In this document: positions 1 through 64,000 of the stretch, in pieces
Layout: each line of letters starts with the position of its first letter
Numbering within the stretch: the first letter of the stretch is position 1
Virus record (IMG/VR): IMGVR_UViG_3300037418_003161
Location: 44,420-108,419 of that record
DNA length: 64,000 nucleotides
Source: a virus
Lineage: Duplodnaviria; Heunggongvirae; Uroviricota; Caudoviricetes
Direction: 5' to 3' (one strand)
Program-made: the position numbers and the translations under genes
The notes under the pieces: model-generated
What the model was told of the DNA's origin: nothing
The model's input: the letters and a program-made list of their open reading frames with translations, nothing else
The model's database searches: none

Positions 1-3000
1 GGCATGAGACCATGTAGCGTAGGATGGGGCGTTCGGGTTTGTACCCTTTCTGGAAGCAAAGACAAACGCCGCTTTACCCAACTCTTGGTAGGTGGACACT
101 TGGTCTCTTTGGTTGTTGTCGTCCCAATAGATGTTCAGTTGTGACGCTTGAGACTTGGAAACCTTGACGTGTTGACCTACGATGTAAGGTAGGTTGCCAG
201 CCACGGCAAAGCCCATGGAAGCCGGATGCGTTGTGGGAATGGTATTGTAAGAATCCGACCTTGTTGTATATTCACTCAGCGTGTGTCCACTTTGCGGAGC
301 GTCCTCCAAGGTGATAATCCAGTGAGAATAGCTACCGCCCCCTACATTGGAGGTGGTGGTAATGTTCAATGCGCCCCAAGAACCGTAGTTGGTGTAGTTT
401 GTTACCGTACCATAAACCACATTTCCTTCATCGGCCACATCCCAAGAGGCTTTTACATGGTCAAACTGACCTTGCAGTACTGACCAGTAGATGATGCCGT
501 GATTTTTAAAATAAGAGGCTGCATCTTCTTCATACCATCCTTGGCGAACCGGGTTGAAGGCCCATTGGTCAATCAAGGGTTGGTATTCGGCGGCGTTACC
601 ATAGTTTCTAATCGAGGTGATACCCAAGTCCAAAACAGCATCCAGCACCTCTTGGCGCAACCGTACATCCCCGGTGTTGTAAGAGAAGTTCCACCAGTGG
701 GCGTTTACCCCCAAGAAGTTTTTAAGTGGTTTAAGTGGTCTTGAATAAGTGGGTTCGGTGTAGGGCAGATAGTCGGCAATAATTTGTAGCTCCGTCCCGT
801 AGCTTTGGTCAGATGGGCCACGTAAAATCAGCTTGTCGGCAATAAAGAAATCAGACGGTGTATATTCCACCCATGTTTCCCACCCATTGCCAGTAAACGT
901 TCCAATCTCAAGTTCTGCTCCACTATCTTTACGAACCAAAATAACTTTGGTGTCTTGGTTGTTTGGCCCTTGCCTGTCGTAAATTCTTACCTTTCGAACA
1001 ATAGCGTTGTAGTCCTTCAAGTCCACCGACACCTCATGTGGTTCATAAATCAGCGTCCAAGCCGGAAGGAAGGGTTCGGTCAAGTCCCCATCGATAAGGG
1101 TAATGGGACTATTGGTTTCGCTGTTGTCCTGATAAAAGTTGTCCAACACCAACGGCACTTGGCTGTTGAAGGTTGGGGCAGTTGCTTCCGATGGGTCGGG
1201 AGCAAGGGTTTGTTTTTTAAACAGGTTGATTAACTTATTGGTTGTGCTGCTTGTGGCCGAATCGTGTCCTGAACCACTGATAATGTAATTGTTAACGGTA
1301 ACATCAGAAGTCACCTTTATGGTGATGTCCCGGAATCTGTTGTTCACCGGAACATTGGAATAATCAAGGTTGATAAACATTTGATTGCCTACCACATTGT
1401 AGGTCATCACCAAATGCTTTTTCATTTCAAAGTATTCCAACATCTCCTGAAGGGTCGTTACCCAAATTTTGTCGTTACCGACTGTGCCAATATGGTCGAT
1501 AAAGGATTTAAACGCACTCCAATCTGTGCTAACATCGTGTGTTCCTACCCTATAAAGTCTGTGACGAGTAGCATTGGAGGTGTTGGCAAGGGTGGTGATT
1601 TTACTTTTCAAATCATCCACCGTAGTTGTGTCATTCCACTGGTCGGTAAAGTCCCTTAAAAACACACTGTAGTCGGCTGTAACCCCCGACAAATCTGCAA
1701 TGTGGTCGGTAAACATGTTGGGAGGGAAGGAGGTATAGCCATCGGTCACACTTTGAGACGTAGAGGCCAAATACCCTAACTGCTCAACCAAGGGGTTGTA
1801 ACCTGTGTCGTTGTTGGGGGTAATCCAAACCCTTGACAAAAACCCGGTCAAATCCCAAATGTATTTGGTGTTTTCGTTGATGTTATCATATTGGGTAAAT
1901 CCATTGGTTGTATAATACCCATCCATATTGTGGTAGTAGCCATGGTTTTCCAACATAAAATCAACGGAAAGAAGTGATTGTAAATTGGCGGTGGTCAAAT
2001 GACTTGGGTCGTTTAATTCCCCATCGTTAAAATTACTGTGGGCATTCACGGCAACGGCGGCTCGGTATTTCACAGCGTTCCCTGCACCATCGGTAAAGGT
2101 CTTACCACCATAATTCTGTCCATCAATTGGTGCAACGCCTCCGTTTAAATAGGCTAAGATGTTTAAGAAATTGGCCTGACGGTCATCCATCTCCAAGTTA
2201 AATACACCGTCCTTGTCGTATTTCAAATCAGCAAAACTAGCTTCTGCGGAAGTTGGATTACCATCAAAAGTCACAATGATTTGTGAAGTTTGTCCCGCTT
2301 CGGGTGCAGCCGAAGGGGTAATAGATGGTGTCAGTGATTTAGTGGGTGTCACCGAGGGCGTGGGTGTAGCACTTGCTCCGGGTGAGGCTGAAATAGAAAT
2401 GGACGGAGTGGGTGTGTTAGAACCAGTAACCGTTCTTGTAGGCGTAATACTTTTAGTGGGTGTAACGGAAGGAGTGGAACTCACCACTGGTGTCACCGAG
2501 GCCGTCATTGTATTGGTCGGGGTTACACTATTGGTAGGTGTATGAGAAGAAGTCACTGTTTGGGTCGGGGTATGGCTAGGGGTTTTCGTAGGCGTTAAGG
2601 TATTAGTTGGGGTTAGGCTTGCTGTTGGCGATGGTGTATTGGTGGGAGTAACCGTTGGCGAAACAGAGTTGGTTGGTGTATTGGTCGGGGTCGCATTTGG
2701 TGTTCTTGTTTGTGTAACGCTTTTACTTGGCGTATTGGTAACGGTTGTAGTAGGCGTAAGTGTTGGTGTGGAAGAAGATGTAACTGCCGGAGTTGGGGAA
2801 GCGGTCTTGGTTGGGGTCAAAGTACGGGTTGGCGTAGGTGTGGGGTGTACCGTACAATCGGTTTCCATTCCCAAGAACCGCAATTTGGTTTGACAATTGG
2901 CCGCATCGCCAATGAGCATTTCCCACGACACGTTGGGGTCAACCTGATAGAGTACAAATTCATCACAATTCCCCGTTGTACCATAGGTAAATCCACTGTA

Positions 3001-6000
3001 ATTGGCAATATCATCACAGTTTACATACAATCGGTATGGGTCGCCAGTTTCAAATGGCGTACCATTATAAATTCTTAAAAGCAAGTCTTGTGGAACGGAA
3101 CAGTCCGTCATGGGCGTTGCCCCGGAAAGAACCGCAAAAAGGTTGCAATCATGGCAAGCAGTATCCTTGTGGACAACAAATCCCAAAGCCACATCGGAGG
3201 CCGAACAATCGGTATAACCATACTTGTATGTTTTAAAACGAATCTTGGTTACACCGCTTACAGAATAAATCTCGTAATCCAACTTCTTTTTTTGTTGTAC
3301 CGACCTTGGGTCAACGCACAAAGTAACCCCCGATAGGGTTGAACCCGTAGTCCCGAATTCAACGGTATTGAACAACAAGGTATTTTCAATATAGGTTGTC
3401 CCTGTAAAGCCGCACCCCGGAACAGTTTCTTCGGTGTTGATTTTGTTAATCAACGCCTCAATTTCATTCAACCACCCGCTTTCAAACGTGCTGTCATCAA
3501 AAGACATGTAGGTGGTGTAATTACAATACAGGGGCAATCCAGAGCCATAGCTTGGTAAAAAACCACAGGCATCGGGCTTGGTATAGCCGGAAAACAAATT
3601 CAATGTTGCCCCGCTCCCCAAATATTCACTCGTTCCCAAATCCAATAAGGGCTGAACGGTCAGACCGGAAAGAATACACAATCCCCTTGGGTGTTCTTTT
3701 ATGGTAAGGGCCACCTCGTCTTCAACCACGCTTGCAAAGGTTTCGGGGAACAAGTTTTGTATAAATTCTTTCACCTTACAGGTATCCTTGTAGCGAAACT
3801 TGTTGCGATGGAAGATAGAGTTTTCGGTACGGTTGCCTCCTGACCACAAAGTGGTGGCCGGGATGAACTGCTCTACAAGCCGAATCCAAAACGGGGAAAT
3901 GGATTTGATGTAGCCTTCCAGTTTTTGATAGGTATAGGCACTGGTCTCCCCCACATAGCTCACATATTGCTTGTAAATGTTGTACAAGTCCAAATACTTT
4001 TTTATGTATTTGATTTTGTTGATGTCCCGGATGCCTTCACTAATAACTTGGTTGGCAAATTCAGCAAAGGTAATTCCACTGGTGGTGGTTAAATTTCCAA
4101 AACCAACATTGTGAATGTTGGACTGCCGCCATACATCAAAGGCGATGGCTTTGGCTGACGACAGGTATAGGTCAATGTTTTTTACATTCAGCGTCAACTT
4201 GGCATCTTCCCAATCCTCAATGGTGGTGGATTTTTTATTGTCCACCTTCTTGTTCAAGTCAAAACCAAAGTTCAATAAAGGAAACCTTCTCAGTCTATCC
4301 AGATAGGGTTGACCGTAGGTGAATTCCTTGAGGCGTGTTTTAATTACTTTGGTTGAGCCTGTCAATACCGATTTGGTCAGGTCAAGCACTTCTTCGCCTT
4401 TGTGTTCGGTGGTGCGCTCAAACCAACCCGCTCCTTTTTGGAAATAATACTCCGAATTAAAGGTAGCCTTGGTGGGATAACCTTGCTCGTCGATGGGAAA
4501 ATCTTCTCGCTCGTAACTATGGGCCACTTGCTTTTGGGTCACGTTGTATAACCCGTTACTGAATGCTACGGTGGTTTGGGTGTAGGTGCTGTCTTTTAAG
4601 ACTTCATCTAGGCGTTGGTTGACATATTCCATATTCAACGGGGCAGTCACCATATAAACGTGTTCGTTGAATTCATAAAGACTTTCGGGTGCGCCAATGA
4701 ACTTCATTAAAAATTCAATGGGTTTGCGTGTTCCCTTGGCTTTAAACAAATGAGCCACATTAACCAAGAGTCGGCGGTAGAGTTCCACATCGGCTTCGGC
4801 AATGGATTTCGCCTTGGCTTCCCCGGCTAGGGAGGAATCCTTGGTCTTATAAAGCAATTTATTAAGTTCTTCTTCGGTGTAGTGAGTGATGCTTTCCAAT
4901 CCAAGGGTGTCACAAAGATTTTTGAGCAAAAGGTCGGGAACATTGTTGATTTTGTCATAGGTCACGTTCCGCATGTAGGCAATGTTGTCAATAAAATTTT
5001 TGATATTGTCAAACTCATGCCCATAGACCTTTAAAATGCTGTCCACCTTGAACTCCGGGGTATCAAACTCCTGTAAGGAAGAGGTAATTAAAAACCGGGT
5101 AATTAAATTGGATTTGTATTCATCAATGGCCTCTGCAATTTCATTAATCTTGTTAATGTAGGTGGTATACTGGCTTGTCTTAATATCCAAGTTATACCCA
5201 TCCACCACATTCCATGTGGCTGTTTCAATTTCAAAGAACGTCCCGGTTTCCATCTCCTTTGGTACTTTAAAGGAAGTTTGGTAAATGGGGTGTGCTTCCC
5301 GGTTCAAAAGAATGTTTTCCACCACATCAAGGTTGAAGAAATAATCCTCAATTAATTGGTATTGGGGTTTGATTAAAAAGTTTTGGCTTGAGCCGGAAAT
5401 AAAGGGCCGTCCCTCTACGGTCAGGACGAGGGGTGCGGTAGCTGTAGTGGGGGGTGTATAATTTAAAATATTATAAGATACGCCGGACACTTCCACAGCA
5501 TAGCGAGAATAGGTTTTGGTGAAGTTGCGCAGTTCTGAAAACGCCTCATCGGTGGGTAGGATTGCACCCATGCTGCTGTATTCAATATCAAAGTCATTTT
5601 TTAAGGCTGACTGTGGCACAGAAAACCGGGTGCGTTTCAGGGTGGCATCATACGTTACCCCGGAAGCGGTAATCCCACTCAAGTTGGAGGCAATGTCCTT
5701 GGATACCACCATTGCTGCCGGAAAGGTTTTGATAATATGTTCAATACCCACCCGCAAACGTTCCTTGAGTGAGCCAAACAGAGAAACATAGGAAGCATCG
5801 CTTTTATCCTTATTAAAGGTAACAAGTGACGCATTCCTTTTTTGTTGGACTTCCTGTACTTTGATAGGGTCAAGGTCGTCTAAGGAAATGGGTTTGGAGA
5901 AATCGGTGGTGATGAAATGTCTGTCGTCCTTTTCCGGGGTTACACTATTGAACAAGAAATTTTCTTGTGTCATTTGTGGAGACCCGGTGGTTATCTGATT

Positions 6001-6075
6001 ACCAACTAAATTGTCTGAGAACGTCCCTGTACCGCTACCCGGTGTAGGAGGACATTTTATCTTCTTTTTCGCCAT
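1..6075 (-). CDS. Giant baseplate wedge/fibre-attachment protein (T4 gp7 / P2 gpI-like N-terminal region) with internal PT-rich tract; at least 2025 aa, 3' end outside the window
   Basis: Absent from the ORF track because it runs off the left edge. ATG at 6075 overlaps the TAA of the upstream gene (TAATG). Begins MAKKKIKCPPTPGSGTGTFSDNLVG; no stops in the stretches I translated. Contains YRRLLVNVAHLFKAKGTRKPIEFLMKFIG (gpI/gp7-type KGT motif, about 4700-4780) and a PT tract at about 2300-2855. Confidence 0.8.
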   Translation of the reverse strand, partial: MAKKKIKCPPTPGSGTGTFSDNLVGNQITTGSPQMTQENFLFNSVTPEKDDRHFITTDFSKPISLDDLDPIKVQEVQQKRNASLVTFNKDKSDASYVSLFGSLKERLRVGIEHIIKTFPAAMVVSKDIASNLSGITASGVTYDATLKRTRFSVPQSALKNDFDIEYSSMGAILPTDEAFSELRNFTKTYSRYAVEVSGVSYNILNYTPPTTATAPLVLTVEGRPFISGSSQNFLIKPQYQLIEDYFFNLDVVENILLNREAHPIYQTSFKVPKEMETGTFFEIETATWNVVDGYNLDIKTSQYTTYINKINEIAEAIDEYKSNLITRFLITSSLQEFDTPEFKVDSILKVYGHEFDNIKNFIDNIAYMRNVTYDKINNVPDLLLKNLCDTLGLESITHYTEEELNKLLYKTKDSSLAGEAKAKSIAEADVELYRRLLVNVAHLFKAKGTRKPIEFLMKFIGAPESLYEFNEHVYMVTAPLNMEYVNQRLDEVLKDSTYTQTTVAFSNGLYNVTQKQVAHSYEREDFPIDEQGYPTKATFNSEYYFQKGAGWFERTTEHKGEEVLDLTKSVLTGSTKVIKTRLKEFTYGQPYLDRLRRFPLLNFGFDLNKKVDNKKSTTIEDWEDAKLTLNVKNIDLYLSSAKAIAFDVWRQSNIHNVGFGNLTTTSGITFAEFANQVISEGIRDINKIKYIKKYLDLYNIYKQYVSYVGETSAYTYQKLEGYIKSISPFWIRLVEQFIPATTLWSGGNRTENSIFHRNKFRYKDTCKVKEFIQNLFPETFASVVEDEVALTIKEHPRGLCILSGLTVQPLLDLGTSEYLGSGATLNLFSGYTKPDACGFLPSYGSGLPLYCNYTTYMSFDDSTFESGWLNEIEALINKINTEETVPGCGFTGTTYIENTLLFNTVEFGTTGSTLSGVTLCVDPRSVQQKKKLDYEIYSVSGVTKIRFKTYKYGYTDCSASDVALGFVVHKDTACHDCNLFAVLSGATPMTDCSVPQDLLLRIYNGTPFETGDPYRLYVNCDDIANYSGFTYGTTGNCDEFVLYQVDPNVSWEMLIGDAANCQTKLRFLGMETDCTVHPTPTPTRTLTPTKTASPTPAVTSSSTPTLTPTTTVTNTPSKSVTQTRTPNATPTNTPTNSVSPTVTPTNTPSPTASLTPTNTLTPTKTPSHTPTQTVTSSHTPTNSVTPTNTMTASVTPVVSSTPSVTPTKSITPTRTVTGSNTPTPSISISASPGASATPTPSVTPTKSLTPSITPSAAPEAGQTSQIIVTFDGNPTSAEASFADLKYDKDGVFNLEMDDRQANFLNILAYLNGGVAPIDGQNYGGKTFTDGAGNAVKYRAAVAVNAHSNFNDGELNDPSHLTTANLQSLLSVDFMLENHGYYHNMDGYYTTNGFTQYDNINENTKYIWDLTGFLSRVWITPNNDTGYNPLVEQLGYLASTSQSVTDGYTSFPPNMFTDHIADLSGVTADYSVFLRDFTDQWNDTTTVDDLKSKITTLANTSNATRHRLYRVGTHDVSTDWSAFKSFIDHIGTVGNDKIWVTTLQEMLEYFEMKKHLVMTYNVVGNQMFINLDYSNVPVNNRFRDITIKVTSDVTVNNYIISGSGHDSATSSTTNKLINLFKKQTLAPDPSEATAPTFNSQVPLVLDNFYQDNSETNSPITLIDGDLTEPFLPAWTLIYEPHEVSVDLKDYNAIVRKVRIYDRQGPNNQDTKVILVRKDSGAELEIGTFTGNGWETWVEYTPSDFFIADKLILRGPSDQSYGTELQIIADYLPYTEPTYSRPLKPLKNFLGVNAHWWNFSYNTGDVRLRQEVLDAVLDLGITSIRNYGNAAEYQPLIDQWAFNPVRQGWYEEDAASYFKNHGIIYWSVLQGQFDHVKASWDVADEGNVVYGTVTNYTNYGSWGALNITTTSNVGGGSYSHWIITLEDAPQSGHTLSEYTTRSDSYNTIPTTHPASMGFAVAGNLPYIVGQHVKVSKSQASQLNIYWDDNNQRDQVSTYQELGKAAFVFASRKGTNPNAPSYATWSHA

Positions 6076-6983
6076 TATGTAGAAATAATATCATCAAATC
6101 CTTTTGAAGTGTCAATGTTATCACCTCGGTCTTCCCGTACTTCAAAGAGTTTATTATTAATCTCGTCTTTAATTTCAAAGAGGTTGAACTGTTTATAAAT
6201 ATTTTTATCCTTGTCATAAATGGTGTAAATACCGTCTTCCATGGATTTTGTTTGGTTGCCGTACAAAGCGTAGGCAAGTGTTTGAAAGTCGTGTTCAACC
6301 ATCTCTACTTCAATCACCACTGGATTGAAAAACGTATTGGATACAATGATGTTTTGATTGGGCTGTCCAATAAAGGGAATGGCGTTGGGTTTATTGGAGG
6401 GAGCAGAAGAGGGGGTCAGCGTACAAAACACCAAGTTGGATTGGGATTCCACATAGCGGTAACGAATGGCTTTTTGGTTCGTATTGGTCAAATTGGATAC
6501 CACTGGTTCACAATAAAAGCAGGAGGTGATGATACGAAACAGGTTGGGTATTTTTGACCCATCGTTGTTTAAATACTCTACCCGGTAGCCTACAAGTCCG
6601 TTATTGATAAAATTGTTGCGGTATTTGGAAGGTACGTTGGAAATGTCAATGACCACCCCCCGGATGGACGGTAGGGAGGCCAGTACACCACAATCCGCAA
6701 TAGAAGTACGGATTTGGGTAGGACGTAGGTAAAGGGTGTATAAGCCCATGGCCGAAAACTCAGAGGAATCCAATTTTAAATTGTATAGCCCTCCTAAAAG
6801 TTCCACGTTTTCATTTCCACCCGTTTGCGCATTGTGATACAGGGGTGTAATAATATCGGTGGAAACCAATTTTTTCATTGTCACTTGTTCATTAGCATCC
6901 CTCGATTTGACATAATGCATGATGATTTCCACGTCTTCAGGAGAAACATCCGCAGCCCTTTTTATTCCATACGACCCAATCAT
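6075..6983 (-). CDS. Conserved virion-module protein, 302 aa, function unknown
   Basis: Long beta-rich ORF in the tail operon, preceded by TATTTAT and coupled to the downstream giant ORF. Confidence 0.75.
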   Translation of the reverse strand: MIGSYGIKRAADVSPEDVEIIMHYVKSRDANEQVTMKKLVSTDIITPLYHNAQTGGNENVELLGGLYNLKLDSSEFSAMGLYTLYLRPTQIRTSIADCGVLASLPSIRGVVIDISNVPSKYRNNFINNGLVGYRVEYLNNDGSKIPNLFRIITSCFYCEPVVSNLTNTNQKAIRYRYVESQSNLVFCTLTPSSAPSNKPNAIPFIGQPNQNIIVSNTFFNPVVIEVEMVEHDFQTLAYALYGNQTKSMEDGIYTIYDKDKNIYKQFNLFEIKDEINNKLFEVREDRGDNIDTSKGFDDIIST

Positions 6984-7006
6984 TTTCTAGTTTTTAAATA
7001 AATAGT

Positions 7007-7921
7007 TTATACTGTCCTTTTAACATTGAAATATTTGTTACCATATACTTCTATCTCACCTACTGAATCCACCTCGCAAAGTCGTAGGTTGTGTTCAAAG
7101 ACCGAAATTGTTCCCCGCTCCACGTACACATCTGATTGAACGGTAATGTCTTCCACCACCCCCATGAGGCCATCGTCCTTGGTAATGAGTTGGAAAAGCA
7201 GTTGCAGGGGGTTGTCCCCCACGTTGTTGTGGAAATAGGTTAGTCCATCGGGAAAATCGGTATAAAAGATGTTATCAATAGTATATGCCGTATAACCATC
7301 TGTAATACCACCCACCAACACACCGTTACCGTTGGAATCCAGCCCTTCCACCACCTTTTTCTGACCATACTTGAGTAGTTCGGAAAGTCTAGTTTTGGTA
7401 AAGCCTGAGACGAATACATCATCCTGTTCCAGTTGTTCTTCTACGGCATCGTGGAGGGAAATAAAATCTTGTTCAAAGGTGGCGTCCGAATAGGGAACTT
7501 TTATACTAAGCGTTCCAAATGGATTGGTGATGGTAGCGTCACCACCAACTTCAATTGTTTTTTTGACACTATCCGTCCATGGGGTTTCCAGCTTCAGGGT
7601 AAGTTCATACTTCCCGGTGGTGGAATAAGTGTGGCTAATGCTCTGTTCAATGGCTACCAGTTCTGAGCTACCGTCTCCCCAATAAATTTTATAGATTACG
7701 TCTTTTAGCTCCACGAAAGAGTTCTTGTCACTTGAATTAAAAAGGGTGACGACCTTCCCGGAAGCAGTATAGGTGAAATTACATTTGTTCTTCTCTTGTA
7801 AGATATCACCGTCTGTTACGGTATAAAAACCGATATCATCAAAGTCCTTTTCCAAATACACCACGAAGTTGAGGGTGGTGGCTGAAGCCGGAGTGTTTTC
7901 AGGTGATATGATGTAATTCAT
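7007..7921 (-). CDS. PKD-domain virion protein (about 304 aa; alternative start 7927)
   Basis: PKD signature IYWGDGS...SISHTYSTTGKYELTL. The first ATG overlaps the TATTTAT motif, so the second ATG is preferred. Confidence 0.7.
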   Translation of the reverse strand: MNYIISPENTPASATTLNFVVYLEKDFDDIGFYTVTDGDILQEKNKCNFTYTASGKVVTLFNSSDKNSFVELKDVIYKIYWGDGSSELVAIEQSISHTYSTTGKYELTLKLETPWTDSVKKTIEVGGDATITNPFGTLSIKVPYSDATFEQDFISLHDAVEEQLEQDDVFVSGFTKTRLSELLKYGQKKVVEGLDSNGNGVLVGGITDGYTAYTIDNIFYTDFPDGLTYFHNNVGDNPLQLLFQLITKDDGLMGVVEDITVQSDVYVERGTISVFEHNLRLCEVDSVGEIEVYGNKYFNVKRTV

Positions 7922-7967
7922 ATTCATAAATATGCACGTTACAATTCAATAAAGAAAGAGTTGGGAA

Positions 7968-10900
7968 TTATTGGTATGTGACGGTAACTGTCACCCAATC
8001 GTATCTAAGGGTAACATTGGCTGATGAGCTATTTCCAGTTTTGGGGGCAGCATAAATTCTAAGCTGAATTGTTTGATTGCTGTTGTGAGTTACAGAAACA
8101 GCCGAACCATTCACGGTGGCCCATGAGGTGGTGGAACTAAAGGTTGCAGAGTTGCTAAACGTACCACTTAGACTTGTACCCGCACCTGTCCAAAGTTCAG
8201 CCTGTCCCCTAGTGGATGTGTTGTTACCAGTGTTGTAAGTGGAACACATCCAATCATAGTCAAGGTCAACCCGGATGATTTTTGAACCCGCAGTCAAACC
8301 AAGGTCTTCGTATGTTCCCTGCCATACCCAATAACCACCAGTGTTGGTGTTGTTTCTGCCCGACATAACCGATTGAAGCGTACCGTCCCCGGAGTTGGTA
8401 TCGTTGGTGGAGTCTGACCCGGAGGTAGTGTCCCTCGATGCAGTGATGGCGTTTGCACCTGTATTGGTAAATGTCCACGACTCCGCACTGGTGTTGAAGG
8501 AGAAGTTTTTGGTAAATGTAAAGGTAGGCCCGGATTGGGTTGGTGTTACCGTATTGGTCGGCGTATTGGTTGGAGTTGCGGTAACGGTAGCACTTGCAGA
8601 TAGTGTAGGGGTTGGGGTAGGAGACTGTGGAATCAAGGTAGGTGAATACGTTAATTTGTACCCTGCGCTTACTGCTCCTGCTGAATTCAACGCATACTGC
8701 ATATAGTTATATAAACCATTTTGAATACCAATAGTAGCAGAAGAGCTATCAACATTTGGCCCATATATAAAATCAAATGTGCCGTCTTCGTGCAGTGCTA
8801 CCTGAAAATTCATTATAGGTGTTTGTGAAGGAGAAGGCGAGGCCCTCCATTCAATTATAAATTGTCGATTGGGTGCAGTTCCGATAGTATCAACAGAAAT
8901 CGTAGTACCCGTAAATTCTGTAGTTAACTCATCCCAAAGCGGATATAATAGTCTGTGGGTAAGATTTATAGGAAGGGCTGAATTCGCACCATCAAGTTGT
9001 ATTCTACTATCAAAATCTATCAGACCATTGGGTGAGACGTTAACTGACGTGTACGTACCTTCATAATACTTAAATGAAAACGGTAGCGGAATACTTCTAA
9101 CCACAATGTCATAGTGGTGTTCATAATCCACCGTAGCATTTGTATATGTAACTCCTGTGGTAACGGTTAGGCTATAACCGTTTATTTGGCTACCGATTGA
9201 CCTTGAAATGGTTGGTGTGACCGTTGGTGTAGGAGTGTAGGTTGGGGTAGCGGTGGGTGCAATTGGGCCTACCACTTCCCATGTGATGACTGAACCTGAA
9301 GAAACTGCATTAGGGGTGTTGTATGAAAATTGTATTGAATCAAAAATATATGCAGAAGAAAAATTACTGCTCTGATTAACAACACCATTTTGTAAACCAA
9401 TGGTTGCAGAGTCCGTATTCACATCCATGTATACATATTCAATTTTATTTGACCCTTCGTAAAGACGAACTTCAAAGTGGGCCGGGCTGTTATCTACAAA
9501 CCGCCTTGCCCTACACTCGATATTGTATACTCGGTTGGGGGCTGTTCCTGTGGTACTATAATATATTCCACACGGTGTTCCCGCAACACCATAAATGGTG
9601 GTTGTCCCATCGGTTCGCAAATCATCCCACAAGGGGTAAAGTTGGTCTCCATAATTGTTTAGGGGAAGCGGTTCATTTCTAGCCCATGGGTCAAATCCTC
9701 TAAAATAAATTACACAGTTTGAATCCATCGAATAGGCACTATATTCTTTTCCGTAATAATAAAAATTAAACGGAAGGTCAATATCCGAAAATAACGTTTC
9801 ATTTCCTGTGATGAAAAGGTTTGTTATACCACTGGTGATTGTTCCACCTGTTGCTACACTATAACTATAGGTATACATTTTCATACCCGTATCCTCACCC
9901 ACGCTTGGAGAAAGCGTTGGAGTGCGGGTTGGTGATGCCCCAATTGTATGTGAAGGGGTGGTGGAAGGAGTAACAGAAGGAGTTGGGGTGGGTGTTGCCG
10001 GATTTAAGACACTATAGCTAATTGTTGTTCCGGTTGTTACAGCGTTTGGAGTATTAAAACATACTTTGTCAAAATCTATAACCCTATCCAGTTGGGCGTC
10101 ATAATTTTGTATACCAATGGTGGCTGAAGATGTGTCGTTCAAAATAGTATTTGAATAAACAAATTCAAATTGATTAGATGTTTCATGTAAACGTACCTCA
10201 AAATGTATCTTATTTCCACTATTTAAAAAAGTTCCCCTGTATTCAATATATACAACTCGATTCGGAGCAGTTCCGGTTGTACCAGTATAAATTCCACAAG
10301 ATGTAAGTGTGCCGCCAAAAGAATCATTACCACTAGTTGTAATGTCGTCCCATAAGGGTATCATGGCTGTCTTTGCAAGAGTGCTTGGTAAGTCTGAGTT
10401 GTTGTATACGGTATCTCCTCCATCAAATGTAAGTAAACCATTACTATTTGCATTTAAACTATTAAATGGTTTTCCATAAAAATTAAATGTAAATGGAAGG
10501 AATATTATGGTATCTACTTCATCGCCTTGCGTATTTGTAAAATCTTTACCCGACACATTAATTGTCCCCCCGGAAGTTATTGTCCTGCTGTAACTATAAA
10601 AATTTGATACAGGCGGTGTAGAACTTGGGGTCGGCGTATTAGTGGGTGTCACACTATTAGTAGGGGTAAGCGTACTGGTAGGTGTAGTAGTTGGTGTGTT
10701 GGTTGGCGTAACACTTGTAGTTGGTGTATTGGTAGGTGTAGTAGTTGGTGTATTTGTTGGAGTGATAGTAGCGGTTTTGGTGGTGGTAGGTGTGTTACTC
10801 CTTGTCGGTGTATTTGTAGCTGTTGGAGTAAGCGTTTGAGTTGGTGTAATATTTGGATTTGGAACAATATATTTGTTGTATAAATAATTCTCAACATTTT

Positions 10901-13900
10901 GTCTTTCTGTAGTGGTAAGTTGTCTTGTATAAGCAAGAATTTCATACATTTCTCCTGACAAAAAATTGGCAGTACTTGTAGAAGTTCCATTATATCCAAC
11001 AGTCATTTTTATTTGTGAGGCTCTTAAAATATTATATGTGGTTGTACCGCTTCCTGAAAATATTCCATTTTCATATCCTATACCAACTTTATTAGCTGAA
11101 TTCCATGTAAACGAAAACACAGAAGGCAGTGAAGACATGGCCGCACCTGTATACATAGCATTCCCGGCTTCACTTTGCCCAAGCGCATTACCCGTAGTAG
11201 TTGCAATAGAAAATGTTTTACTTGTTGGGCTGTTTAAGGCTAAATTCCATCCATTTATTGGTGAACCCGGATTTGGAAGTGTGTTATAATCTTCCCCATA
11301 ACCCATTACGGAAGTACCAACGTAAAATATGGTTAAACTTGCTCCTGTATAAGAAGGGAAAATGTCAGTTGTGGCCCTCAGACCTTGTGTACTAGAACTA
11401 ACAAATTTTATATATGGATATCCATTAGTACCACCCGACGATACGTAAGTAGGTTGTGCGGATGTACCAGTTAGTGGAATGGCATTAGCCGTTTGGTCAA
11501 CCCATTGTGTCACATTACTACCCGAAGTTGTAACCCCGGCATCACTCTTATACCAAGAACCTAAATTGGCAATGGACGTTGGGTCAAATCCATTAGTGGG
11601 TGTTACAGTTGGTGTCACTGTAGTTGTAGGTGTATTAGTTGGGGTGATGGATGTCGTTGGAGTATTGGTAGGTGTACTGGTAGATGTAGCCGTCTTGGTT
11701 GGTGTGACACTACTGGTAGGTGTAGAGGTGCTTGTATTGGTTGGTGTATTCGTTGGAGTGACTGTAGAAGTTGATGTTTGCGTAGGTGTATTCGTTGGGG
11801 TCAATGTAGGTGTTGGTGTGGAAGTTGATGTTGCAGTCTTTGTTGGTGTTATACTACTTGTTGGGGTAGCAGTGGGTGTTTGCGTAGGCGAGTTCGATTG
11901 TTGAATGTCAGGGGCAGGAGTTTGAGAGGGTGTAACAGTTGGTGTAGCTGTTGCTGTAGGAGTTTGGGTTAATTGAATACAATTTACTTTAACTGTAAAA
12001 GTAAAGCCGCTATTAAGAATAGAACTTGGTGTGACCGTCTGAGTAGGGGTACTTGTTGGTGTCGAAGTCAATGTGTTTGTAGGGGTATTGGTTGGAGTTT
12101 TGGTTGGCGTTGCTGTATTTGTTGAAGTACTGGTTGGCGTATTAGTGGCCGTGGATGATGGGGTAACTGTGCTTGTCGATGTTCGAGTAGGTGTATTGGT
12201 TGGTGTCACAGTATTAGTCGGTGTTACTGTAGATGTTAATGTCGATGTAGGTGTATTGGTTGGTGTAGTTGAGGGTGTTAAAGTTTGAGTGGGCGTACTT
12301 GTAGGTGTGTTCGTGGGGGTTACGGAAGCGGTAGGTGTATTGGTAGGCGTTACTGTATTTGTAGGAGTATTAGTTGATGTAGCAGTCCGTGTTGGGGTCA
12401 AACTTGCTGTTGGTGTATTAGTGGGGGTGGAGGTACTTGTGGATGTGACTGTATTAGATGGGGTAATGCTTGGTGTAACCGTACTTGTTGGGGTATTGGT
12501 TGCTGTGGTCGTTTTTGTTGGTGTATTAGTTGTGGTGGGAGTATTACTTGGTGTTACGGTATTGGTTGGTGTGAGCGTAGAGGTTGGTGTATTCGTTGGT
12601 GTAGATGTCCTAGTGGGTGTATTGGTTGAAGTAGGTGTATTGGTTGGTGTGAGCGTAGAGGTTGGTGTATTCGTTGGAGTGTTTGTTTGAGTTGGAGTGG
12701 CTGTAGCGGTAGATGTGGCCGTCTTGGTCGGTGTGTTGGAAGGTGTCAATGTAGGTGTGGCTGTAGCAGTGGCAGTAGGTGTAGGTGAAGGAGCGATTTT
12801 AGTTGTATTGGACTGCTGAATAATCATAGCATTGATAGCACCTTGTGAACCTGACGTAACATTACAATATACAAAGATGTCACCGTTACCATTGGGTTGA
12901 ATATCATTCACCCATCTTAGAGCAGCATCGTCATAGGCATTTCCTGTATTATCCCCATAGTTGTTGCCCGATGTAACGCTTGATGTTGTTGTACCGTTGA
13001 CAGTAAACGTCATTACCGTACCGTAGAAGCTTTGGTTATTGGATAAAAATCCGATTTGGTAATATTTGGATGTATTAAGCCCGGTTATCTTAAATGAGGA
13101 AGGGGTAGTGGCATCTGTTACCCATTCCTGTTGAACAATGATATCGGGGAAAACGCTTGTTCCATTTCCGCTTGAGGGGGATGAACCATCAGCACCATCA
13201 AATGGGTTAAGGGTCTTAAATCCAATAGAAGTTGATGCATCATTAATATCCCTCAAGAAATTTCTTGTGTATCCACTTGCAGTTGTAATATCTGTACCAT
13301 TAGATGGTAATCCTTGCCATCCAGAAGTATTGCCAGAACTGATGAACTGGTTGGTAAACGCCAATTGCCAAGTTTCTTCTACCACATAACTTCCCGAACT
13401 CGGTGTGAGAGTCGGTGTCTGAGTGGATGTTCCGGTGTTTGTAGGTGTAACACTACTTGTAGGTGTATTGGTTGGTGTATTTGTGGAAGTGCTTGTAGCT
13501 GTTTTGGTAGGTGTGAGGGTACTTGTTGGCGTATTTGTGGCCGTGGCAGTATTGGTAGGTGTCAGGGTTGGAGTAACAGTATTTGTGGGTGTATTGGTAG
13601 CGGTTGGAGTTTTGGTGGGGGTAACAGAACTGGTAGGAGTACTGGTTGGGGTATTGGTAGCGGTTTGGGATATGGTGGGAGTAATCGTTGGTGTGGCAGT
13701 TGTAGTGGGTGTAGGTGTGGGGGTAACAGCCGGGGTGGTGTCTTTTTGAACATTGGCCAAAATCCTTGAAGCGTAGATGTTAACGTTGTTGGTGGTGGCC
13801 TTTACATCCAAATTTTGGGCTGTGGGCATGGTCATTCCACTTGATACCACAACACTGCTTGTCATTGACAATTGTGAACCTGAAATTTGCGTTCCGCTTG

Positions 13901-15317
13901 CGGTATCCAATTCCACCACTGATGTTCCAATCACACTACATTCCGCTTGGTGTAAATAGGTATTGGTTACACCGCTCCATTCAGTATCATCCCATTTGGT
14001 AAGGAAGTTTTGCAACCCTGTTCCGCTTGGTATAAGAGTATTGGCAACCAAATATTGTTCTTGCAGTTTGGTAATTTCGACTGGATTAATCCAATACATT
14101 ACATCATTTGTTGAATTGGCATTCCAACCAGTATTAAAATAAGATTCATTACCACTTGTTACATCAGAACCATTTCTATAAACATTAATAAAATTACTAG
14201 AATTTCCAACCACACAATCTAAAGCAATACAATAGTTTGTACCGTTTGTAAGAGTTGTACTTCCTGAAAAATTAAATACATAAACTTTTGGGGTGGTAGA
14301 AATTGTTGAAACATCTATGCTTGTGGAAGCAATTATTAACGGTGAACCCGGAACTGATGATGTACCAAATGTACCACTATGTGGATATAATTTTGCTGTG
14401 ATATTTCCAGTTGGTGTACCATTTCTGGACAACATAAAAGCAGCAGATGTAAGGGTTGCACCATTACCTGTAAAACTTTGTGCTAATCCTGTTTTACCAC
14501 CTATAAACAAAGATTGTACAGTATTATCAGTTACAGCATTGAAATTGTCACCACTTAAAGTTTGGTCTACAATAATATTGGCACAGTAAATATCGTAGGT
14601 AAACATGTTGTTACCTATTAATGCTGCAATACGATAGGTTCTTCCATTGGTTGGTGTAAATCCAACCTTTACCTTTGTAGTTGAAGTGGCCACTCCCCCG
14701 GCTACAATGGTTACTTTGTCAGTCCAACTACTCAAACTACCGTTATCTTCCTGTAACGTAATGGTTACAGAAGTCATGTTACTGGAAATAACATAAGCAA
14801 CGGCAGCATAAAAGGTTGAACTCCCATCCCAAACGGAACTATCATATTTCCAATATTTAGGGTTATTAAGCGGTGCAGATGTGGTATTGGTTTTTCCCGT
14901 TTCCCGGTTTCCAATTTCAATTTGAGTCTCCGAAGCTGTTAATATATCAGTTCCGGTGTCTTGAATTATAATAAGCCTTGCCGCCTTAATACTTAATTGA
15001 CCGTTAGATGTGGTAGTATCCAACATAAGTCGGTCATACACCTCAACAGTACTAGTTGTTACGGATTGTCTGAATAAAGTATAGGTAGAAGTTCCGGCAC
15101 TAATGATAACAGAATTCGTGGAATTCCCTACACCATCAGCAATATATACCTTTTTATTGGTTGAGTCTGAGTTGGTAGCAAGTACTTCCAAATAAACACT
15201 TATTGACCCTGAATACTTGCTGCTACTAAAACTATACAACTCTGTTGTACGTACATTAGAAGCGGAAAGACTACTGGTAGTACCATTCAATAAGTTTATT
15301 TCATGTCTAAGAACCAT
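7968..15317 (-). CDS. 2449-aa multidomain fibre/adhesin: PT-rich linkers, LamG/ConA-like domain, three NIDO-like repeats, one Bacteroidota-type beta-sandwich domain
   Basis: [36 protein letters not shown] (LamG-like, about 10860-11590). Three copies of LPFxFxxY..NG..LP..PLWD..GTAPNR..E.RL.E..ATIGIQN (about 8645-10600). No signal peptide. Confidence 0.8.
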
Positions 15318-15727
15318 TATCCAATCCAGAGATTTTGATAGGCCGTCTTCACATTAGTTTTTTGTGTGGCCGTTAATGGTGTGGGATGCCATAGTTTAAT
15401 TCTATTAACTATTCCAGAGCCAGTTGTTGCTTCCACGAAAAATATTCTTAAATCAGGTAATCCACATGCCGTTTTAAACCCTTCAAACTCTTCCCATAAA
15501 TCACGTATTACTACTGTGACTCCCGAAGAGGGTGGGAATGTGGGATTGTCGGCCATAAGATTATCCAACTTTGTTTTTTCAGTAGTGGTTAATTCTCTAT
15601 CAAACGTTAAACATGTTTGTTCTCCAATATCTCCGCTTCCTATGGGTTCAATCCCCACTTCCCATAAGCAGCGTTTGAGCATATTCCAGCGATAACCCCC
15701 GGAAACTTTTGGATAATAATAGTCCAT
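15317..15727 (-). CDS. 136-aa protein with internal duplication; possible chaperone or partner of the adhesin
   Basis: FDRELTTTEKTKLDNLM resembles WHPTPLTATQKTNVKTAY. TAATG-coupled to the 2449-aa gene. Confidence 0.65.
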   Translation of the reverse strand: MDYYYPKVSGGYRWNMLKRCLWEVGIEPIGSGDIGEQTCLTFDRELTTTEKTKLDNLMADNPTFPPSSGVTVVIRDLWEEFEGFKTACGLPDLRIFFVEATTGSGIVNRIKLWHPTPLTATQKTNVKTAYQNLWIG

Positions 15728-15797
15728 ATAATAAAATAGATTTTATGTCTAAATCATAAGAAAAAGACTGAGAATGTAAACATTCAACTATAAATAC

Positions 15798-18629
15798 TTA
15801 ACATTGAGTTTGGGTTGCTTGAACCCGGATATATGAACCAACTGATGAATTGTATGTATAATCAATGGAAACTGGAATGACATCATTTACGTTGTAGTTT
15901 TTGATACAAACCGTTTGCAGTGTCGTGCCGCCATAGGAAAAAATCAACGTGGTTGAATAATTACCAAGTGCCTGAATGGTAATATCCACACTGATTGTAC
16001 CGCTACTTGTTCCAACGTTTACGTAATAATCTGTTGTATAGCCACCCTCAAATGCATTCATTGTTCTTGTTGTTCCACACTCATCATACACAATAGGTGT
16101 TGCCGTTGGAGTAAGAGTTGGAGTGGCTGTGGCAGTAATCGTGTTGGTTGGAGTTAAGGTTGGAGTACTTGTGACTGTAGACGTTGATGTACGTGTAGGA
16201 GTATTAGTCGGCGTCAAAGTACTACTAGCAGTTACCGTACTGGTAGGTGTAACAGTAGATGTGGATGTGCATGTAGGAGTGTTTGTCGGAGTAGGAGTAT
16301 TAGTCGGTGTCAAAGAACTGGTTGGTGTGTTCGTTGCAGTGGCCGTTCTTGTGGGTGTCACTGTCGTAGTGGGTGTATTACTTGGGGTAACAGTATTTGT
16401 AGGTGTTACGGTGGATGTGGGTGTACCTGTACTGGTAGAAGTATTGGTTGGGGTATTTGATGCAGTAACCGTATTGGTTGGAGTCACGGTGCTTGTTGCT
16501 GTCCTTGTCGGAGTATTTGTTGCAGTGGGTGTATTTGATGCAGTAACCGTATTGGTTGGAGTCACTGTACTGGTAGGAGTCGTAGTGGGTGTACTGGTTT
16601 GAGTTGGGGTTACAGATGGTGTGGGTGTAAATGTTGGCGTGACGGTGGATGTGGGTGTATTAGTGGAAGTTGCGGTTCTCGTTGGAGACACACTCGATGT
16701 AGGTGTATTTGTAGGCGTTACGGTGTTGGTTGCCGTAACAGTACTAGTCGGTGTTACAGTTGTAGTAGATGATGGTGTAACAGTGTTTGTTGGGGTCAGG
16801 GTATTTGTAGGGGTTACTGTACTTGTTGGTGTTACCGTAGCAGTGGGAGATACGGTCGGCGTATTGGTTGGTGTGTTCGTTGAGGTGGGTGTGTTGGATG
16901 CTGTGACCGTATTGGTTGGTGTTACTGTACTTGTTGGAGTTACCGTTGCTGTTGGGGTAACAGTTGGAGTATTTGATGCAGTTGGCGTATTAGTAGCCGT
17001 GGGTGTATTTGTCGATGTATTGCTTGGTGTTACGGTATTCGATGCTGTTACTGTGTTTGTTGGTGTTACCGTAGCTGTAATAGATGCAGTAGGTGTATTT
17101 GTGGCAGTAGGTGTATTTGTAGGTGTGGTAGTGTTTGATGAAGTAACAGTATTGGTTGGCGTACTTGTTGATGTTGGAGTTTTTGTAGGTGTAACAGATG
17201 TAGTTGGTGTAGTAGTGGGTGTGGCCGTGTTCGTTGGAGTTACAGACGGTGTGGAACTAATAGAAGAGGTTGGAGTATTTGTTGGGGTTACTGTATTAGT
17301 CGGAGTAACAGTATTGCTTGGTGTTACGGTAAATGTAGGTGTGTTGGTAGGTGTGACCGTACTTGTCGGGGTAACAGAAGATGTTGCAGTATTAGTTGGG
17401 GTAACAGTATTGGTAGGTGTGACCGTACTTGTCGGTGTTGCGGTAGATGTTGCAGTATTGGTAGGTGTAATGCTATTGGTGGGTGTATTAGTCGGTGTCA
17501 ACGTGTTTGTCGGAGTAACGGTATTCGTTGGAGTTACAGACGGTGTGGATGTTACTGTTGATGTTGGGGTGGTAGTCGGGGTATTTGATGCAGTTGGGGT
17601 GTTAGACGCTGTTGTTGTGTTTGTGGGTGTTACTGTACTTGTTGGCGTATTTGTTGAAGTAGCGGTTTTTGTAGGTGTAATAGATGCAGTCGGGGTAAAA
17701 GTCGGAGTAGCTGTATTAGTGGGTGTTACTGATGGTGTCGGCGTATTCGTTGAAGTTGGTGTATTGGTGGACGTAACGGTACTTGTTGGGGTTACAGTAG
17801 AAGAAGAGGTAACTGTTGGCGTATTCGTTGAAGTTGGTGTGTTAGTAGGTGTTACGCTTGCTGTCGTCGTATTAGTAGGTGTAGCAGTACTTGTACTAGT
17901 TGGTGTATTAGTAGGCGTTACACTTGGTGTTACCGTATTGGTTGGAGTAGTAGTAGGTGTGGCACTCTGTGAAATAGAGGGTGTAACCGTTGCTGTAGGG
18001 GTAAAAGTCGGAGTAGCTGTATTGGTTGGGGTTACAGTATTGGTAGGGGTAACTGTGGCTGTTGGTGTGACCGTTGATGTTGCCGTGGTAGTCGGTGTAT
18101 TCGTTGGTGTCACCGAATTGGTAGGTGTAACAGTTGGTGTGGGAGTATTACTTGCTGTGGCCGTATTTGACGGTGTAACCGTTGATGTTGGTGTTACTGT
18201 AGAAGTCGAAGTCCTTGTGGGAGTGTTGGTCGGTGTTACGGTGGATGTTGGCGTATTGGTAGCAGTAGGCGTATTACTTGCCGTTACACTCGCCGTGGGG
18301 GTGTTGGTAGGCGTAGCTGTACTTGTACTAGTTGGGGTACTTCCCGGTGTTCCTGTTGGTGTTGCGGTGTTGGATGCTGTAACAGTATTACTTGGTGTTA
18401 CTGTAGCTGTAGGGGTTAAGGTACTTGTAGCGGTGGCTGTAGGTGTTGGCGTTTGAGTGGCGCAAGGCGACACATCACTAACAATACCATTTCCCCCGGT
18501 AACAGTGAAATAGTTTGTGCCGTTGGAATAATAGCCATCAGGCACAGGGGTTGATAAGGCATTGTCCGTAAACAACTGACATCCTGTTGTTATTGTTTGA
18601 CAAGTAGTGAAATAATAAGCATTCGCCAT
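15798..18629 (-). CDS. 943-aa mucin-like stalk protein: small Cys-flanked N domain, about 790-aa PT tract, small C domain
   Basis: Continuous ORF with ([18 protein letters not shown])n from about 16095 to 18460. Confidence 0.85.
16095..18460 (-). repeat. Degenerate 18-bp (6-aa) coding repeat tract; related tracts at about 2300-2855, 8540-13740, 18970-20125 and 22180-24360
   Basis: T-P-T-(N/S)-T-(P/V/A/L) period with diverged synonymous positions. Confidence 0.9.
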
Positions 18630-18661
18630 TAATTAATAAATAAACATTTTTATAAAAATTG

Positions 18662-20293
18662 TCAAGGACAACTATTTATGTCTGTTATCACACCATTTGA
18701 GAATGTAATTACCTGTGGGTTTGAGCTTAAATTATAGATATAGTTTCCAGTAATTGTTGATTTTTGACAACCCGCAAATTCATACGCTTGCTGACCAACT
18801 TCTACGCTTGCAATAAATTTTGTTACTCCGTGAAAACTATAGCCAGTTACCCCATAGTACTGTGTATAACTACACGCCTCTTGGACTGTAGTTTGTGTTA
18901 AATCTATCGTGCCTCCGCTATATGTCATATCATACCATAACACAACAGAATTGGTTGGTTTGGGACACGTTGATGTCGGAGTAGGGGTATTCGTAGCAGT
19001 GACAGTAGGTGTAATGGTTGACGTTATTGTGGCTGTCGGTGTTGATGTAGCGGTATTTGATGGTGTTACCGTATTGGTTGGAGTATTGGTCGGGGTCGCA
19101 GTTGGCGCAACACACTGTTCTTGAAATGTTATCGTAACTCCTGAAGCAACTAAACCGCCTGAATTATTAAAGTAATATTGATTGATGTTTACGATACCAT
19201 TTTGTAAACCAACTGTACCATCATTTACTGTAGCATTGCTGTTTACACCTTCTCCATAACAAAATTCAATTTTTCCGGTTTGTTCATATAAACGTGCTTC
19301 ATAGTCAAAGTTTATCCCTGTTTTTGTTGATGTATAATCATTAATTCTCCACTCTACAACAAAAATACGATTCGGGGCTGACCCATAAGTTGCTGTAAAG
19401 ATACCTCTACCTGTGTGGTCACTACGTTGGTCATCCCACCAAGGAAATATGGTTTTACCAAACCCTGATGCGGGTAGTGCTGAATTATTAAATTGCGTAT
19501 TGGAGCTATCGAATTGTAAGTTACCGTTGGTGCTAATTGTAACACCCGTAAAATTTGTACCATAAAAACTAAAACTAAACGGTAGAGCAACTGCTTTTAC
19601 GGCATCATCCGCATACAATCCAATATCATTTGTACCACCCATCATTGTAGTTCCTGTTGTGACCGTATATGTGTAACCAACAAAACTACAAGGTGTTGTC
19701 GTTGGGGTCATTGTGGGGGTTGAGGTCATTGTGGGAGTTGGTGAAAGAGACACGCAACCATCATAACTATAACAAGCTACATATGGGTCAGTTGCATCAT
19801 AAGAAAGACATTGAGCATAAATAACAGGACTTGGGCTTGGTGTCAACGTGGGTGTATTGGTTGGAGTTGATGTTGGTGTGGCCGTTTTACTATTAGTGGG
19901 TGTATTGGTTGGAGTTGATGTGATTGTATTTGTCGGACTCACGGATGGGGTCAAACTGGATGTTGGTGTTGACGTGACGGTACTTGTTTTAGTTGGCGTC
20001 ACGGTAGTTGTGGGTGTATTGGTTGGAGTAATTGATGCCGTTACAGTCCTTGTTGGTGTATTAGTTGGGGTTACAGTAGTTGTTGGTGTAACTGTAGCAG
20101 TGGCGGTCGGGGTTGGTGTTTGCGATACACAGGGTGCAATACTAACAACCGAACCTGTACCATCTACCTGATAAGAATTTGTGCCATCTGAAAAATATGT
20201 GTTGGTAATAAGGTTAGTTAATGCCATATTGCTGTAGACTTTACAGCCTACAACGATGGTTGAGCATTGACTAAATATAAATTGTGATGGCAT
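18662..20293 (-). CDS. 543-aa PT-linker protein with one NIDO-like domain
   Basis: N domain similar to that of the 943-aa protein; [34 protein letters not shown]. Confidence 0.8.
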
Positions 20294-20330
20294 TTTAAAT
20301 AATAACTATTTCCTTTCAGATTTTAAACGG

Positions 20331-23300
20331 TTATGGGTAAATCACTGTTCCTCCCGAAATTTCATATAACAAAATATAATTCGCAGAATTACTAATTAGA
20401 TTACCCGCAGCATCGACGATTCTATAAACTTGAAAGTTGTTTATGGGGTCAGCCGAATTAGTAATCACCACCCTTTCGGCTACAGTGTACACACTATGCC
20501 GTGTACCCGTTACGCCTCCCAAGTCAACAAGTCGCCAACCCCCAAGTGCCACCGGGTCACAAACTTGTGACATCGGTTGGATGGATGGTTCATAGGTGAA
20601 GTTCTTAGTTGTTTCAGTAGTAGTAGACTGTCCTAACCAGTGCCCACCTATGGAAGCCCAAGTAAGGGTATCTTGTCCCCTTCTTACTTTGGTTCTAAAT
20701 GAATAATTGGATTCGTTTATTGAAGTGTTTATAGTATTTATATTGCTTTGTACTGCACTGTAGGTATCATTACAGGACAAGCCACTATAGGCTGTCATAC
20801 CATTATTGGGTGCAACCATTACATAGGTCATTGTCTTTGTGCCATCATCAAACGATGGTGGACTTGAAATATGGGTTGAGTAACTCCTTGTAAAAGTGGC
20901 GGCATCCCCGCAACTGTCGGCCTGAATGACTCCCAAATCATAATAGACATAATGTTGTATACTTGTCTCATCGGTTGAATAGGTTACAAAAAATTGGGTT
21001 CTACCTGAAGCCGTTGCAAATTGATTTTTCATCACATTGTAATCCCCTATATCATCATAAACAATTGTAATAGTATTACCCGATTTGCTCACAGTGCTTC
21101 CTGATATTTGTTGTGTACAAAAGGCAGTCACAAATGAACTTACAGTATTTGTAGTAGTAGTCTTACCACTGAATAATTGAAGAGTCACCTGAGTATTGTT
21201 GGGTTCACCATTTAGCAATCCATTTGTTCCAAATGCAACGTAATTATCATATAAAAAGAAGTTATTGTTGGTTGTCGTTGCTGTGGTTGGATACAATCGA
21301 TTGTATTTTAATTCATACGCACACGCAGATTGGTTATATGACATAGTATAACTTGAGGTATCTACCATTCGAACTGTAGCCCCGCTATAGATTGCTTCAC
21401 ACTGAGGACTAGTAAGACACTTTGTACTCAACGACCAATCGGTATTGGTATTTCCACTATTAGGGGTTATATCCATACGGAGGTAATCCCCGGAACTATA
21501 GGGTATGTCATTAAACCCTGTTATTCTTTTTATGGCTGCGGCTGAATAGGTTTGGGGTGAACCTGTCATGCTTGAGAATCCAATGTCTTGACCAACACGC
21601 CAGTACGCTAATTCAGTTGTAGTGCCGCTTGTTGGGCTTACGTAACTAATTTTTATAGTATCGCTTACCACATTACCCTGAAAATTCCACGCAAGATATC
21701 TGTGGTCTGCATCTATATCAAATCTAATACTTCTTGCCGCAAGGGTCGAACTGTTTGTGGCATTACTATAAACTATTGAGTTGGGATATTGGGCGGTTTG
21801 GTTGCCAGTTGAACAGTTTAGAGAAGTTACACTAAAAGAAGAAATACAGGTCATTAAATCAGGGCTGTAAGACGCACTATAATCTACGGCTGCGGTATAT
21901 TTGACTCCATTTAAATAAACAAACCGAATCACCGGATACCAAGTTCCTCCTTGTGCGGGTTCACTATTAAAAGGATGGGTCACGGTCACGCTTACATCTG
22001 CCCCCGCTCTATTGCCAGATGTAAACTGAGGTGTGCCTGTTCGACTTCCCAAATACCAATCCACTACATAATCACCCACCGTACAACCCGACCTTGATGT
22101 AAGGGTGGAAGCGGCAATACTGGAAGTAAGGCCAGTAACACCCATGTTTAATCCACAGTCAACACACTCTGTGTAAATTGGCACAGGTGTTTCTGTTGGG
22201 GTTAGAGTATTGGTTGGCGTAATCGTTGGGGTAGCCGTATTAGTGGTAGTAACCGTTGGTGTCGGTGTCACACAACCATCATAACTATAACAGGCCACAT
22301 ATGGGTCGGGGTCAACGAACACACAAAATGAATATACTACAGGTGATGGGGTAGGTGTTTGTGTAGCAGTATTCGTTGGAGTGATGGTTGAAGTAGCAGT
22401 CCTTGTAGGTGTGATAGATGCAGTAGGTGTAAATGTTGGTGTAGAGGTGTTAGTTGGTGTTATTGTATTTGTTGGAGTAACCGTTGGTGTTGTTGTCCTT
22501 GTAGGTGTGTTTGTTTGTGTTGGTGTGTTCGATGGAGTTACCGTACTGGTTGGTGTTAATGTGTTGGTCGGTGTAACCGTTGGTGTTGTTGTCCTTGTAG
22601 GTGTGTTTGTGGCTGTTACTGTATTTGTTGGAGTAACCGTTGAAGTTGGTGTAACTGTTGACGTAGCAGTTCTTGTTGGTGTGTTTGAGGCCGTAACTGT
22701 ATTTGTTGGTGTTACAGTATTTGTTGGTGTTACTGTTGACGTAGATGTTTGCGTTGGTGTAACAGTATTAGTTGGGGTTGCAGTCGATGTGGGTGTATTT
22801 GTTGGGGTTACGGAACTTGACGGAGTTACAGTTGATGTTGGAGTTAAAGTGGCAGTAGATGTAACGGTAGGGGTGTTTGAGGCTGTTACAGTATTAGTTG
22901 GTGTAACTGTAGAAGTTGGAGTTAGCGTTGATGTGGCCGTCTGAGTTGGGGTGTTTGAGGCCGTAACCGTATTCGTTGGGGTTACAGTATTTGTTGGTGT
23001 TGGTGTGTTTGTTGAAGTTTTTGTAGGTGTATTAGACGGTGTGGCCGTATTCGTTGGCGTTACGGTTGGTGTTGGCGTGTTTGTAGTAGTTGGTGTAGCT
23101 GTAGAAGTAGGTGTCAAAGTCGATGTAGCAGATTGAGTTGGTGTATTTGTGCTTGTAGCCGTATTTGTTGGTGTTACCGTATTGGTGGATGTAACGGTTG
23201 GTGTGGGCGTATTTGTGCTTGTAGCCGTATTTGTTGGTGTTACCGTATTGGTTGGAGTATTGGTAGGTGTCTCAGTATTTGTTGCGGTCACAGATGGCGT

Positions 23301-25163
23301 TACTGAAGCCGTTACAGTTGGTGTTTTTGTAGTTGTTGGCGTTCGTGTAGGAGTAATAGTTGGCGTCTCACTGATGGTTGGTGTTATCGTACTTGTTGGG
23401 GTCGGTGTAGAGGTTAACGTATTCGTAGGTGTTACGGTATTTGTAGGAGTAACCGTATTAGTGGGTGTTAACGTATTCGTAGGTGTTACGGTATTTGTAG
23501 GAGTAACCGTTGATGTTGGTGTTGCAGTCGATGTAGATGTTTGTGTTGGGGTGACTGTACTGGTTGGAGTTGTTGTAGTGGTTGGCGTTACTGTACTTGT
23601 TGGTGTTACAGATGGAGTGACGGTCTCAGTAGGAGATGGAGTGACAGTCGAAGTTGGTGTTGCAGTCGATGTAGGTGTTTGCGTTGGTGTTTGCGTAGGG
23701 CTTTCTGTTGGTGATGGTGTTACTGTTGAGGTAGAAGTTGGGGTGTACGTAGGTGTGACCGTATTGGTGGGCGTAACCGTTGGTGTGGCAGTTGGTGTGG
23801 GGGTTGGCGTAGCACAAGGGCCTAAATTGTGAGCATCGTATTCCAGAGTGTCGTATACCAATAGTGAACCGCTTGCCACACACTCAAGCAGTTTTGGCGA
23901 ACCATTATCCACAATAATATCCATCCATTCTTGTAACACACAATCATAATAGCGCACTTTGGCATTTGCACCATCCAACACGGTAATCATCCACGCATTA
24001 CAAGTGGAAGAAATGGTGGCTGTAGGTGTGACTCCTACTTGCGTTCCCGATAGAGAGGGGGAAACCGTAGGGGTAATACTGTTCGTGGGTGTGGCGGTTG
24101 GGGTTCGAGTCGTAAAGGGCGTATGTGATAAGGAGGGTGACAAACTCACACTTGGTGTAACTGTATGGGTTGGAGTTTGTGAAGGCGTTTTGGTTTGGGT
24201 TGGCGTATGGGTTGGTGTGGCTGTTGGGGTGGTTGTATTGGTGGGTGTAACAACGGGAGTACTACTAAGTGAAGGTGTTGTTGAAATGGTTGGTGTGATA
24301 TAGATGTACTGTGACTGTGACGGTGTAAGAGTGATGGTTGGTGTGGGGGTTGGTGTGGGCTTAACCGCTGAGTCGATATATGCGATTTGAGAAAAAAAAA
24401 CACAGTTATCAGGACTGTCTCCTATTCGCATTCCCTTTGCTCCATCGTAGACATAATACGCATACGTGTTGGCGATTTTGTCAATTTCCAACAAATAGTA
24501 CCTGTCCTCCATTTGGTTAAAATTGGTGGCTACATTTTCTTTTCCTTTATTGAGGAAGGGGACAACCCTACCATTTTCTGCATTATAAAAGTTAGCCGTT
24601 ACATAGAACGTTGTTCCGGTGTATTGAGGGTTGTTTTGAAACCAAAACAAAAAGAAATTTTCTGTTCCTTCCATTAGATTTCCATGAAAGGATGGGATAT
24701 AAACCGATTCTCCAATATCATCATTGTAGACCTTATTCCCAAAAGGAACAGGATAGATTTTGGTGAATAGCAATTTTTGGGTTTCCGGGTTGGGTGAATC
24801 GTAATAATCTAACTTAAAGAAGGACTGAGCGTTCTCCTTGGTAATGGTAATGTTCTTGGTTTTCCCAAGTCCGGTAGGGGCATAGTCGTTAACCCAATCC
24901 TGTTGGGTTTCATCAAAAAAGTAAAAACAAAGATAAAGGTCGTTTTTGGTGTAGCTGCGGAGGCCGTCTGAATAGGTATAGGGTTTGTGATTAAGACGAA
25001 TGGTTTCGTAATCCCGTATGGGGTTTAGTATTTGCTTCAACGTCTCCCGGTCAATTCTTTGCAGCGCATCTTCTCTTCCCAAGGTGGGGGAGAACCCATG
25101 CTCGTTAAAAAATAACAGGTTTTGCGTTATATCTTTTTTTCTAAACCTTCTGTTAGCAGCCAT
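20331..25163 (-). CDS. 1610-aa virion-module protein: about 265-aa N domain, long PT tracts, Cys-containing C-terminal beta region
   Basis: Continuous ORF with PT tracts at about 22180-24360; start overlaps the end of the upstream gene. Confidence 0.8.
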
Positions 25164-26865
25164 TACGATACTTGTTGTTTGTAAACGGAGTAATCACTTT
25201 ATCCTTTTTTGAAAAATGGTATTCACTCCGTATGTAAAACGGTATGTGAAATTTAATATAATGCACACCATTTATAAAGGGATAATCCACACCAATTTTA
25301 TTATCATCGATAAAACCATGGGTATAGAGTTCTCTCCATCGCCAAACCTTATCCTTTAGGAAATAAATAGCATTTTTAGGAAAATTGTCAATGTCACTGG
25401 TAGTACTTTCTTCGATATATGAAGAATATTCCTTTAGTTTGATTCTAAAATGTGGTTTATAGAAATATCCAAACATATTATCACTTGAAGAATTGTGATA
25501 AACATCCTCATCATCCTGTTTGTGGTCGAAATACTCCTTAACAAAAGAAAACCGATGAGAAGCCTCTGAGATAATTCTTTCTTTTAGTTCATATTTGTTG
25601 TATTCAACGAATGCGCCGTCTAAGGTTGTTCCCGTTGTCAATTCGTTACCCGTATAAAACGTTTGTCCGTTGATGAATTTTTGGGTGTAGGTAAATCCGG
25701 TTTCCAAAGATGTTCCCCCGGAAAAATGGAGGTCAGCATAAGAATTATGAAAATTAAAGTCATACCCCACCTTGGGTTGGGTAAAATACCCCATGGCGTT
25801 ACGGTTAACCGTGGTGATATATATTTCATTAACGGCAACGTTGTAGTTGTTTGTGTAATTGAGTCGTTCTACCACTTTTTTGTAATGTAACAATAAGGTC
25901 TCTCCACGCTCTTTTTCTTTTAAGACCTCCTTTTCTCCGTCCGGGTTTTCAAATTCCAGCTTGGCTTGGTCTTCGAAAATGGAATTTTCAAATCCACACT
26001 TGTCCACGATAAAATCACTCATGGGAGAAATGATTTTATGTTTGTGGATATAATATTTTGATGTGGATTCCGACAGATTATTGGGGTCAATCACCCGCTT
26101 AAAGGTATGAATGCCGGGCGTGATGGATGAACCGCTAATTTGGGAAAGCTGTATATTAAATATCCGTTTTTCTGAACCGTAGGTCTCATCCCCAAGTGAA
26201 TCAATTTTGAGCAGCTTACCTTTGATTAAAACATACTCATTTTCTTGAAGTCCGTGGTCAACTGGTGATTCGCACACACAGATGCGTTGTCGGGTATTAA
26301 ATAATACCTTGACCGGGATGCCGTCACTTGCCGTGAATTCCAAGACAGTATCATCATCACTGGTGTATTTGAGCTTCTTGTTTTCATCTTTGTCAAAGAC
26401 ATAGGACAAATAGGTGTTCCAGTTAAACGTATGGGCGTTGATGGGGAAGACTTCAATGTGTTTGTTACCCACCACCTCGATTGTGGTGTTCCCACTTACT
26501 GGTTTGTCTCTTGTTACGTCATTTCGGATAAAAGCAAATTCATTGTAGGGTGGATACCCCCCATAGTTGCTGCTGTTGCTAATGAATGGCGAGGAGGTTA
26601 ACCACAGGGAATTTAAAAGTGGCTCATATTCGGTTGTTCCTGTGTAAGAATTGGAAAACATGGGAACAAGCTTCCCGTACAAGCGGTACTTTTCCGAAGC
26701 CTGTCGTTCTGTATTGAACAATTCGGCCAAATCTACCCGGATGTTTCTGTCAGCATCCACAAAATCCTTCCTGTCGGATTCAAAGAAAACCCGCTCGTTT
26801 TGGTCGGAACTGCTTGCACCAACATATTTTTTCTCCGGTACAATAATTTTGATTTCTTTATCCAT
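25153..26865 (-). CDS. Conserved virion-module protein (about 570 aa; track start 26892)
   Basis: Long ORF; ATG at 26865 (MDKEIK) overlaps the end of the upstream gene. Confidence 0.7.
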   Translation of the reverse strand: MDKEIKIIVPEKKYVGASSSDQNERVFFESDRKDFVDADRNIRVDLAELFNTERQASEKYRLYGKLVPMFSNSYTGTTEYEPLLNSLWLTSSPFISNSSNYGGYPPYNEFAFIRNDVTRDKPVSGNTTIEVVGNKHIEVFPINAHTFNWNTYLSYVFDKDENKKLKYTSDDDTVLEFTASDGIPVKVLFNTRQRICVCESPVDHGLQENEYVLIKGKLLKIDSLGDETYGSEKRIFNIQLSQISGSSITPGIHTFKRVIDPNNLSESTSKYYIHKHKIISPMSDFIVDKCGFENSIFEDQAKLEFENPDGEKEVLKEKERGETLLLHYKKVVERLNYTNNYNVAVNEIYITTVNRNAMGYFTQPKVGYDFNFHNSYADLHFSGGTSLETGFTYTQKFINGQTFYTGNELTTGTTLDGAFVEYNKYELKERIISEASHRFSFVKEYFDHKQDDEDVYHNSSSDNMFGYFYKPHFRIKLKEYSSYIEESTTSDIDNFPKNAIYFLKDKVWRWRELYTHGFIDDNKIGVDYPFINGVHYIKFHIPFYIRSEYHFSKKDKVITPFTNNKYRNGC

Positions 26866-29800
26866 TGTCTTTAAAAGCACCTTTATAACCAAAAGCCGTT
26901 ATGAATCTATCAAAGGCCGTCTTGCCGGGTCTGATTCCAAAGTAATACAGGAAAGGAGTAGAAAGTACCTGTAGATTCCCTCTATAATTATTGGCAGTTG
27001 GAGAAATAAAGACATCGCTTTCGTTGCGGCTGTAATCATAGGGGCCTGCCCACGCATTATTCTTCATGATGTACATCTTCCCGGTTAGTGGGTTGTCTAC
27101 CGTATTATTGGCATTGGCCGGGGTAACGTATAGAAATATCGTTCCTTCCGGGGCGTTCATGTTGTTGAACCTGTCGTTGGGATTGGTGGAAACAAAGTCA
27201 AATCGCTCCATGGCATCCACACCATTGATACGGAAATCCAACAGTTCGTGTTCCTTGGTCATTGGGTAGAGAATGTATTCTTCCGTTCCGTCCGGGAACA
27301 GGTAGTTGGTTTGTCTTTGGTACAAGCCTTTGTCTTGCCAAGAGTAGTTGTCTCCTTCAAATATCTGCCCGGAAAGTGGGTTGTTGTATGAACCACTGGA
27401 CAAAACCAAAATTCTTCTTCCGTACAACGGGGTGTATTTGACTAAATCATTAATGTTGGCGATGATGTAATCAAACTGAAAGTTAATGGAGTAGATGCGC
27501 TGAAGCTTTTCGGCTACAATCAAATCTTTTTTGAATTCTTGGTCATCAGAATTTTTGGCTGTACCAAAGCCTTCACCTTTTTTGTCCCACAAATAGAAAG
27601 GAACAACCTGAGAGGTTTCCCCCAAGAAATCCGGGTGGTTCAAACAGAGTCTTACCCTGCGTCCATTGTCGTCTAATTTAAAATCAATAGGGGTGGGGCC
27701 ATAGTTTAACTTGGTTGTACCTGTGGTGGTCATGTCCTTGAAATAGGCTGACGTATTGGGGTCATCCGGGTCAAGTAATTCACCTGAGTACATAAAATAC
27801 TTGGGGCTGTCCAAATCAAATTCTTCCACTCCGGCTTCACAATTGATGGATTCCAGTTGGATGATGTCTCCATCAAAAATTTTAACGCCACCGATTTGTC
27901 TATCAAAGAAGTCTTTGAGTTTAAGTTTAGAGTTGGTAATGTCCATCCGATAGTTGATGGCAAATTCAATAATTTCTTCAATATTTTGATAGGATGTTTG
28001 TCCAATGTCCCGGATGACAGAACAATTGGGGTCAACCCGTTTGTCTGTACAGATTTCTTCAATAAATTCATCCCTTGGCCCAAGGTCGGCAATGGTCGTT
28101 GGTCTGAGGATTTCTTTATATGACCGTCCGGCGTAGGTATTGTGTTGCCCAACAAAAGAATTGGTCTTTTTATCAAACGGTGTGGAACGGTAATAAAACG
28201 ACCCGGTAGGCGCATCATAATAGACCAGTTCATTTGGGTACTTAAAACTTCTGCCATTGATGATGGCATCAATAAAGTTACTCGCCCCTTTGCGGAACTT
28301 GAATTTAAAGGCATACAGCACCCCGGTTAGCCAGTTGTCTATAAAAGAGTGATTGACCACTCCCCCGCAAAAAGCGGTGGAAATCAGGTTGCGGTGATAC
28401 CATTCTTTTAAAATGGAGATGTTGTTACTCTTGCCCCGGATGGTGGGTACAATAATAACCACCCCATTACGGATTTCCGTATACCCGCTCTTGGTTTTCC
28501 GGGCATAGGTCTTTGTACCAATTTTAGAATAGTTAACCACATCGGGTAATCCAATGGCACTACTGGTTGCACCTACGGCAGCAATGATAGAATAATCGTT
28601 GACCGTGTAGGGTGCGGTGGCAATTACTCCTTGGCGATTGGTAGTGGCATCATAATCCCGTAGGGTGGAATTAAAGATTTTCTGGAATTGGGAGATGATG
28701 TCATTGGTGGCCACGTTCATTGAATAGGATAACACCACACCTACTCCTGTTGGTTGACCCAAGGTGTCCATCAGGTTGAACATCTCCACGTTGTTTTGTT
28801 GACCCAAGCCTACATTGAAATCATTCCATGTGGGGTCGTTGTAAGGGTCGATACCACCATAAAAGTTGATATTGATAACCCCACTTCCCACCCCCGGCGT
28901 ATTTCTGGTGATGGTCATCCCGTTGATGTAGTTGTATGCTTGCGTTACCAACTGTTTGTCAAGGTTGATGGTTATCTTGTCCCCGATGGGTTGAATGGCA
29001 GTGAAAATGGCAGCGTTGGTGAGGTTGTTGGAGGTGGCGAGGGTAATGGATTGCCCCCCAATGGTGTAAACGGTGGCTTCGGTTGAGCCAGTGGCGGTTA
29101 TTTTTTTACTACCCACCAATTTGATGTTATAATTTGCTGAAGGGTCAAGACCGCTAATTTCTATATAACGTTGGGTGTCAGAATAGGACACATACCGCAT
29201 AACTTCGGGTGGGTAAATGCCCCCACCATATGCAGACCCTGTTGAAACCACACTGTTATTTTGTACCTCAAGGCTCACTTGGGGAGAACCATAATCCGAG
29301 TCTTTTGTTGCCCACCAGTACCCATAATTGGGATGCAGGAGGTCTTCGTTATAAAACTTATCATAACGGTCACATCCTTCTTCAATGGTGAATTCTGGAA
29401 TCACAGGCATGTCATTGGTGAAGGAGCCTTGTAGGTCGTAGATTTCAAATTTAAATGTCTCTGCTGCAATTCCAATACCCTGTGTGTCTTCATACCTTGT
29501 TGAGAATTGGGGGTCAATTTCTGACCCTATTTCAACTGCGGTTTCAACATCGGGGAATTGGATATTCCACCTGTTATCATAAAAAGTAAAATAATTGCCG
29601 GGGTTGGATATTATTAGTACCGAAGAACTATCGACTGTCCCGGTCAGCGGCATTATTGCTATGGCATACCTGTTGGTCGGCCCTTCGTCCGGGATAAAAT
29701 TCAAAAATTGATTTTCCAGACCCCCAAGTTGCTGATAGGATAAAGGAGCGGCACTTGGACAGGTGGTGGAGTCGGGTGTTACCGTTCTAAAATTGCCACT

Positions 29801-31690
29801 TTCGAACCTAAGTTCCTTAATCCCCCCAAATCGCCAAACAACCAAAGAGGTGATGCCACTTGCAACCACACACCCATTTAGGTCATCGGCAGTAACATCT
29901 TGGTTAGTGGCTTCAATTTTATCCTGTCCACATTCTTCGCAAATGGGATAGACAGTAAGCGGTAATTCTACCTGTGAGGCTTCCTGCCATTTAGTGGCGG
30001 CATGTCGGAGTTGTTGGGAGAGTTTTTTAAGTGGCCAGAAATTAATGGCGTTTCCAATTGACCAAAGTGTGCCACCAACAATTTCCACAATTTTAATGTG
30101 AACCATCTTCACGATAAACTTAAAGAACAACAATACGGTAGCTAAAATCAATTGAAAGTTGATGCGGTTGCGGTAGCCAAAATTAACGGGTAGTTTGTTG
30201 GCTGAGGTATCGCAGTCTTGGTCGTCGTTTGGTAGGATTTCTTTTATACCAATAAAGGCATCACGGTGATGACCCTCAAAGTGCGTTCCATGAAAAGAAG
30301 ACACACCATATACTTTGTTGTAGGTGAATTTGAAAAAATAATCTTCCGGGATGCCACTGTTGCCCTTTCCCAAAATTAAGTCCCGGATTTGGTCGTTTTG
30401 GTGCAACACCGTACCCTTTTCATTTTTGTAGCGGAAGTAGTCATCAAAATCGTCTGAAAACACATAAGAGAGTTGGGTGTCTTTGTCGGCCTCATTTAAT
30501 TTACCATCGCTTCGGTTGTTAAATTCCCGGATATTGGGGACGAGGTAATACCCGACTTCCATTTTGGGATTATCAAAGTCAAAACCTATTCGAAAGCGAT
30601 AGATGGCCGAAGTAGCTACCCCCCGGTTGGGGTCGTTGGTAAACTCTTCGTCTCCAAACTCGTTGGTGATAACATATTCCATATTCATTGGAATGGTACA
30701 CATCCACGTTCCGTTTTCATCAATCCTGTCCAATACGACCTTTTCCAGTTCCGGGTAATAGTTCCCATCGTGGTCTTTATATTTTCGTCCGGTAAACCGT
30801 ATGGCTTCCACATCTCCTTCATAGGTTTCCAGTTTACACTTAAAACCTTGTCTTTTTTTAGGTTTGCCGTTTTTGTTAACCGCTAATTTCCCGGCATCTG
30901 TTACCAGTGAACCTACAAACAGGGCTGAAGGTTGGAGGGAGATACCCAACTCCGAAAAATCAAAATCGGTTCTTGTAATTCCAATCTGGCAGAGGTCTTC
31001 GTTACCCCAAAACGGTACAACTTCAATGGATTTGTCAAACTTGATAATCTGTGGCAACGAATCCATATCAATTGCTGATTTGTATTTAAACCCGTTTTCA
31101 AATTGCCCCTTTTGTGCAACTCCTTGCTGCATAAGGTCATAGGGTCTTACGGAAAAACAACCAATATCGCTCAAATCCACATCTACGTGGATGGTATGTG
31201 TACCGACAGGCACACCCCATATCATAAAATCTCCGGCAGCGTTGGTCTTTGCAGTATACTTGTAATATTTTTCATAAATCTCCAAAACCTCTTCCCGGTA
31301 CAGTACGTCCTGTTTGTCGGGAAACGTACCAGTTGGAGCATGGCCGGAGTGGGATTTTCGATAGGGAAGTAAGTTGTAGCGATAACCGTCTTCGTTTCTA
31401 TCCACCGTACTTTTATAAGGATATAAAGTGGAAATAATTGGGTCATCGACATCCTCATCGGCAAGCGGCACAAAGATGGATACCCTTGCATTGGGAATCC
31501 CAAAACCGTGATTACTGCTCACACGTCCAACAACCACACCGTAGTCGGCACACATTCTTGTGTATACTTCAGCCTGAGAAAATTTAAGAGAAAGAATTTC
31601 GAGCAAGTCAACGTCCTGCTCCAATTTTACAGTAATATTGTTGCTCTCACCTCCAACGGTTGTTCTGATACGATAGCTTCTTGAAGACAT
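26858..31690 (-). CDS. 1610-aa virion-module protein with N-terminal carboxypeptidase-regulatory-like beta domain, a hydrophobic segment and an inserted permuted domain
   Basis: GVVVGRV..GIPNARVSIF..TNAAGDFMIWGVPVGTHTI; hydrophobic LILATVLLFFKFIV; TATTTAT 4 nt upstream of the ATG. Confidence 0.75.
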   Translation of the reverse strand: MSSRSYRIRTTVGGESNNITVKLEQDVDLLEILSLKFSQAEVYTRMCADYGVVVGRVSSNHGFGIPNARVSIFVPLADEDVDDPIISTLYPYKSTVDRNEDGYRYNLLPYRKSHSGHAPTGTFPDKQDVLYREEVLEIYEKYYKYTAKTNAAGDFMIWGVPVGTHTIHVDVDLSDIGCFSVRPYDLMQQGVAQKGQFENGFKYKSAIDMDSLPQIIKFDKSIEVVPFWGNEDLCQIGITRTDFDFSELGISLQPSALFVGSLVTDAGKLAVNKNGKPKKRQGFKCKLETYEGDVEAIRFTGRKYKDHDGNYYPELEKVVLDRIDENGTWMCTIPMNMEYVITNEFGDEEFTNDPNRGVATSAIYRFRIGFDFDNPKMEVGYYLVPNIREFNNRSDGKLNEADKDTQLSYVFSDDFDDYFRYKNEKGTVLHQNDQIRDLILGKGNSGIPEDYFFKFTYNKVYGVSSFHGTHFEGHHRDAFIGIKEILPNDDQDCDTSANKLPVNFGYRNRINFQLILATVLLFFKFIVKMVHIKIVEIVGGTLWSIGNAINFWPLKKLSQQLRHAATKWQEASQVELPLTVYPICEECGQDKIEATNQDVTADDLNGCVVASGITSLVVWRFGGIKELRFESGNFRTVTPDSTTCPSAAPLSYQQLGGLENQFLNFIPDEGPTNRYAIAIMPLTGTVDSSSVLIISNPGNYFTFYDNRWNIQFPDVETAVEIGSEIDPQFSTRYEDTQGIGIAAETFKFEIYDLQGSFTNDMPVIPEFTIEEGCDRYDKFYNEDLLHPNYGYWWATKDSDYGSPQVSLEVQNNSVVSTGSAYGGGIYPPEVMRYVSYSDTQRYIEISGLDPSANYNIKLVGSKKITATGSTEATVYTIGGQSITLATSNNLTNAAIFTAIQPIGDKITINLDKQLVTQAYNYINGMTITRNTPGVGSGVININFYGGIDPYNDPTWNDFNVGLGQQNNVEMFNLMDTLGQPTGVGVVLSYSMNVATNDIISQFQKIFNSTLRDYDATTNRQGVIATAPYTVNDYSIIAAVGATSSAIGLPDVVNYSKIGTKTYARKTKSGYTEIRNGVVIIVPTIRGKSNNISILKEWYHRNLISTAFCGGVVNHSFIDNWLTGVLYAFKFKFRKGASNFIDAIINGRSFKYPNELVYYDAPTGSFYYRSTPFDKKTNSFVGQHNTYAGRSYKEILRPTTIADLGPRDEFIEEICTDKRVDPNCSVIRDIGQTSYQNIEEIIEFAINYRMDITNSKLKLKDFFDRQIGGVKIFDGDIIQLESINCEAGVEEFDLDSPKYFMYSGELLDPDDPNTSAYFKDMTTTGTTKLNYGPTPIDFKLDDNGRRVRLCLNHPDFLGETSQVVPFYLWDKKGEGFGTAKNSDDQEFKKDLIVAEKLQRIYSINFQFDYIIANINDLVKYTPLYGRRILVLSSGSYNNPLSGQIFEGDNYSWQDKGLYQRQTNYLFPDGTEEYILYPMTKEHELLDFRINGVDAMERFDFVSTNPNDRFNNMNAPEGTIFLYVTPANANNTVDNPLTGKMYIMKNNAWAGPYDYSRNESDVFISPTANNYRGNLQVLSTPFLYYFGIRPGKTAFDRFITAFGYKGAFKDNG

Positions 31691-31745
31691 ATTGATAAAT
31701 ACTTATCCTCCCAAAACGTAAATGAAAACCGGGGAAGAGTAAAGC

Positions 31746-32129
31746 CTATTGTAAGGTTGTGAGGTCTACTTTCCAATCTACTGTTTTAAACAATATAATA
31801 ATGTTTTTCTCCACCCCTAAATAATCAATTATCTGAGACCTGATTATATTAGACACTTTATCTTTTACATTATTTGCATCCAAGTGTACAAGTTGAATTG
31901 GTATTTCATATACGTCTGAACACTTTATTAAGCCTTTGAAGTATCCTTCTAAAATAATCCTACCGTATTTTGCCTCTACATTGGTAATAATGATTTCCCA
32001 TAATACATTATTACCTTCTTCTCCATAGTTAGGAAATTCCCCTTTCTGTATCTCTCCAACATACAACTTGGTTAGAGGTCTTATATACCTCTCAAGATTG
32101 GTGTCTTCAAATAATGGTAAAAGCTTCAT
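31746..32129 (-). CDS. Small hypothetical protein (MKLLPLFE), paralogue of the neighbouring gene
   Basis: AT-rich ORF ending in TAG; N terminus nearly identical to 32133..32525. Confidence 0.7.
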   Translation of the reverse strand: MKLLPLFEDTNLERYIRPLTKLYVGEIQKGEFPNYGEEGNNVLWEIIITNVEAKYGRIILEGYFKGLIKCSDVYEIPIQLVHLDANNVKDKVSNIIRSQIIDYLGVEKNIIILFKTVDWKVDLTTLQ

Positions 32130-32132
32130 AGT

Positions 32133-32525
32133 TTATATAATATTAAGATTGATGATTAAACCGTATTTCTTTTTACCCAACCCAAAATAGTCGTAGAGAA
32201 TGTCTCTTATTTCTTCTTTAATATCATAATCTGCATTGCGATTGAAATATATATAATCGTTTGGGCTGTCCTTTATTGATTTCTTCTTAGATTCTGAATA
32301 ACCACTAATATTTACATTAACTTTCATTTTATCTGTTGTAAAATCCACATCCACAATAATTGCTTCATAAGCTACGTGACCGAGTGTTTTGTGATTACCA
32401 AAATAAATAGAACCTCTAAATTGCTTACCAACAAGTAATTTTCGAATGTGTTTTTCTAATTTCAAAAAATCAACTGGTTCGAAATCTGCTGATTTTATGT
32501 TTTCAAACAACGGATAAAGCTTCAT
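32133..32525 (-). CDS. Small hypothetical protein (MKLYPLFE)
   Basis: TAATG-coupled to the gp6-like gene. Confidence 0.7.
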   Translation of the reverse strand: MKLYPLFENIKSADFEPVDFLKLEKHIRKLLVGKQFRGSIYFGNHKTLGHVAYEAIIVDVDFTTDKMKVNVNISGYSESKKKSIKDSPNDYIYFNRNADYDIKEEIRDILYDYFGLGKKKYGLIINLNII

Positions 32526-34360
32526 TATTCAAAATTCACTTTAGAAATCGTCTTAGTCCTTACTCTTATATCCTTATTGGGGAAATGGATTTGATATATT
32601 TGATTGGGACGCATATAAATTGTCCCATCAATGATTTGAATTTCATTTGTTGTTACATCCTTATAGGGTTGTGCAACTTGGGCTTCAGAATAGTCGCCCC
32701 CGACTTTGTTGTAAACCCGCAAATCCACCACGTTCACCACGCCCCCGATTTGTCCAATTTCCTTTTGTAGCTCACCTATATAAAGGGGGTCGCCCATCTC
32801 ACGTTTATCATCGGCAAAATAATCGGTTATGGTGGTGATAATTTCTTTAATCACCAGTGAAGAATTTTCCTTTTTATCCAAGACCACATCTACTTCTACA
32901 CCAAGGTCGATGACCTCTGCACTTTCAATCTCCACATAATCATTGAGCATTCTGAATTTGCTTAAATAATCAGCAATATTTTGGCGTAGCGTATTGGAAA
33001 TGGCGTTGGTCAATTTCCCATCCGGGGTATATGATAATAATTTAACCACCACTTTATTTTCTTCTTCGAAGACCCCCACCTTTGCGGGTGCGCCATATGT
33101 GGACGGCATGGTTTTTATCTTGGATTTGTAGTCGTTCAATGTAACAGCCCTGTCTTGTGCGGCAAAATTGAAAGAAATCATATTTCTTACTTCTTCCACT
33201 GTGGGGATGTCATCACCTCCCACCGCAGCCGTAATGTTTGTAACCCGCAGGGAATCTTTCACCCCTTGGTTGATAGAAGCCTGTGGGCCATCGACTTCAA
33301 ATTCAGCATTCTCCACTTGGTTGATAACCCCTACACCAAGATTGGAGACCTTCCCTCCACCGATTCGATATTTGATGAACAGGGTGTTTCCGGCCTTGGG
33401 AATAATACCCAAGGAGGTGTTGTTTAAAAAATCAGAAAGGTCAACCTGTGTTCCATTTAACACAAAGCCGTCCAATTGGTCTTGCAGGGAAGAGCGACCT
33501 GAACCAAATTGTACAGAAAAGAATCCTTCCGGCGTGTATTCCGTAATAAACCGCCTGTCTGTTTTAATGTATTTGCCAGATTTGAAATTATCGGCATCGG
33601 AGATTTGGGTGGGGTCTTCCACAAAAACCTTATCCTCAATGAGTGCGTTGACTTCATACCACTTGTTGGTTGATTGAATAAACTCAGAATCGGTGGGAAG
33701 AGTAGAAAAATCCGTTCCCTCTTTGTCGATGATGCTCAATACACCCAACACGTTTTTTTCCGGTAAAAAAATTTGCAGAAACGGTTTTTGGTCAAAATCG
33801 GTAATCACCTTTTTATAAACCTTGCTCACACCATTGACCACCACTTCCCGCTTGGTCATGGTGTAAGAAATCAAATTGTTGTTGGCATCAAAGTTGGGAA
33901 TTTTAAGACGATTGGGATTTCCTTGGGAATTATAGGGGGAAAGAAAATCAATATCTTCCAATGTTTCGAAAATCTGTCCTGCACCATTTACCTGAGTTCC
34001 GGCTTTTAAAACACCCAAATACCGTTCATCTTCCTTGTCTCCGGCCACTGGCACGTTGATGGAAAAATCACACAGAGCCATGGAGGGACGGTTGCCGGGA
34101 ATACGCAAACCATACGTTCTTGCAATTGCATAAACCGATGTACGCTGTTGGGCGTACTGAAGCACCGTTTCTTGAAACATCCTATCCAAATGGTGGTGGA
34201 GGTTATCCCCAATACCCGCATTTAAGTCCAAAAAGACAGAAAAAATAGATGCATCATTGGCATTCTTAATCAGGTCGGGATAATAGTCCTTGACAAGTTT
34301 GTACAGTTCATTGCGCAAACCGAGGAAGTCCCGGTTGGTATAGGATATCTTTTTACTCAT
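32525..34360 (-). CDS. Baseplate wedge subunit (T4 gp6 / baseplate J-like)
   Basis: YTNRDF..LR..L; AQQRTSVYAIARTYG; FGSG; YRIGGG..SN; GGDD..EEVR..AQDRAVTLNDY. Confidence 0.88.
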   Translation of the reverse strand: MSKKISYTNRDFLGLRNELYKLVKDYYPDLIKNANDASIFSVFLDLNAGIGDNLHHHLDRMFQETVLQYAQQRTSVYAIARTYGLRIPGNRPSMALCDFSINVPVAGDKEDERYLGVLKAGTQVNGAGQIFETLEDIDFLSPYNSQGNPNRLKIPNFDANNNLISYTMTKREVVVNGVSKVYKKVITDFDQKPFLQIFLPEKNVLGVLSIIDKEGTDFSTLPTDSEFIQSTNKWYEVNALIEDKVFVEDPTQISDADNFKSGKYIKTDRRFITEYTPEGFFSVQFGSGRSSLQDQLDGFVLNGTQVDLSDFLNNTSLGIIPKAGNTLFIKYRIGGGKVSNLGVGVINQVENAEFEVDGPQASINQGVKDSLRVTNITAAVGGDDIPTVEEVRNMISFNFAAQDRAVTLNDYKSKIKTMPSTYGAPAKVGVFEEENKVVVKLLSYTPDGKLTNAISNTLRQNIADYLSKFRMLNDYVEIESAEVIDLGVEVDVVLDKKENSSLVIKEIITTITDYFADDKREMGDPLYIGELQKEIGQIGGVVNVVDLRVYNKVGGDYSEAQVAQPYKDVTTNEIQIIDGTIYMRPNQIYQIHFPNKDIRVRTKTISKVNFE

Positions 34361-34371
34361 ACAGATAAATA

Positions 34372-34722
34372 CTATGGATATACCAAAACCTGTATGGGCA
34401 TATTGGTCAACCTTGAATCCATTTGGGTGTTGTTAACACCATAAATTGAAAGAATGTAAATATCGTTGACACTGGATGGCACAGCCACAATGTGGTCAAA
34501 ACTTGAATTACCGCAAAACACCACCGTTTTCCCTACGGTGAATACGCCCGGACAAGTCATAAAATATTCCCCCACATCGGTACGGCTGAAGGTAGGTATT
34601 GCTCCTAGTGTATTTTCAACGATAGTGGCTGTCGGTGCATTTGTTCCGGTTTGGTTTAAAAAGGCTACATATTTTTTTATTGCGGTGGTAAGACCTAATA
34701 TTTCTCCTGTTTCGTAACTCAT
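34372..34722 (-). CDS. 116-aa small beta protein of the type seen at phage fibre termini
   Basis: KKYVAFLNQTGTNAPTATIVENTLG..SRTDVGEY..IQVLVYP; ends in TAG. Confidence 0.65.
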   Translation of the reverse strand: MSYETGEILGLTTAIKKYVAFLNQTGTNAPTATIVENTLGAIPTFSRTDVGEYFMTCPGVFTVGKTVVFCGNSSFDHIVAVPSSVNDIYILSIYGVNNTQMDSRLTNMPIQVLVYP

Positions 34723-34743
34723 AATATTTTATTCTATAAATAT

Positions 34744-35202
34744 TTAGATGTTTATGATTACAAAGTCTTTGGTATCAAACACGGAACTGTTTTTAATGGT
34801 ATAGTCAATTCTAATTTGGGCGGTATGTTGAAGTGAATCAGAAGTCCCCAAACGAAACAAACGGTTGTCCAGTTCCGGGTTGGTATTTTTTAGACTTTGG
34901 TCTTCATTTTCATCAGCCGCTTGGATGGTAATGGATTGAATGTCCAAGTTGGGGATATATTTTTTACATGATTCCCGGATTTCTTCTTCAATAGAGGAAA
35001 AGGTTTGTCCGTCCATGGGTTCAAAAATGAAATCGTAAAGCCGGGTTCCAAAGTCCGGCAGGAAGAAACGACTTCCTTTTCTTGTTAAAATCAAATGAAT
35101 CAGGTTGGAGCGGATTTCCTGTTGAGCGGTTTCTGTCATCCTGATAAAATCTCCTTTACTTGAATCTTGGAAGGGAAAACTTATCCCATAATAATTCCTC
35201 AT
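34744..35202 (-). CDS. Baseplate wedge / sheath initiator (T4 gp25, GPW family)
   Basis: GISFPF..IRSNLIHLILTRKGSRFFLPDFGTRLYDFIFEP. Confidence 0.92.
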   Translation of the reverse strand: MRNYYGISFPFQDSSKGDFIRMTETAQQEIRSNLIHLILTRKGSRFFLPDFGTRLYDFIFEPMDGQTFSSIEEEIRESCKKYIPNLDIQSITIQAADENEDQSLKNTNPELDNRLFRLGTSDSLQHTAQIRIDYTIKNSSVFDTKDFVIINI

Positions 35203-35239
35203 GTTAATAAATATATAAAGCGGGATTCTTGGTATACTG

Positions 35240-35271
35240 TTTGATTTAACTTTGTTTTTGTATTATCTTTG
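35240..35271 (+). promoter_or_regulatory. Bacteroidota-type sigma70 promoter (-33 TTTG, -7 TATCTTTG, 20-nt spacer)
   Basis: Matches TTTG-N~19-21-TAnnTTTG, 20 nt upstream of the ATG at 35292. Confidence 0.75.
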
Positions 35272-35291
35272 TTTTTCAATTTGTAGCCTAA

Positions 35292-35960
35292 ATGAAGAAA
35301 TTTTTAATCTGCGCCATGTGGCTCTGTGGCTGTAGTAAAAACCATATTGAGCCTACCAGTGTGTCTATCACCCTTACTCCCCCGGAAAATTCAAACTTCG
35401 TAATTCTGCTTGATTTTGATGGAGCGTCCACAAATGGAACACATTGGGGAGATTATACCCTTACTCCATCTTCTATAGAAGGAGATGCGGTTCGGACAGT
35501 TGCGCAGGGGGTGTACGATGCTTTTGCCCCTTTTGGTGTGGTGGTCACAACGGATGAATCGCTTTATCACCAATTTCCGATTTCCAAAAGAATAAGGGCC
35601 GTTTTTACAAATACCATCATTACAAAGCAAGAACTTGGTGGGATTTCTATCCTAAATTCTGTATCTTTTAATGATGATACGCCAGTGATAATATATAGTA
35701 GTGTTTTGAACAACTACCTTCCATTGGTTATAAGAGCGACCATTCATGAAATTGGTCATGGTTTTGGTCTCAGACACCAATCAGATTATGACGACAAGTG
35801 CGTTAGGGTAAATGAGTATTCTGAAGGGTCGGGCCAAACAGTTCCATTTATGGGTGATATATACCGAGGTACGACAGGGGTTTGGCGAAAAGGCCCTTCC
35901 CAACTTGGTTGTAGTATAATACAAGACGACACTGCGATTATCAGGAAGGTGATATTCTAA
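35292..35960 (+). CDS. Lipoprotein zinc metalloprotease (metzincin)
   Basis: MKKFLICAMWLCGC lipobox-like signal; HEIGHGFGLRH (HExxHxxGxxH); Met-turn PFMG. Confidence 0.85.
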   Translation: MKKFLICAMWLCGCSKNHIEPTSVSITLTPPENSNFVILLDFDGASTNGTHWGDYTLTPSSIEGDAVRTVAQGVYDAFAPFGVVVTTDESLYHQFPISKRIRAVFTNTIITKQELGGISILNSVSFNDDTPVIIYSSVLNNYLPLVIRATIHEIGHGFGLRHQSDYDDKCVRVNEYSEGSGQTVPFMGDIYRGTTGVWRKGPSQLGCSIIQDDTAIIRKVIF

Positions 35961-35970
35961 AAAAATATTT

Positions 35971-36000
35971 TTTGTTTTTCAAAAAGTTGTTTTATCTTTG
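35971..36000 (+). promoter_or_regulatory. Bacteroidota-type promoter (TTTG-N18-TATCTTTG)
   Basis: Directly upstream of the A-rich leader of the gene at 36024. Confidence 0.75.
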
Positions 36001-36023
36001 TTTTAGAAACAAACAACAACATC

Positions 36024-37631
36024 ATGGAAGCAATTTCTTACAAACATCTCCTGTCTGAATACAAGGAGGAAATTGAAAAACAACTCATTGCGCTTTGCAA
36101 GGTCGCCAAGCGGGTAGGCGTTCCCGAACCAACTTGGAAATTCAGTGAAGAATATGAATTTGAGTTTTCCGCTCAGGTTGGTTTCACGCAGGAAGCCGAT
36201 GCCAACGGTTCGTGGGTTGAACCCGAACACGAAACCTTTATTGAGAAGGTTTTCGACATTGAAATCGACTTAGCCCAAACAATCAAAATGGAGGGTGGTT
36301 GGAGCATTGTAGCCGCCATTTCTCACCGGGAAGGCGTTATCATCCAAATCGATGAGAATGTTGAACTTCCTGCCCGGTTTAAACCCCAAATCGACACCTG
36401 TGAGCATTGTGGTCGTTCTTTCCCAAGGGTTAAGTCTTTTGTGGTGGTTAACGAGCAGGGGGAATTCAAACAGTTGGGTAAGACCTGTATGAAGCAGTTC
36501 TTGGGTGTCAATCCCATCAGTTACATTTCCATGTTTGAAGCTGTTTCCAAATTCAGCAACTTTATTCTGACAACCGGGTACTCCAAAAACGGTGGTGGTC
36601 GTTTGGATAACTTGGCCTACAATGTGGATGAACTGCTGCGTTATACCATTGGCACAGTTCAGCGTGAAGGTAAGTTCGTTAAGGCTGAATGGGAAGAAAG
36701 AGTTATTGATACAAATCGGTGGGGTCAAGAAATCACTAAAAACTTCCGCACCAACTTGGGTTATGCCACCATCGACAAGGTGAAAGAAATCCTGAGTGCC
36801 AAAATTTACTTCCGTTACAACGAAAACAAGCTGGCCGAGGCTCAGGCAATCACCCAAGAGCAGTTGGATAAAATTAAGCTGAGGGCTGCAAATTACTATG
36901 CTCATTATCAAAAATGGGCCAAACTGTTCGAAGCCGAGAACACCGAAGACTATAAAACAGCCGCTAATGAGGCTTATTATCAATATTCCACAAGAAAGGA
37001 AGTTATTGATTTGTATGACACCTATCAGACCTATTTAAAGGGGTTAACCGACCTGTTTTCCTACAGCGAGGAAGTGGAGAAGATAAAGAAGTGGGCGGCA
37101 GATATCACCATAAGAATGAAGAAAGAGGTAGATGAGGAAGATGGGGAGATTAAGGAAGTTGTGGCTTCCAATTTTGAAAACTTCAAAATTGGTGTTAGGG
37201 AAAGCTTCCAAAAAGAGCGTATTCTGCAAAGCAATTTAAAATACATCTGCACCGGGTACAACCTGTACCTGAAAGATTTGGAATACAAAGCCACGAATGC
37301 TGACCGTTTGGCAAAAGCCGCAGCATCTACCCATGTGGGTGTGGTTGGCGAGAAGTCTCATTTGGTATTAAAAGTAACAAACTACAAAACCGGGTTTGGT
37401 ACTTTTGGGACATGGCATCTGTGGACATTAGAGGATGCACAAGGCAACCAGTTTAAAAAATTTGGTACGTTGGATGAAAAACATATCATCCAAAAGGCCG
37501 AAAATGGTGAATTGGTTGGCAGCACCTTGGAAGCCCTGTTTGAAATCAAACAACACGAAGACTTTCAGGGGTGCAAAATCACCCAATTGGGTCGGGGTAG
37601 CAAGGTTAAAAACGCCAAGTATGTCAAATGA
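36024..37631 (+). CDS. 535-aa early phage protein with a putative Zn site (CEHC..GKTC) and C-terminal OB-fold-like domain
   Basis: HVGVVGEK..FGTWHLWTLEDAQGNQF..IKQHEDFQG..TQL. Confidence 0.7.
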   Translation: MEAISYKHLLSEYKEEIEKQLIALCKVAKRVGVPEPTWKFSEEYEFEFSAQVGFTQEADANGSWVEPEHETFIEKVFDIEIDLAQTIKMEGGWSIVAAISHREGVIIQIDENVELPARFKPQIDTCEHCGRSFPRVKSFVVVNEQGEFKQLGKTCMKQFLGVNPISYISMFEAVSKFSNFILTTGYSKNGGGRLDNLAYNVDELLRYTIGTVQREGKFVKAEWEERVIDTNRWGQEITKNFRTNLGYATIDKVKEILSAKIYFRYNENKLAEAQAITQEQLDKIKLRAANYYAHYQKWAKLFEAENTEDYKTAANEAYYQYSTRKEVIDLYDTYQTYLKGLTDLFSYSEEVEKIKKWAADITIRMKKEVDEEDGEIKEVVASNFENFKIGVRESFQKERILQSNLKYICTGYNLYLKDLEYKATNADRLAKAAASTHVGVVGEKSHLVLKVTNYKTGFGTFGTWHLWTLEDAQGNQFKKFGTLDEKHIIQKAENGELVGSTLEALFEIKQHEDFQGCKITQLGRGSKVKNAKYVK

Positions 37632-37875
37632 TTCCCTTATTATTGAATTATTAAAGAAGCGTTATGTGGGTGAGTATGAAAGATTTACCATACTCAGCTT
37701 TTACAAACACTATTTTTTGGATAATACCTATTGGATGGTGGTCATATGGAATATGGATGAAGACTCTACCATAAAGTCTACCATACAGGAGCGAATGAAA
37801 GCACATAAAGCCGTAACTAATATTCTCAATGAAATCAGAACCTATTATGGTATCACCATTGATTGGACAGCATGA
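37621..37875 (+). CDS. 84-aa hypothetical protein (MSNDSLIIELLKK)
   Basis: In-frame ATG at 37621 within track ORF 37435..37875; overlaps the end of the upstream gene. Confidence 0.65.
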   Translation: MSNDSLIIELLKKRYVGEYERFTILSFYKHYFLDNTYWMVVIWNMDEDSTIKSTIQERMKAHKAVTNILNEIRTYYGITIDWTA

Positions 37876-37955
37876 AACTAGTAAAATTAATATATAGTCA
37901 TTCCAAGCCCGGTACGCAGCCGTGAGGCGGTTGCGTAAAACTACTCGATTTTTAA
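37872..37955 (+). CDS. Micro-ORF MKLVKLIYSHSKPGTQP(UGA)GGCVKLLDF; 17 aa, or 27 aa with read-through
   Basis: ATGA overlap with the upstream stop; TGA at 37923-37925 lies in the loop of hairpin 37913-37937. Confidence 0.45.
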
Positions 37956-38004
37956 AATAAAGTTAAAAAGATTTGCATTTTTAAAAAACCCATACAATCT
38001 TTGA

Positions 38005-38061
38005 TTGGTTTTTCATAGGATATTGGATTAAACGAGGCTGGATTTCTATCCGGCCTTTTTT
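38005..38061 (+). ncRNA. Candidate small RNA of about 55 nt with an intrinsic terminator
   Basis: Promoter-like TTTG(37972)-N20-AATCTTTG(37996-38003); no plus-strand ORF; hairpin AGGCTGGAT-TTCT-ATCCGGCCT followed by a T run. Confidence 0.5.
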
Positions 38062-38066
38062 ATATT

Positions 38067-38097
38067 AAAAACAACCCCCGGATTTTTCCGGGGGTTG
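38067..38097 (-). terminator. Intrinsic terminator downstream of nrdJ
   Basis: 11-bp stem CAACCCCCGGA/TCCGGGGGTTG with T5 on the minus strand. Confidence 0.8.
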
Positions 38098-38137
38098 GCG
38101 CAGCAGTCCTTTGAAATTTATTTCAAGGTAAAGATAA

Positions 38138-40675
38138 TTAACTACAACGTGACATGCCACAGGATTTGCACTTTTGGCAACCTTCCTGCAAAATCATTCC
38201 TTCAGGGTCGCCACATTCATCACACTTCCGGTCAGTCTCAGACACCTCAGTTAAATATTTCTTCAGCGTCCTTGCAATGGCCTTGGAAAAAGACAGGATA
38301 TTACCATTAGATTTTTGTAGTTGGTTATAGATATGTTTAATATCCGAACCATGACGCAAGCTATTGGAAATCATCCGGGTCAGGGCTTCTTGCTCATCGG
38401 TTTCAAATAATTCTCCAATGTTTTCCAACTGCACGTCACCGTCCCCAATAGTAAGGTCATAATGGCCGGACTTAATTCTTGTCAATTTTCCGTGTTTTAT
38501 CTTATCAGAGAGGACAATACCCTTCTTTTTAAAGGCAAACACCTCATAAGGGTCTTTCCCATAGAGACCAACCAAAACCAACCATTTTTCTCCTGCCACC
38601 GACACATTGTGGATGTCACAATTAAGCATTTTAGGCCGTTTAGGGGCATCATTTTTCCTGATGCCATCTCCATCCTCTTTTTTCTCTGTAGAGGAAAGAA
38701 CGGTGGTCATAGTCCCTTCACGATAGGTTGTTGCTCCTTTAATAACCCCGGTTTTATAACATTCCATATAAAGGTGTTTAAAATCCTCATATGGATATTC
38801 TTTGGGTAGATTTACCGTCTTGCTCATAGCCGAATCAATATATTTTGCCATAACTGCCATAGTGTTCACATGCTCATCAATGGCAAGTTGTGTGGTGGTT
38901 GCGGCCCATTCTGCTGTAGCATCCCACTCACCTCTCTCAGCCAAATAACGAACGGCATAGTCTTGAACAACGGTTTCACGGAGCAGACCCCTTGATTTAT
39001 CCACTTTATAGACATACCCACCAAATTCCGTTTTTAAGAGGTTTTCGTCCCCTTCCTTTATCCACACCCATTCAGTTGTAGAATCGAAGGTTTTACTGTC
39101 CCAATTGATGTTTTTGGGTCTATCTAAACCTTCCGGTGCATACGGCATAATAGCAGTACGTATATATTCCGGCAAGAATACTGGCTCAAGGCCACCCGAT
39201 ACGTTGTTGGCAAAAACAGACGAGTTCCCGGTTGGTTGAATTGAGAGCAGATGTGAATTGCGAACCCCATATTCAGCAATCATATCCCTTGTTTCTTGCG
39301 AAAGAACTTTTACAAAATTACCGGACAGATATTTGTGTTTATCAAATAAAGGAAATGCGCCCTTTTCTTTTGCCAACGTTGCCGAAGCCTGATATGCGGT
39401 ATTGGCAATAAATTCATAAAGCTTCTCAGTAATTTCAAGGGCTTTTTTCGAACCATAACGAAGCTTCATCATCATAAGGGCAGAACCATATCCCATAATA
39501 CCAAGACCGATTCTTCTCTTATTTTTTAAATTTTCTTTTTGTGATTCCAATGGAACATATGTAACATCATTTACATTGTCCATGAAACGAACAGCAATTG
39601 GAATAACCTTTTTTAACCCTTCATAATCCCAATCTCTTTTTTTGAAATTAACAAATTGGGTTAGGTTGATAGAACCTAAAAGGCAAACACCTCCAATCGG
39701 AAGGATTTGTTCCCCACATGGATTTGTCGCAGAGATATATTCTGAATAGTATAAGTTGTTCAGACGGTTCATTGTGTCAACGAACAAAACCCCCGGCTCA
39801 TTTCTGTTGTAGGTGGACTTCATAATTGTTTCCCACAACTCATTCGCATTTTCATAAGTTTTGTATATAACCGTTTCATACCCACGGCCCTTCCATTCTT
39901 TCAAATTACCGTTCCAGTATTTCTTATACTCTTCTTTGTGTAACTCATAATTTGGAAATTCCAAACTCCATGGTTTGTTGTTTTCAACTGCATCCATGAA
40001 TTCATCGGTTGCCAGTACCGACATATTAAATTTGGTAAGACGGCCTGAAGTTAGTTTGGCTGTTATGAATTCTTCGATATCAGGATGCCACACGCTCATT
40101 GTAACCATTTGTGCGCCTTTCCTGATTTTAACTTTAGCCTCTTTTTTCTTTGATTTTTTTCCCGAACCTTCTGTAATAACTGCGGATTGTGTATCCCACA
40201 TATCCAACATTCTTACTGCACCGGGTGATTCATTAGCAATTCCTTGAATGAAAGCACCTCTTGGTCTCATTACATCTGCACATACACCGTAACCTCCTTC
40301 TGATTTTAATATCATTGCTTGACGTTGAAGAGATTGGAGAATACCTACCATACTGTCTTGGTCTTCGCCCATAAACCCATCAACAAAACAATTAATATAA
40401 GTTGTTCCCTTAAGACCCGTTCCTGCATTTGATGTGATACGGCCACCGGGAACGAATCTGAAATTTTCCTGTAACCACAAAAATTGTTGTGTCCAATAAT
40501 CTTTGTCTTCTTCTACTTTTGCTAAATCCTTTGCAACACGAAGCTGCGTGGTGTTTATGTTTTCTTCTCCATATCGGTAAGTCTGTTCATATATCTCCTT
40601 ACTGAAATCATCGGTAAAAACCGTATTAATAGAAAAGTCTACCTCTTGGGCTTTTTGCTTAATTGTTTGTTCCAT
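38138..40675 (-). CDS. nrdJ: Class II (adenosylcobalamin-dependent) ribonucleotide reductase with C-terminal TSCPD-like domain and Zn ribbon
   Basis: PGGR, NCF, EPG, TNPCGEQ, CLLGSINL, RRIGLG, PTG..S, GGLEP, SKTVN. No class I YY pair. KRPK..PYEVF domain and C-terminal CDEC..CKSC..C. Confidence 0.92.
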   Translation of the reverse strand: MEQTIKQKAQEVDFSINTVFTDDFSKEIYEQTYRYGEENINTTQLRVAKDLAKVEEDKDYWTQQFLWLQENFRFVPGGRITSNAGTGLKGTTYINCFVDGFMGEDQDSMVGILQSLQRQAMILKSEGGYGVCADVMRPRGAFIQGIANESPGAVRMLDMWDTQSAVITEGSGKKSKKKEAKVKIRKGAQMVTMSVWHPDIEEFITAKLTSGRLTKFNMSVLATDEFMDAVENNKPWSLEFPNYELHKEEYKKYWNGNLKEWKGRGYETVIYKTYENANELWETIMKSTYNRNEPGVLFVDTMNRLNNLYYSEYISATNPCGEQILPIGGVCLLGSINLTQFVNFKKRDWDYEGLKKVIPIAVRFMDNVNDVTYVPLESQKENLKNKRRIGLGIMGYGSALMMMKLRYGSKKALEITEKLYEFIANTAYQASATLAKEKGAFPLFDKHKYLSGNFVKVLSQETRDMIAEYGVRNSHLLSIQPTGNSSVFANNVSGGLEPVFLPEYIRTAIMPYAPEGLDRPKNINWDSKTFDSTTEWVWIKEGDENLLKTEFGGYVYKVDKSRGLLRETVVQDYAVRYLAERGEWDATAEWAATTTQLAIDEHVNTMAVMAKYIDSAMSKTVNLPKEYPYEDFKHLYMECYKTGVIKGATTYREGTMTTVLSSTEKKEDGDGIRKNDAPKRPKMLNCDIHNVSVAGEKWLVLVGLYGKDPYEVFAFKKKGIVLSDKIKHGKLTRIKSGHYDLTIGDGDVQLENIGELFETDEQEALTRMISNSLRHGSDIKHIYNQLQKSNGNILSFSKAIARTLKKYLTEVSETDRKCDECGDPEGMILQEGCQKCKSCGMSRCS

Positions 40676-40696
40676 TTTTTTTATTCCGAAAACTGT

Positions 40697-42088
40697 TTAT
40701 TTTTTATTTTGATTTTGCTGTTCGTTAAATAAAGCGGCTTCCCTTATGCGGCTTTGTCTGCGCTTCATTTCTTGCGCTTCTTTATCCACTTCAAAACCAA
40801 GGAAAGTGCTGCACGACTCGGTGTCTATTCTTAAGTACTCGTTATCGAACGTACAATTGTTAAACACCAACCCATCTGGCCCTATGCGGGATTTGGTGAT
40901 TGCCATGGTTGCCAGTTTGTTTTCTTTTTGGTTGAGGGTCTTGGCAATGGTGATGATAACGTGGCCCACTTGTGCTTTTTTAATTGAACCTCCCATTTGG
41001 TCGGTTGTGACCACATCCGATGCAATGGAACTGCGGTTTCCTTGGGTAGCGACCCATGTAGCTACATCCAATTCATGACCCATCGCTTCAATTTGGCGCA
41101 TCAGTGTACCCTCGTTCACCCAATCTTCTCCACCTGAAATAATACAGTCAACATAGTCAATAATGATAAGGTCGATTTTACCTACTTCAGCAATTACTTT
41201 TAGGATACGGCTTTTTAAATCCGCAAACGTGTAGGTCTCAGAGGGGTATTTACGCAAAATGAGCTTACCAGTACACTTGGCTTTGAACTCTTCAAGTATG
41301 GCTTTTATTCGCTCTACCTGATTGCCTTGGTCATTAGGAGAAATACCTGTAATTCCGCATATATGTTTACGTTGGATTTGTTTCTTTTTATCCTCAAAAA
41401 AGATATGCAGTACATTGTACCCCAACTTGTATGCAGTATTGGCAAACTTGGTAGTAATGGTTGATTTTCCCACACCAGTTGGCGCAAGGATAACACCTAA
41501 TTCTCCTTTACCCAATCCCCCACTGAGTGGGTCATCCAAACCTTTTATGCCTGTGGGTATAGGGTGTCTGAAATCCGGGCTGAGAACTTCATCCAAATCA
41601 TCAAAAACGTCCTTGGTGTCCTCATCATCCTGAACACCCACTTGCAGGGCCTCCCGGATGAGTTCTTCTGCCTTGTCGTAGTTTTCAAAGTCACCCTTCT
41701 TAATCATGGTGTCCACCTTTTTGATGGCTTTGTGCAACTCCTGTTGTTTACAGAATTTAAGGGCTTTTTCTTTGATGAAGGAGCTTTCCCCGGCTTCAAT
41801 TTCAAGGGCTTTAACCTCCTTTAAAACGTCCATTACGTATTGACGTGCCATGTCGGATTTGATGTCGCTCACCACCAACATATCCAACGAATCGAAAGTG
41901 GGAATGGAGTCGTATTTTTCAGCGAATTCTTTAATCAGTTGAACGATGAGGCGGTAGTAATCGTTGTCGAAATACTTAGAATTTATGGTGTGTATTATCG
42001 AGTGTGAAAACTTCTTGTCGGTAATCAGTAAGTAGAGTAGAGAAATTTGAAATTTGTGTCCTAGATATCCAAAATTTTTGTCACTCAT
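40697..42088 (-). CDS. dnaB: Replicative helicase (DnaB / T4 gp41 family)
   Basis: IPTGIKGLDDPLSGGLGKGEL; Walker A APTGVGKS; IIIDYVD; ATQGNR; KSRIG. Confidence 0.92.
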   Translation of the reverse strand: MSDKNFGYLGHKFQISLLYLLITDKKFSHSIIHTINSKYFDNDYYRLIVQLIKEFAEKYDSIPTFDSLDMLVVSDIKSDMARQYVMDVLKEVKALEIEAGESSFIKEKALKFCKQQELHKAIKKVDTMIKKGDFENYDKAEELIREALQVGVQDDEDTKDVFDDLDEVLSPDFRHPIPTGIKGLDDPLSGGLGKGELGVILAPTGVGKSTITTKFANTAYKLGYNVLHIFFEDKKKQIQRKHICGITGISPNDQGNQVERIKAILEEFKAKCTGKLILRKYPSETYTFADLKSRILKVIAEVGKIDLIIIDYVDCIISGGEDWVNEGTLMRQIEAMGHELDVATWVATQGNRSSIASDVVTTDQMGGSIKKAQVGHVIITIAKTLNQKENKLATMAITKSRIGPDGLVFNNCTFDNEYLRIDTESCSTFLGFEVDKEAQEMKRRQSRIREAALFNEQQNQNKK

Positions 42089-42134
42089 TTTTTCATAGGG
42101 ATTAAATGTAAAAAATAAATATGCTCAATGGGGC

Positions 42135-42575
42135 TTAAAGTGCCACCCCATTGAACTCAGTTTCATAGACATCCTGCGACAATGTGTCAGAAATTTTGGT
42201 TAGAATATTTCTAATTTCAGGACGTACATCTACCGTGTATCGTACCTTGGGAGGATAAATGCTTGCCGGGAATTGTCTAGCGATAATCACGTCATCGCCC
42301 AACCGAACTTGCATTGTGAAGTACTCCGAAGTGGGAACTGTAGTTTGGTCAGGTGAGTTGCCCAAAAATTTTTCATTTTCAAATAAAAACTCACTGGATT
42401 TTTTCTTCAAATCAGCCTGAATATCATTGGCTATATCTTGAATGGTTTCATACAAATCAAGCGACCTTCTTACTTTGGGATTGTATCCTTTCACGTTAAA
42501 AAACCGTTGGCACACAATGTTGTTTTCCAGAGTAATTAAAAATTCAAACTTGGTTGTTGCATCTGCTTTTTTCAT
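42135..42575 (-). CDS. Conserved hypothetical protein in the replication operon (146 aa, MKKADAT)
   Basis: ATG at 42575 avoids overlap with the upstream gene; the track start at 42659 is unlikely. Confidence 0.7.
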   Translation of the reverse strand: MKKADATTKFEFLITLENNIVCQRFFNVKGYNPKVRRSLDLYETIQDIANDIQADLKKKSSEFLFENEKFLGNSPDQTTVPTSEYFTMQVRLGDDVIIARQFPASIYPPKVRYTVDVRPEIRNILTKISDTLSQDVYETEFNGVAL

Positions 42576-42586
42576 AGGGTAATTGA

Positions 42587-43594
42587 TTAATTGTTGTTTT
42601 TGTAAAATTGTTTTTCTTTCCGAGCCAGTTGCAGCAGCGGAGCCAAATAGTCTATCCAACCATCATTGATGCGGGGTAAATAGTTGAACAGCCCATCTTC
42701 CTTCATCATGCGCAACAGGTTCTTCCATCCCCGGTCTTCGGGGTCGAGTGGTACGGTAATAATTTGAACTATGTCTGATTTTGCTTGTTCGGTCAAGTGG
42801 GGATTCGATAAATCCACCAATTTTTTATTTATATCAAAGAAAGATTCTCCCAACACACCATGTTTGGTGACACCATTTACTAAATGAACTATGGTTTTGC
42901 TTGGCTTTGAACTACAAGCCAAACTTTCGGCTATCGGCCAAATGTCTTGGAGGGTGGTGGGATTCTCCCCAATTAAAGGAAAGTGTTTTATAAGCGTTTT
43001 TAGACCCATTCCTTTGATTCCTGCCACGTTATCGCTTTCATCGCCGCAAATCGTTTTTACAAGGCTCACATTACACGGTGGAATGGTTATTCCATCTATG
43101 TTCACCTTATCGTTGTGGGTGATAAACTGAGATTGGCGGGGTAGGTAGACCTTCACCCTTTCATTGATAAGTTGGGTTACATCGATGTCCCCGGAAAACA
43201 CGGTGATGTATTCTTCTGCTGCATTGGCGCAATAAAACGCAATGCAATCGTCCGATTCTACGTTTTCATATTCACCCTGCCGGACGAAGAGTTCTTCCAA
43301 GTATTGTTTTATGCGTAGTTTTTGATAGGCACTTGACGCTTCGTCTTCTTCAGATTTGTATCTATCCCGCCTATTTTCTTTATAGGTAGGATAGATAGCT
43401 CTTCTGAGGGAATCGTTGTTTTCTCCATCCCAAAACACAACAATTTTATCATATTGAAATTCTTCCAAATGCTTTTTGAGGGTATGGATGAAATGGAACA
43501 ATCCACCGATATGTTGTCCTTGGTAATAATAGTCTTTAACCCCAAACAATCCAATCTTGAATAGATTGTCTCCATCAATAATCAAAGTTTTCAT
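42587..43594 (-). CDS. 5'-3' exonuclease / RNase H (Pol I N-terminal, T4 Rnh-like)
   Basis: LIIDGDN; VFWDG; R..IYPTYKENR; ESDDCIA; SGDID..QL; GDESDNVAGIKGMGLKT. Confidence 0.92.
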   Translation of the reverse strand: MKTLIIDGDNLFKIGLFGVKDYYYQGQHIGGLFHFIHTLKKHLEEFQYDKIVVFWDGENNDSLRRAIYPTYKENRRDRYKSEEDEASSAYQKLRIKQYLEELFVRQGEYENVESDDCIAFYCANAAEEYITVFSGDIDVTQLINERVKVYLPRQSQFITHNDKVNIDGITIPPCNVSLVKTICGDESDNVAGIKGMGLKTLIKHFPLIGENPTTLQDIWPIAESLACSSKPSKTIVHLVNGVTKHGVLGESFFDINKKLVDLSNPHLTEQAKSDIVQIITVPLDPEDRGWKNLLRMMKEDGLFNYLPRINDGWIDYLAPLLQLARKEKQFYKNNN

Positions 43595-43632
43595 AGCATA
43601 CACATGATTGTTTTATGGAGAACAACCAAACC

Positions 43633-44688
43633 TTAGTCCATGTCTTCTGTTTCGATATCTGTTACAATGTCTTCTTCTGCAAATTCTACCTCATCTCCCA
43701 AGAGGGCTTCATCGTCACCACCAATTCGCATGATGTCAGCCCAATATTCCGCATACTGGCTTTTGTATGATTTAATTGCTTCAGGATTATCATCAATAAA
43801 ACCGTGTGGAACGGCTATGATGCTACTATCCGCATATCCCAAACCGTGAACGTGATTTTTAACCACCGTCACTTTTGTTCTGATACCGAAGTTGACCTTA
43901 CGCCCCTTGTGAACCAAGGAAATTTGGGATGTTCCGGCATGGGCCTGATTGCCGCAACGAATTACCAAGTTGGCCGACAAATAAATGGCCTGTCCACCCT
44001 TGGGCTGCATTGTGCCTTGTCCCATAACCGGGTTGTCGGGTAATCTGAACCATGGTTGGTTGATGATGATGGCCGTATTGCGGTACGGATAAGAAGCTTT
44101 GTTGGAAGCTTGGATTTTTTGTGCAATACTTTCACCCCATCTTTCTTTGATAACCCTTGCCGTATGCATTGTACCGCCTTTACCGTCATACGACATTTTA
44201 CACGGTACAGTACCCACAGAATCCCACAGGAATAACAAGTCATAGGGAATGTTTCCGGCTGCTTGTTCGTCCAAGAGTTCTTTGATGTAGTCAAAGATTT
44301 GTTCGATGTATTCAAACCCTAATTTATAGAGCATGAAGCCACCCCAATATTCCGACCCATCTTCTCTTATTTTCAATTCGCAATCCAACCCCATGTCTTT
44401 TGCGTGTTGGAAGGAGAACTTTTGTTCTGTGAAAAGAAATACTGGTAGGATGCCTCTTTTTTGGGCCGCTACTGCGGCAAGGCTTAAAATGGTGGTCTTA
44501 CCAGTGTTTGACCAACCAAGGATTTGTGTGATGCCACCCAAGGGAATTTGTACCCCGGAGGCTTTATAAAACGATTCACCGATGCTCAGCCATTCTTGGT
44601 CTTTGTATCTGTCGTTGCTTGAAAATTTTTCTTGTAATGCTTCGAAATTAAATTCTTTCTTTTTTGTTGCTTTTTTCTCTTTAGCCAT
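43633..44688 (-). CDS. recA: RecA/UvsX-like recombinase
   Basis: GGITQILGWSNTGKT; LFLWDSVG; IIINQ; GGQAI; KNHV; acidic tail. Confidence 0.88.
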   Translation of the reverse strand: MAKEKKATKKKEFNFEALQEKFSSNDRYKDQEWLSIGESFYKASGVQIPLGGITQILGWSNTGKTTILSLAAVAAQKRGILPVFLFTEQKFSFQHAKDMGLDCELKIREDGSEYWGGFMLYKLGFEYIEQIFDYIKELLDEQAAGNIPYDLLFLWDSVGTVPCKMSYDGKGGTMHTARVIKERWGESIAQKIQASNKASYPYRNTAIIINQPWFRLPDNPVMGQGTMQPKGGQAIYLSANLVIRCGNQAHAGTSQISLVHKGRKVNFGIRTKVTVVKNHVHGLGYADSSIIAVPHGFIDDNPEAIKSYKSQYAEYWADIMRIGGDDEALLGDEVEFAEEDIVTDIETEDMD

Positions 44689-44710
44689 AAAATTTTTACC
44701 GAAATGGGAT

Positions 44711-44743
44711 TAAAAAACGGATAAGTGATTTATCCGTTTTTTA
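44711..44743. terminator. Intrinsic (bidirectional-type) terminator between the SSB and recA genes
   Basis: TAAAAAACGGATAA-GTGAT-TTATCCGTTTTTTA. Confidence 0.75.
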
Positions 44744-44759
44744 TGTGCTTATATTCTTA

Positions 44760-45641
44760 TTAGAATGGGAGGTCATCACTATCAGCATCGTAGGTTTCTG
44801 CCCCTACTTCCTCTTCATCTTCCTGTAAGAATTTTTGTGCGCTTGAGGTAGAAGAAAGTTCTAATGCTTCTTCTTCTTGATTGCCCCACACATACTTTTT
44901 CAGTTGGGTAGACCATTTTGGCTCGAAGCCATCGGCGACACCTTGCAAATAATCCAAGGGTTTTTTGCTGTACACGTCTTCCCAAGTGGATTCATCAGCC
45001 AACCATTCTTGCATGATTTCTGCATCAGCGTGTAGCGGAGAGGGGTCTTCGGGTAAGATGCTGCTAACAGCAGTGTAAGAAGACTTCTTATTAGGGGTTT
45101 CGGTTTTTACAAGGTTCAAAACCAAGTCCCGGCCAGTTTGTGCATCGGCAATATCACCCTTCTTTCTGTAGATAGGGATGATTTTATCCATCACACCATC
45201 ACCCTTCCATGCTTCTTTAAAGCGATAGAATTTGGGGCCGTGGGCTTCATTGGCTCGGTCAATCAATTTAACAATATAGAACTTTTTGGGTTTATATTGT
45301 TTGGCCAGTTCCTTATCCCCTTTTGCTAATAAATTTGCATGTGTTTCGTTTAGGGGTGAGGGTTTGCCTTCGTTCATTCCGGGGTCATACAACTTTACGT
45401 ATTTACCACCCAAGTATACTTCATGAAAATACACTTCTACAAAGGGTGAGCCGTCTTTTACTGGAAGGATTCGAACAGTGGCTTCGGCTGTTGTACCAAC
45501 CGGGGCTTTTTTGTCGATTTGAGGAGAGAAGTAGCGTTTGAGTCTTTCTTCTTCGGTTAACTTTGGTGTTTGTTTCGGACGTGTTGCTTCTTGCTTGTTC
45601 TTCTCATACTGAGCAAGAACAGCTTCTAAACTGTTACTCAT
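44760..45641 (-). CDS. Single-stranded DNA-binding protein (T4 gp32-like)
   Basis: VRILP..PF..YFH; TGRDL; acidic tail ending DDLPF. Confidence 0.85.
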   Translation of the reverse strand: MSNSLEAVLAQYEKNKQEATRPKQTPKLTEEERLKRYFSPQIDKKAPVGTTAEATVRILPVKDGSPFVEVYFHEVYLGGKYVKLYDPGMNEGKPSPLNETHANLLAKGDKELAKQYKPKKFYIVKLIDRANEAHGPKFYRFKEAWKGDGVMDKIIPIYRKKGDIADAQTGRDLVLNLVKTETPNKKSSYTAVSSILPEDPSPLHADAEIMQEWLADESTWEDVYSKKPLDYLQGVADGFEPKWSTQLKKYVWGNQEEEALELSSTSSAQKFLQEDEEEVGAETYDADSDDLPF

Positions 45642-45687
45642 AGGATAGCGATTAAAAAATAATAATTAAAAAAAATACTTAGAACAA

Positions 45688-45716
45688 ATAATACAAAAAA
45701 TTATTGATAATGTCAA
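45688..45716 (-). promoter_or_regulatory. TTGACA-N17-TATTAT promoter-like site upstream of the SSB gene
   Basis: Near-perfect E. coli-type consensus with 17-nt spacer. Confidence 0.65.
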
Positions 45717-45818
45717 GTCATTTACTGTATATATAAATATCTTTTGGGTGTTCTTCGAGTCAGCTTTCAAGGGCTTTTTTTGCCTTATTTTTCTCTGAAA
45801 CTGATACAAAATAATACG

Positions 45819-45850
45819 AAAAAAAAAGGGTGAAGTCAATAGCTTCACCC
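45819..45850 (-). terminator. Intrinsic terminator ending the upstream structural transcript
   Basis: GGGTGAAG/CTTCACCC stem with T9 on the minus strand. Confidence 0.8.
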
Positions 45851-45876
45851 CGATTTTATCCATTTATTATTCTTTT

Positions 45877-46554
45877 TTAAATCTCATCAAAAGACTTTGC
45901 GATGTCGTCGTTCATGTAGTTGTTCGCATCGTCTTGGGTTAATACGTAATTGTTCTTACGTGTCATTTCCATTTCCGGCTTTTTATCCTGAAAGAAATCA
46001 GTTAGCTTTTGAGAAAAGGGATAGGAATCATACGAGCGCAGATTGAGTTTTTCTTCAGGGGTTAACGGCTTAATTTCCGTTACCTTTTTTTCCAAATCAT
46101 CAATCTTGGCAATCACCGAATCCATTTGAGAAAGCTGATTGGCAAGGTCATCCAGTTTGGAAAAAATACTATCCATTTTATGTACTGCATCCTGATTTTT
46201 CCCGGCTTCTTGGTCAATCTTTGTTTTGAGTTCCTTGGTCATATTTACAAGGTCGGTCACATCGATTTTTTCTTCACCACCCGTTGTTGGCGTGGGGTCT
46301 TCAGCCATTGGTGCGGGAGAAGCCGACTCACCGGGCGGTGGAGGTGTTCCACTATCGGGTGTGGTGGTAGCTCCATCCGGGGGTGTTGTACCGGAATCAG
46401 CCGGAGGTGGAGGTGTTCCACCATCACCATTGGGGGCAGCACCCGGAGCAGATGCGTCATCGGATGCGGTAGGAGGAGGAGCGGCCTGTTCGCTGATGTA
46501 TCGGTTAATAGTTTTATACCTATTAACAACTTCGGTTAATTTCTTTTCTAACAT
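45877..46554 (-). CDS. 225-aa protein with Pro-rich linker and coiled coil; probable virion protein
   Basis: GTPPPP repeats, heptad region, C-terminal LRSYDSYPF. Confidence 0.7.
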   Translation of the reverse strand: MLEKKLTEVVNRYKTINRYISEQAAPPPTASDDASAPGAAPNGDGGTPPPPADSGTTPPDGATTTPDSGTPPPPGESASPAPMAEDPTPTTGGEEKIDVTDLVNMTKELKTKIDQEAGKNQDAVHKMDSIFSKLDDLANQLSQMDSVIAKIDDLEKKVTEIKPLTPEEKLNLRSYDSYPFSQKLTDFFQDKKPEMEMTRKNNYVLTQDDANNYMNDDIAKSFDEI

Positions 46555-46730
46555 TAGTCTCTTAATAAGATTTTACCACTTTCGGTTATGTATGTTTTAT
46601 CAATACGCTCTATCAAACCATCTTTGGCTTTGAGGGTTTCCGTAGATGAATCGTTTTGTGTTTGGTTGGTTGTTGGGGTCTCATTTTTGTTGAGAAATTT
46701 ATCCAACGCATTGTTGATATCTTTTTTCAT
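46554..46730 (-). CDS. 58-aa protein (MKKDINNALDKFL...GLIERIDKTYITESGKILLRD), below the track cutoff
   Basis: Fills the gap between genes, has TATTTAT 12 nt upstream, and is TAATG-coupled to the next gene. Confidence 0.75.
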   Translation of the reverse strand: MKKDINNALDKFLNKNETPTTNQTQNDSSTETLKAKDGLIERIDKTYITESGKILLRD

Positions 46731-46767
46731 AAAGCTTTTCTTATAAATATTGTCGAAACTTCAAAAC

Positions 46768-49700
46768 TTATTTGGACTGATAGGATTTCGCCCGGTTCAA
46801 CAGTCGTTGATAAATGATTTTGTTGGTTGATATCATCACTTCGTCTAATTCAGGTAAATCAAACTTGGAGATGCGTGACCCTGTAAACGTGGTTACAACT
46901 TGGTTGTTGCGAATCTCATGGCGCACCTCATAAATCAAATACGCCCCGGCAAACATGGGTACGTTGCGGAGTTGGAAATACATGGTGGGCTGAATCATCA
47001 CATTCCCCAACATGGTCACTTCACAGGTGTAGCTGCGGTTTTTATAAACCGAAAAAAGCTCCGTTCCAACATGAGCAAGATTGCTATTGGCCAGTTCCTC
47101 CAAGATGCGGAAGGATTCAGCCGTGTCCTTAAAGTTGGCTTGGTCAAGCGAAATGTCCTTAAAAATACCTTGGGCTTGGTCGCCAAAATTGACTTCAAAA
47201 CACACAACCCGGTTTGATTTGTCAAACCTTGCGGTTTTGGAGGTTTCCAATTTTCCAGCTACCGGGTTTTCCACTATATTGCTCATATCAAAAGAATCAT
47301 TGGAGAACTTATAGTCTTTGCTTACTCCATTCATGTTCAGGTGGGAAGACGAGAGACCCACATACTGACATAAAAATTTGGGGGAGGTATTTAAGTAATC
47401 CACCTCAAGGAATGTTCCAAACAAATCGGTGGCTATCTGAGATGAACTATAGCGGGGTCGGCCTGTATCTCCCACCTCCGTTATACCATAGAAATTTACA
47501 TACGCCGGAAGAGGAATGAAATTAAACCCGGTGTCTTTTAACAACTCCCCGATTAATCCGTCAAGGCGCATGTTACCATTGTTGTCGTTTAAAATATTTT
47601 GCAACCGGAACAGGTTGACAAATGTTTTCTGACCGATATCCCGGTTAGCTCTGTCCAAGAACAAAAAGTCGTTCATTAGGGTTTTATCAGCAATGATGTT
47701 ACCCCCCACCCAACGGTCATTAAATGTTTTAAAGGTGTTGTAAAGCTCCAACTTGATTGTTTGGTTATCGTTGAAACCCTGTAGTGACAGTGGTAAATCC
47801 CGCACTTGGGTCAGGTTGATTTTGTTTAAATCCTCAAAAGCGGTGGTGACAAATTCATTAAGTTTGTTTTGGTAGGAGTTGGCAAGCGTCCTGACTGATG
47901 TAACAAATGATGCATCGCTAATTCCCCGCTCTTTGAGACCTCCGTAGTATCGAACCAACATCCGAAACTTAGTAAAATTGTCCTTATCAAAGGACAGGTT
48001 GTAGGTTTGGAAAAACTTCAGGTAGTGACCATCAAAGTCTTCACCGATAATGTTTTTCAAATCCTCGTTCGTGGTGCTGTCAACCTGTGTGGGGTTAAAG
48101 TGTGGTAAATGAAACGCCTCACTGTGTTCAATAAAGTTGTTCAGTGTTTTGAGGTTGATTTCCTTGGGGTTGGCAATCTTTAGGTGATAGTATTGTTCAA
48201 TGAGTTTTTTTGAAAGGTCTTCACAAACCTGTTCCTGTACCGTCTTAAAACCAATCAAGGGGTCGGAGAAGGTGGTGGTTAGGGTGCAAAGACTTTTTAA
48301 TATGCTTTGCATGGTAAGGTCGCCCTTCGTCCCACAGAACTCCAAAAAGACTTCTTCAAAAAGGTCAAGGATTTGCGGCTTAAAGGTTGCCAACAGGTCA
48401 AGGGCCTTATAGTAGTTGGCATCAAAGGAAAAATCATCCCTTGAAGAACTTCTGAAATATTCATTTTGCTTGGGAGCGGTGAACCCATCGAAACTCAATT
48501 CAGCAACATTCACTTCATCCAGATAAATCCGGGTGGTTAGGTTTTGGTAGTTCTTAATAGAATTAAACTTGTCTAAGTGCAGCCCGGCACTTGAAGGGAA
48601 TAGGAAATAGGTATCCCCGGTCAATCGTGCGTAGGCTGTGAAATAATCAATTTGCGGTGAATTGGTCTTGGGGGTGTAGAGTGTAAGTTTGTTGTGGTTC
48701 AGCCGATTTTGAATCACACTTTCATATTCCTGTGTGGTCGCCCCGGTCATTCCAAAAAAAAGTTGACCGTTGTTTAACCCACCGTAAAACATATCAAAAT
48801 ACTTGGGGTAGAACCCAACGTTGTTGTCCAGCCCCGCCACGCTTTTTGTTGCTCCGTCAATTGACAGATTAAGGGTCAGTCCGGCACTGCCGTCAAAGAG
48901 TTCTTCCACATCGTTGTTGTGGAATACATCCAAATAATCGGTTTTTTGTTTGTAGCGATTCCATACGCTTCCCATCTTCAAGACAAACAAATAGGGAAGT
49001 TTGTGTACTGCGGCATATTGGTTAAATCCTGCGAATACGTACTTGTCGCTTCCGGCAAATAAATTGTAGAGGTTAACAATCGGCAGCGAGTTTAAAAACA
49101 AATAAGCACTCCTCCTGTAATTTTTTTCAGGAATGTCTTTTTGGAGTGCGTTGGTAAAGAAGGGTGTGTTTAAAATATTAATTGTTATGCCGGAATGATA
49201 AAAATTGGCGTCCTTGAAGATATTGTTTTTTTCTCCAAAATACCAGTTATCTATATCGGAATTGCTACTTAAAAGTCCATGGGTAATATCTACTTTTAGT
49301 ACTTTGTTCACCGAAAAGTCGGTGTTGTTCAGGGTGGATTGGGCTTCCTTCCCCTGAAGCTGGCGGTAAAACAATTTATTGTTGATGGGGTAGAGGTTTT
49401 TTACCAGTAACCCGTTTTCGCCACTGATTTCATTATGCACTTCGCTGTAGTTGGCATACAAGGCCGAATCTACCTGAGTCTCTTCTGTAACAGGGAGCAA
49501 ATCATAGTCCTGAAGTTGGGTGGGGAGGAGGTATTTGGTAGTGAAAATTTCATCTTTGGTATTTTCCCACCGTTTGAAGGGGGACAACTCAAAGAGTTCG
49601 GTTTTCAAAGTGGATAGGTTGCGGTTGGCTTTTAGCTTTTGTTCCACTTCCGCTACCCCGGCCACGTTGTCTTTGACGTTTTTGGCTTCGATATGGGCCA

Positions 49701-51624
49701 GTTGCTTGATGGCAGCAAAATTTTCCAAACCTGAATAAACCGAGGCAATGTAGGCCCGTTCATAAAATTCATAAAAGACATTGATGGCCGTCTTACTCAG
49801 ATACGGACTCACCTTATCGTATGTCCACGTACTAGTCTCTGCGTAGTTAAGGTTTTTACCATCGTCTTGTGGAAACACATCGGTCACATCGTTTAAGTGG
49901 GCTTCCTTGTGTACAAGAGCGTCTTGTAATTCGGCTGAGGCCCGGTAGTATTCTTCCACAAAGGACACCTCCGGCCACAACCGTCCGTCATAAGAACGCA
50001 ATTGGGAGCGCACCGAAATGTCACCGGGATAAACCAATACGTTTGGTTTGTCAGTGCCGTTTTTCATTACAATTTGCGGAAAGGGAAAGAGCTTTTCATT
50101 CACATCCGTTATCACATCAGCCCTTTCTTTGGCAACCCCGATGGCCTTTTCGTGTACCTCACTCATCAGGCGTAAAAACGCATCCGCTCCGGCCAACACA
50201 ATCGCAAAGATGTTGCGGGTAGTGGGTTCAAAGCCCAAACCGGATTTGGATTTTACCTGAATATTAATTTGTTCATTTAACGCTGCTTCCACCGGGATGC
50301 GGTTTTTGATGTAGGCGTTTTTTATGGTGTTGATTTGGCTCAGGATGTTGTCAATGGAAATGTAGGTTACGTTGTTAACCTTTTCAGTGTAGTTGTTTTT
50401 GATGTTAACCGCAACGGTTTGGGGGATAATTTTTTTATTGGCTTTGGGTGGAGTGCGTTGTTCGCCAAAGGCATTGTTTTCATTTAGTCGTGGAACATAG
50501 GTTGTAATGATTTTATCAATTGCAGCCAAGACTTCGGCCAACTTATTTTCAAACTGTTTGGCTAAGCGAAAATAGGTTTTTTTACTTTGCAGTTCCCCCG
50601 TTGGGGTGGTGTCCAAATAGCTGCGGGTGGCTTCTATGTGTTGTGAAAAATAATCCAAATCCGATTCAAAAGCGTCCATATCCGACAGCACTTTGGCATC
50701 AATCACATCGGCAAAAAAATTATTTTCCAAAAGAGAGGTTATCTTTTCAGATTTAACCACCAGTTCATGTAGGGTCATATAGGGGAAATCCTTGGGGATA
50801 ATTCCGTTGGTTTTGTATTCGTCGAACACCTGTTTTAAAATCTCCATACCCTTTGACGTATTGTAAACTTGGGTGGATGATTTTACCGTGGTATCCGCAA
50901 CGGTACGGGACTTGTCGGCAATGGTGTTTTGTTGTGGATACATGTGCGGAACAGACATAATGTATTGCACCTTGATGTCGCTTAATAGCGGGGTGATGGC
51001 CCCCAAAAAGTCACACACCACTTCGTAATTTCCCGATGAACTGTCAAACCTTGCGTTGAAGTTTTTCAAAGCCAGTTGGTAGCGCACCGCTTTACCATAA
51101 AACCCCTTCATGGTCAGATAAAAAATAGGATAGGGTAAGTGGAAAAACGCTTTGTAGGGAGAATTGTCCGGGGACTCAAACAGGGTCTTTCCCCGCACAT
51201 CAATGAACTTGATGGTGACTTGCGGAATCCCGGCAGCAGTCAGTTTAACCATAACACTTTCGATACCGAAAGTTTGGGAGGTGGCAGAATGGTACATCAC
51301 ACTTCCTTTGTCCAGCGCAGCACTTTGTATATCCGACCACGAAGTGTCAAATACATCAGCACCATCGGGCTTCATAAAATTGATGTTCCCCTTCCACAGT
51401 GATACAATGGAGGTTTTGGATAAATTGCTATCCCCGGCCAAATTCACACGACTTCTTGGTATGATTTCCGCTTCCAAGTTGACGTACATAACCAGTTTTT
51501 CGTGTTGTACCAATCGTTGTTTAACCACCCCATCGTCAATGAGGCTGTTGGGGTCTAGGTACAAAACGTTTTGTTCATCCGTTTTGATTAAAATGTTTTC
51601 ATTATATTTTAACTCATCTGCCAT
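46768..51624 (-). CDS. Large baseplate hub protein (gp27/gpD-like termini with a large central insertion), 1618 aa
   Basis: C-terminal YTCEVTMLGN..IQP..F.L..F.GAYLI.EV.HEI..TTF resembles the end of gpD/gp27 hubs; follows the LysM/gp53 gene as expected. Confidence 0.65.
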   Translation of the reverse strand: MADELKYNENILIKTDEQNVLYLDPNSLIDDGVVKQRLVQHEKLVMYVNLEAEIIPRSRVNLAGDSNLSKTSIVSLWKGNINFMKPDGADVFDTSWSDIQSAALDKGSVMYHSATSQTFGIESVMVKLTAAGIPQVTIKFIDVRGKTLFESPDNSPYKAFFHLPYPIFYLTMKGFYGKAVRYQLALKNFNARFDSSSGNYEVVCDFLGAITPLLSDIKVQYIMSVPHMYPQQNTIADKSRTVADTTVKSSTQVYNTSKGMEILKQVFDEYKTNGIIPKDFPYMTLHELVVKSEKITSLLENNFFADVIDAKVLSDMDAFESDLDYFSQHIEATRSYLDTTPTGELQSKKTYFRLAKQFENKLAEVLAAIDKIITTYVPRLNENNAFGEQRTPPKANKKIIPQTVAVNIKNNYTEKVNNVTYISIDNILSQINTIKNAYIKNRIPVEAALNEQINIQVKSKSGLGFEPTTRNIFAIVLAGADAFLRLMSEVHEKAIGVAKERADVITDVNEKLFPFPQIVMKNGTDKPNVLVYPGDISVRSQLRSYDGRLWPEVSFVEEYYRASAELQDALVHKEAHLNDVTDVFPQDDGKNLNYAETSTWTYDKVSPYLSKTAINVFYEFYERAYIASVYSGLENFAAIKQLAHIEAKNVKDNVAGVAEVEQKLKANRNLSTLKTELFELSPFKRWENTKDEIFTTKYLLPTQLQDYDLLPVTEETQVDSALYANYSEVHNEISGENGLLVKNLYPINNKLFYRQLQGKEAQSTLNNTDFSVNKVLKVDITHGLLSSNSDIDNWYFGEKNNIFKDANFYHSGITINILNTPFFTNALQKDIPEKNYRRSAYLFLNSLPIVNLYNLFAGSDKYVFAGFNQYAAVHKLPYLFVLKMGSVWNRYKQKTDYLDVFHNNDVEELFDGSAGLTLNLSIDGATKSVAGLDNNVGFYPKYFDMFYGGLNNGQLFFGMTGATTQEYESVIQNRLNHNKLTLYTPKTNSPQIDYFTAYARLTGDTYFLFPSSAGLHLDKFNSIKNYQNLTTRIYLDEVNVAELSFDGFTAPKQNEYFRSSSRDDFSFDANYYKALDLLATFKPQILDLFEEVFLEFCGTKGDLTMQSILKSLCTLTTTFSDPLIGFKTVQEQVCEDLSKKLIEQYYHLKIANPKEINLKTLNNFIEHSEAFHLPHFNPTQVDSTTNEDLKNIIGEDFDGHYLKFFQTYNLSFDKDNFTKFRMLVRYYGGLKERGISDASFVTSVRTLANSYQNKLNEFVTTAFEDLNKINLTQVRDLPLSLQGFNDNQTIKLELYNTFKTFNDRWVGGNIIADKTLMNDFLFLDRANRDIGQKTFVNLFRLQNILNDNNGNMRLDGLIGELLKDTGFNFIPLPAYVNFYGITEVGDTGRPRYSSSQIATDLFGTFLEVDYLNTSPKFLCQYVGLSSSHLNMNGVSKDYKFSNDSFDMSNIVENPVAGKLETSKTARFDKSNRVVCFEVNFGDQAQGIFKDISLDQANFKDTAESFRILEELANSNLAHVGTELFSVYKNRSYTCEVTMLGNVMIQPTMYFQLRNVPMFAGAYLIYEVRHEIRNNQVVTTFTGSRISKFDLPELDEVMISTNKIIYQRLLNRAKSYQSK

Positions 51625-51931
51625 AATAGAAATTGTGCGTTTCCAACGCTTGCTTGTAGTCCTGTAGGCTATTTAATAAGGGAAAAGGAATTCTAAGTAA
51701 AGCGTTGTCGGGAATTTCCCATTCCAACCCCCCGTATTGTGGATTGGCTTGCATGATGAGCCAACCAAAGTAGGGTGAACCGTAATTGTCGTCTGATAAT
51801 TTATCCAACCGTGACCTGTTTTTCTTATAATATTCAAACTTGTCGGTGGGCTTAACAGGTAAATCCAAATACGGAACAATAAGGTGTTCCGAATTCTCCA
51901 AGAAAAATTTGTATCGATTAAGGTAGCTCAT
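51614..51931 (-). CDS. LysM-like baseplate protein (T4 gp53 / P2 gpX-like)
   Basis: RLDKLS..YGSPYFGWLIMQANP..IP..LRIP. Confidence 0.82.
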   Translation of the reverse strand: MSYLNRYKFFLENSEHLIVPYLDLPVKPTDKFEYYKKNRSRLDKLSDDNYGSPYFGWLIMQANPQYGGLEWEIPDNALLRIPFPLLNSLQDYKQALETHNFYYGR

Positions 51932-54900
51932 TAAATTAAGTTCGAAAAGTTGTAAGTAGTTCCGTCTCCCGACATGGAAGATGAAAATACATTGGTTATG
52001 GTGGTTGCGTTAGGGGTGGCCGGGTCTTCGGTAAACGCAAATGCTATGCTTTTGTTGACTTCCACAATGGTTTTGGGGGCTGTCACCTTTTCTTCTTTTG
52101 GAGTCAGGTATTTTTTCAACATTTCCTTTATCTTCTTTTGTTTGGAACTGCCCAACCCCTCCATCAGAGCCATAAAATTATTAACCACCGTATCGGTAAA
52201 TACCGTAGTGAGGATGTTTACACGCCATGTGGCATCTTCGCTAATGGACGCCACTGCTTGGTTGGTGAGTTTGCCCTGCATGTTGCTGTACAGTGTATTG
52301 AAAGAAGCCAAGTAGGGGGTAAAATAAGAAGCAAGAAGGTTGGTGTTTCCGCTTAGGGTAAACTCCCGAATTTTTTCCTTGGTAAACGTACCATCAATTT
52401 TATTGTTAACGGTATTGACCTTATCAATCAAATTAACCAAGCGTTTTTGTACTTTATACAAACTATCCTCCCCGTTGTTCAAGTCGGTACGAATGGTTGC
52501 TGCCAGTTCCGTTTCAAAATTCAATTTAAAGCTGTCTTCATAATTGGCTTTGAAGGTTGCGTACTGTGCTGTGGTTAGTTGTTTTTTAATGTCGGCAAAT
52601 ACCCCGAAGTTCATATCCCGGATATCCAAGCTAATAGCACTCACCAAATCATCGGGCTGTGTCCCCATGCCTGTTTGGTTGCCCAAGAGGTTAAGGGTTG
52701 TCCCCACAAATGTTCCAGAATAGTACTTGCGGTTGGCTTCAGCCAGTATCATTGAGGCCACGGTCTTTCCCCATTTTTTATAAAGACTGTTGAAATACTC
52801 AGAGGATGTTTTACCATAGTCGTTCAATGCCGTTATGGTATCGTTGACAAGCGCAGTATAGTCCAATACCCCGTAGGTGACGCCACTGGAATTTACATCT
52901 TTAGAAGTGAATTTTCCAATTGGGTCGCCGTAACTATTTTGTTGGGGGTAGCGAATGTCAGATTTTTTGATTGCTCCTGAACTATCCACCAGTTTTTGCA
53001 AAAACTCCTTGTTGAATTTTTCCCTATCTTCGGTTGCCGTTGCCCGATAGTCGTACATTTCGGTGTTGGCAAAGAAATTACTCGACAGGGCGTTTTGCAG
53101 TTCGGCCACTGGCTCTTTAAGTCCTTGTCCCCCGATAAAAGTAAGGCTAACGTTTACCGTAGCAATCATGGGCTGGAAACCGATACCTTCCGGGTTCATA
53201 TCCCATACGTTGTCTTCGTAGTTTACATTCACATCCCGAATGATAACCTTGGAGTGGTAAAAGTCTCCGATACGAAGTACACAAATCGGAGCGGGGCCAA
53301 AGGCTGTATTACGTGCATACGATACGGTCTTTTCTCCATCCACCTGTACAATTGGGATGGTGTCTCCCGGACGTGTGCATTGCTTTAAAAAGGTTAGCCG
53401 GGAATTCAGTCCTTCGGGTGTGGTGGAGTGGAAACCGGGGTGAAAATATTTTAATTTTTCTTTTAGCGAGGCATAGACGTGTGGGGTTTCCTCTTTAACG
53501 GCATCAAAGTAGTACCCTTCGCTGAGCATTTTCATTAAAATGCGTTTGACTTCATCCATAGACGGTACTGCCGGACGTTCTACCGTAAAGGGTTCTTCCA
53601 CCGTTTGCGGTGTTGTGTCAGCGGGGGGTGGAGTGGATATTAAATTTCGAAGGGTAAAGGAGGCATACACCTTTGCGATTCTACAATAAAAATTATTGGG
53701 TATCCAATCAAAAAGTTGGGTGTTGTTTCTTGCTTTTTCCATAAAGGAAGTGGAAGAGCAGTCCTCCCCAACAAAACTGTGATGATTGCTTGGCAGTTCT
53801 AGGGTCTTAAAAATTAGCTCCGTGGTGCGTTCTGTATCTCCATCCCGGTATTTTACCGAAAAGGTGTCTTTTGCTTCGTAGGGAATCCCCAACTTGTTTA
53901 AAATATAGGTCTTCAACGCCTCAATTCGGCCTTTAGATAAGGTCGTGGTTTCATTAGATGATGTTCCAGCATCAATATTGATAAAGGCCCGGTTCCCATC
54001 TTTTAAATTGGTGGCCACGTCATTTATCATCTTGTCAAGGGTTTGGTTATTTAAATCGGCTTGCTGAAAGGCGGCATCCACGTCAGCAAACATTTGGGTG
54101 CGTTCGGCCTGACTCAACCCGGCTGCATCTGCACCCGTATTAAAGGCTGCGGTATAGGCATCCTCGTCTGAAGTAGTGAATATAACAGACGACTCATCGT
54201 TGAAAAAGATGGTGGGTCGGAAGGTAGAATCGGTCAGGGTTCCATTTTGGATGATGGTAGTGGTGGTGGGGGGTGGTATAATCGTCCGGTAGGTCTTGTA
54301 CACATCCGTAGTGGGTTTGTTTCCGTTAAGGTAAGCCAGTATACGTTCAATATCATCTTTGTCTAAGGTTGCGTATTTGCGTACCAAGTCATACAAATCC
54401 ACGTCTTCCGCTCCGGCAAAGAGAGCCGCAACGTAGTTGTTTACTTCTTCATGACCCATACCTTGAAACTTCTTTCTAACCAGTAGGTTCAATACCGAAG
54501 GGTGGTCTACAACAATCTTGAAAGAAAGTGTTCCGCTTCGTTCCGCACCTTGGTAGGTATAAACAGGCTCAACCCTTCCCAAAAAGGCATTGTCGTTCCA
54601 CTTGGCTGAACTGCTGTCGGTAACTTGTAAACCATAGGGAGGAAACCACATCACCCTTCCTCCATTGGGGCCACGCTCACAATAGGGAAGGTCTTCATAG
54701 CGGAAACCATAGCGGTTGGAGGCTTTCCACGCTAGGTTTTCGATTGAAAACATGTATTTTTTAGCATAAAAACCGTCACCTGATTTTTGGATATTGGTAG
54801 ACCCATCATAATTAACCGAACCATTTTGTGGAGCAATATTCAAATTGAACGGTGAATCCAAAATGCTTTCCGTGAACTTGCGGATGTTTCCCTTCTTCTT

Positions 54901-55620
54901 TCGGGTGTCACCAAATTGGGTGTAGGGCCTGTCTTTTGTCCATACCCTTGCATATTCAGCCCCGCTTTCTGTACCGTGGAACTTGTCAACGTATTTAATG
55001 GCCGAACCCTTGCTAATTAATTTTTTTCCATCCCCGAATATTCTTGACGTTTGGTCGATAGCGTTTCCCACATGGTTTTTCCCGGTTGCTCCTCTTGGGG
55101 TAGAATTAAGAATTTGTTGGGTTCGAGCCAGTATACTATCGTCCCTATAGTCAAAGTTAGTAGAGATAGAATTTTCAAAGGTACTGCGGTCTTTGGGGTC
55201 AACCACCTGTTTAATCTTATTGCTTCTCCATGTAAAACCTCCGGTTACATCGCCGGAATTTTCAAAAGAGGACTGCATGTCGGGTTCCCGACCAATGAAT
55301 TCACCATATTTGTAGTGGTAAACAAAAAGCGGATAGATACCACGCCTGTTTAAAACAATGGAAATATCTGGCAGGGTTGGATAGACATAAGGTAGCAGTT
55401 GATTGTAGGCGTTATTAATTTCATTGTTCGCCAAATTATCCAAAGCAGTATCCGCAATCTTTACCGATTCCTTTACTGAATAGTTGGATAAAGACGCAAC
55501 CTGATATCCGCTACCATCAAAATTGATAGGCAGTTCGGTAGCAATCCCATAGGGGCGGCTCAGGTTTCTTCGTAATAAATCGTTGCGTATTGCTGCTGTC
55601 GAGGAAAAATCAAGTGGCAT
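51931..55620 (-). CDS. Tail tube initiator-like baseplate protein (gp48/gp54/gpU-type domain split by an insertion), 1229 aa
   Basis: FPPY..DSSSAKWN..FLGR.EPVYTY..ERSGTLSF and APICVLRIGDF..II..V.V.Y..WD..PMIA.V; lies between the tape measure and LysM genes. Confidence 0.65.
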   Translation of the reverse strand: MPLDFSSTAAIRNDLLRRNLSRPYGIATELPINFDGSGYQVASLSNYSVKESVKIADTALDNLANNEINNAYNQLLPYVYPTLPDISIVLNRRGIYPLFVYHYKYGEFIGREPDMQSSFENSGDVTGGFTWRSNKIKQVVDPKDRSTFENSISTNFDYRDDSILARTQQILNSTPRGATGKNHVGNAIDQTSRIFGDGKKLISKGSAIKYVDKFHGTESGAEYARVWTKDRPYTQFGDTRKKKGNIRKFTESILDSPFNLNIAPQNGSVNYDGSTNIQKSGDGFYAKKYMFSIENLAWKASNRYGFRYEDLPYCERGPNGGRVMWFPPYGLQVTDSSSAKWNDNAFLGRVEPVYTYQGAERSGTLSFKIVVDHPSVLNLLVRKKFQGMGHEEVNNYVAALFAGAEDVDLYDLVRKYATLDKDDIERILAYLNGNKPTTDVYKTYRTIIPPPTTTTIIQNGTLTDSTFRPTIFFNDESSVIFTTSDEDAYTAAFNTGADAAGLSQAERTQMFADVDAAFQQADLNNQTLDKMINDVATNLKDGNRAFINIDAGTSSNETTTLSKGRIEALKTYILNKLGIPYEAKDTFSVKYRDGDTERTTELIFKTLELPSNHHSFVGEDCSSTSFMEKARNNTQLFDWIPNNFYCRIAKVYASFTLRNLISTPPPADTTPQTVEEPFTVERPAVPSMDEVKRILMKMLSEGYYFDAVKEETPHVYASLKEKLKYFHPGFHSTTPEGLNSRLTFLKQCTRPGDTIPIVQVDGEKTVSYARNTAFGPAPICVLRIGDFYHSKVIIRDVNVNYEDNVWDMNPEGIGFQPMIATVNVSLTFIGGQGLKEPVAELQNALSSNFFANTEMYDYRATATEDREKFNKEFLQKLVDSSGAIKKSDIRYPQQNSYGDPIGKFTSKDVNSSGVTYGVLDYTALVNDTITALNDYGKTSSEYFNSLYKKWGKTVASMILAEANRKYYSGTFVGTTLNLLGNQTGMGTQPDDLVSAISLDIRDMNFGVFADIKKQLTTAQYATFKANYEDSFKLNFETELAATIRTDLNNGEDSLYKVQKRLVNLIDKVNTVNNKIDGTFTKEKIREFTLSGNTNLLASYFTPYLASFNTLYSNMQGKLTNQAVASISEDATWRVNILTTVFTDTVVNNFMALMEGLGSSKQKKIKEMLKKYLTPKEEKVTAPKTIVEVNKSIAFAFTEDPATPNATTITNVFSSSMSGDGTTYNFSNLI

Positions 55621-55652
55621 TCCTTGTTAGTTTATACTATAAATACTCACTC

Positions 55653-58600
55653 TTAATAATCGGTATCTTTAAACTTTTGTTTCAATACAGCAATAAATTC
55701 ATTATCCCGCAACAAGTCCCTTACCAAATCATCGTAAAGGGTTTGAGAACTGTGAATATCTACATCCACCTTAACTTCTTTTTTGGCAAGGCTTTCCGAC
55801 TTGGTGGTATTAATTGATTTTTTGGTTTCAGTTGTACTTGCAGTATTGTTCTCTGGTGTTTGGGTTATAAATCTTGTTGTGGGAACAGGTTTGGTCTTGT
55901 CAATAATTTTGGGGGTGACATTAACTTTGGTGGTGGAAGACTTGTTGGGGTCAACAATCGCCTTGACAGGTATTTTGGAGGTGGATTTTTCCACCTTTTG
56001 TTTGGGTTGCGGTTCAACTGGCTTCACCTTGGTTGGTGGTTGCGCTGGCTTGGGTTTTTCAACAGAGGTGGGGGCTTTTTTATCCTTTTCCGCTTTCGCC
56101 ACAACAGGCTTGGTTGTGGATGCAGGGGGGGGTGTGGATTTGGTTTCCTTTACCGCCACAGGTGTCTTTTCCGGCTTGGTCGCAGAAGGTGTAACAACTT
56201 TGGATGTAGGTTTAGCTTGTACCGGAGGTTTTTCAATTGTTTTTTGCGGCTTTTCTTTTTCAATAACCTTGGTTTGTTTCACCGATTCTTTGGTGTTTTG
56301 AATTTTTTGTGGCTGCACTTTTTTGTCTTTTGACGGCTGCGCTACCACAACAGGTTTTTCCTTTTCTGCCTTCTTCTCTGGCAAGGGTTGTGCCTTTATT
56401 GTTTTGTTGGTTGTATTGTGAACATTCTTTTCATTATTGACGTTCTTAACATTCAACACCTCTTTTTTGGTTTCAGCCTTTATTGTTTTGTTGGTTGTAT
56501 TGTGAACATTCTTTTCATTGTTCTTATTTACGGTGTTATGAACATTTTTTTCGGTATTCTTATTTACCGTGTTATGAACATTCTTTTCATTATTTTTATT
56601 CACCGTATTGTGAACATTTTTTTGAGTGACGTTTTTTACATTCGCAGCCTTCACAGTTTTGTTGACCGTATTGTTTAAGGTTTTGTTGGTCACATTGGTA
56701 ACGTTGGTTGCTGTTTTTTGAGGTTCAGCCTTTACGATTTTTTGCGACTTGGGAGCGGCCATAGGTTTTTCAACTGGCTTAGGGGTGATTACCTTTTTTC
56801 CGGGGGTGGCCTTTTGTGTGGGCTTGGCGGGAATCGAAATATTGTTGTTATTCACCACCGTATGTTTTGTGGGCTTGGCTGGAATACTGAGCTTGTCTTC
56901 CCGAATAATTACCTTTTCCTGAGTTATTGGTTTGGCTTGTACCGATTGTGTTTGTTTTGTTGAACGGTTGGGAACAGATATGACATCCTTTTTACTAGGG
57001 ATGCTTATCCCCCGGTTATTTTTGGGGGGTTGTTGTGGGTTTATCGTGACCGTATTGGGCTTATTTTGGTTGGAAGGGATAACGGTAGTGGTCTTGTCTT
57101 TTTTTTCTTTAAGGGCCACAACACCTGTAGCCAAGTCTTTTGCGGCACTTGTAAGCATTGTTCCGGCTTCTCCCAAATGACCAGTTAGGGCTGTTTCTCC
57201 GGCCACCATAATTTTTCCAGAAGTGTCCTTGGCAAGCTTCTTTCTATCCTCATACTCAATATTTCCAAATTTCTTCAGGTCTTGTACAATGGGTAGTCGG
57301 CTTGTGCGTACCCCCACCTGAACCGCAATTGACTTCACCATGTAGTTTAGCTTTTCCAATTCGGTCAATTGGTCGTTGGCTATTTCGGTGGGTTTACGGT
57401 TAGCTTCTCGTTCGTACTTTTCCATTTCCTCACGAAGTTTCTCTGTTCCCTCTTTGTTTAACTTCGTTATATCCAAATAACCATCCTTAAACGCATCACC
57501 AAACTTTTGTCCGATATTATCTGAAAGTCCAATAACCATCTTACCGTCTTTCATTTCGGCCATGTTGGTCAGAAATTCCTTTTCTTTATCGCCCATCCCA
57601 CCCAACATATCTACTTTAGCAGCAATTTGTTGTTTTTGGGCGGCACGAACGGCAAGGTTGGTCAAATCCTGATAAGACATACCCAATGCATCGGCCATGG
57701 CCTTTGCCTTACGCATGTTGACAGCATTGATTTCAAACCGTCCCGATTGTTGGTTGAAGGTAGCAAGGGAGGCAGCAGCACCCGCAAGGGAATCTTGCAA
57801 GCCGTCAATATCGTTGGTGGCCTGATACATCATTTTAAGTGGGTCGGCAAAACTTCCAAACGCCCCGCCAATGGCATTGAGGTTGGCAGCTAATTCAATT
57901 GCACCTTCCGGGTTGAAAACCTTTTCAGCCAAGGCTGTCACCGTGGACATTTCCAAACGCAGCGATTGGGCTTTGGCAACCATTTTTGTGAGTCCTTCCA
58001 CACCATTTTTAAAACCAAACTGGTTGAGCAGGGTAATATGTTGGGTAAGGTTTTGGGTGAACTTTTGAACATTTAAACCAACACTTCTGGCAAAGTTCCC
58101 GGCTTTGTTTAATTCGGATGGAATGGTAGATAGTCCTACCGAAATATCTTCAAAAGCGGCTGCGGATTCCGCAATCATTGAATTGCTGACGCCAAGTGCT
58201 TTTTGAGAGTTAAAGATATCCTCAATAGTATCGGCTGCAAGAATCCGGGCTGTACCTAAACTTTCTGAAGTTCCCTTAACTATTTCTTGGATGTCTTCAA
58301 ACTTTGCCCCCATCAGGACGGTTTGTTGGTAGGCATCCACCAATGTTTCCCGGTATTTGTCTGCCAGTTCTCCGGTAATTCCCAAATCCCGGTTGATGGT
58401 TTGGCGACCCAACGCTTCTGCGGCGATTGCATCCCCCATGGCTTTTGTCATGGTATCGACTCCAATGGTAAGCGCAGCACCAAACATCTTGCCTATCTGC
58501 ATCCCCTTGATGTCTGAACCAAGAGAAGCCACGATACCTTTCAGGTCGATAACCTCCTCCTTCATTGTCCCCATAAAGCCATCAGCAATATTGGACATGG

Positions 58601-58865
58601 CGGCAGAAACCGATGAACCGAAACCATTCACCACCGCAAGAATAGCAGCACCGTACCCCGCAACTGTTTTGGCAGACAAACCCGATTTGGTTAAGTCTTC
58701 CAACGTCTTTTTTGCACCCGTTCCCACCACACTCAAAATCATATTACCAATGTGGGCAACTTGGTCAAGCCCTAAATCGTTTGGAATGCCGGGAGCGGTT
58801 TGGCGCAACCTGTCAAGTACTTTTTGCCAATCACCATTCTTGATGAGTGAAATGATATCGTTCAT
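55653..58865 (-). CDS. Tape measure protein with a long Lys/Thr/Pro-rich C-terminal extension
   Basis: Ala/Gly/Leu-rich helical N-terminal 590 aa (KAMADALGMS..L); lies directly downstream of the chaperone pair. Confidence 0.75.
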   Translation of the reverse strand: MNDIISLIKNGDWQKVLDRLRQTAPGIPNDLGLDQVAHIGNMILSVVGTGAKKTLEDLTKSGLSAKTVAGYGAAILAVVNGFGSSVSAAMSNIADGFMGTMKEEVIDLKGIVASLGSDIKGMQIGKMFGAALTIGVDTMTKAMGDAIAAEALGRQTINRDLGITGELADKYRETLVDAYQQTVLMGAKFEDIQEIVKGTSESLGTARILAADTIEDIFNSQKALGVSNSMIAESAAAFEDISVGLSTIPSELNKAGNFARSVGLNVQKFTQNLTQHITLLNQFGFKNGVEGLTKMVAKAQSLRLEMSTVTALAEKVFNPEGAIELAANLNAIGGAFGSFADPLKMMYQATNDIDGLQDSLAGAAASLATFNQQSGRFEINAVNMRKAKAMADALGMSYQDLTNLAVRAAQKQQIAAKVDMLGGMGDKEKEFLTNMAEMKDGKMVIGLSDNIGQKFGDAFKDGYLDITKLNKEGTEKLREEMEKYEREANRKPTEIANDQLTELEKLNYMVKSIAVQVGVRTSRLPIVQDLKKFGNIEYEDRKKLAKDTSGKIMVAGETALTGHLGEAGTMLTSAAKDLATGVVALKEKKDKTTTVIPSNQNKPNTVTINPQQPPKNNRGISIPSKKDVISVPNRSTKQTQSVQAKPITQEKVIIREDKLSIPAKPTKHTVVNNNNISIPAKPTQKATPGKKVITPKPVEKPMAAPKSQKIVKAEPQKTATNVTNVTNKTLNNTVNKTVKAANVKNVTQKNVHNTVNKNNEKNVHNTVNKNTEKNVHNTVNKNNEKNVHNTTNKTIKAETKKEVLNVKNVNNEKNVHNTTNKTIKAQPLPEKKAEKEKPVVVAQPSKDKKVQPQKIQNTKESVKQTKVIEKEKPQKTIEKPPVQAKPTSKVVTPSATKPEKTPVAVKETKSTPPPASTTKPVVAKAEKDKKAPTSVEKPKPAQPPTKVKPVEPQPKQKVEKSTSKIPVKAIVDPNKSSTTKVNVTPKIIDKTKPVPTTRFITQTPENNTASTTETKKSINTTKSESLAKKEVKVDVDIHSSQTLYDDLVRDLLRDNEFIAVLKQKFKDTDY
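56395..56625 (-). repeat. 36-bp coding repeats (EKNVHNTVNKNN), about 5 copies, in the tape measure gene
   Basis: KNVHNT occurs five times, four of them in tandem. Confidence 0.8.
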
Positions 58866-58887
58866 GCTATATAAATAGTTGGGTTAA

Positions 58888-59043
58888 TTAATCCCACCCA
58901 TCCGACTCGTTCCTTTGTTCCATAAGCATGTCAAAATAATAGTTGCGCTGAAAGGTTGGAATCAGTGATATTTCTGTATAGGTCATAGGGAGATGTTTGG
59001 AGAGAAACAACAACTGGTCGAGTAGGACTTTTTTATATTCCAT
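58888..59043 (-). CDS. Small hub/tail assembly protein (T4 gp51-like or chaperone second half), 51 aa
   Basis: L..HL...Y.EI..IP.FQR.YY...L pattern; lies between the gp26-like gene and the tape measure gene. Confidence 0.65.
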   Translation of the reverse strand: MEYKKVLLDQLLFLSKHLPMTYTEISLIPTFQRNYYFDMLMEQRNESDGWD

Positions 59044-59773
59044 AGAAAGCACGAAAAAACTCCATACCAAACGTCACATTGACATCGACCAACCTCCCGT
59101 TTGGCATTTGAACTTGGTAGTTAAGGTCAAGCCCCGGTCTTTTTTCCCTGATATATTTTCTCAAGAATTGAGAGTCGGCAATCGGTAGGGTTTGGATAAA
59201 ACGATAAATTGACATTTGGTCTCGTTCACCATTGACTTGTTTGATAACCATTTCCAAGGTCTTTGTTACAATTGGTGGCACTTGTTCGTGACCATTGTAT
59301 TCTTTTTGGAAACGTTCCAGTTCTTCTTCTTGTTGGGGGGAGAGGAATTTAAATTTGATTTTGGCTTTGCTTTTGGGTAGTTCCAAATCAAATTCATCAT
59401 TGCTGTCGGCAATTAAATCAAATGGTTTCATTTTGATTTCACTTAAATCCACCTCGGTCTCATAGTCCTTTCCATCATTTTCATCGAAGAGTTTGATTTT
59501 ATAGGTTGTACCAAAGGCGGTATTGCGAAGAAAAATTAAAACCGCTTGCTTGTCTTCTTCCGGCATTAATTTAATGTCAAAATCCTTTTCAACAATTTTG
59601 CGTTTCAGCAGTTCGTCCACGATTTGGTTGTTAGCAATTAAATTGGGAGCAGCCAGAATGTTTTCGTCAGTGGCATTAAGGTAACTTACTTTTAGGGTTT
59701 TTCGTTTGTCGGGGTAAAACAGACCTTGTGAGGGTAGCTCCACGACATCGTACTGAATCATTTCGTCTGACAT
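59033..59773 (-). CDS. Baseplate hub assembly chaperone (T4 gp26-like)
   Basis: VELPSQGLFY..DENIL..LIFLR..FG..LELPKS..IKFKFL..EFF. Confidence 0.78.
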   Translation of the reverse strand: MSDEMIQYDVVELPSQGLFYPDKRKTLKVSYLNATDENILAAPNLIANNQIVDELLKRKIVEKDFDIKLMPEEDKQAVLIFLRNTAFGTTYKIKLFDENDGKDYETEVDLSEIKMKPFDLIADSNDEFDLELPKSKAKIKFKFLSPQQEEELERFQKEYNGHEQVPPIVTKTLEMVIKQVNGERDQMSIYRFIQTLPIADSQFLRKYIREKRPGLDLNYQVQMPNGRLVDVNVTFGMEFFRAFYGI

Positions 59774-59796
59774 AGGGTGTATTTTTTTTCATAACT

Positions 59797-59825
59797 ATCA
59801 TAGTCTGATTTTTTTAAAAAGTAAA
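59797..59825 (-). promoter_or_regulatory. TTTACT-N17-TATGAT promoter-like site
   Basis: Lies between a terminator and the first gene of the tail block. Confidence 0.55.
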
Positions 59826-59832
59826 GGATAAT

Positions 59833-59858
59833 AAAAAACCCCGGAAATTCCGGGGTTT
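59833..59858 (-). terminator. Intrinsic terminator
   Basis: AAACCCCGGA/TCCGGGGTTT stem with a T run on the minus strand. Confidence 0.8.
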
Positions 59859-59884
59859 GTAGTTATGAGTCTATAAGAGCCGAT

Positions 59885-60463
59885 TCAGATTGAATCGTTG
59901 GAATAGTTTCGCCCACCAACCTGAGTGATGATAATTCCCATTTCAGCCAAATGGTCAATCAGGTTGTAAATGTTACCCCGGACAAAAATTCGTCTCCCTT
60001 TTTTAGTAGCAAACTCGTACCGTCCCCATTCACTGAAAACATAGAATTTTTCCCCATTCTTGTCGATAAAGGGGTCAGCAAAATAACGGTCTTGGTATTT
60101 GGTTAGGTATTTATATTCTTCTTCCGTCACAATCAGCCTCCGCTCACTGTCCGTTCCGATAATCTGGCGGGAGGGTAAGGCCCGAAGCAACGCCTTGATT
60201 CCCATGCTTTTTCCCAATTCGGCAAATACCGAACGGACGATGCTGGCAAAATTAGCCGTAGTCAATCCATTATAGTTGTATATGCCCCGGTCACGCTTTT
60301 CCTCCCGACCCCTTGGGAGTTTTTTCCGGGTAGTGCGCTTTTCTTGCACTTCCTTTTTCTTTGTTTCTTTTTCTTCGATTTCTTTTACCAGTTGTCCTTC
60401 CAACTCCTGCAACTGTTTGATATTTTTCCGGGTTGTGGACAAAAGTCTCCGTAGTCTGTTCAT
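59885..60463 (-). CDS. 192-aa basic protein: N-terminal coiled coil and putative DNA-binding C domain
   Basis: RYFADPF..GEKFYVFSEWG..NI..LI..MG. The track ATG at 60496 abuts the -7 box, so 60463 is preferred. Confidence 0.65.
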   Translation of the reverse strand: MNRLRRLLSTTRKNIKQLQELEGQLVKEIEEKETKKKEVQEKRTTRKKLPRGREEKRDRGIYNYNGLTTANFASIVRSVFAELGKSMGIKALLRALPSRQIIGTDSERRLIVTEEEYKYLTKYQDRYFADPFIDKNGEKFYVFSEWGRYEFATKKGRRIFVRGNIYNLIDHLAEMGIIITQVGGRNYSNDSI

Positions 60464-60498
60464 AAACCAAGATTTTAGTGAGAAATTGATTAACATTA

Positions 60499-60530
60499 CA
60501 AAAATAGGCTAAAAGCATTTATAAAACAAA
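60499..60530 (-). promoter_or_regulatory. Bacteroidota-type promoter (TTTG-N20-TATTTTTG)
   Basis: Exact consensus match; divergent from the 60685 gene. Confidence 0.7.
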
Positions 60531-60568
60531 AAAATGCTTTTAACATAAAAAATTTTACAGACTTGTTT

Positions 60569-60640
60569 TAACTTTGTTTCAACGTCAATTTTTGATTTAT
60601 CTTTGTTTTAATTTTTTTTTAAATTCTTTCTCTATCTTTG
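60569..60640 (+). promoter_or_regulatory. Three tandem TAnnTTTG boxes upstream of the initiator-like gene
   Basis: TAACTTTG at 60569, TATCTTTG at 60598 (TTTG 21 nt upstream) and TATCTTTG at 60633. Confidence 0.7.
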
Positions 60641-60684
60641 TTATAGCCTTTTTACCCCTAAAATCCTAATTAAAACAACATCCC

Positions 60685-62208
60685 ATGGATGATAAAAACT
60701 TAGATTGGTTCCAGTTTTCCCCTAACAAATTCTATTTTGGGTCATTGGAACTTCCCCCACACATAGTAGGAATATATATAAGATTACTTTGTCAGGAATG
60801 GTTCAATGGGAGTATATCTTCCGAACTACCCGGCGTAGACGATACTCTGACGGTTACAGGTGAAATTTTATCGATTGACAATCCAACCGGGGGTTCAACC
60901 CCCCTTGGTGCAAATTACAACACAAACAAAAATAGTGTAATAAAAATCAAACTCAACCGTGAAGCCTTGTGGGAGGTTCTGAAAAATAAATTCGAACAGC
61001 AGGAAAATGGTAGGTATATCAATAAACCCTTGGAAGAGGAGAGAGCCAAAACTGTAAAACGCATTGAAAAACAATTACTTGATGTGGAAAATGGGCGAAG
61101 AGGGGGCCAAAAAAGTGCAGTCAAACGTAAGGTTTTACAGGAGCTATTTCCAACCCCCGGTTCAACCCCCCCTTCAAGCGGGGGTTCAAGCCACCCTTCA
61201 ACCCCCGGTTCAACCGAGGGTGCAACCCCCCTGCCAAGCCGGGTTCAACCTATTACATTACATTACATTAGTAATATAAACTACCCACTAGATTTTCCAA
61301 ATGTGGATAAAAATGTGGATAACTCAAATATCCTCCAAAGTAAGATTACAGAAATTCTTAATACAAACCTTGATGACCTCCTACTTGCGGGAAATTTAAT
61401 TTCAAGGCCCGGAAACTTCGTAAAATTTGCGGTTGAGTATTGGGCCAAGGAAATTATCGCAAAGGGGCAGGATGCGCCTCTAAATCGCTTAAGAGAGCAT
61501 TTCGTGGACACCATGAACACCCGACTTTCTGAAATTGAACGGGCCTACACCAAATTGGAACATTCGGAAGAATGGTTCACACAAGAATTGGAGCGACTCA
61601 AAACCCCGGAGATGACTCCCCGGTTTTTGAAAAAGTTTAAGGATTACTACCTCAAAAAAATGGCATCTGGCAGTTTTTACTTTCAAACTTTTCCTAATTT
61701 CTCAATGGAGAAGACTTTGACCGATTGGTTCATCAACGAACGCAAACCCAAACCCACTCGTCAACCGATGCAGCCAGTTTATGCAGTTGAACCCACGCCA
61801 ACATACAAACCAACAGATGAAGAAAAAAAGAAATTTGACGATGATATCAAAGAAATGCTTAATGGGTATTACCAAACCTATCTAAAACAAGGGGAGACCC
61901 GGTATTTGCAGATTACCCACTATGAATTTCTCCGGGAGTTTGGGTGTGACGTTGCCAGTGAATCAGAAGTGAGGGATATGCTAATGACCCAAGTGTTTAA
62001 CGAGCGGAAAAAGAAAATTGAAGTCACCGAAGAAGGTTTTAACGAAGAGGGTACACGAAGACTCAAAACCCTGAAACAGCAATACGCCACAAATAGCTTG
62101 GATGATGATGAAAAACACAAAATCCTCAAAACTGCCTACGTCCGGGCCATCACCGATTTTTTTGAGAAATTAAAATCTCAAAACAAAGAAAAAATATTTG
62201 TATTTTAA
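60685..62208 (+). CDS. Putative replication initiator (DUF1376/YdaU-like N terminus), 507 aa
   Basis: WFQFSPNKF..L..GIYIRLLC.EW..G.I..KF..NG...N..L.EE..NG.RGG.KS, followed by a repeat-encoded linker. Confidence 0.65.
   Translation: MDDKNLDWFQFSPNKFYFGSLELPPHIVGIYIRLLCQEWFNGSISSELPGVDDTLTVTGEILSIDNPTGGSTPLGANYNTNKNSVIKIKLNREALWEVLKNKFEQQENGRYINKPLEEERAKTVKRIEKQLLDVENGRRGGQKSAVKRKVLQELFPTPGSTPPSSGGSSHPSTPGSTEGATPLPSRVQPITLHYISNINYPLDFPNVDKNVDNSNILQSKITEILNTNLDDLLLAGNLISRPGNFVKFAVEYWAKEIIAKGQDAPLNRLREHFVDTMNTRLSEIERAYTKLEHSEEWFTQELERLKTPEMTPRFLKKFKDYYLKKMASGSFYFQTFPNFSMEKTLTDWFINERKPKPTRQPMQPVYAVEPTPTYKPTDEEKKKFDDDIKEMLNGYYQTYLKQGETRYLQITHYEFLREFGCDVASESEVRDMLMTQVFNERKKKIEVTEEGFNEEGTRRLKTLKQQYATNSLDDDEKHKILKTAYVRAITDFFEKLKSQNKEKIFVF
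61150..61250 (+). repeat. Eight 12-bp tandem iteron-like repeats centred on GGTTCAACC/CCTTCAAGC
   Basis: CCAACCCCCGGT TCAACCCCCCCT TCAAGCGGGGGT TCAAGCCACCCT TCAACCCCCGGT TCAACCGAGGGT GCAACCCCCCTG CCAAGCCGGGTT; a further copy at 60883-60908. Confidence 0.85.
61302..61322 (-). promoter_or_regulatory. Two perfect DnaA boxes (TTATCCACA) in tandem
   Basis: TGTGGATAA at 61302-61310 and 61314-61322. Confidence 0.7.
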
Positions 62209-62226
62209 AAAATTGTTTTATCTTTG
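62197..62226 (+). promoter_or_regulatory. Bacteroidota-type promoter (TTTG-N18-TATCTTTG)
   Basis: Consensus match at the end of the initiator-like gene. Confidence 0.7.
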
Positions 62227-62610
62227 TTTTATAAACCTTTCGGCTTGCACAAAAAAACCAAACATAAACGATTCCACGACCCACTATACCACAAATTAGT
62301 GATGCGGAAGATTCTGTCCAGAGGGAAGGTCTTTCAGGTAAGCGGTATTGATTTTTTTGTGACCAGTGTGGTGATGGTAAAAACCTTTAACCGAGAGTAC
62401 AGTATTGTTGTATTTTATTCAGAACAGATGAAATCAGACAGTGCAAACTATCGTTCAAGTGTAAAGAAATATTGGATAGATTTTATCAAAAACTACTTTG
62501 CAGAACATGTTATAATGTTGATTGCTTTAGAAAATGCGTTGAAAAATACCCAACTAAAAATATGGTATTCAAACAAACAAATTGAAATCCTATCTGAAGA
62601 AAACCCTTAA
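62224..62610 (+). CDS. Small hypothetical protein; true start probably downstream of 62224
   Basis: ORF fills the gap; the track TTG start lies inside the -7 box. Confidence 0.55.
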   Translation: MFYKPFGLHKKTKHKRFHDPLYHKLVMRKILSRGKVFQVSGIDFFVTSVVMVKTFNREYSIVVFYSEQMKSDSANYRSSVKKYWIDFIKNYFAEHVIMLIALENALKNTQLKIWYSNKQIEILSEENP

Positions 62611-62638
62611 TATTTCACCATAAAACCAAAGTTAAAAC

Positions 62639-63418
62639 ATGAAAAAAAGCAACGGTGTTATCACCCTTATCTGTCTGTTAGGATTTGTATTCCAATCCTG
62701 TACCAAGGAATCGGTCAAACCAAATGACCTTCCGGCCAATCTAAATGAATTACGTTCGTTTGTAGCCACTTCTTTACACACCACCCCGGACAAGGTGGTA
62801 TACCAATCTCAAAACAAAGAGTTTGTGGCTAATGGAGATATGGTCGTTTCACTTGAAGATGCTCAGGCACGTTTGCAACAACCTTCTCCCGGCCCAATAA
62901 CCAATGGCAGGGAAGCCCAACGTATCTTTGTTTATAGGGTTAGTCCTGATAAAATTGTAGATGTGAAATTATATGTGGACGGTACGGTATCTCGGCAGTG
63001 GAGTAAAGCAATTGATAGTGCCATCACACACTGGAATGGTACGGGTAGTGCCTTTCATATTTCACGGCTCAATTCCGGCAAGGTTAAAAAAGGTCAATAT
63101 AACATTTTGGTCACAACCATGTACGAGGAAAGCAATGTAATAGCCAGAGGAGTGTTACCCAATGTTTATGGAGATGTGGGAAGTAGAATTAGCGTTAATA
63201 CCAAATACAATACCTTGGACTTCACAACAATGCAGTTTTGCACCACACATGAAATGGGACACACTATTGGGTTTTTACATACCGACCAAACAGCCGGAGA
63301 TTTAATTCCGGGAACACCTGAAAGCGACCCGGCATCGGTAATGAACTCATATGCCAATCCGTGGGTTGGGTTTTCGCCCTATGATATAATTGCGGTTCAG
63401 ACTATATATCCTAAATGA
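62639..63418 (+). CDS. Lipoprotein M57-family zinc metalloprotease
   Basis: Signal ending FQSC; AI.HWN; HEMGHTIGFLHTD; IPGTP..DPASVMN; FSPYDIIAVQTIYP. Confidence 0.85.
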   Translation: MKKSNGVITLICLLGFVFQSCTKESVKPNDLPANLNELRSFVATSLHTTPDKVVYQSQNKEFVANGDMVVSLEDAQARLQQPSPGPITNGREAQRIFVYRVSPDKIVDVKLYVDGTVSRQWSKAIDSAITHWNGTGSAFHISRLNSGKVKKGQYNILVTTMYEESNVIARGVLPNVYGDVGSRISVNTKYNTLDFTTMQFCTTHEMGHTIGFLHTDQTAGDLIPGTPESDPASVMNSYANPWVGFSPYDIIAVQTIYPK

Positions 63419-63822
63419 ATGTATTGAGAATTATAAAAGAAAAATTTAAAGCAGAAAAAGCAAGGAGACTTCACACGAAGTCTCTTCTTGTTAAGCTGAA
63501 TGAAAGATTCGGTGGAAATTTTGAACTGGTTAGAAACCCTGTAAACAACCTTTTAACTACCATTGTACCCACGCAGAGTAGCATCGGTGAATTAATATTT
63601 ACTGTACACTATGGATATGTCCACAATGGATGGATTAAAGCCGTAATAAGACATAGAGACTTGGAATATCCTCTCAGAATGGTAATTATTGAAAGGGTCG
63701 CCAATAATGCCCATTATTTCGGTTTTACAAAGCTTTGGATAAAAAGCCACGGTTTTCATTCAAATTTCCTCTTTAAATGGGATTTGGGGTCATTACAAGA
63801 GATTGATACAACTCCCGATTAA
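63415..63822 (+). CDS. 135-aa hypothetical protein
   Basis: ATGA overlap with the protease gene; followed by a terminator. Confidence 0.65.
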   Translation: MNVLRIIKEKFKAEKARRLHTKSLLVKLNERFGGNFELVRNPVNNLLTTIVPTQSSIGELIFTVHYGYVHNGWIKAVIRHRDLEYPLRMVIIERVANNAHYFGFTKLWIKSHGFHSNFLFKWDLGSLQEIDTTPD

Positions 63823-63850
63823 AAAGAAAACCCCGGAATCTCCGGGGTTT
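63821..63850. terminator. Terminator between the convergent ORF and tRNA
   Basis: AAACCCCGGA-ATC-TCCGGGGTTT with TCTTTTT on the minus side. Confidence 0.78.
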
Positions 63851-63851
63851 G

Positions 63852-63938
63852 TGATACCTACGAGGTTCGAACTCGTATAAACCTTATGAGGGCTTTCAGT
63901 TTTAGGGACTGCTACTCTACCAATTGAGTTACGGTATC
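63852..63938 (-). tRNA. tRNA with CUA (amber-suppressor) anticodon and long variable arm; no encoded CCA
   Basis: GATACCG TA ACTC-AATTGGTA-GAGT A GCAGT-CCCTAAA-ACTGA AAGCCCTCATAAGGTTTAT ACGAG-TTCGAAC-CTCGT AGGTATC A. TATCTTTG box at 63958-63951, 12 nt upstream. Confidence 0.85.
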
Positions 63939-64000
63939 AACACCTTTTACCAAAGATAATAAATTATTGATTTTGAGGGGTAGCTATTTAATCCCATGGA

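Follow-up and report, generated by a model that had tools for sequence, protein, structure and literature searches.

How huge phages start replication is, to our knowledge, largely open. The question is raised by one gene in a stretch of 64,000 nucleotides (the window; positions 44,420 to 108,419 of the IMG/VR record IMGVR_UViG_3300037418_003161), which holds iteron-like repeats, an AT-rich tract and DnaA boxes inside its own reading frame. We give a probability of about 0.6 to the reading that this gene carries the dedicated lytic origin of the phage in its linker and that its product recruits the phage replisome. By homology, the product is an initiator homologue joined to a DnaC-like loader tail, likely the remnant of a temperate-phage operon. 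No description of such a jumbo-phage origin, with DnaA boxes or iterons, was found in print, and the supplements of PMC7162821 may bear on its novelty. According to the available part of that study, about 30% of huge-phage genomes have a GC skew of bidirectional replication, and DnaA is unmentioned (0 occurrences) in its main text.

The phage and the setting of the gene

The contig is linear, 236,419 bp long and about 73% complete, and the source phage is a giant T4-like myovirus from soil whose closest relatives also have the gene. Matches to Pfam and PHROG comprise a T4-type head and tail set (Gp23 capsid, T4 portal, terminase and sheath) and a replication set of family B polymerase, DnaB-like helicase, primase, UvsX-like recombinase and gp32-like SSB, and profile scans added SbcC and RuvC homologues. 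These matches, from capsid, portal, terminase and sheath to UvsX, SSB and polymerase, place the phage among the T4-like myoviruses and bear out the preliminary description, which had given it a gp32/UvsX/helicase replisome. The minus-strand replisome block in Table 1 is likely the machinery that the fused protein recruits. The Pfam scan took in 146 of the 233 ORFs, among which no clamp was matched. A gp59 loader had zero matches in the contig, as it also had in the controls of the same search, and no IstB/DnaC-type loader or loader-ATPase profile matched there; a separate loader or helicase gene directly downstream of the fused gene is absent, and the fused tail is all that stands in that place. 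ParA, ParB (AAA_31, ParB_N) and an integrase were not found in the contig at its completeness of about 73%, nor was a Rep_3 initiator, by a search that detected 3 of 14 controls. Plasmid-like maintenance, which had been proposed as one role of the locus, is therefore unsupported in a contig of this completeness.

The gene starts a short plus-strand block and diverges from a long minus-strand block. The divergent gap holds three TAnnTTTG motifs, and this motif, which we take to be the Bacteroidota housekeeping promoter consensus, occurs within 150 bp upstream of 33 of the 233 ORFs; the three are likely host-type promoters of Bacteroidota. A scan for sigma-70 promoters gave 10 matches against 9.5 expected, which is chance level. 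Near-identical AAACCCCGGAA..TCCGGGGTTT hairpins flank the block with the fused gene and are likely bidirectional terminators. Two genes downstream there is a lipoprotein-like M57 metallopeptidase, and a tRNA gene with the anticodon CTA, amber suppressor-like, lies apart from the main tRNA clusters. Amber recoding across the genome was ruled out, because TAG still terminates 11 of 148 long ORFs, and the frames are open in genetic code table 11.

Table 1. Features of the locus, in positions of the window
Feature	Position	Strand	Basis
Replisome block: DnaB-like helicase, 5'-3' exonuclease, UvsX-like recombinase, gp32-like SSB	40697..45641	-	profile matches
AAACCCCGGAA..TCCGGGGTTT hairpins	59836-59858 and 63823-63850
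Three TAnnTTTG motifs (60569, 60598, 60633) in the divergent intergenic gap	60569..60640	+	motif scan
Fused initiator / loader-tail gene, 507 aa	60685..62208	+	ORF call, four full-length orthologues at 39-56% identity
N domain (aa 1-155), DUF1376-like, with insertion of ~30 aa and long C-terminal helix	60685..61149	+	profiles, model
Isolated copy of the palindromic repeat, which encodes part of the N-domain insertion	60883..60908	.	repeat scan
Single consensus, imperfect DnaA-box-like 9-mer TGTGGAAAA	61083-61091	-	motif scan
Iteron-like array with 12-bp period and core SSTTCAASC; encodes a P/G/S/T linker	61148..61250	.	repeat scan, recoding test
AT-rich tract with ATTAC x3, predicted unwinding element	61251..61280	.	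composition
Two perfect DnaA boxes TGTGGATAA (61302-61310, 61314-61322) from one 12-bp tandem duplication	61299..61322	-	motif scan
Middle domain (aa ~206-349), C-terminal domain common to phage initiators with differing N domains	61300..61731	+	profiles
Tail (aa ~366-507), homologous to the C-terminal extension found in DnaC-like loaders of ~350 aa; ATPase missing	61780..62208	+	HHalign
M57 metallopeptidase, lipoprotein-like	62639-63418	+	PF12388, E 6.5e-8
tRNA gene, anticodon CTA	63851-63938	-

Three parts of the protein

The whole protein matched nothing in Pfam or NCBIfam directly, and PHROGs gave it two weak 'primosomal protein' matches (E 0.008 and 0.03). A profile of the gene with three orthologues, searched against 1.84 billion representatives, split the protein into three parts. 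Residues 1-155 align with DUF1376 proteins in two pieces around the insertion, and 103 of the 117 rows of the N-domain alignment match PF07120. Moreover, a profile of 87 DUF1376 relatives scores the query at 95.8 bits, a partly circular figure as the relatives were self-chosen, and Atlas features match DUF1376 clusters (0.93, with 178 of 256 in common). The AlphaFold2 model of the N domain has a pLDDT of 90.7, and its top Foldseek match among viral models is a DUF1376 phage protein (E 2.6e-4). DUF1376 homology is thus found by profile and by fold, though neither the protein nor its N part nor any of three orthologues exceeds the Pfam gathering cut-off of PF07120. The best solved structural matches are mostly winged-helix proteins, namely ORC2 (Z 5.5, rmsd 3.4, 77 residues aligned), Cdc6-like proteins, IclR and DnaD (DnaD-NTD: Z 4.7, rmsd 4.5, 82 aligned), with weak scores, a Z of 4-5.5 falling within the range of common arrangements; Foldseek on the PDB with the same model returned nothing at E<=0.001. 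A comparison of the N domain with DUF1376 and lambda O-like winged-helix domains had been suggested as a check, and the domain is DUF1376-like by profile, Atlas and Foldseek and probably winged-helix by the model, at a Z of only 4-5.5. Sequence searches of the PDB gave P-loop or low-complexity matches only, and a full-length AlphaFold2 model built on 4 sequences was poor (pTM 0.31), with an empty PDB search. No function is given for DUF1376 in the available passage of the literature, and the family would gain a concrete setting from this locus.

The middle domain is joined, in its other carriers, to N parts of DUF1376, of Lin1244_N, or of the PHROG classes 'replication initiation protein' and 'replisome organizer'; for example, the N part of P0012 matches the former class at E 1e-35 and that of P0011 the latter at E 2e-44. 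Its profile had no match in a set of 4 or in one of 151 Bacteroidota genomes, and an Atlas search gave unnamed clusters only. The initiator-like character first ascribed to the gene is upheld by the lambdoid initiator anatomy and by this domain, which is common to annotated phage replication initiators. The C-terminal 140 residues, which come from a DnaC-like loader, were overlooked in that reading. The tail aligns with a family matching the PHROG 'DnaC-like helicase loader' (HHalign probability 99.5, E 7e-23); these relatives are P-loop proteins of about 350 residues, of which the tail region alone aligns. The Walker A motif GxxxxGK[ST] is present in none of the five fused proteins, and the product is therefore no AAA+ loader of the DnaC/IstB kind. 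In the available part of the survey in PMC4889955, initiation proteins of the DnaA/DnaC type occur mostly in viruses without their own helicase, so it is unusual to find a DnaC-type protein in a phage with a complete replisome. Among the most speculative parts of our reading is an ATP-independent link, made by the tail, between the origin and the phage helicase, which we put somewhat below even odds. The anatomy suggests an ATPase-free, single-chain initiator and loader.

Repeats, AT-rich tract and DnaA boxes in the linker

Counted by the 12-bp period, nine units make up the array between about 61148 and 61250, the last at a spacing of 11 bp; the eight 12-bp repeats reported before at this place are a fair count. 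A perfect TTCAA[CG]C core is present in six units and the exact GGTTCAACC in only three; hence the consensus is better given as SSTTCAASC, a hyphenated palindrome, than as the GGTT-C-AACC unit of the preliminary description, whose palindromic array is otherwise there. When the same peptide was recoded synonymously 20,000 times, no version attained six cores or the observed lag-12 identity, which argues that the repeat resides in the DNA, beyond what the P/G/S/T peptide alone requires. The isolated copy in the N-domain insertion is also present, and what had been called inverted is an imperfect palindrome with its core on the same strand as the array cores. By eye, the linker-repeat peptide also appears, much as in this isolated copy, as an insertion inside the N domain of the initiator relatives P0009, P0010, P0013, P0019 and P0016, and such insertions may be a putative second binding site across the family. 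An assembly check was made over four runs. Contigs from two of them, X3 (61123-61475) and X5 (61155-61422), run across array and boxes alike with 0 differences, while X4 covers the boxes only and X2 has no array coverage; array and boxes are therefore no assembly artefact, given the two of four runs that span them.

The orthologues keep this layout at the peptide level. All four linkers have two or three tripeptides compatible with the repeat, spaced 4 residues apart; an x[VL]QP unit comes next, ahead of an AT-compatible ITLH/ITVH motif, and repeat-compatible peptides are also found in the N insertions of P0004, where the core is reversed, and of P0009. Next to the array, the AT-rich stretch was confirmed as described, with 4 G/C in 30 nt and ATTAC three times. 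Such AT-richness is reached by only 0.8% of the 30-nt windows of the genome, and by synonymous recoding it is within what the peptide gives (P 0.18), with P 0.027 for the three ATTAC copies.

The DnaA boxes lie 21 bp from the AT-rich tract. The 236 kb hold 7 perfect boxes (3.6-7 expected), and no other two of them are within 10 nt of each other. Both arose from a single perfect tandem duplication of 12 bp and hence count as one event, not as two independent ones; a figure of 0.009 for the pair presumes two independent boxes. The chance of a single perfect box is P about 0.003 within a given 100 bp, and P 0.097 once the peptide is fixed. The two perfect boxes 12 bp apart are thus present as reported, but as a pair they are weaker than was stated, being a single duplication whose peptide NVDKNVDN is absent in all four orthologues. 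Directly behind the AT tract, P0002 and P0003 carry NYPQ, which a perfect box could encode, and P0008 carries NYSQ, which a consensus box could encode, so that three of the four may have a box nearby; the background is about 2% per 25 residues for a perfect-box peptide, and the orthologues share ancestry. The query has NYPL at this position and its own boxes about 17 bp downstream in the opposite orientation, and the linker of P0004 has no box-compatible peptide. These peptides hint at box turnover among orthologues that share ancestry and of which P0004 has none. The single TGTGGAAAA site may be a chance occurrence, consensus sites of its kind numbering 32 in 236 kb. In 2 of 4 Bacteroidota genomes searched there are dense intergenic TTATCCACA clusters, some at 11-12-bp spacing, which makes the 9-mer plausible for the host phylum.

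On these grounds the assistance of DnaA in opening, in the lineage of the source phage, stands at about even odds and belongs to the most speculative parts of the account. The competing view for this step, that initiator and origin are real and DnaA is uninvolved, a chance box having been doubled by slippage, is nearly as credible. It agrees with the single 12-bp duplication, with the P of 0.097 given the peptide and with the lack of a perfect box in all 25 genes that precede related loaders in Bacteroidota (pro)phages, and is opposed by the P of about 0.003 in a given 100 bp and by the NYPQ and NYSQ peptides against their 2% background, common ancestry considered. The host-DnaA-assisted iteron origin first proposed keeps its iterons, AT tract, boxes and initiator anatomy, with a less telling pair of boxes. 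In a further alternative, the fused protein and DnaA would load the DnaB replisome of the host, either during the first rounds or to sustain a carrier state like that of a plasmid. Here, as in P1-type origins, the AT tract has the repeats on one side and the boxes on the other, the TTATCCACA clusters fit a host with such sites, and the ancestral module presumably loaded a host helicase. Yet helicase, primase and polymerase are all encoded by the phage itself, the boxes in their present form are specific to its lineage, and ParA, ParB, integrase, Rep_3 and an IstB-type loader were all without a match in the ~73%-complete contig, and we consider this alternative improbable.

Compared with known systems, the locus is closest to the lambdoid modules. 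In lambda the origin lies inside O, with palindromic iterons and an adjacent AT tract, and iteron plasmid origins are assisted by DnaA (available part of PMC5043065). Shared with lambda O/P and the lambdoid modules described there are the candidate origin within a gene, with palindromic repeats and then an AT-rich tract in the flexible linker of an initiator, and the initiator adjoining a loader in the unfused relatives. The source phage differs from lambda in its DUF1376-like N domain with an insertion of about 30 residues, in units of 12 bp, out of helical phase, as against 19-bp iterons, in a loader that is a fused tail without ATPase, in its DnaA boxes, and in being a giant T4-like myovirus with its own replisome. 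With iteron plasmids (P1 oriR, F ori2, RK2, pSC101 and R6K gamma in the same part of PMC5043065) it has iterons, AT tract and DnaA boxes together, but it is without Rep_3, no partition genes were found, and its repeats are palindromic cores at a 12-bp period inside a gene, not helically phased direct repeats. The gene would act like a lambdoid initiator module, although it lacks a separate loader and stays below the DUF1376 cut-off, and it does not belong to the Rep_3 replicons. In T4, initiation at oriF and oriG goes through R-loops, and oriE has 12-nt direct repeats and RepEB; the role of these 'iterons' is undefined, and DnaA is unmentioned (0 occurrences), in the available part of PMC3016281. 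The statement that T4-type phages use R-loop and recombination-dependent initiation is accordingly right for T4, with the qualification that oriE has 12-nt repeats, so repeats alone are not foreign to such phages (PMC3016281, same part). The T4-type head, the helicase/UvsX/gp32-like replisome, the 12-nt repeats and the switch in transcription direction are alike in both phages, whereas the repeats of the source phage lie in a lambdoid-type initiator gene.

At fourfold sites no GC-skew signal was seen over the contig, and the whole-genome GC skew suggested as a check gave none at the gene; the raw cumulative skew appears to be dominated by Thr/Pro-rich genes. The skew of T against A at these sites, the other of the two skews tried, was tested on a presumed genome of 324 kb; it switches best near 100 kb with a plateau at 84-116 kb, and the gene lies at 105.1-106.6 kb. 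Would-be leading genes are alike on both sides (-0.094 and -0.098) and lagging genes are at -0.21, the T excess being on the would-be lagging strand and the left side resting on 3 plus-strand genes. The switch has a z of about 3.2, robust to the expression proxy, with a block-permutation P of 0.003-0.015 at the gene site and about 0.05 with a free switch point, and gives weak support to an origin near the gene.

The exact GGTTCAACC occurs 14 times in the contig against 3-5 expected, and the ten sites outside the fused gene (contig 33116, 38418, 43256, 47756, 80634, 113232, 155840, 164760, 200026 and 201657) are possible, putative secondary binding sites. Their excess would suit a repurposed DNA-binding regulator or replisome accessory, such as a gp59-like loader, with repeats that are autoregulatory or an inherited linker, and so would the loss of the loader ATPase, the missing GC skew and the failure to match gp59, although the control of the last search was uninformative. 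Nine of the ten outside sites are isolated and within called ORFs, the array is intact far beyond coding need, and repeat-compatible peptides are kept in orthologues at 39-56% identity, so a purely regulatory or accessory role seems quite unlikely to us.

History of the fusion and a possible mode of action

The closest unfused initiator, P0009, matches at E 1e-68 and has the same N insertion but no tail. P0009 and the best loader, P0015, are each found on one contig of 85,582 bp, likely the same one, and on this ground the fused gene is probably a collapsed lambdoid initiator-loader operon from a temperate phage, the simplest history being deletion of the ATPase from such an operon. In the wider loader family, 29 of 39 loci have a long ORF directly upstream, and of the 25 distinct ones (four duplicates dropped) 10 match Lin1244_N or DUF6291, which we take to be initiator families, and many hold linker repeats and AT tracts; the loaders of these 39 loci did not match the tail profile. 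In trees the five giant-phage middle domains form one group (81/95), and neither P0009 nor P0015 is placed as sister to the giant-phage domains. A metagenome locus matching P0015 was rejected as a false match to a restriction-type helicase. DNA of relatives was not found in viral contigs searched with the gene, its orthologues and the neighbouring baseplate gene, and relatives were found neither in the metagenome scan nor by tblastn of cultured phages.

The full-length orthologues are on contigs of 227, 390, 371 and 368 kb. The helicase of the phage has 7 close homologues at 69-79% identity, followed by a drop to 60% or less; four are on contigs above 100 kb, whose sizes equal those of the contigs with P0002, P0003, P0008 and P0006, and three on contigs of 3-6 kb. 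By these equal sizes, all four contigs above 100 kb in the tight helicase clade carry the fused gene. The contig of P0004 is absent from the best 120 helicase matches listed, and within the limits of the searches no full-length fusion was found among thousands of more distant helicase relatives. Since it tracks the helicase group of 7, the fused gene looks stable in one small clade. A relic or passenger, that is, a prophage fragment recently caught and without a role, would agree with the temperate-phage origin of both halves, but the same fusion with an open frame in five divergent giant-phage contigs (227-390 kb) and in one helicase clade makes it very improbable.

For the dedicated lytic origin that we prefer, we assume the following course of events. 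The fused gene would be expressed early from the host-type promoters, dimers of the product would bind the palindromic 12-bp units as for lambda O, and the protein would open 61251-61280, possibly with host DnaA, which may assist as in iteron plasmids. The middle domain and the tail would then bring in a helicase, more likely that of the phage itself, since the phage helicase is present and no loader ATPase was found, and bidirectional first rounds would give way to UvsX-dependent replication. In a more far-reaching version, one clade of T4-like soil phages (230-390 kb) turned a temperate-phage initiator-loader operon into a single protein that dropped the ATPase and brings the phage helicase to an origin inside its gene, where boxes have been made anew in other reading frames next to the unwinding element; this is unlikely as a whole; if true, the start of giant-phage replication would be gated by the host initiator. 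The locus offers a sequence-defined candidate origin of 1.7 kb with a candidate protein, which lends itself to minireplicon experiments and to assays of binding and melting, and it is a natural case in which to ask whether a lytic giant phage makes use of host DnaA.

Elsewhere on the contig, the phage encodes DnaJ-like (4458-5357, minus strand) and ClpB-like (196619-198646, plus strand) chaperones, and chaperones of these kinds remodel lambda and plasmid initiation complexes. In addition, there are inteins in an SNF2-type helicase (contig 131449-134202) and in the portal protein (182371-185754), a phage sigma-70 factor (13088-13927) and a phenylalanyl-tRNA synthetase-like gene (116814-117830).
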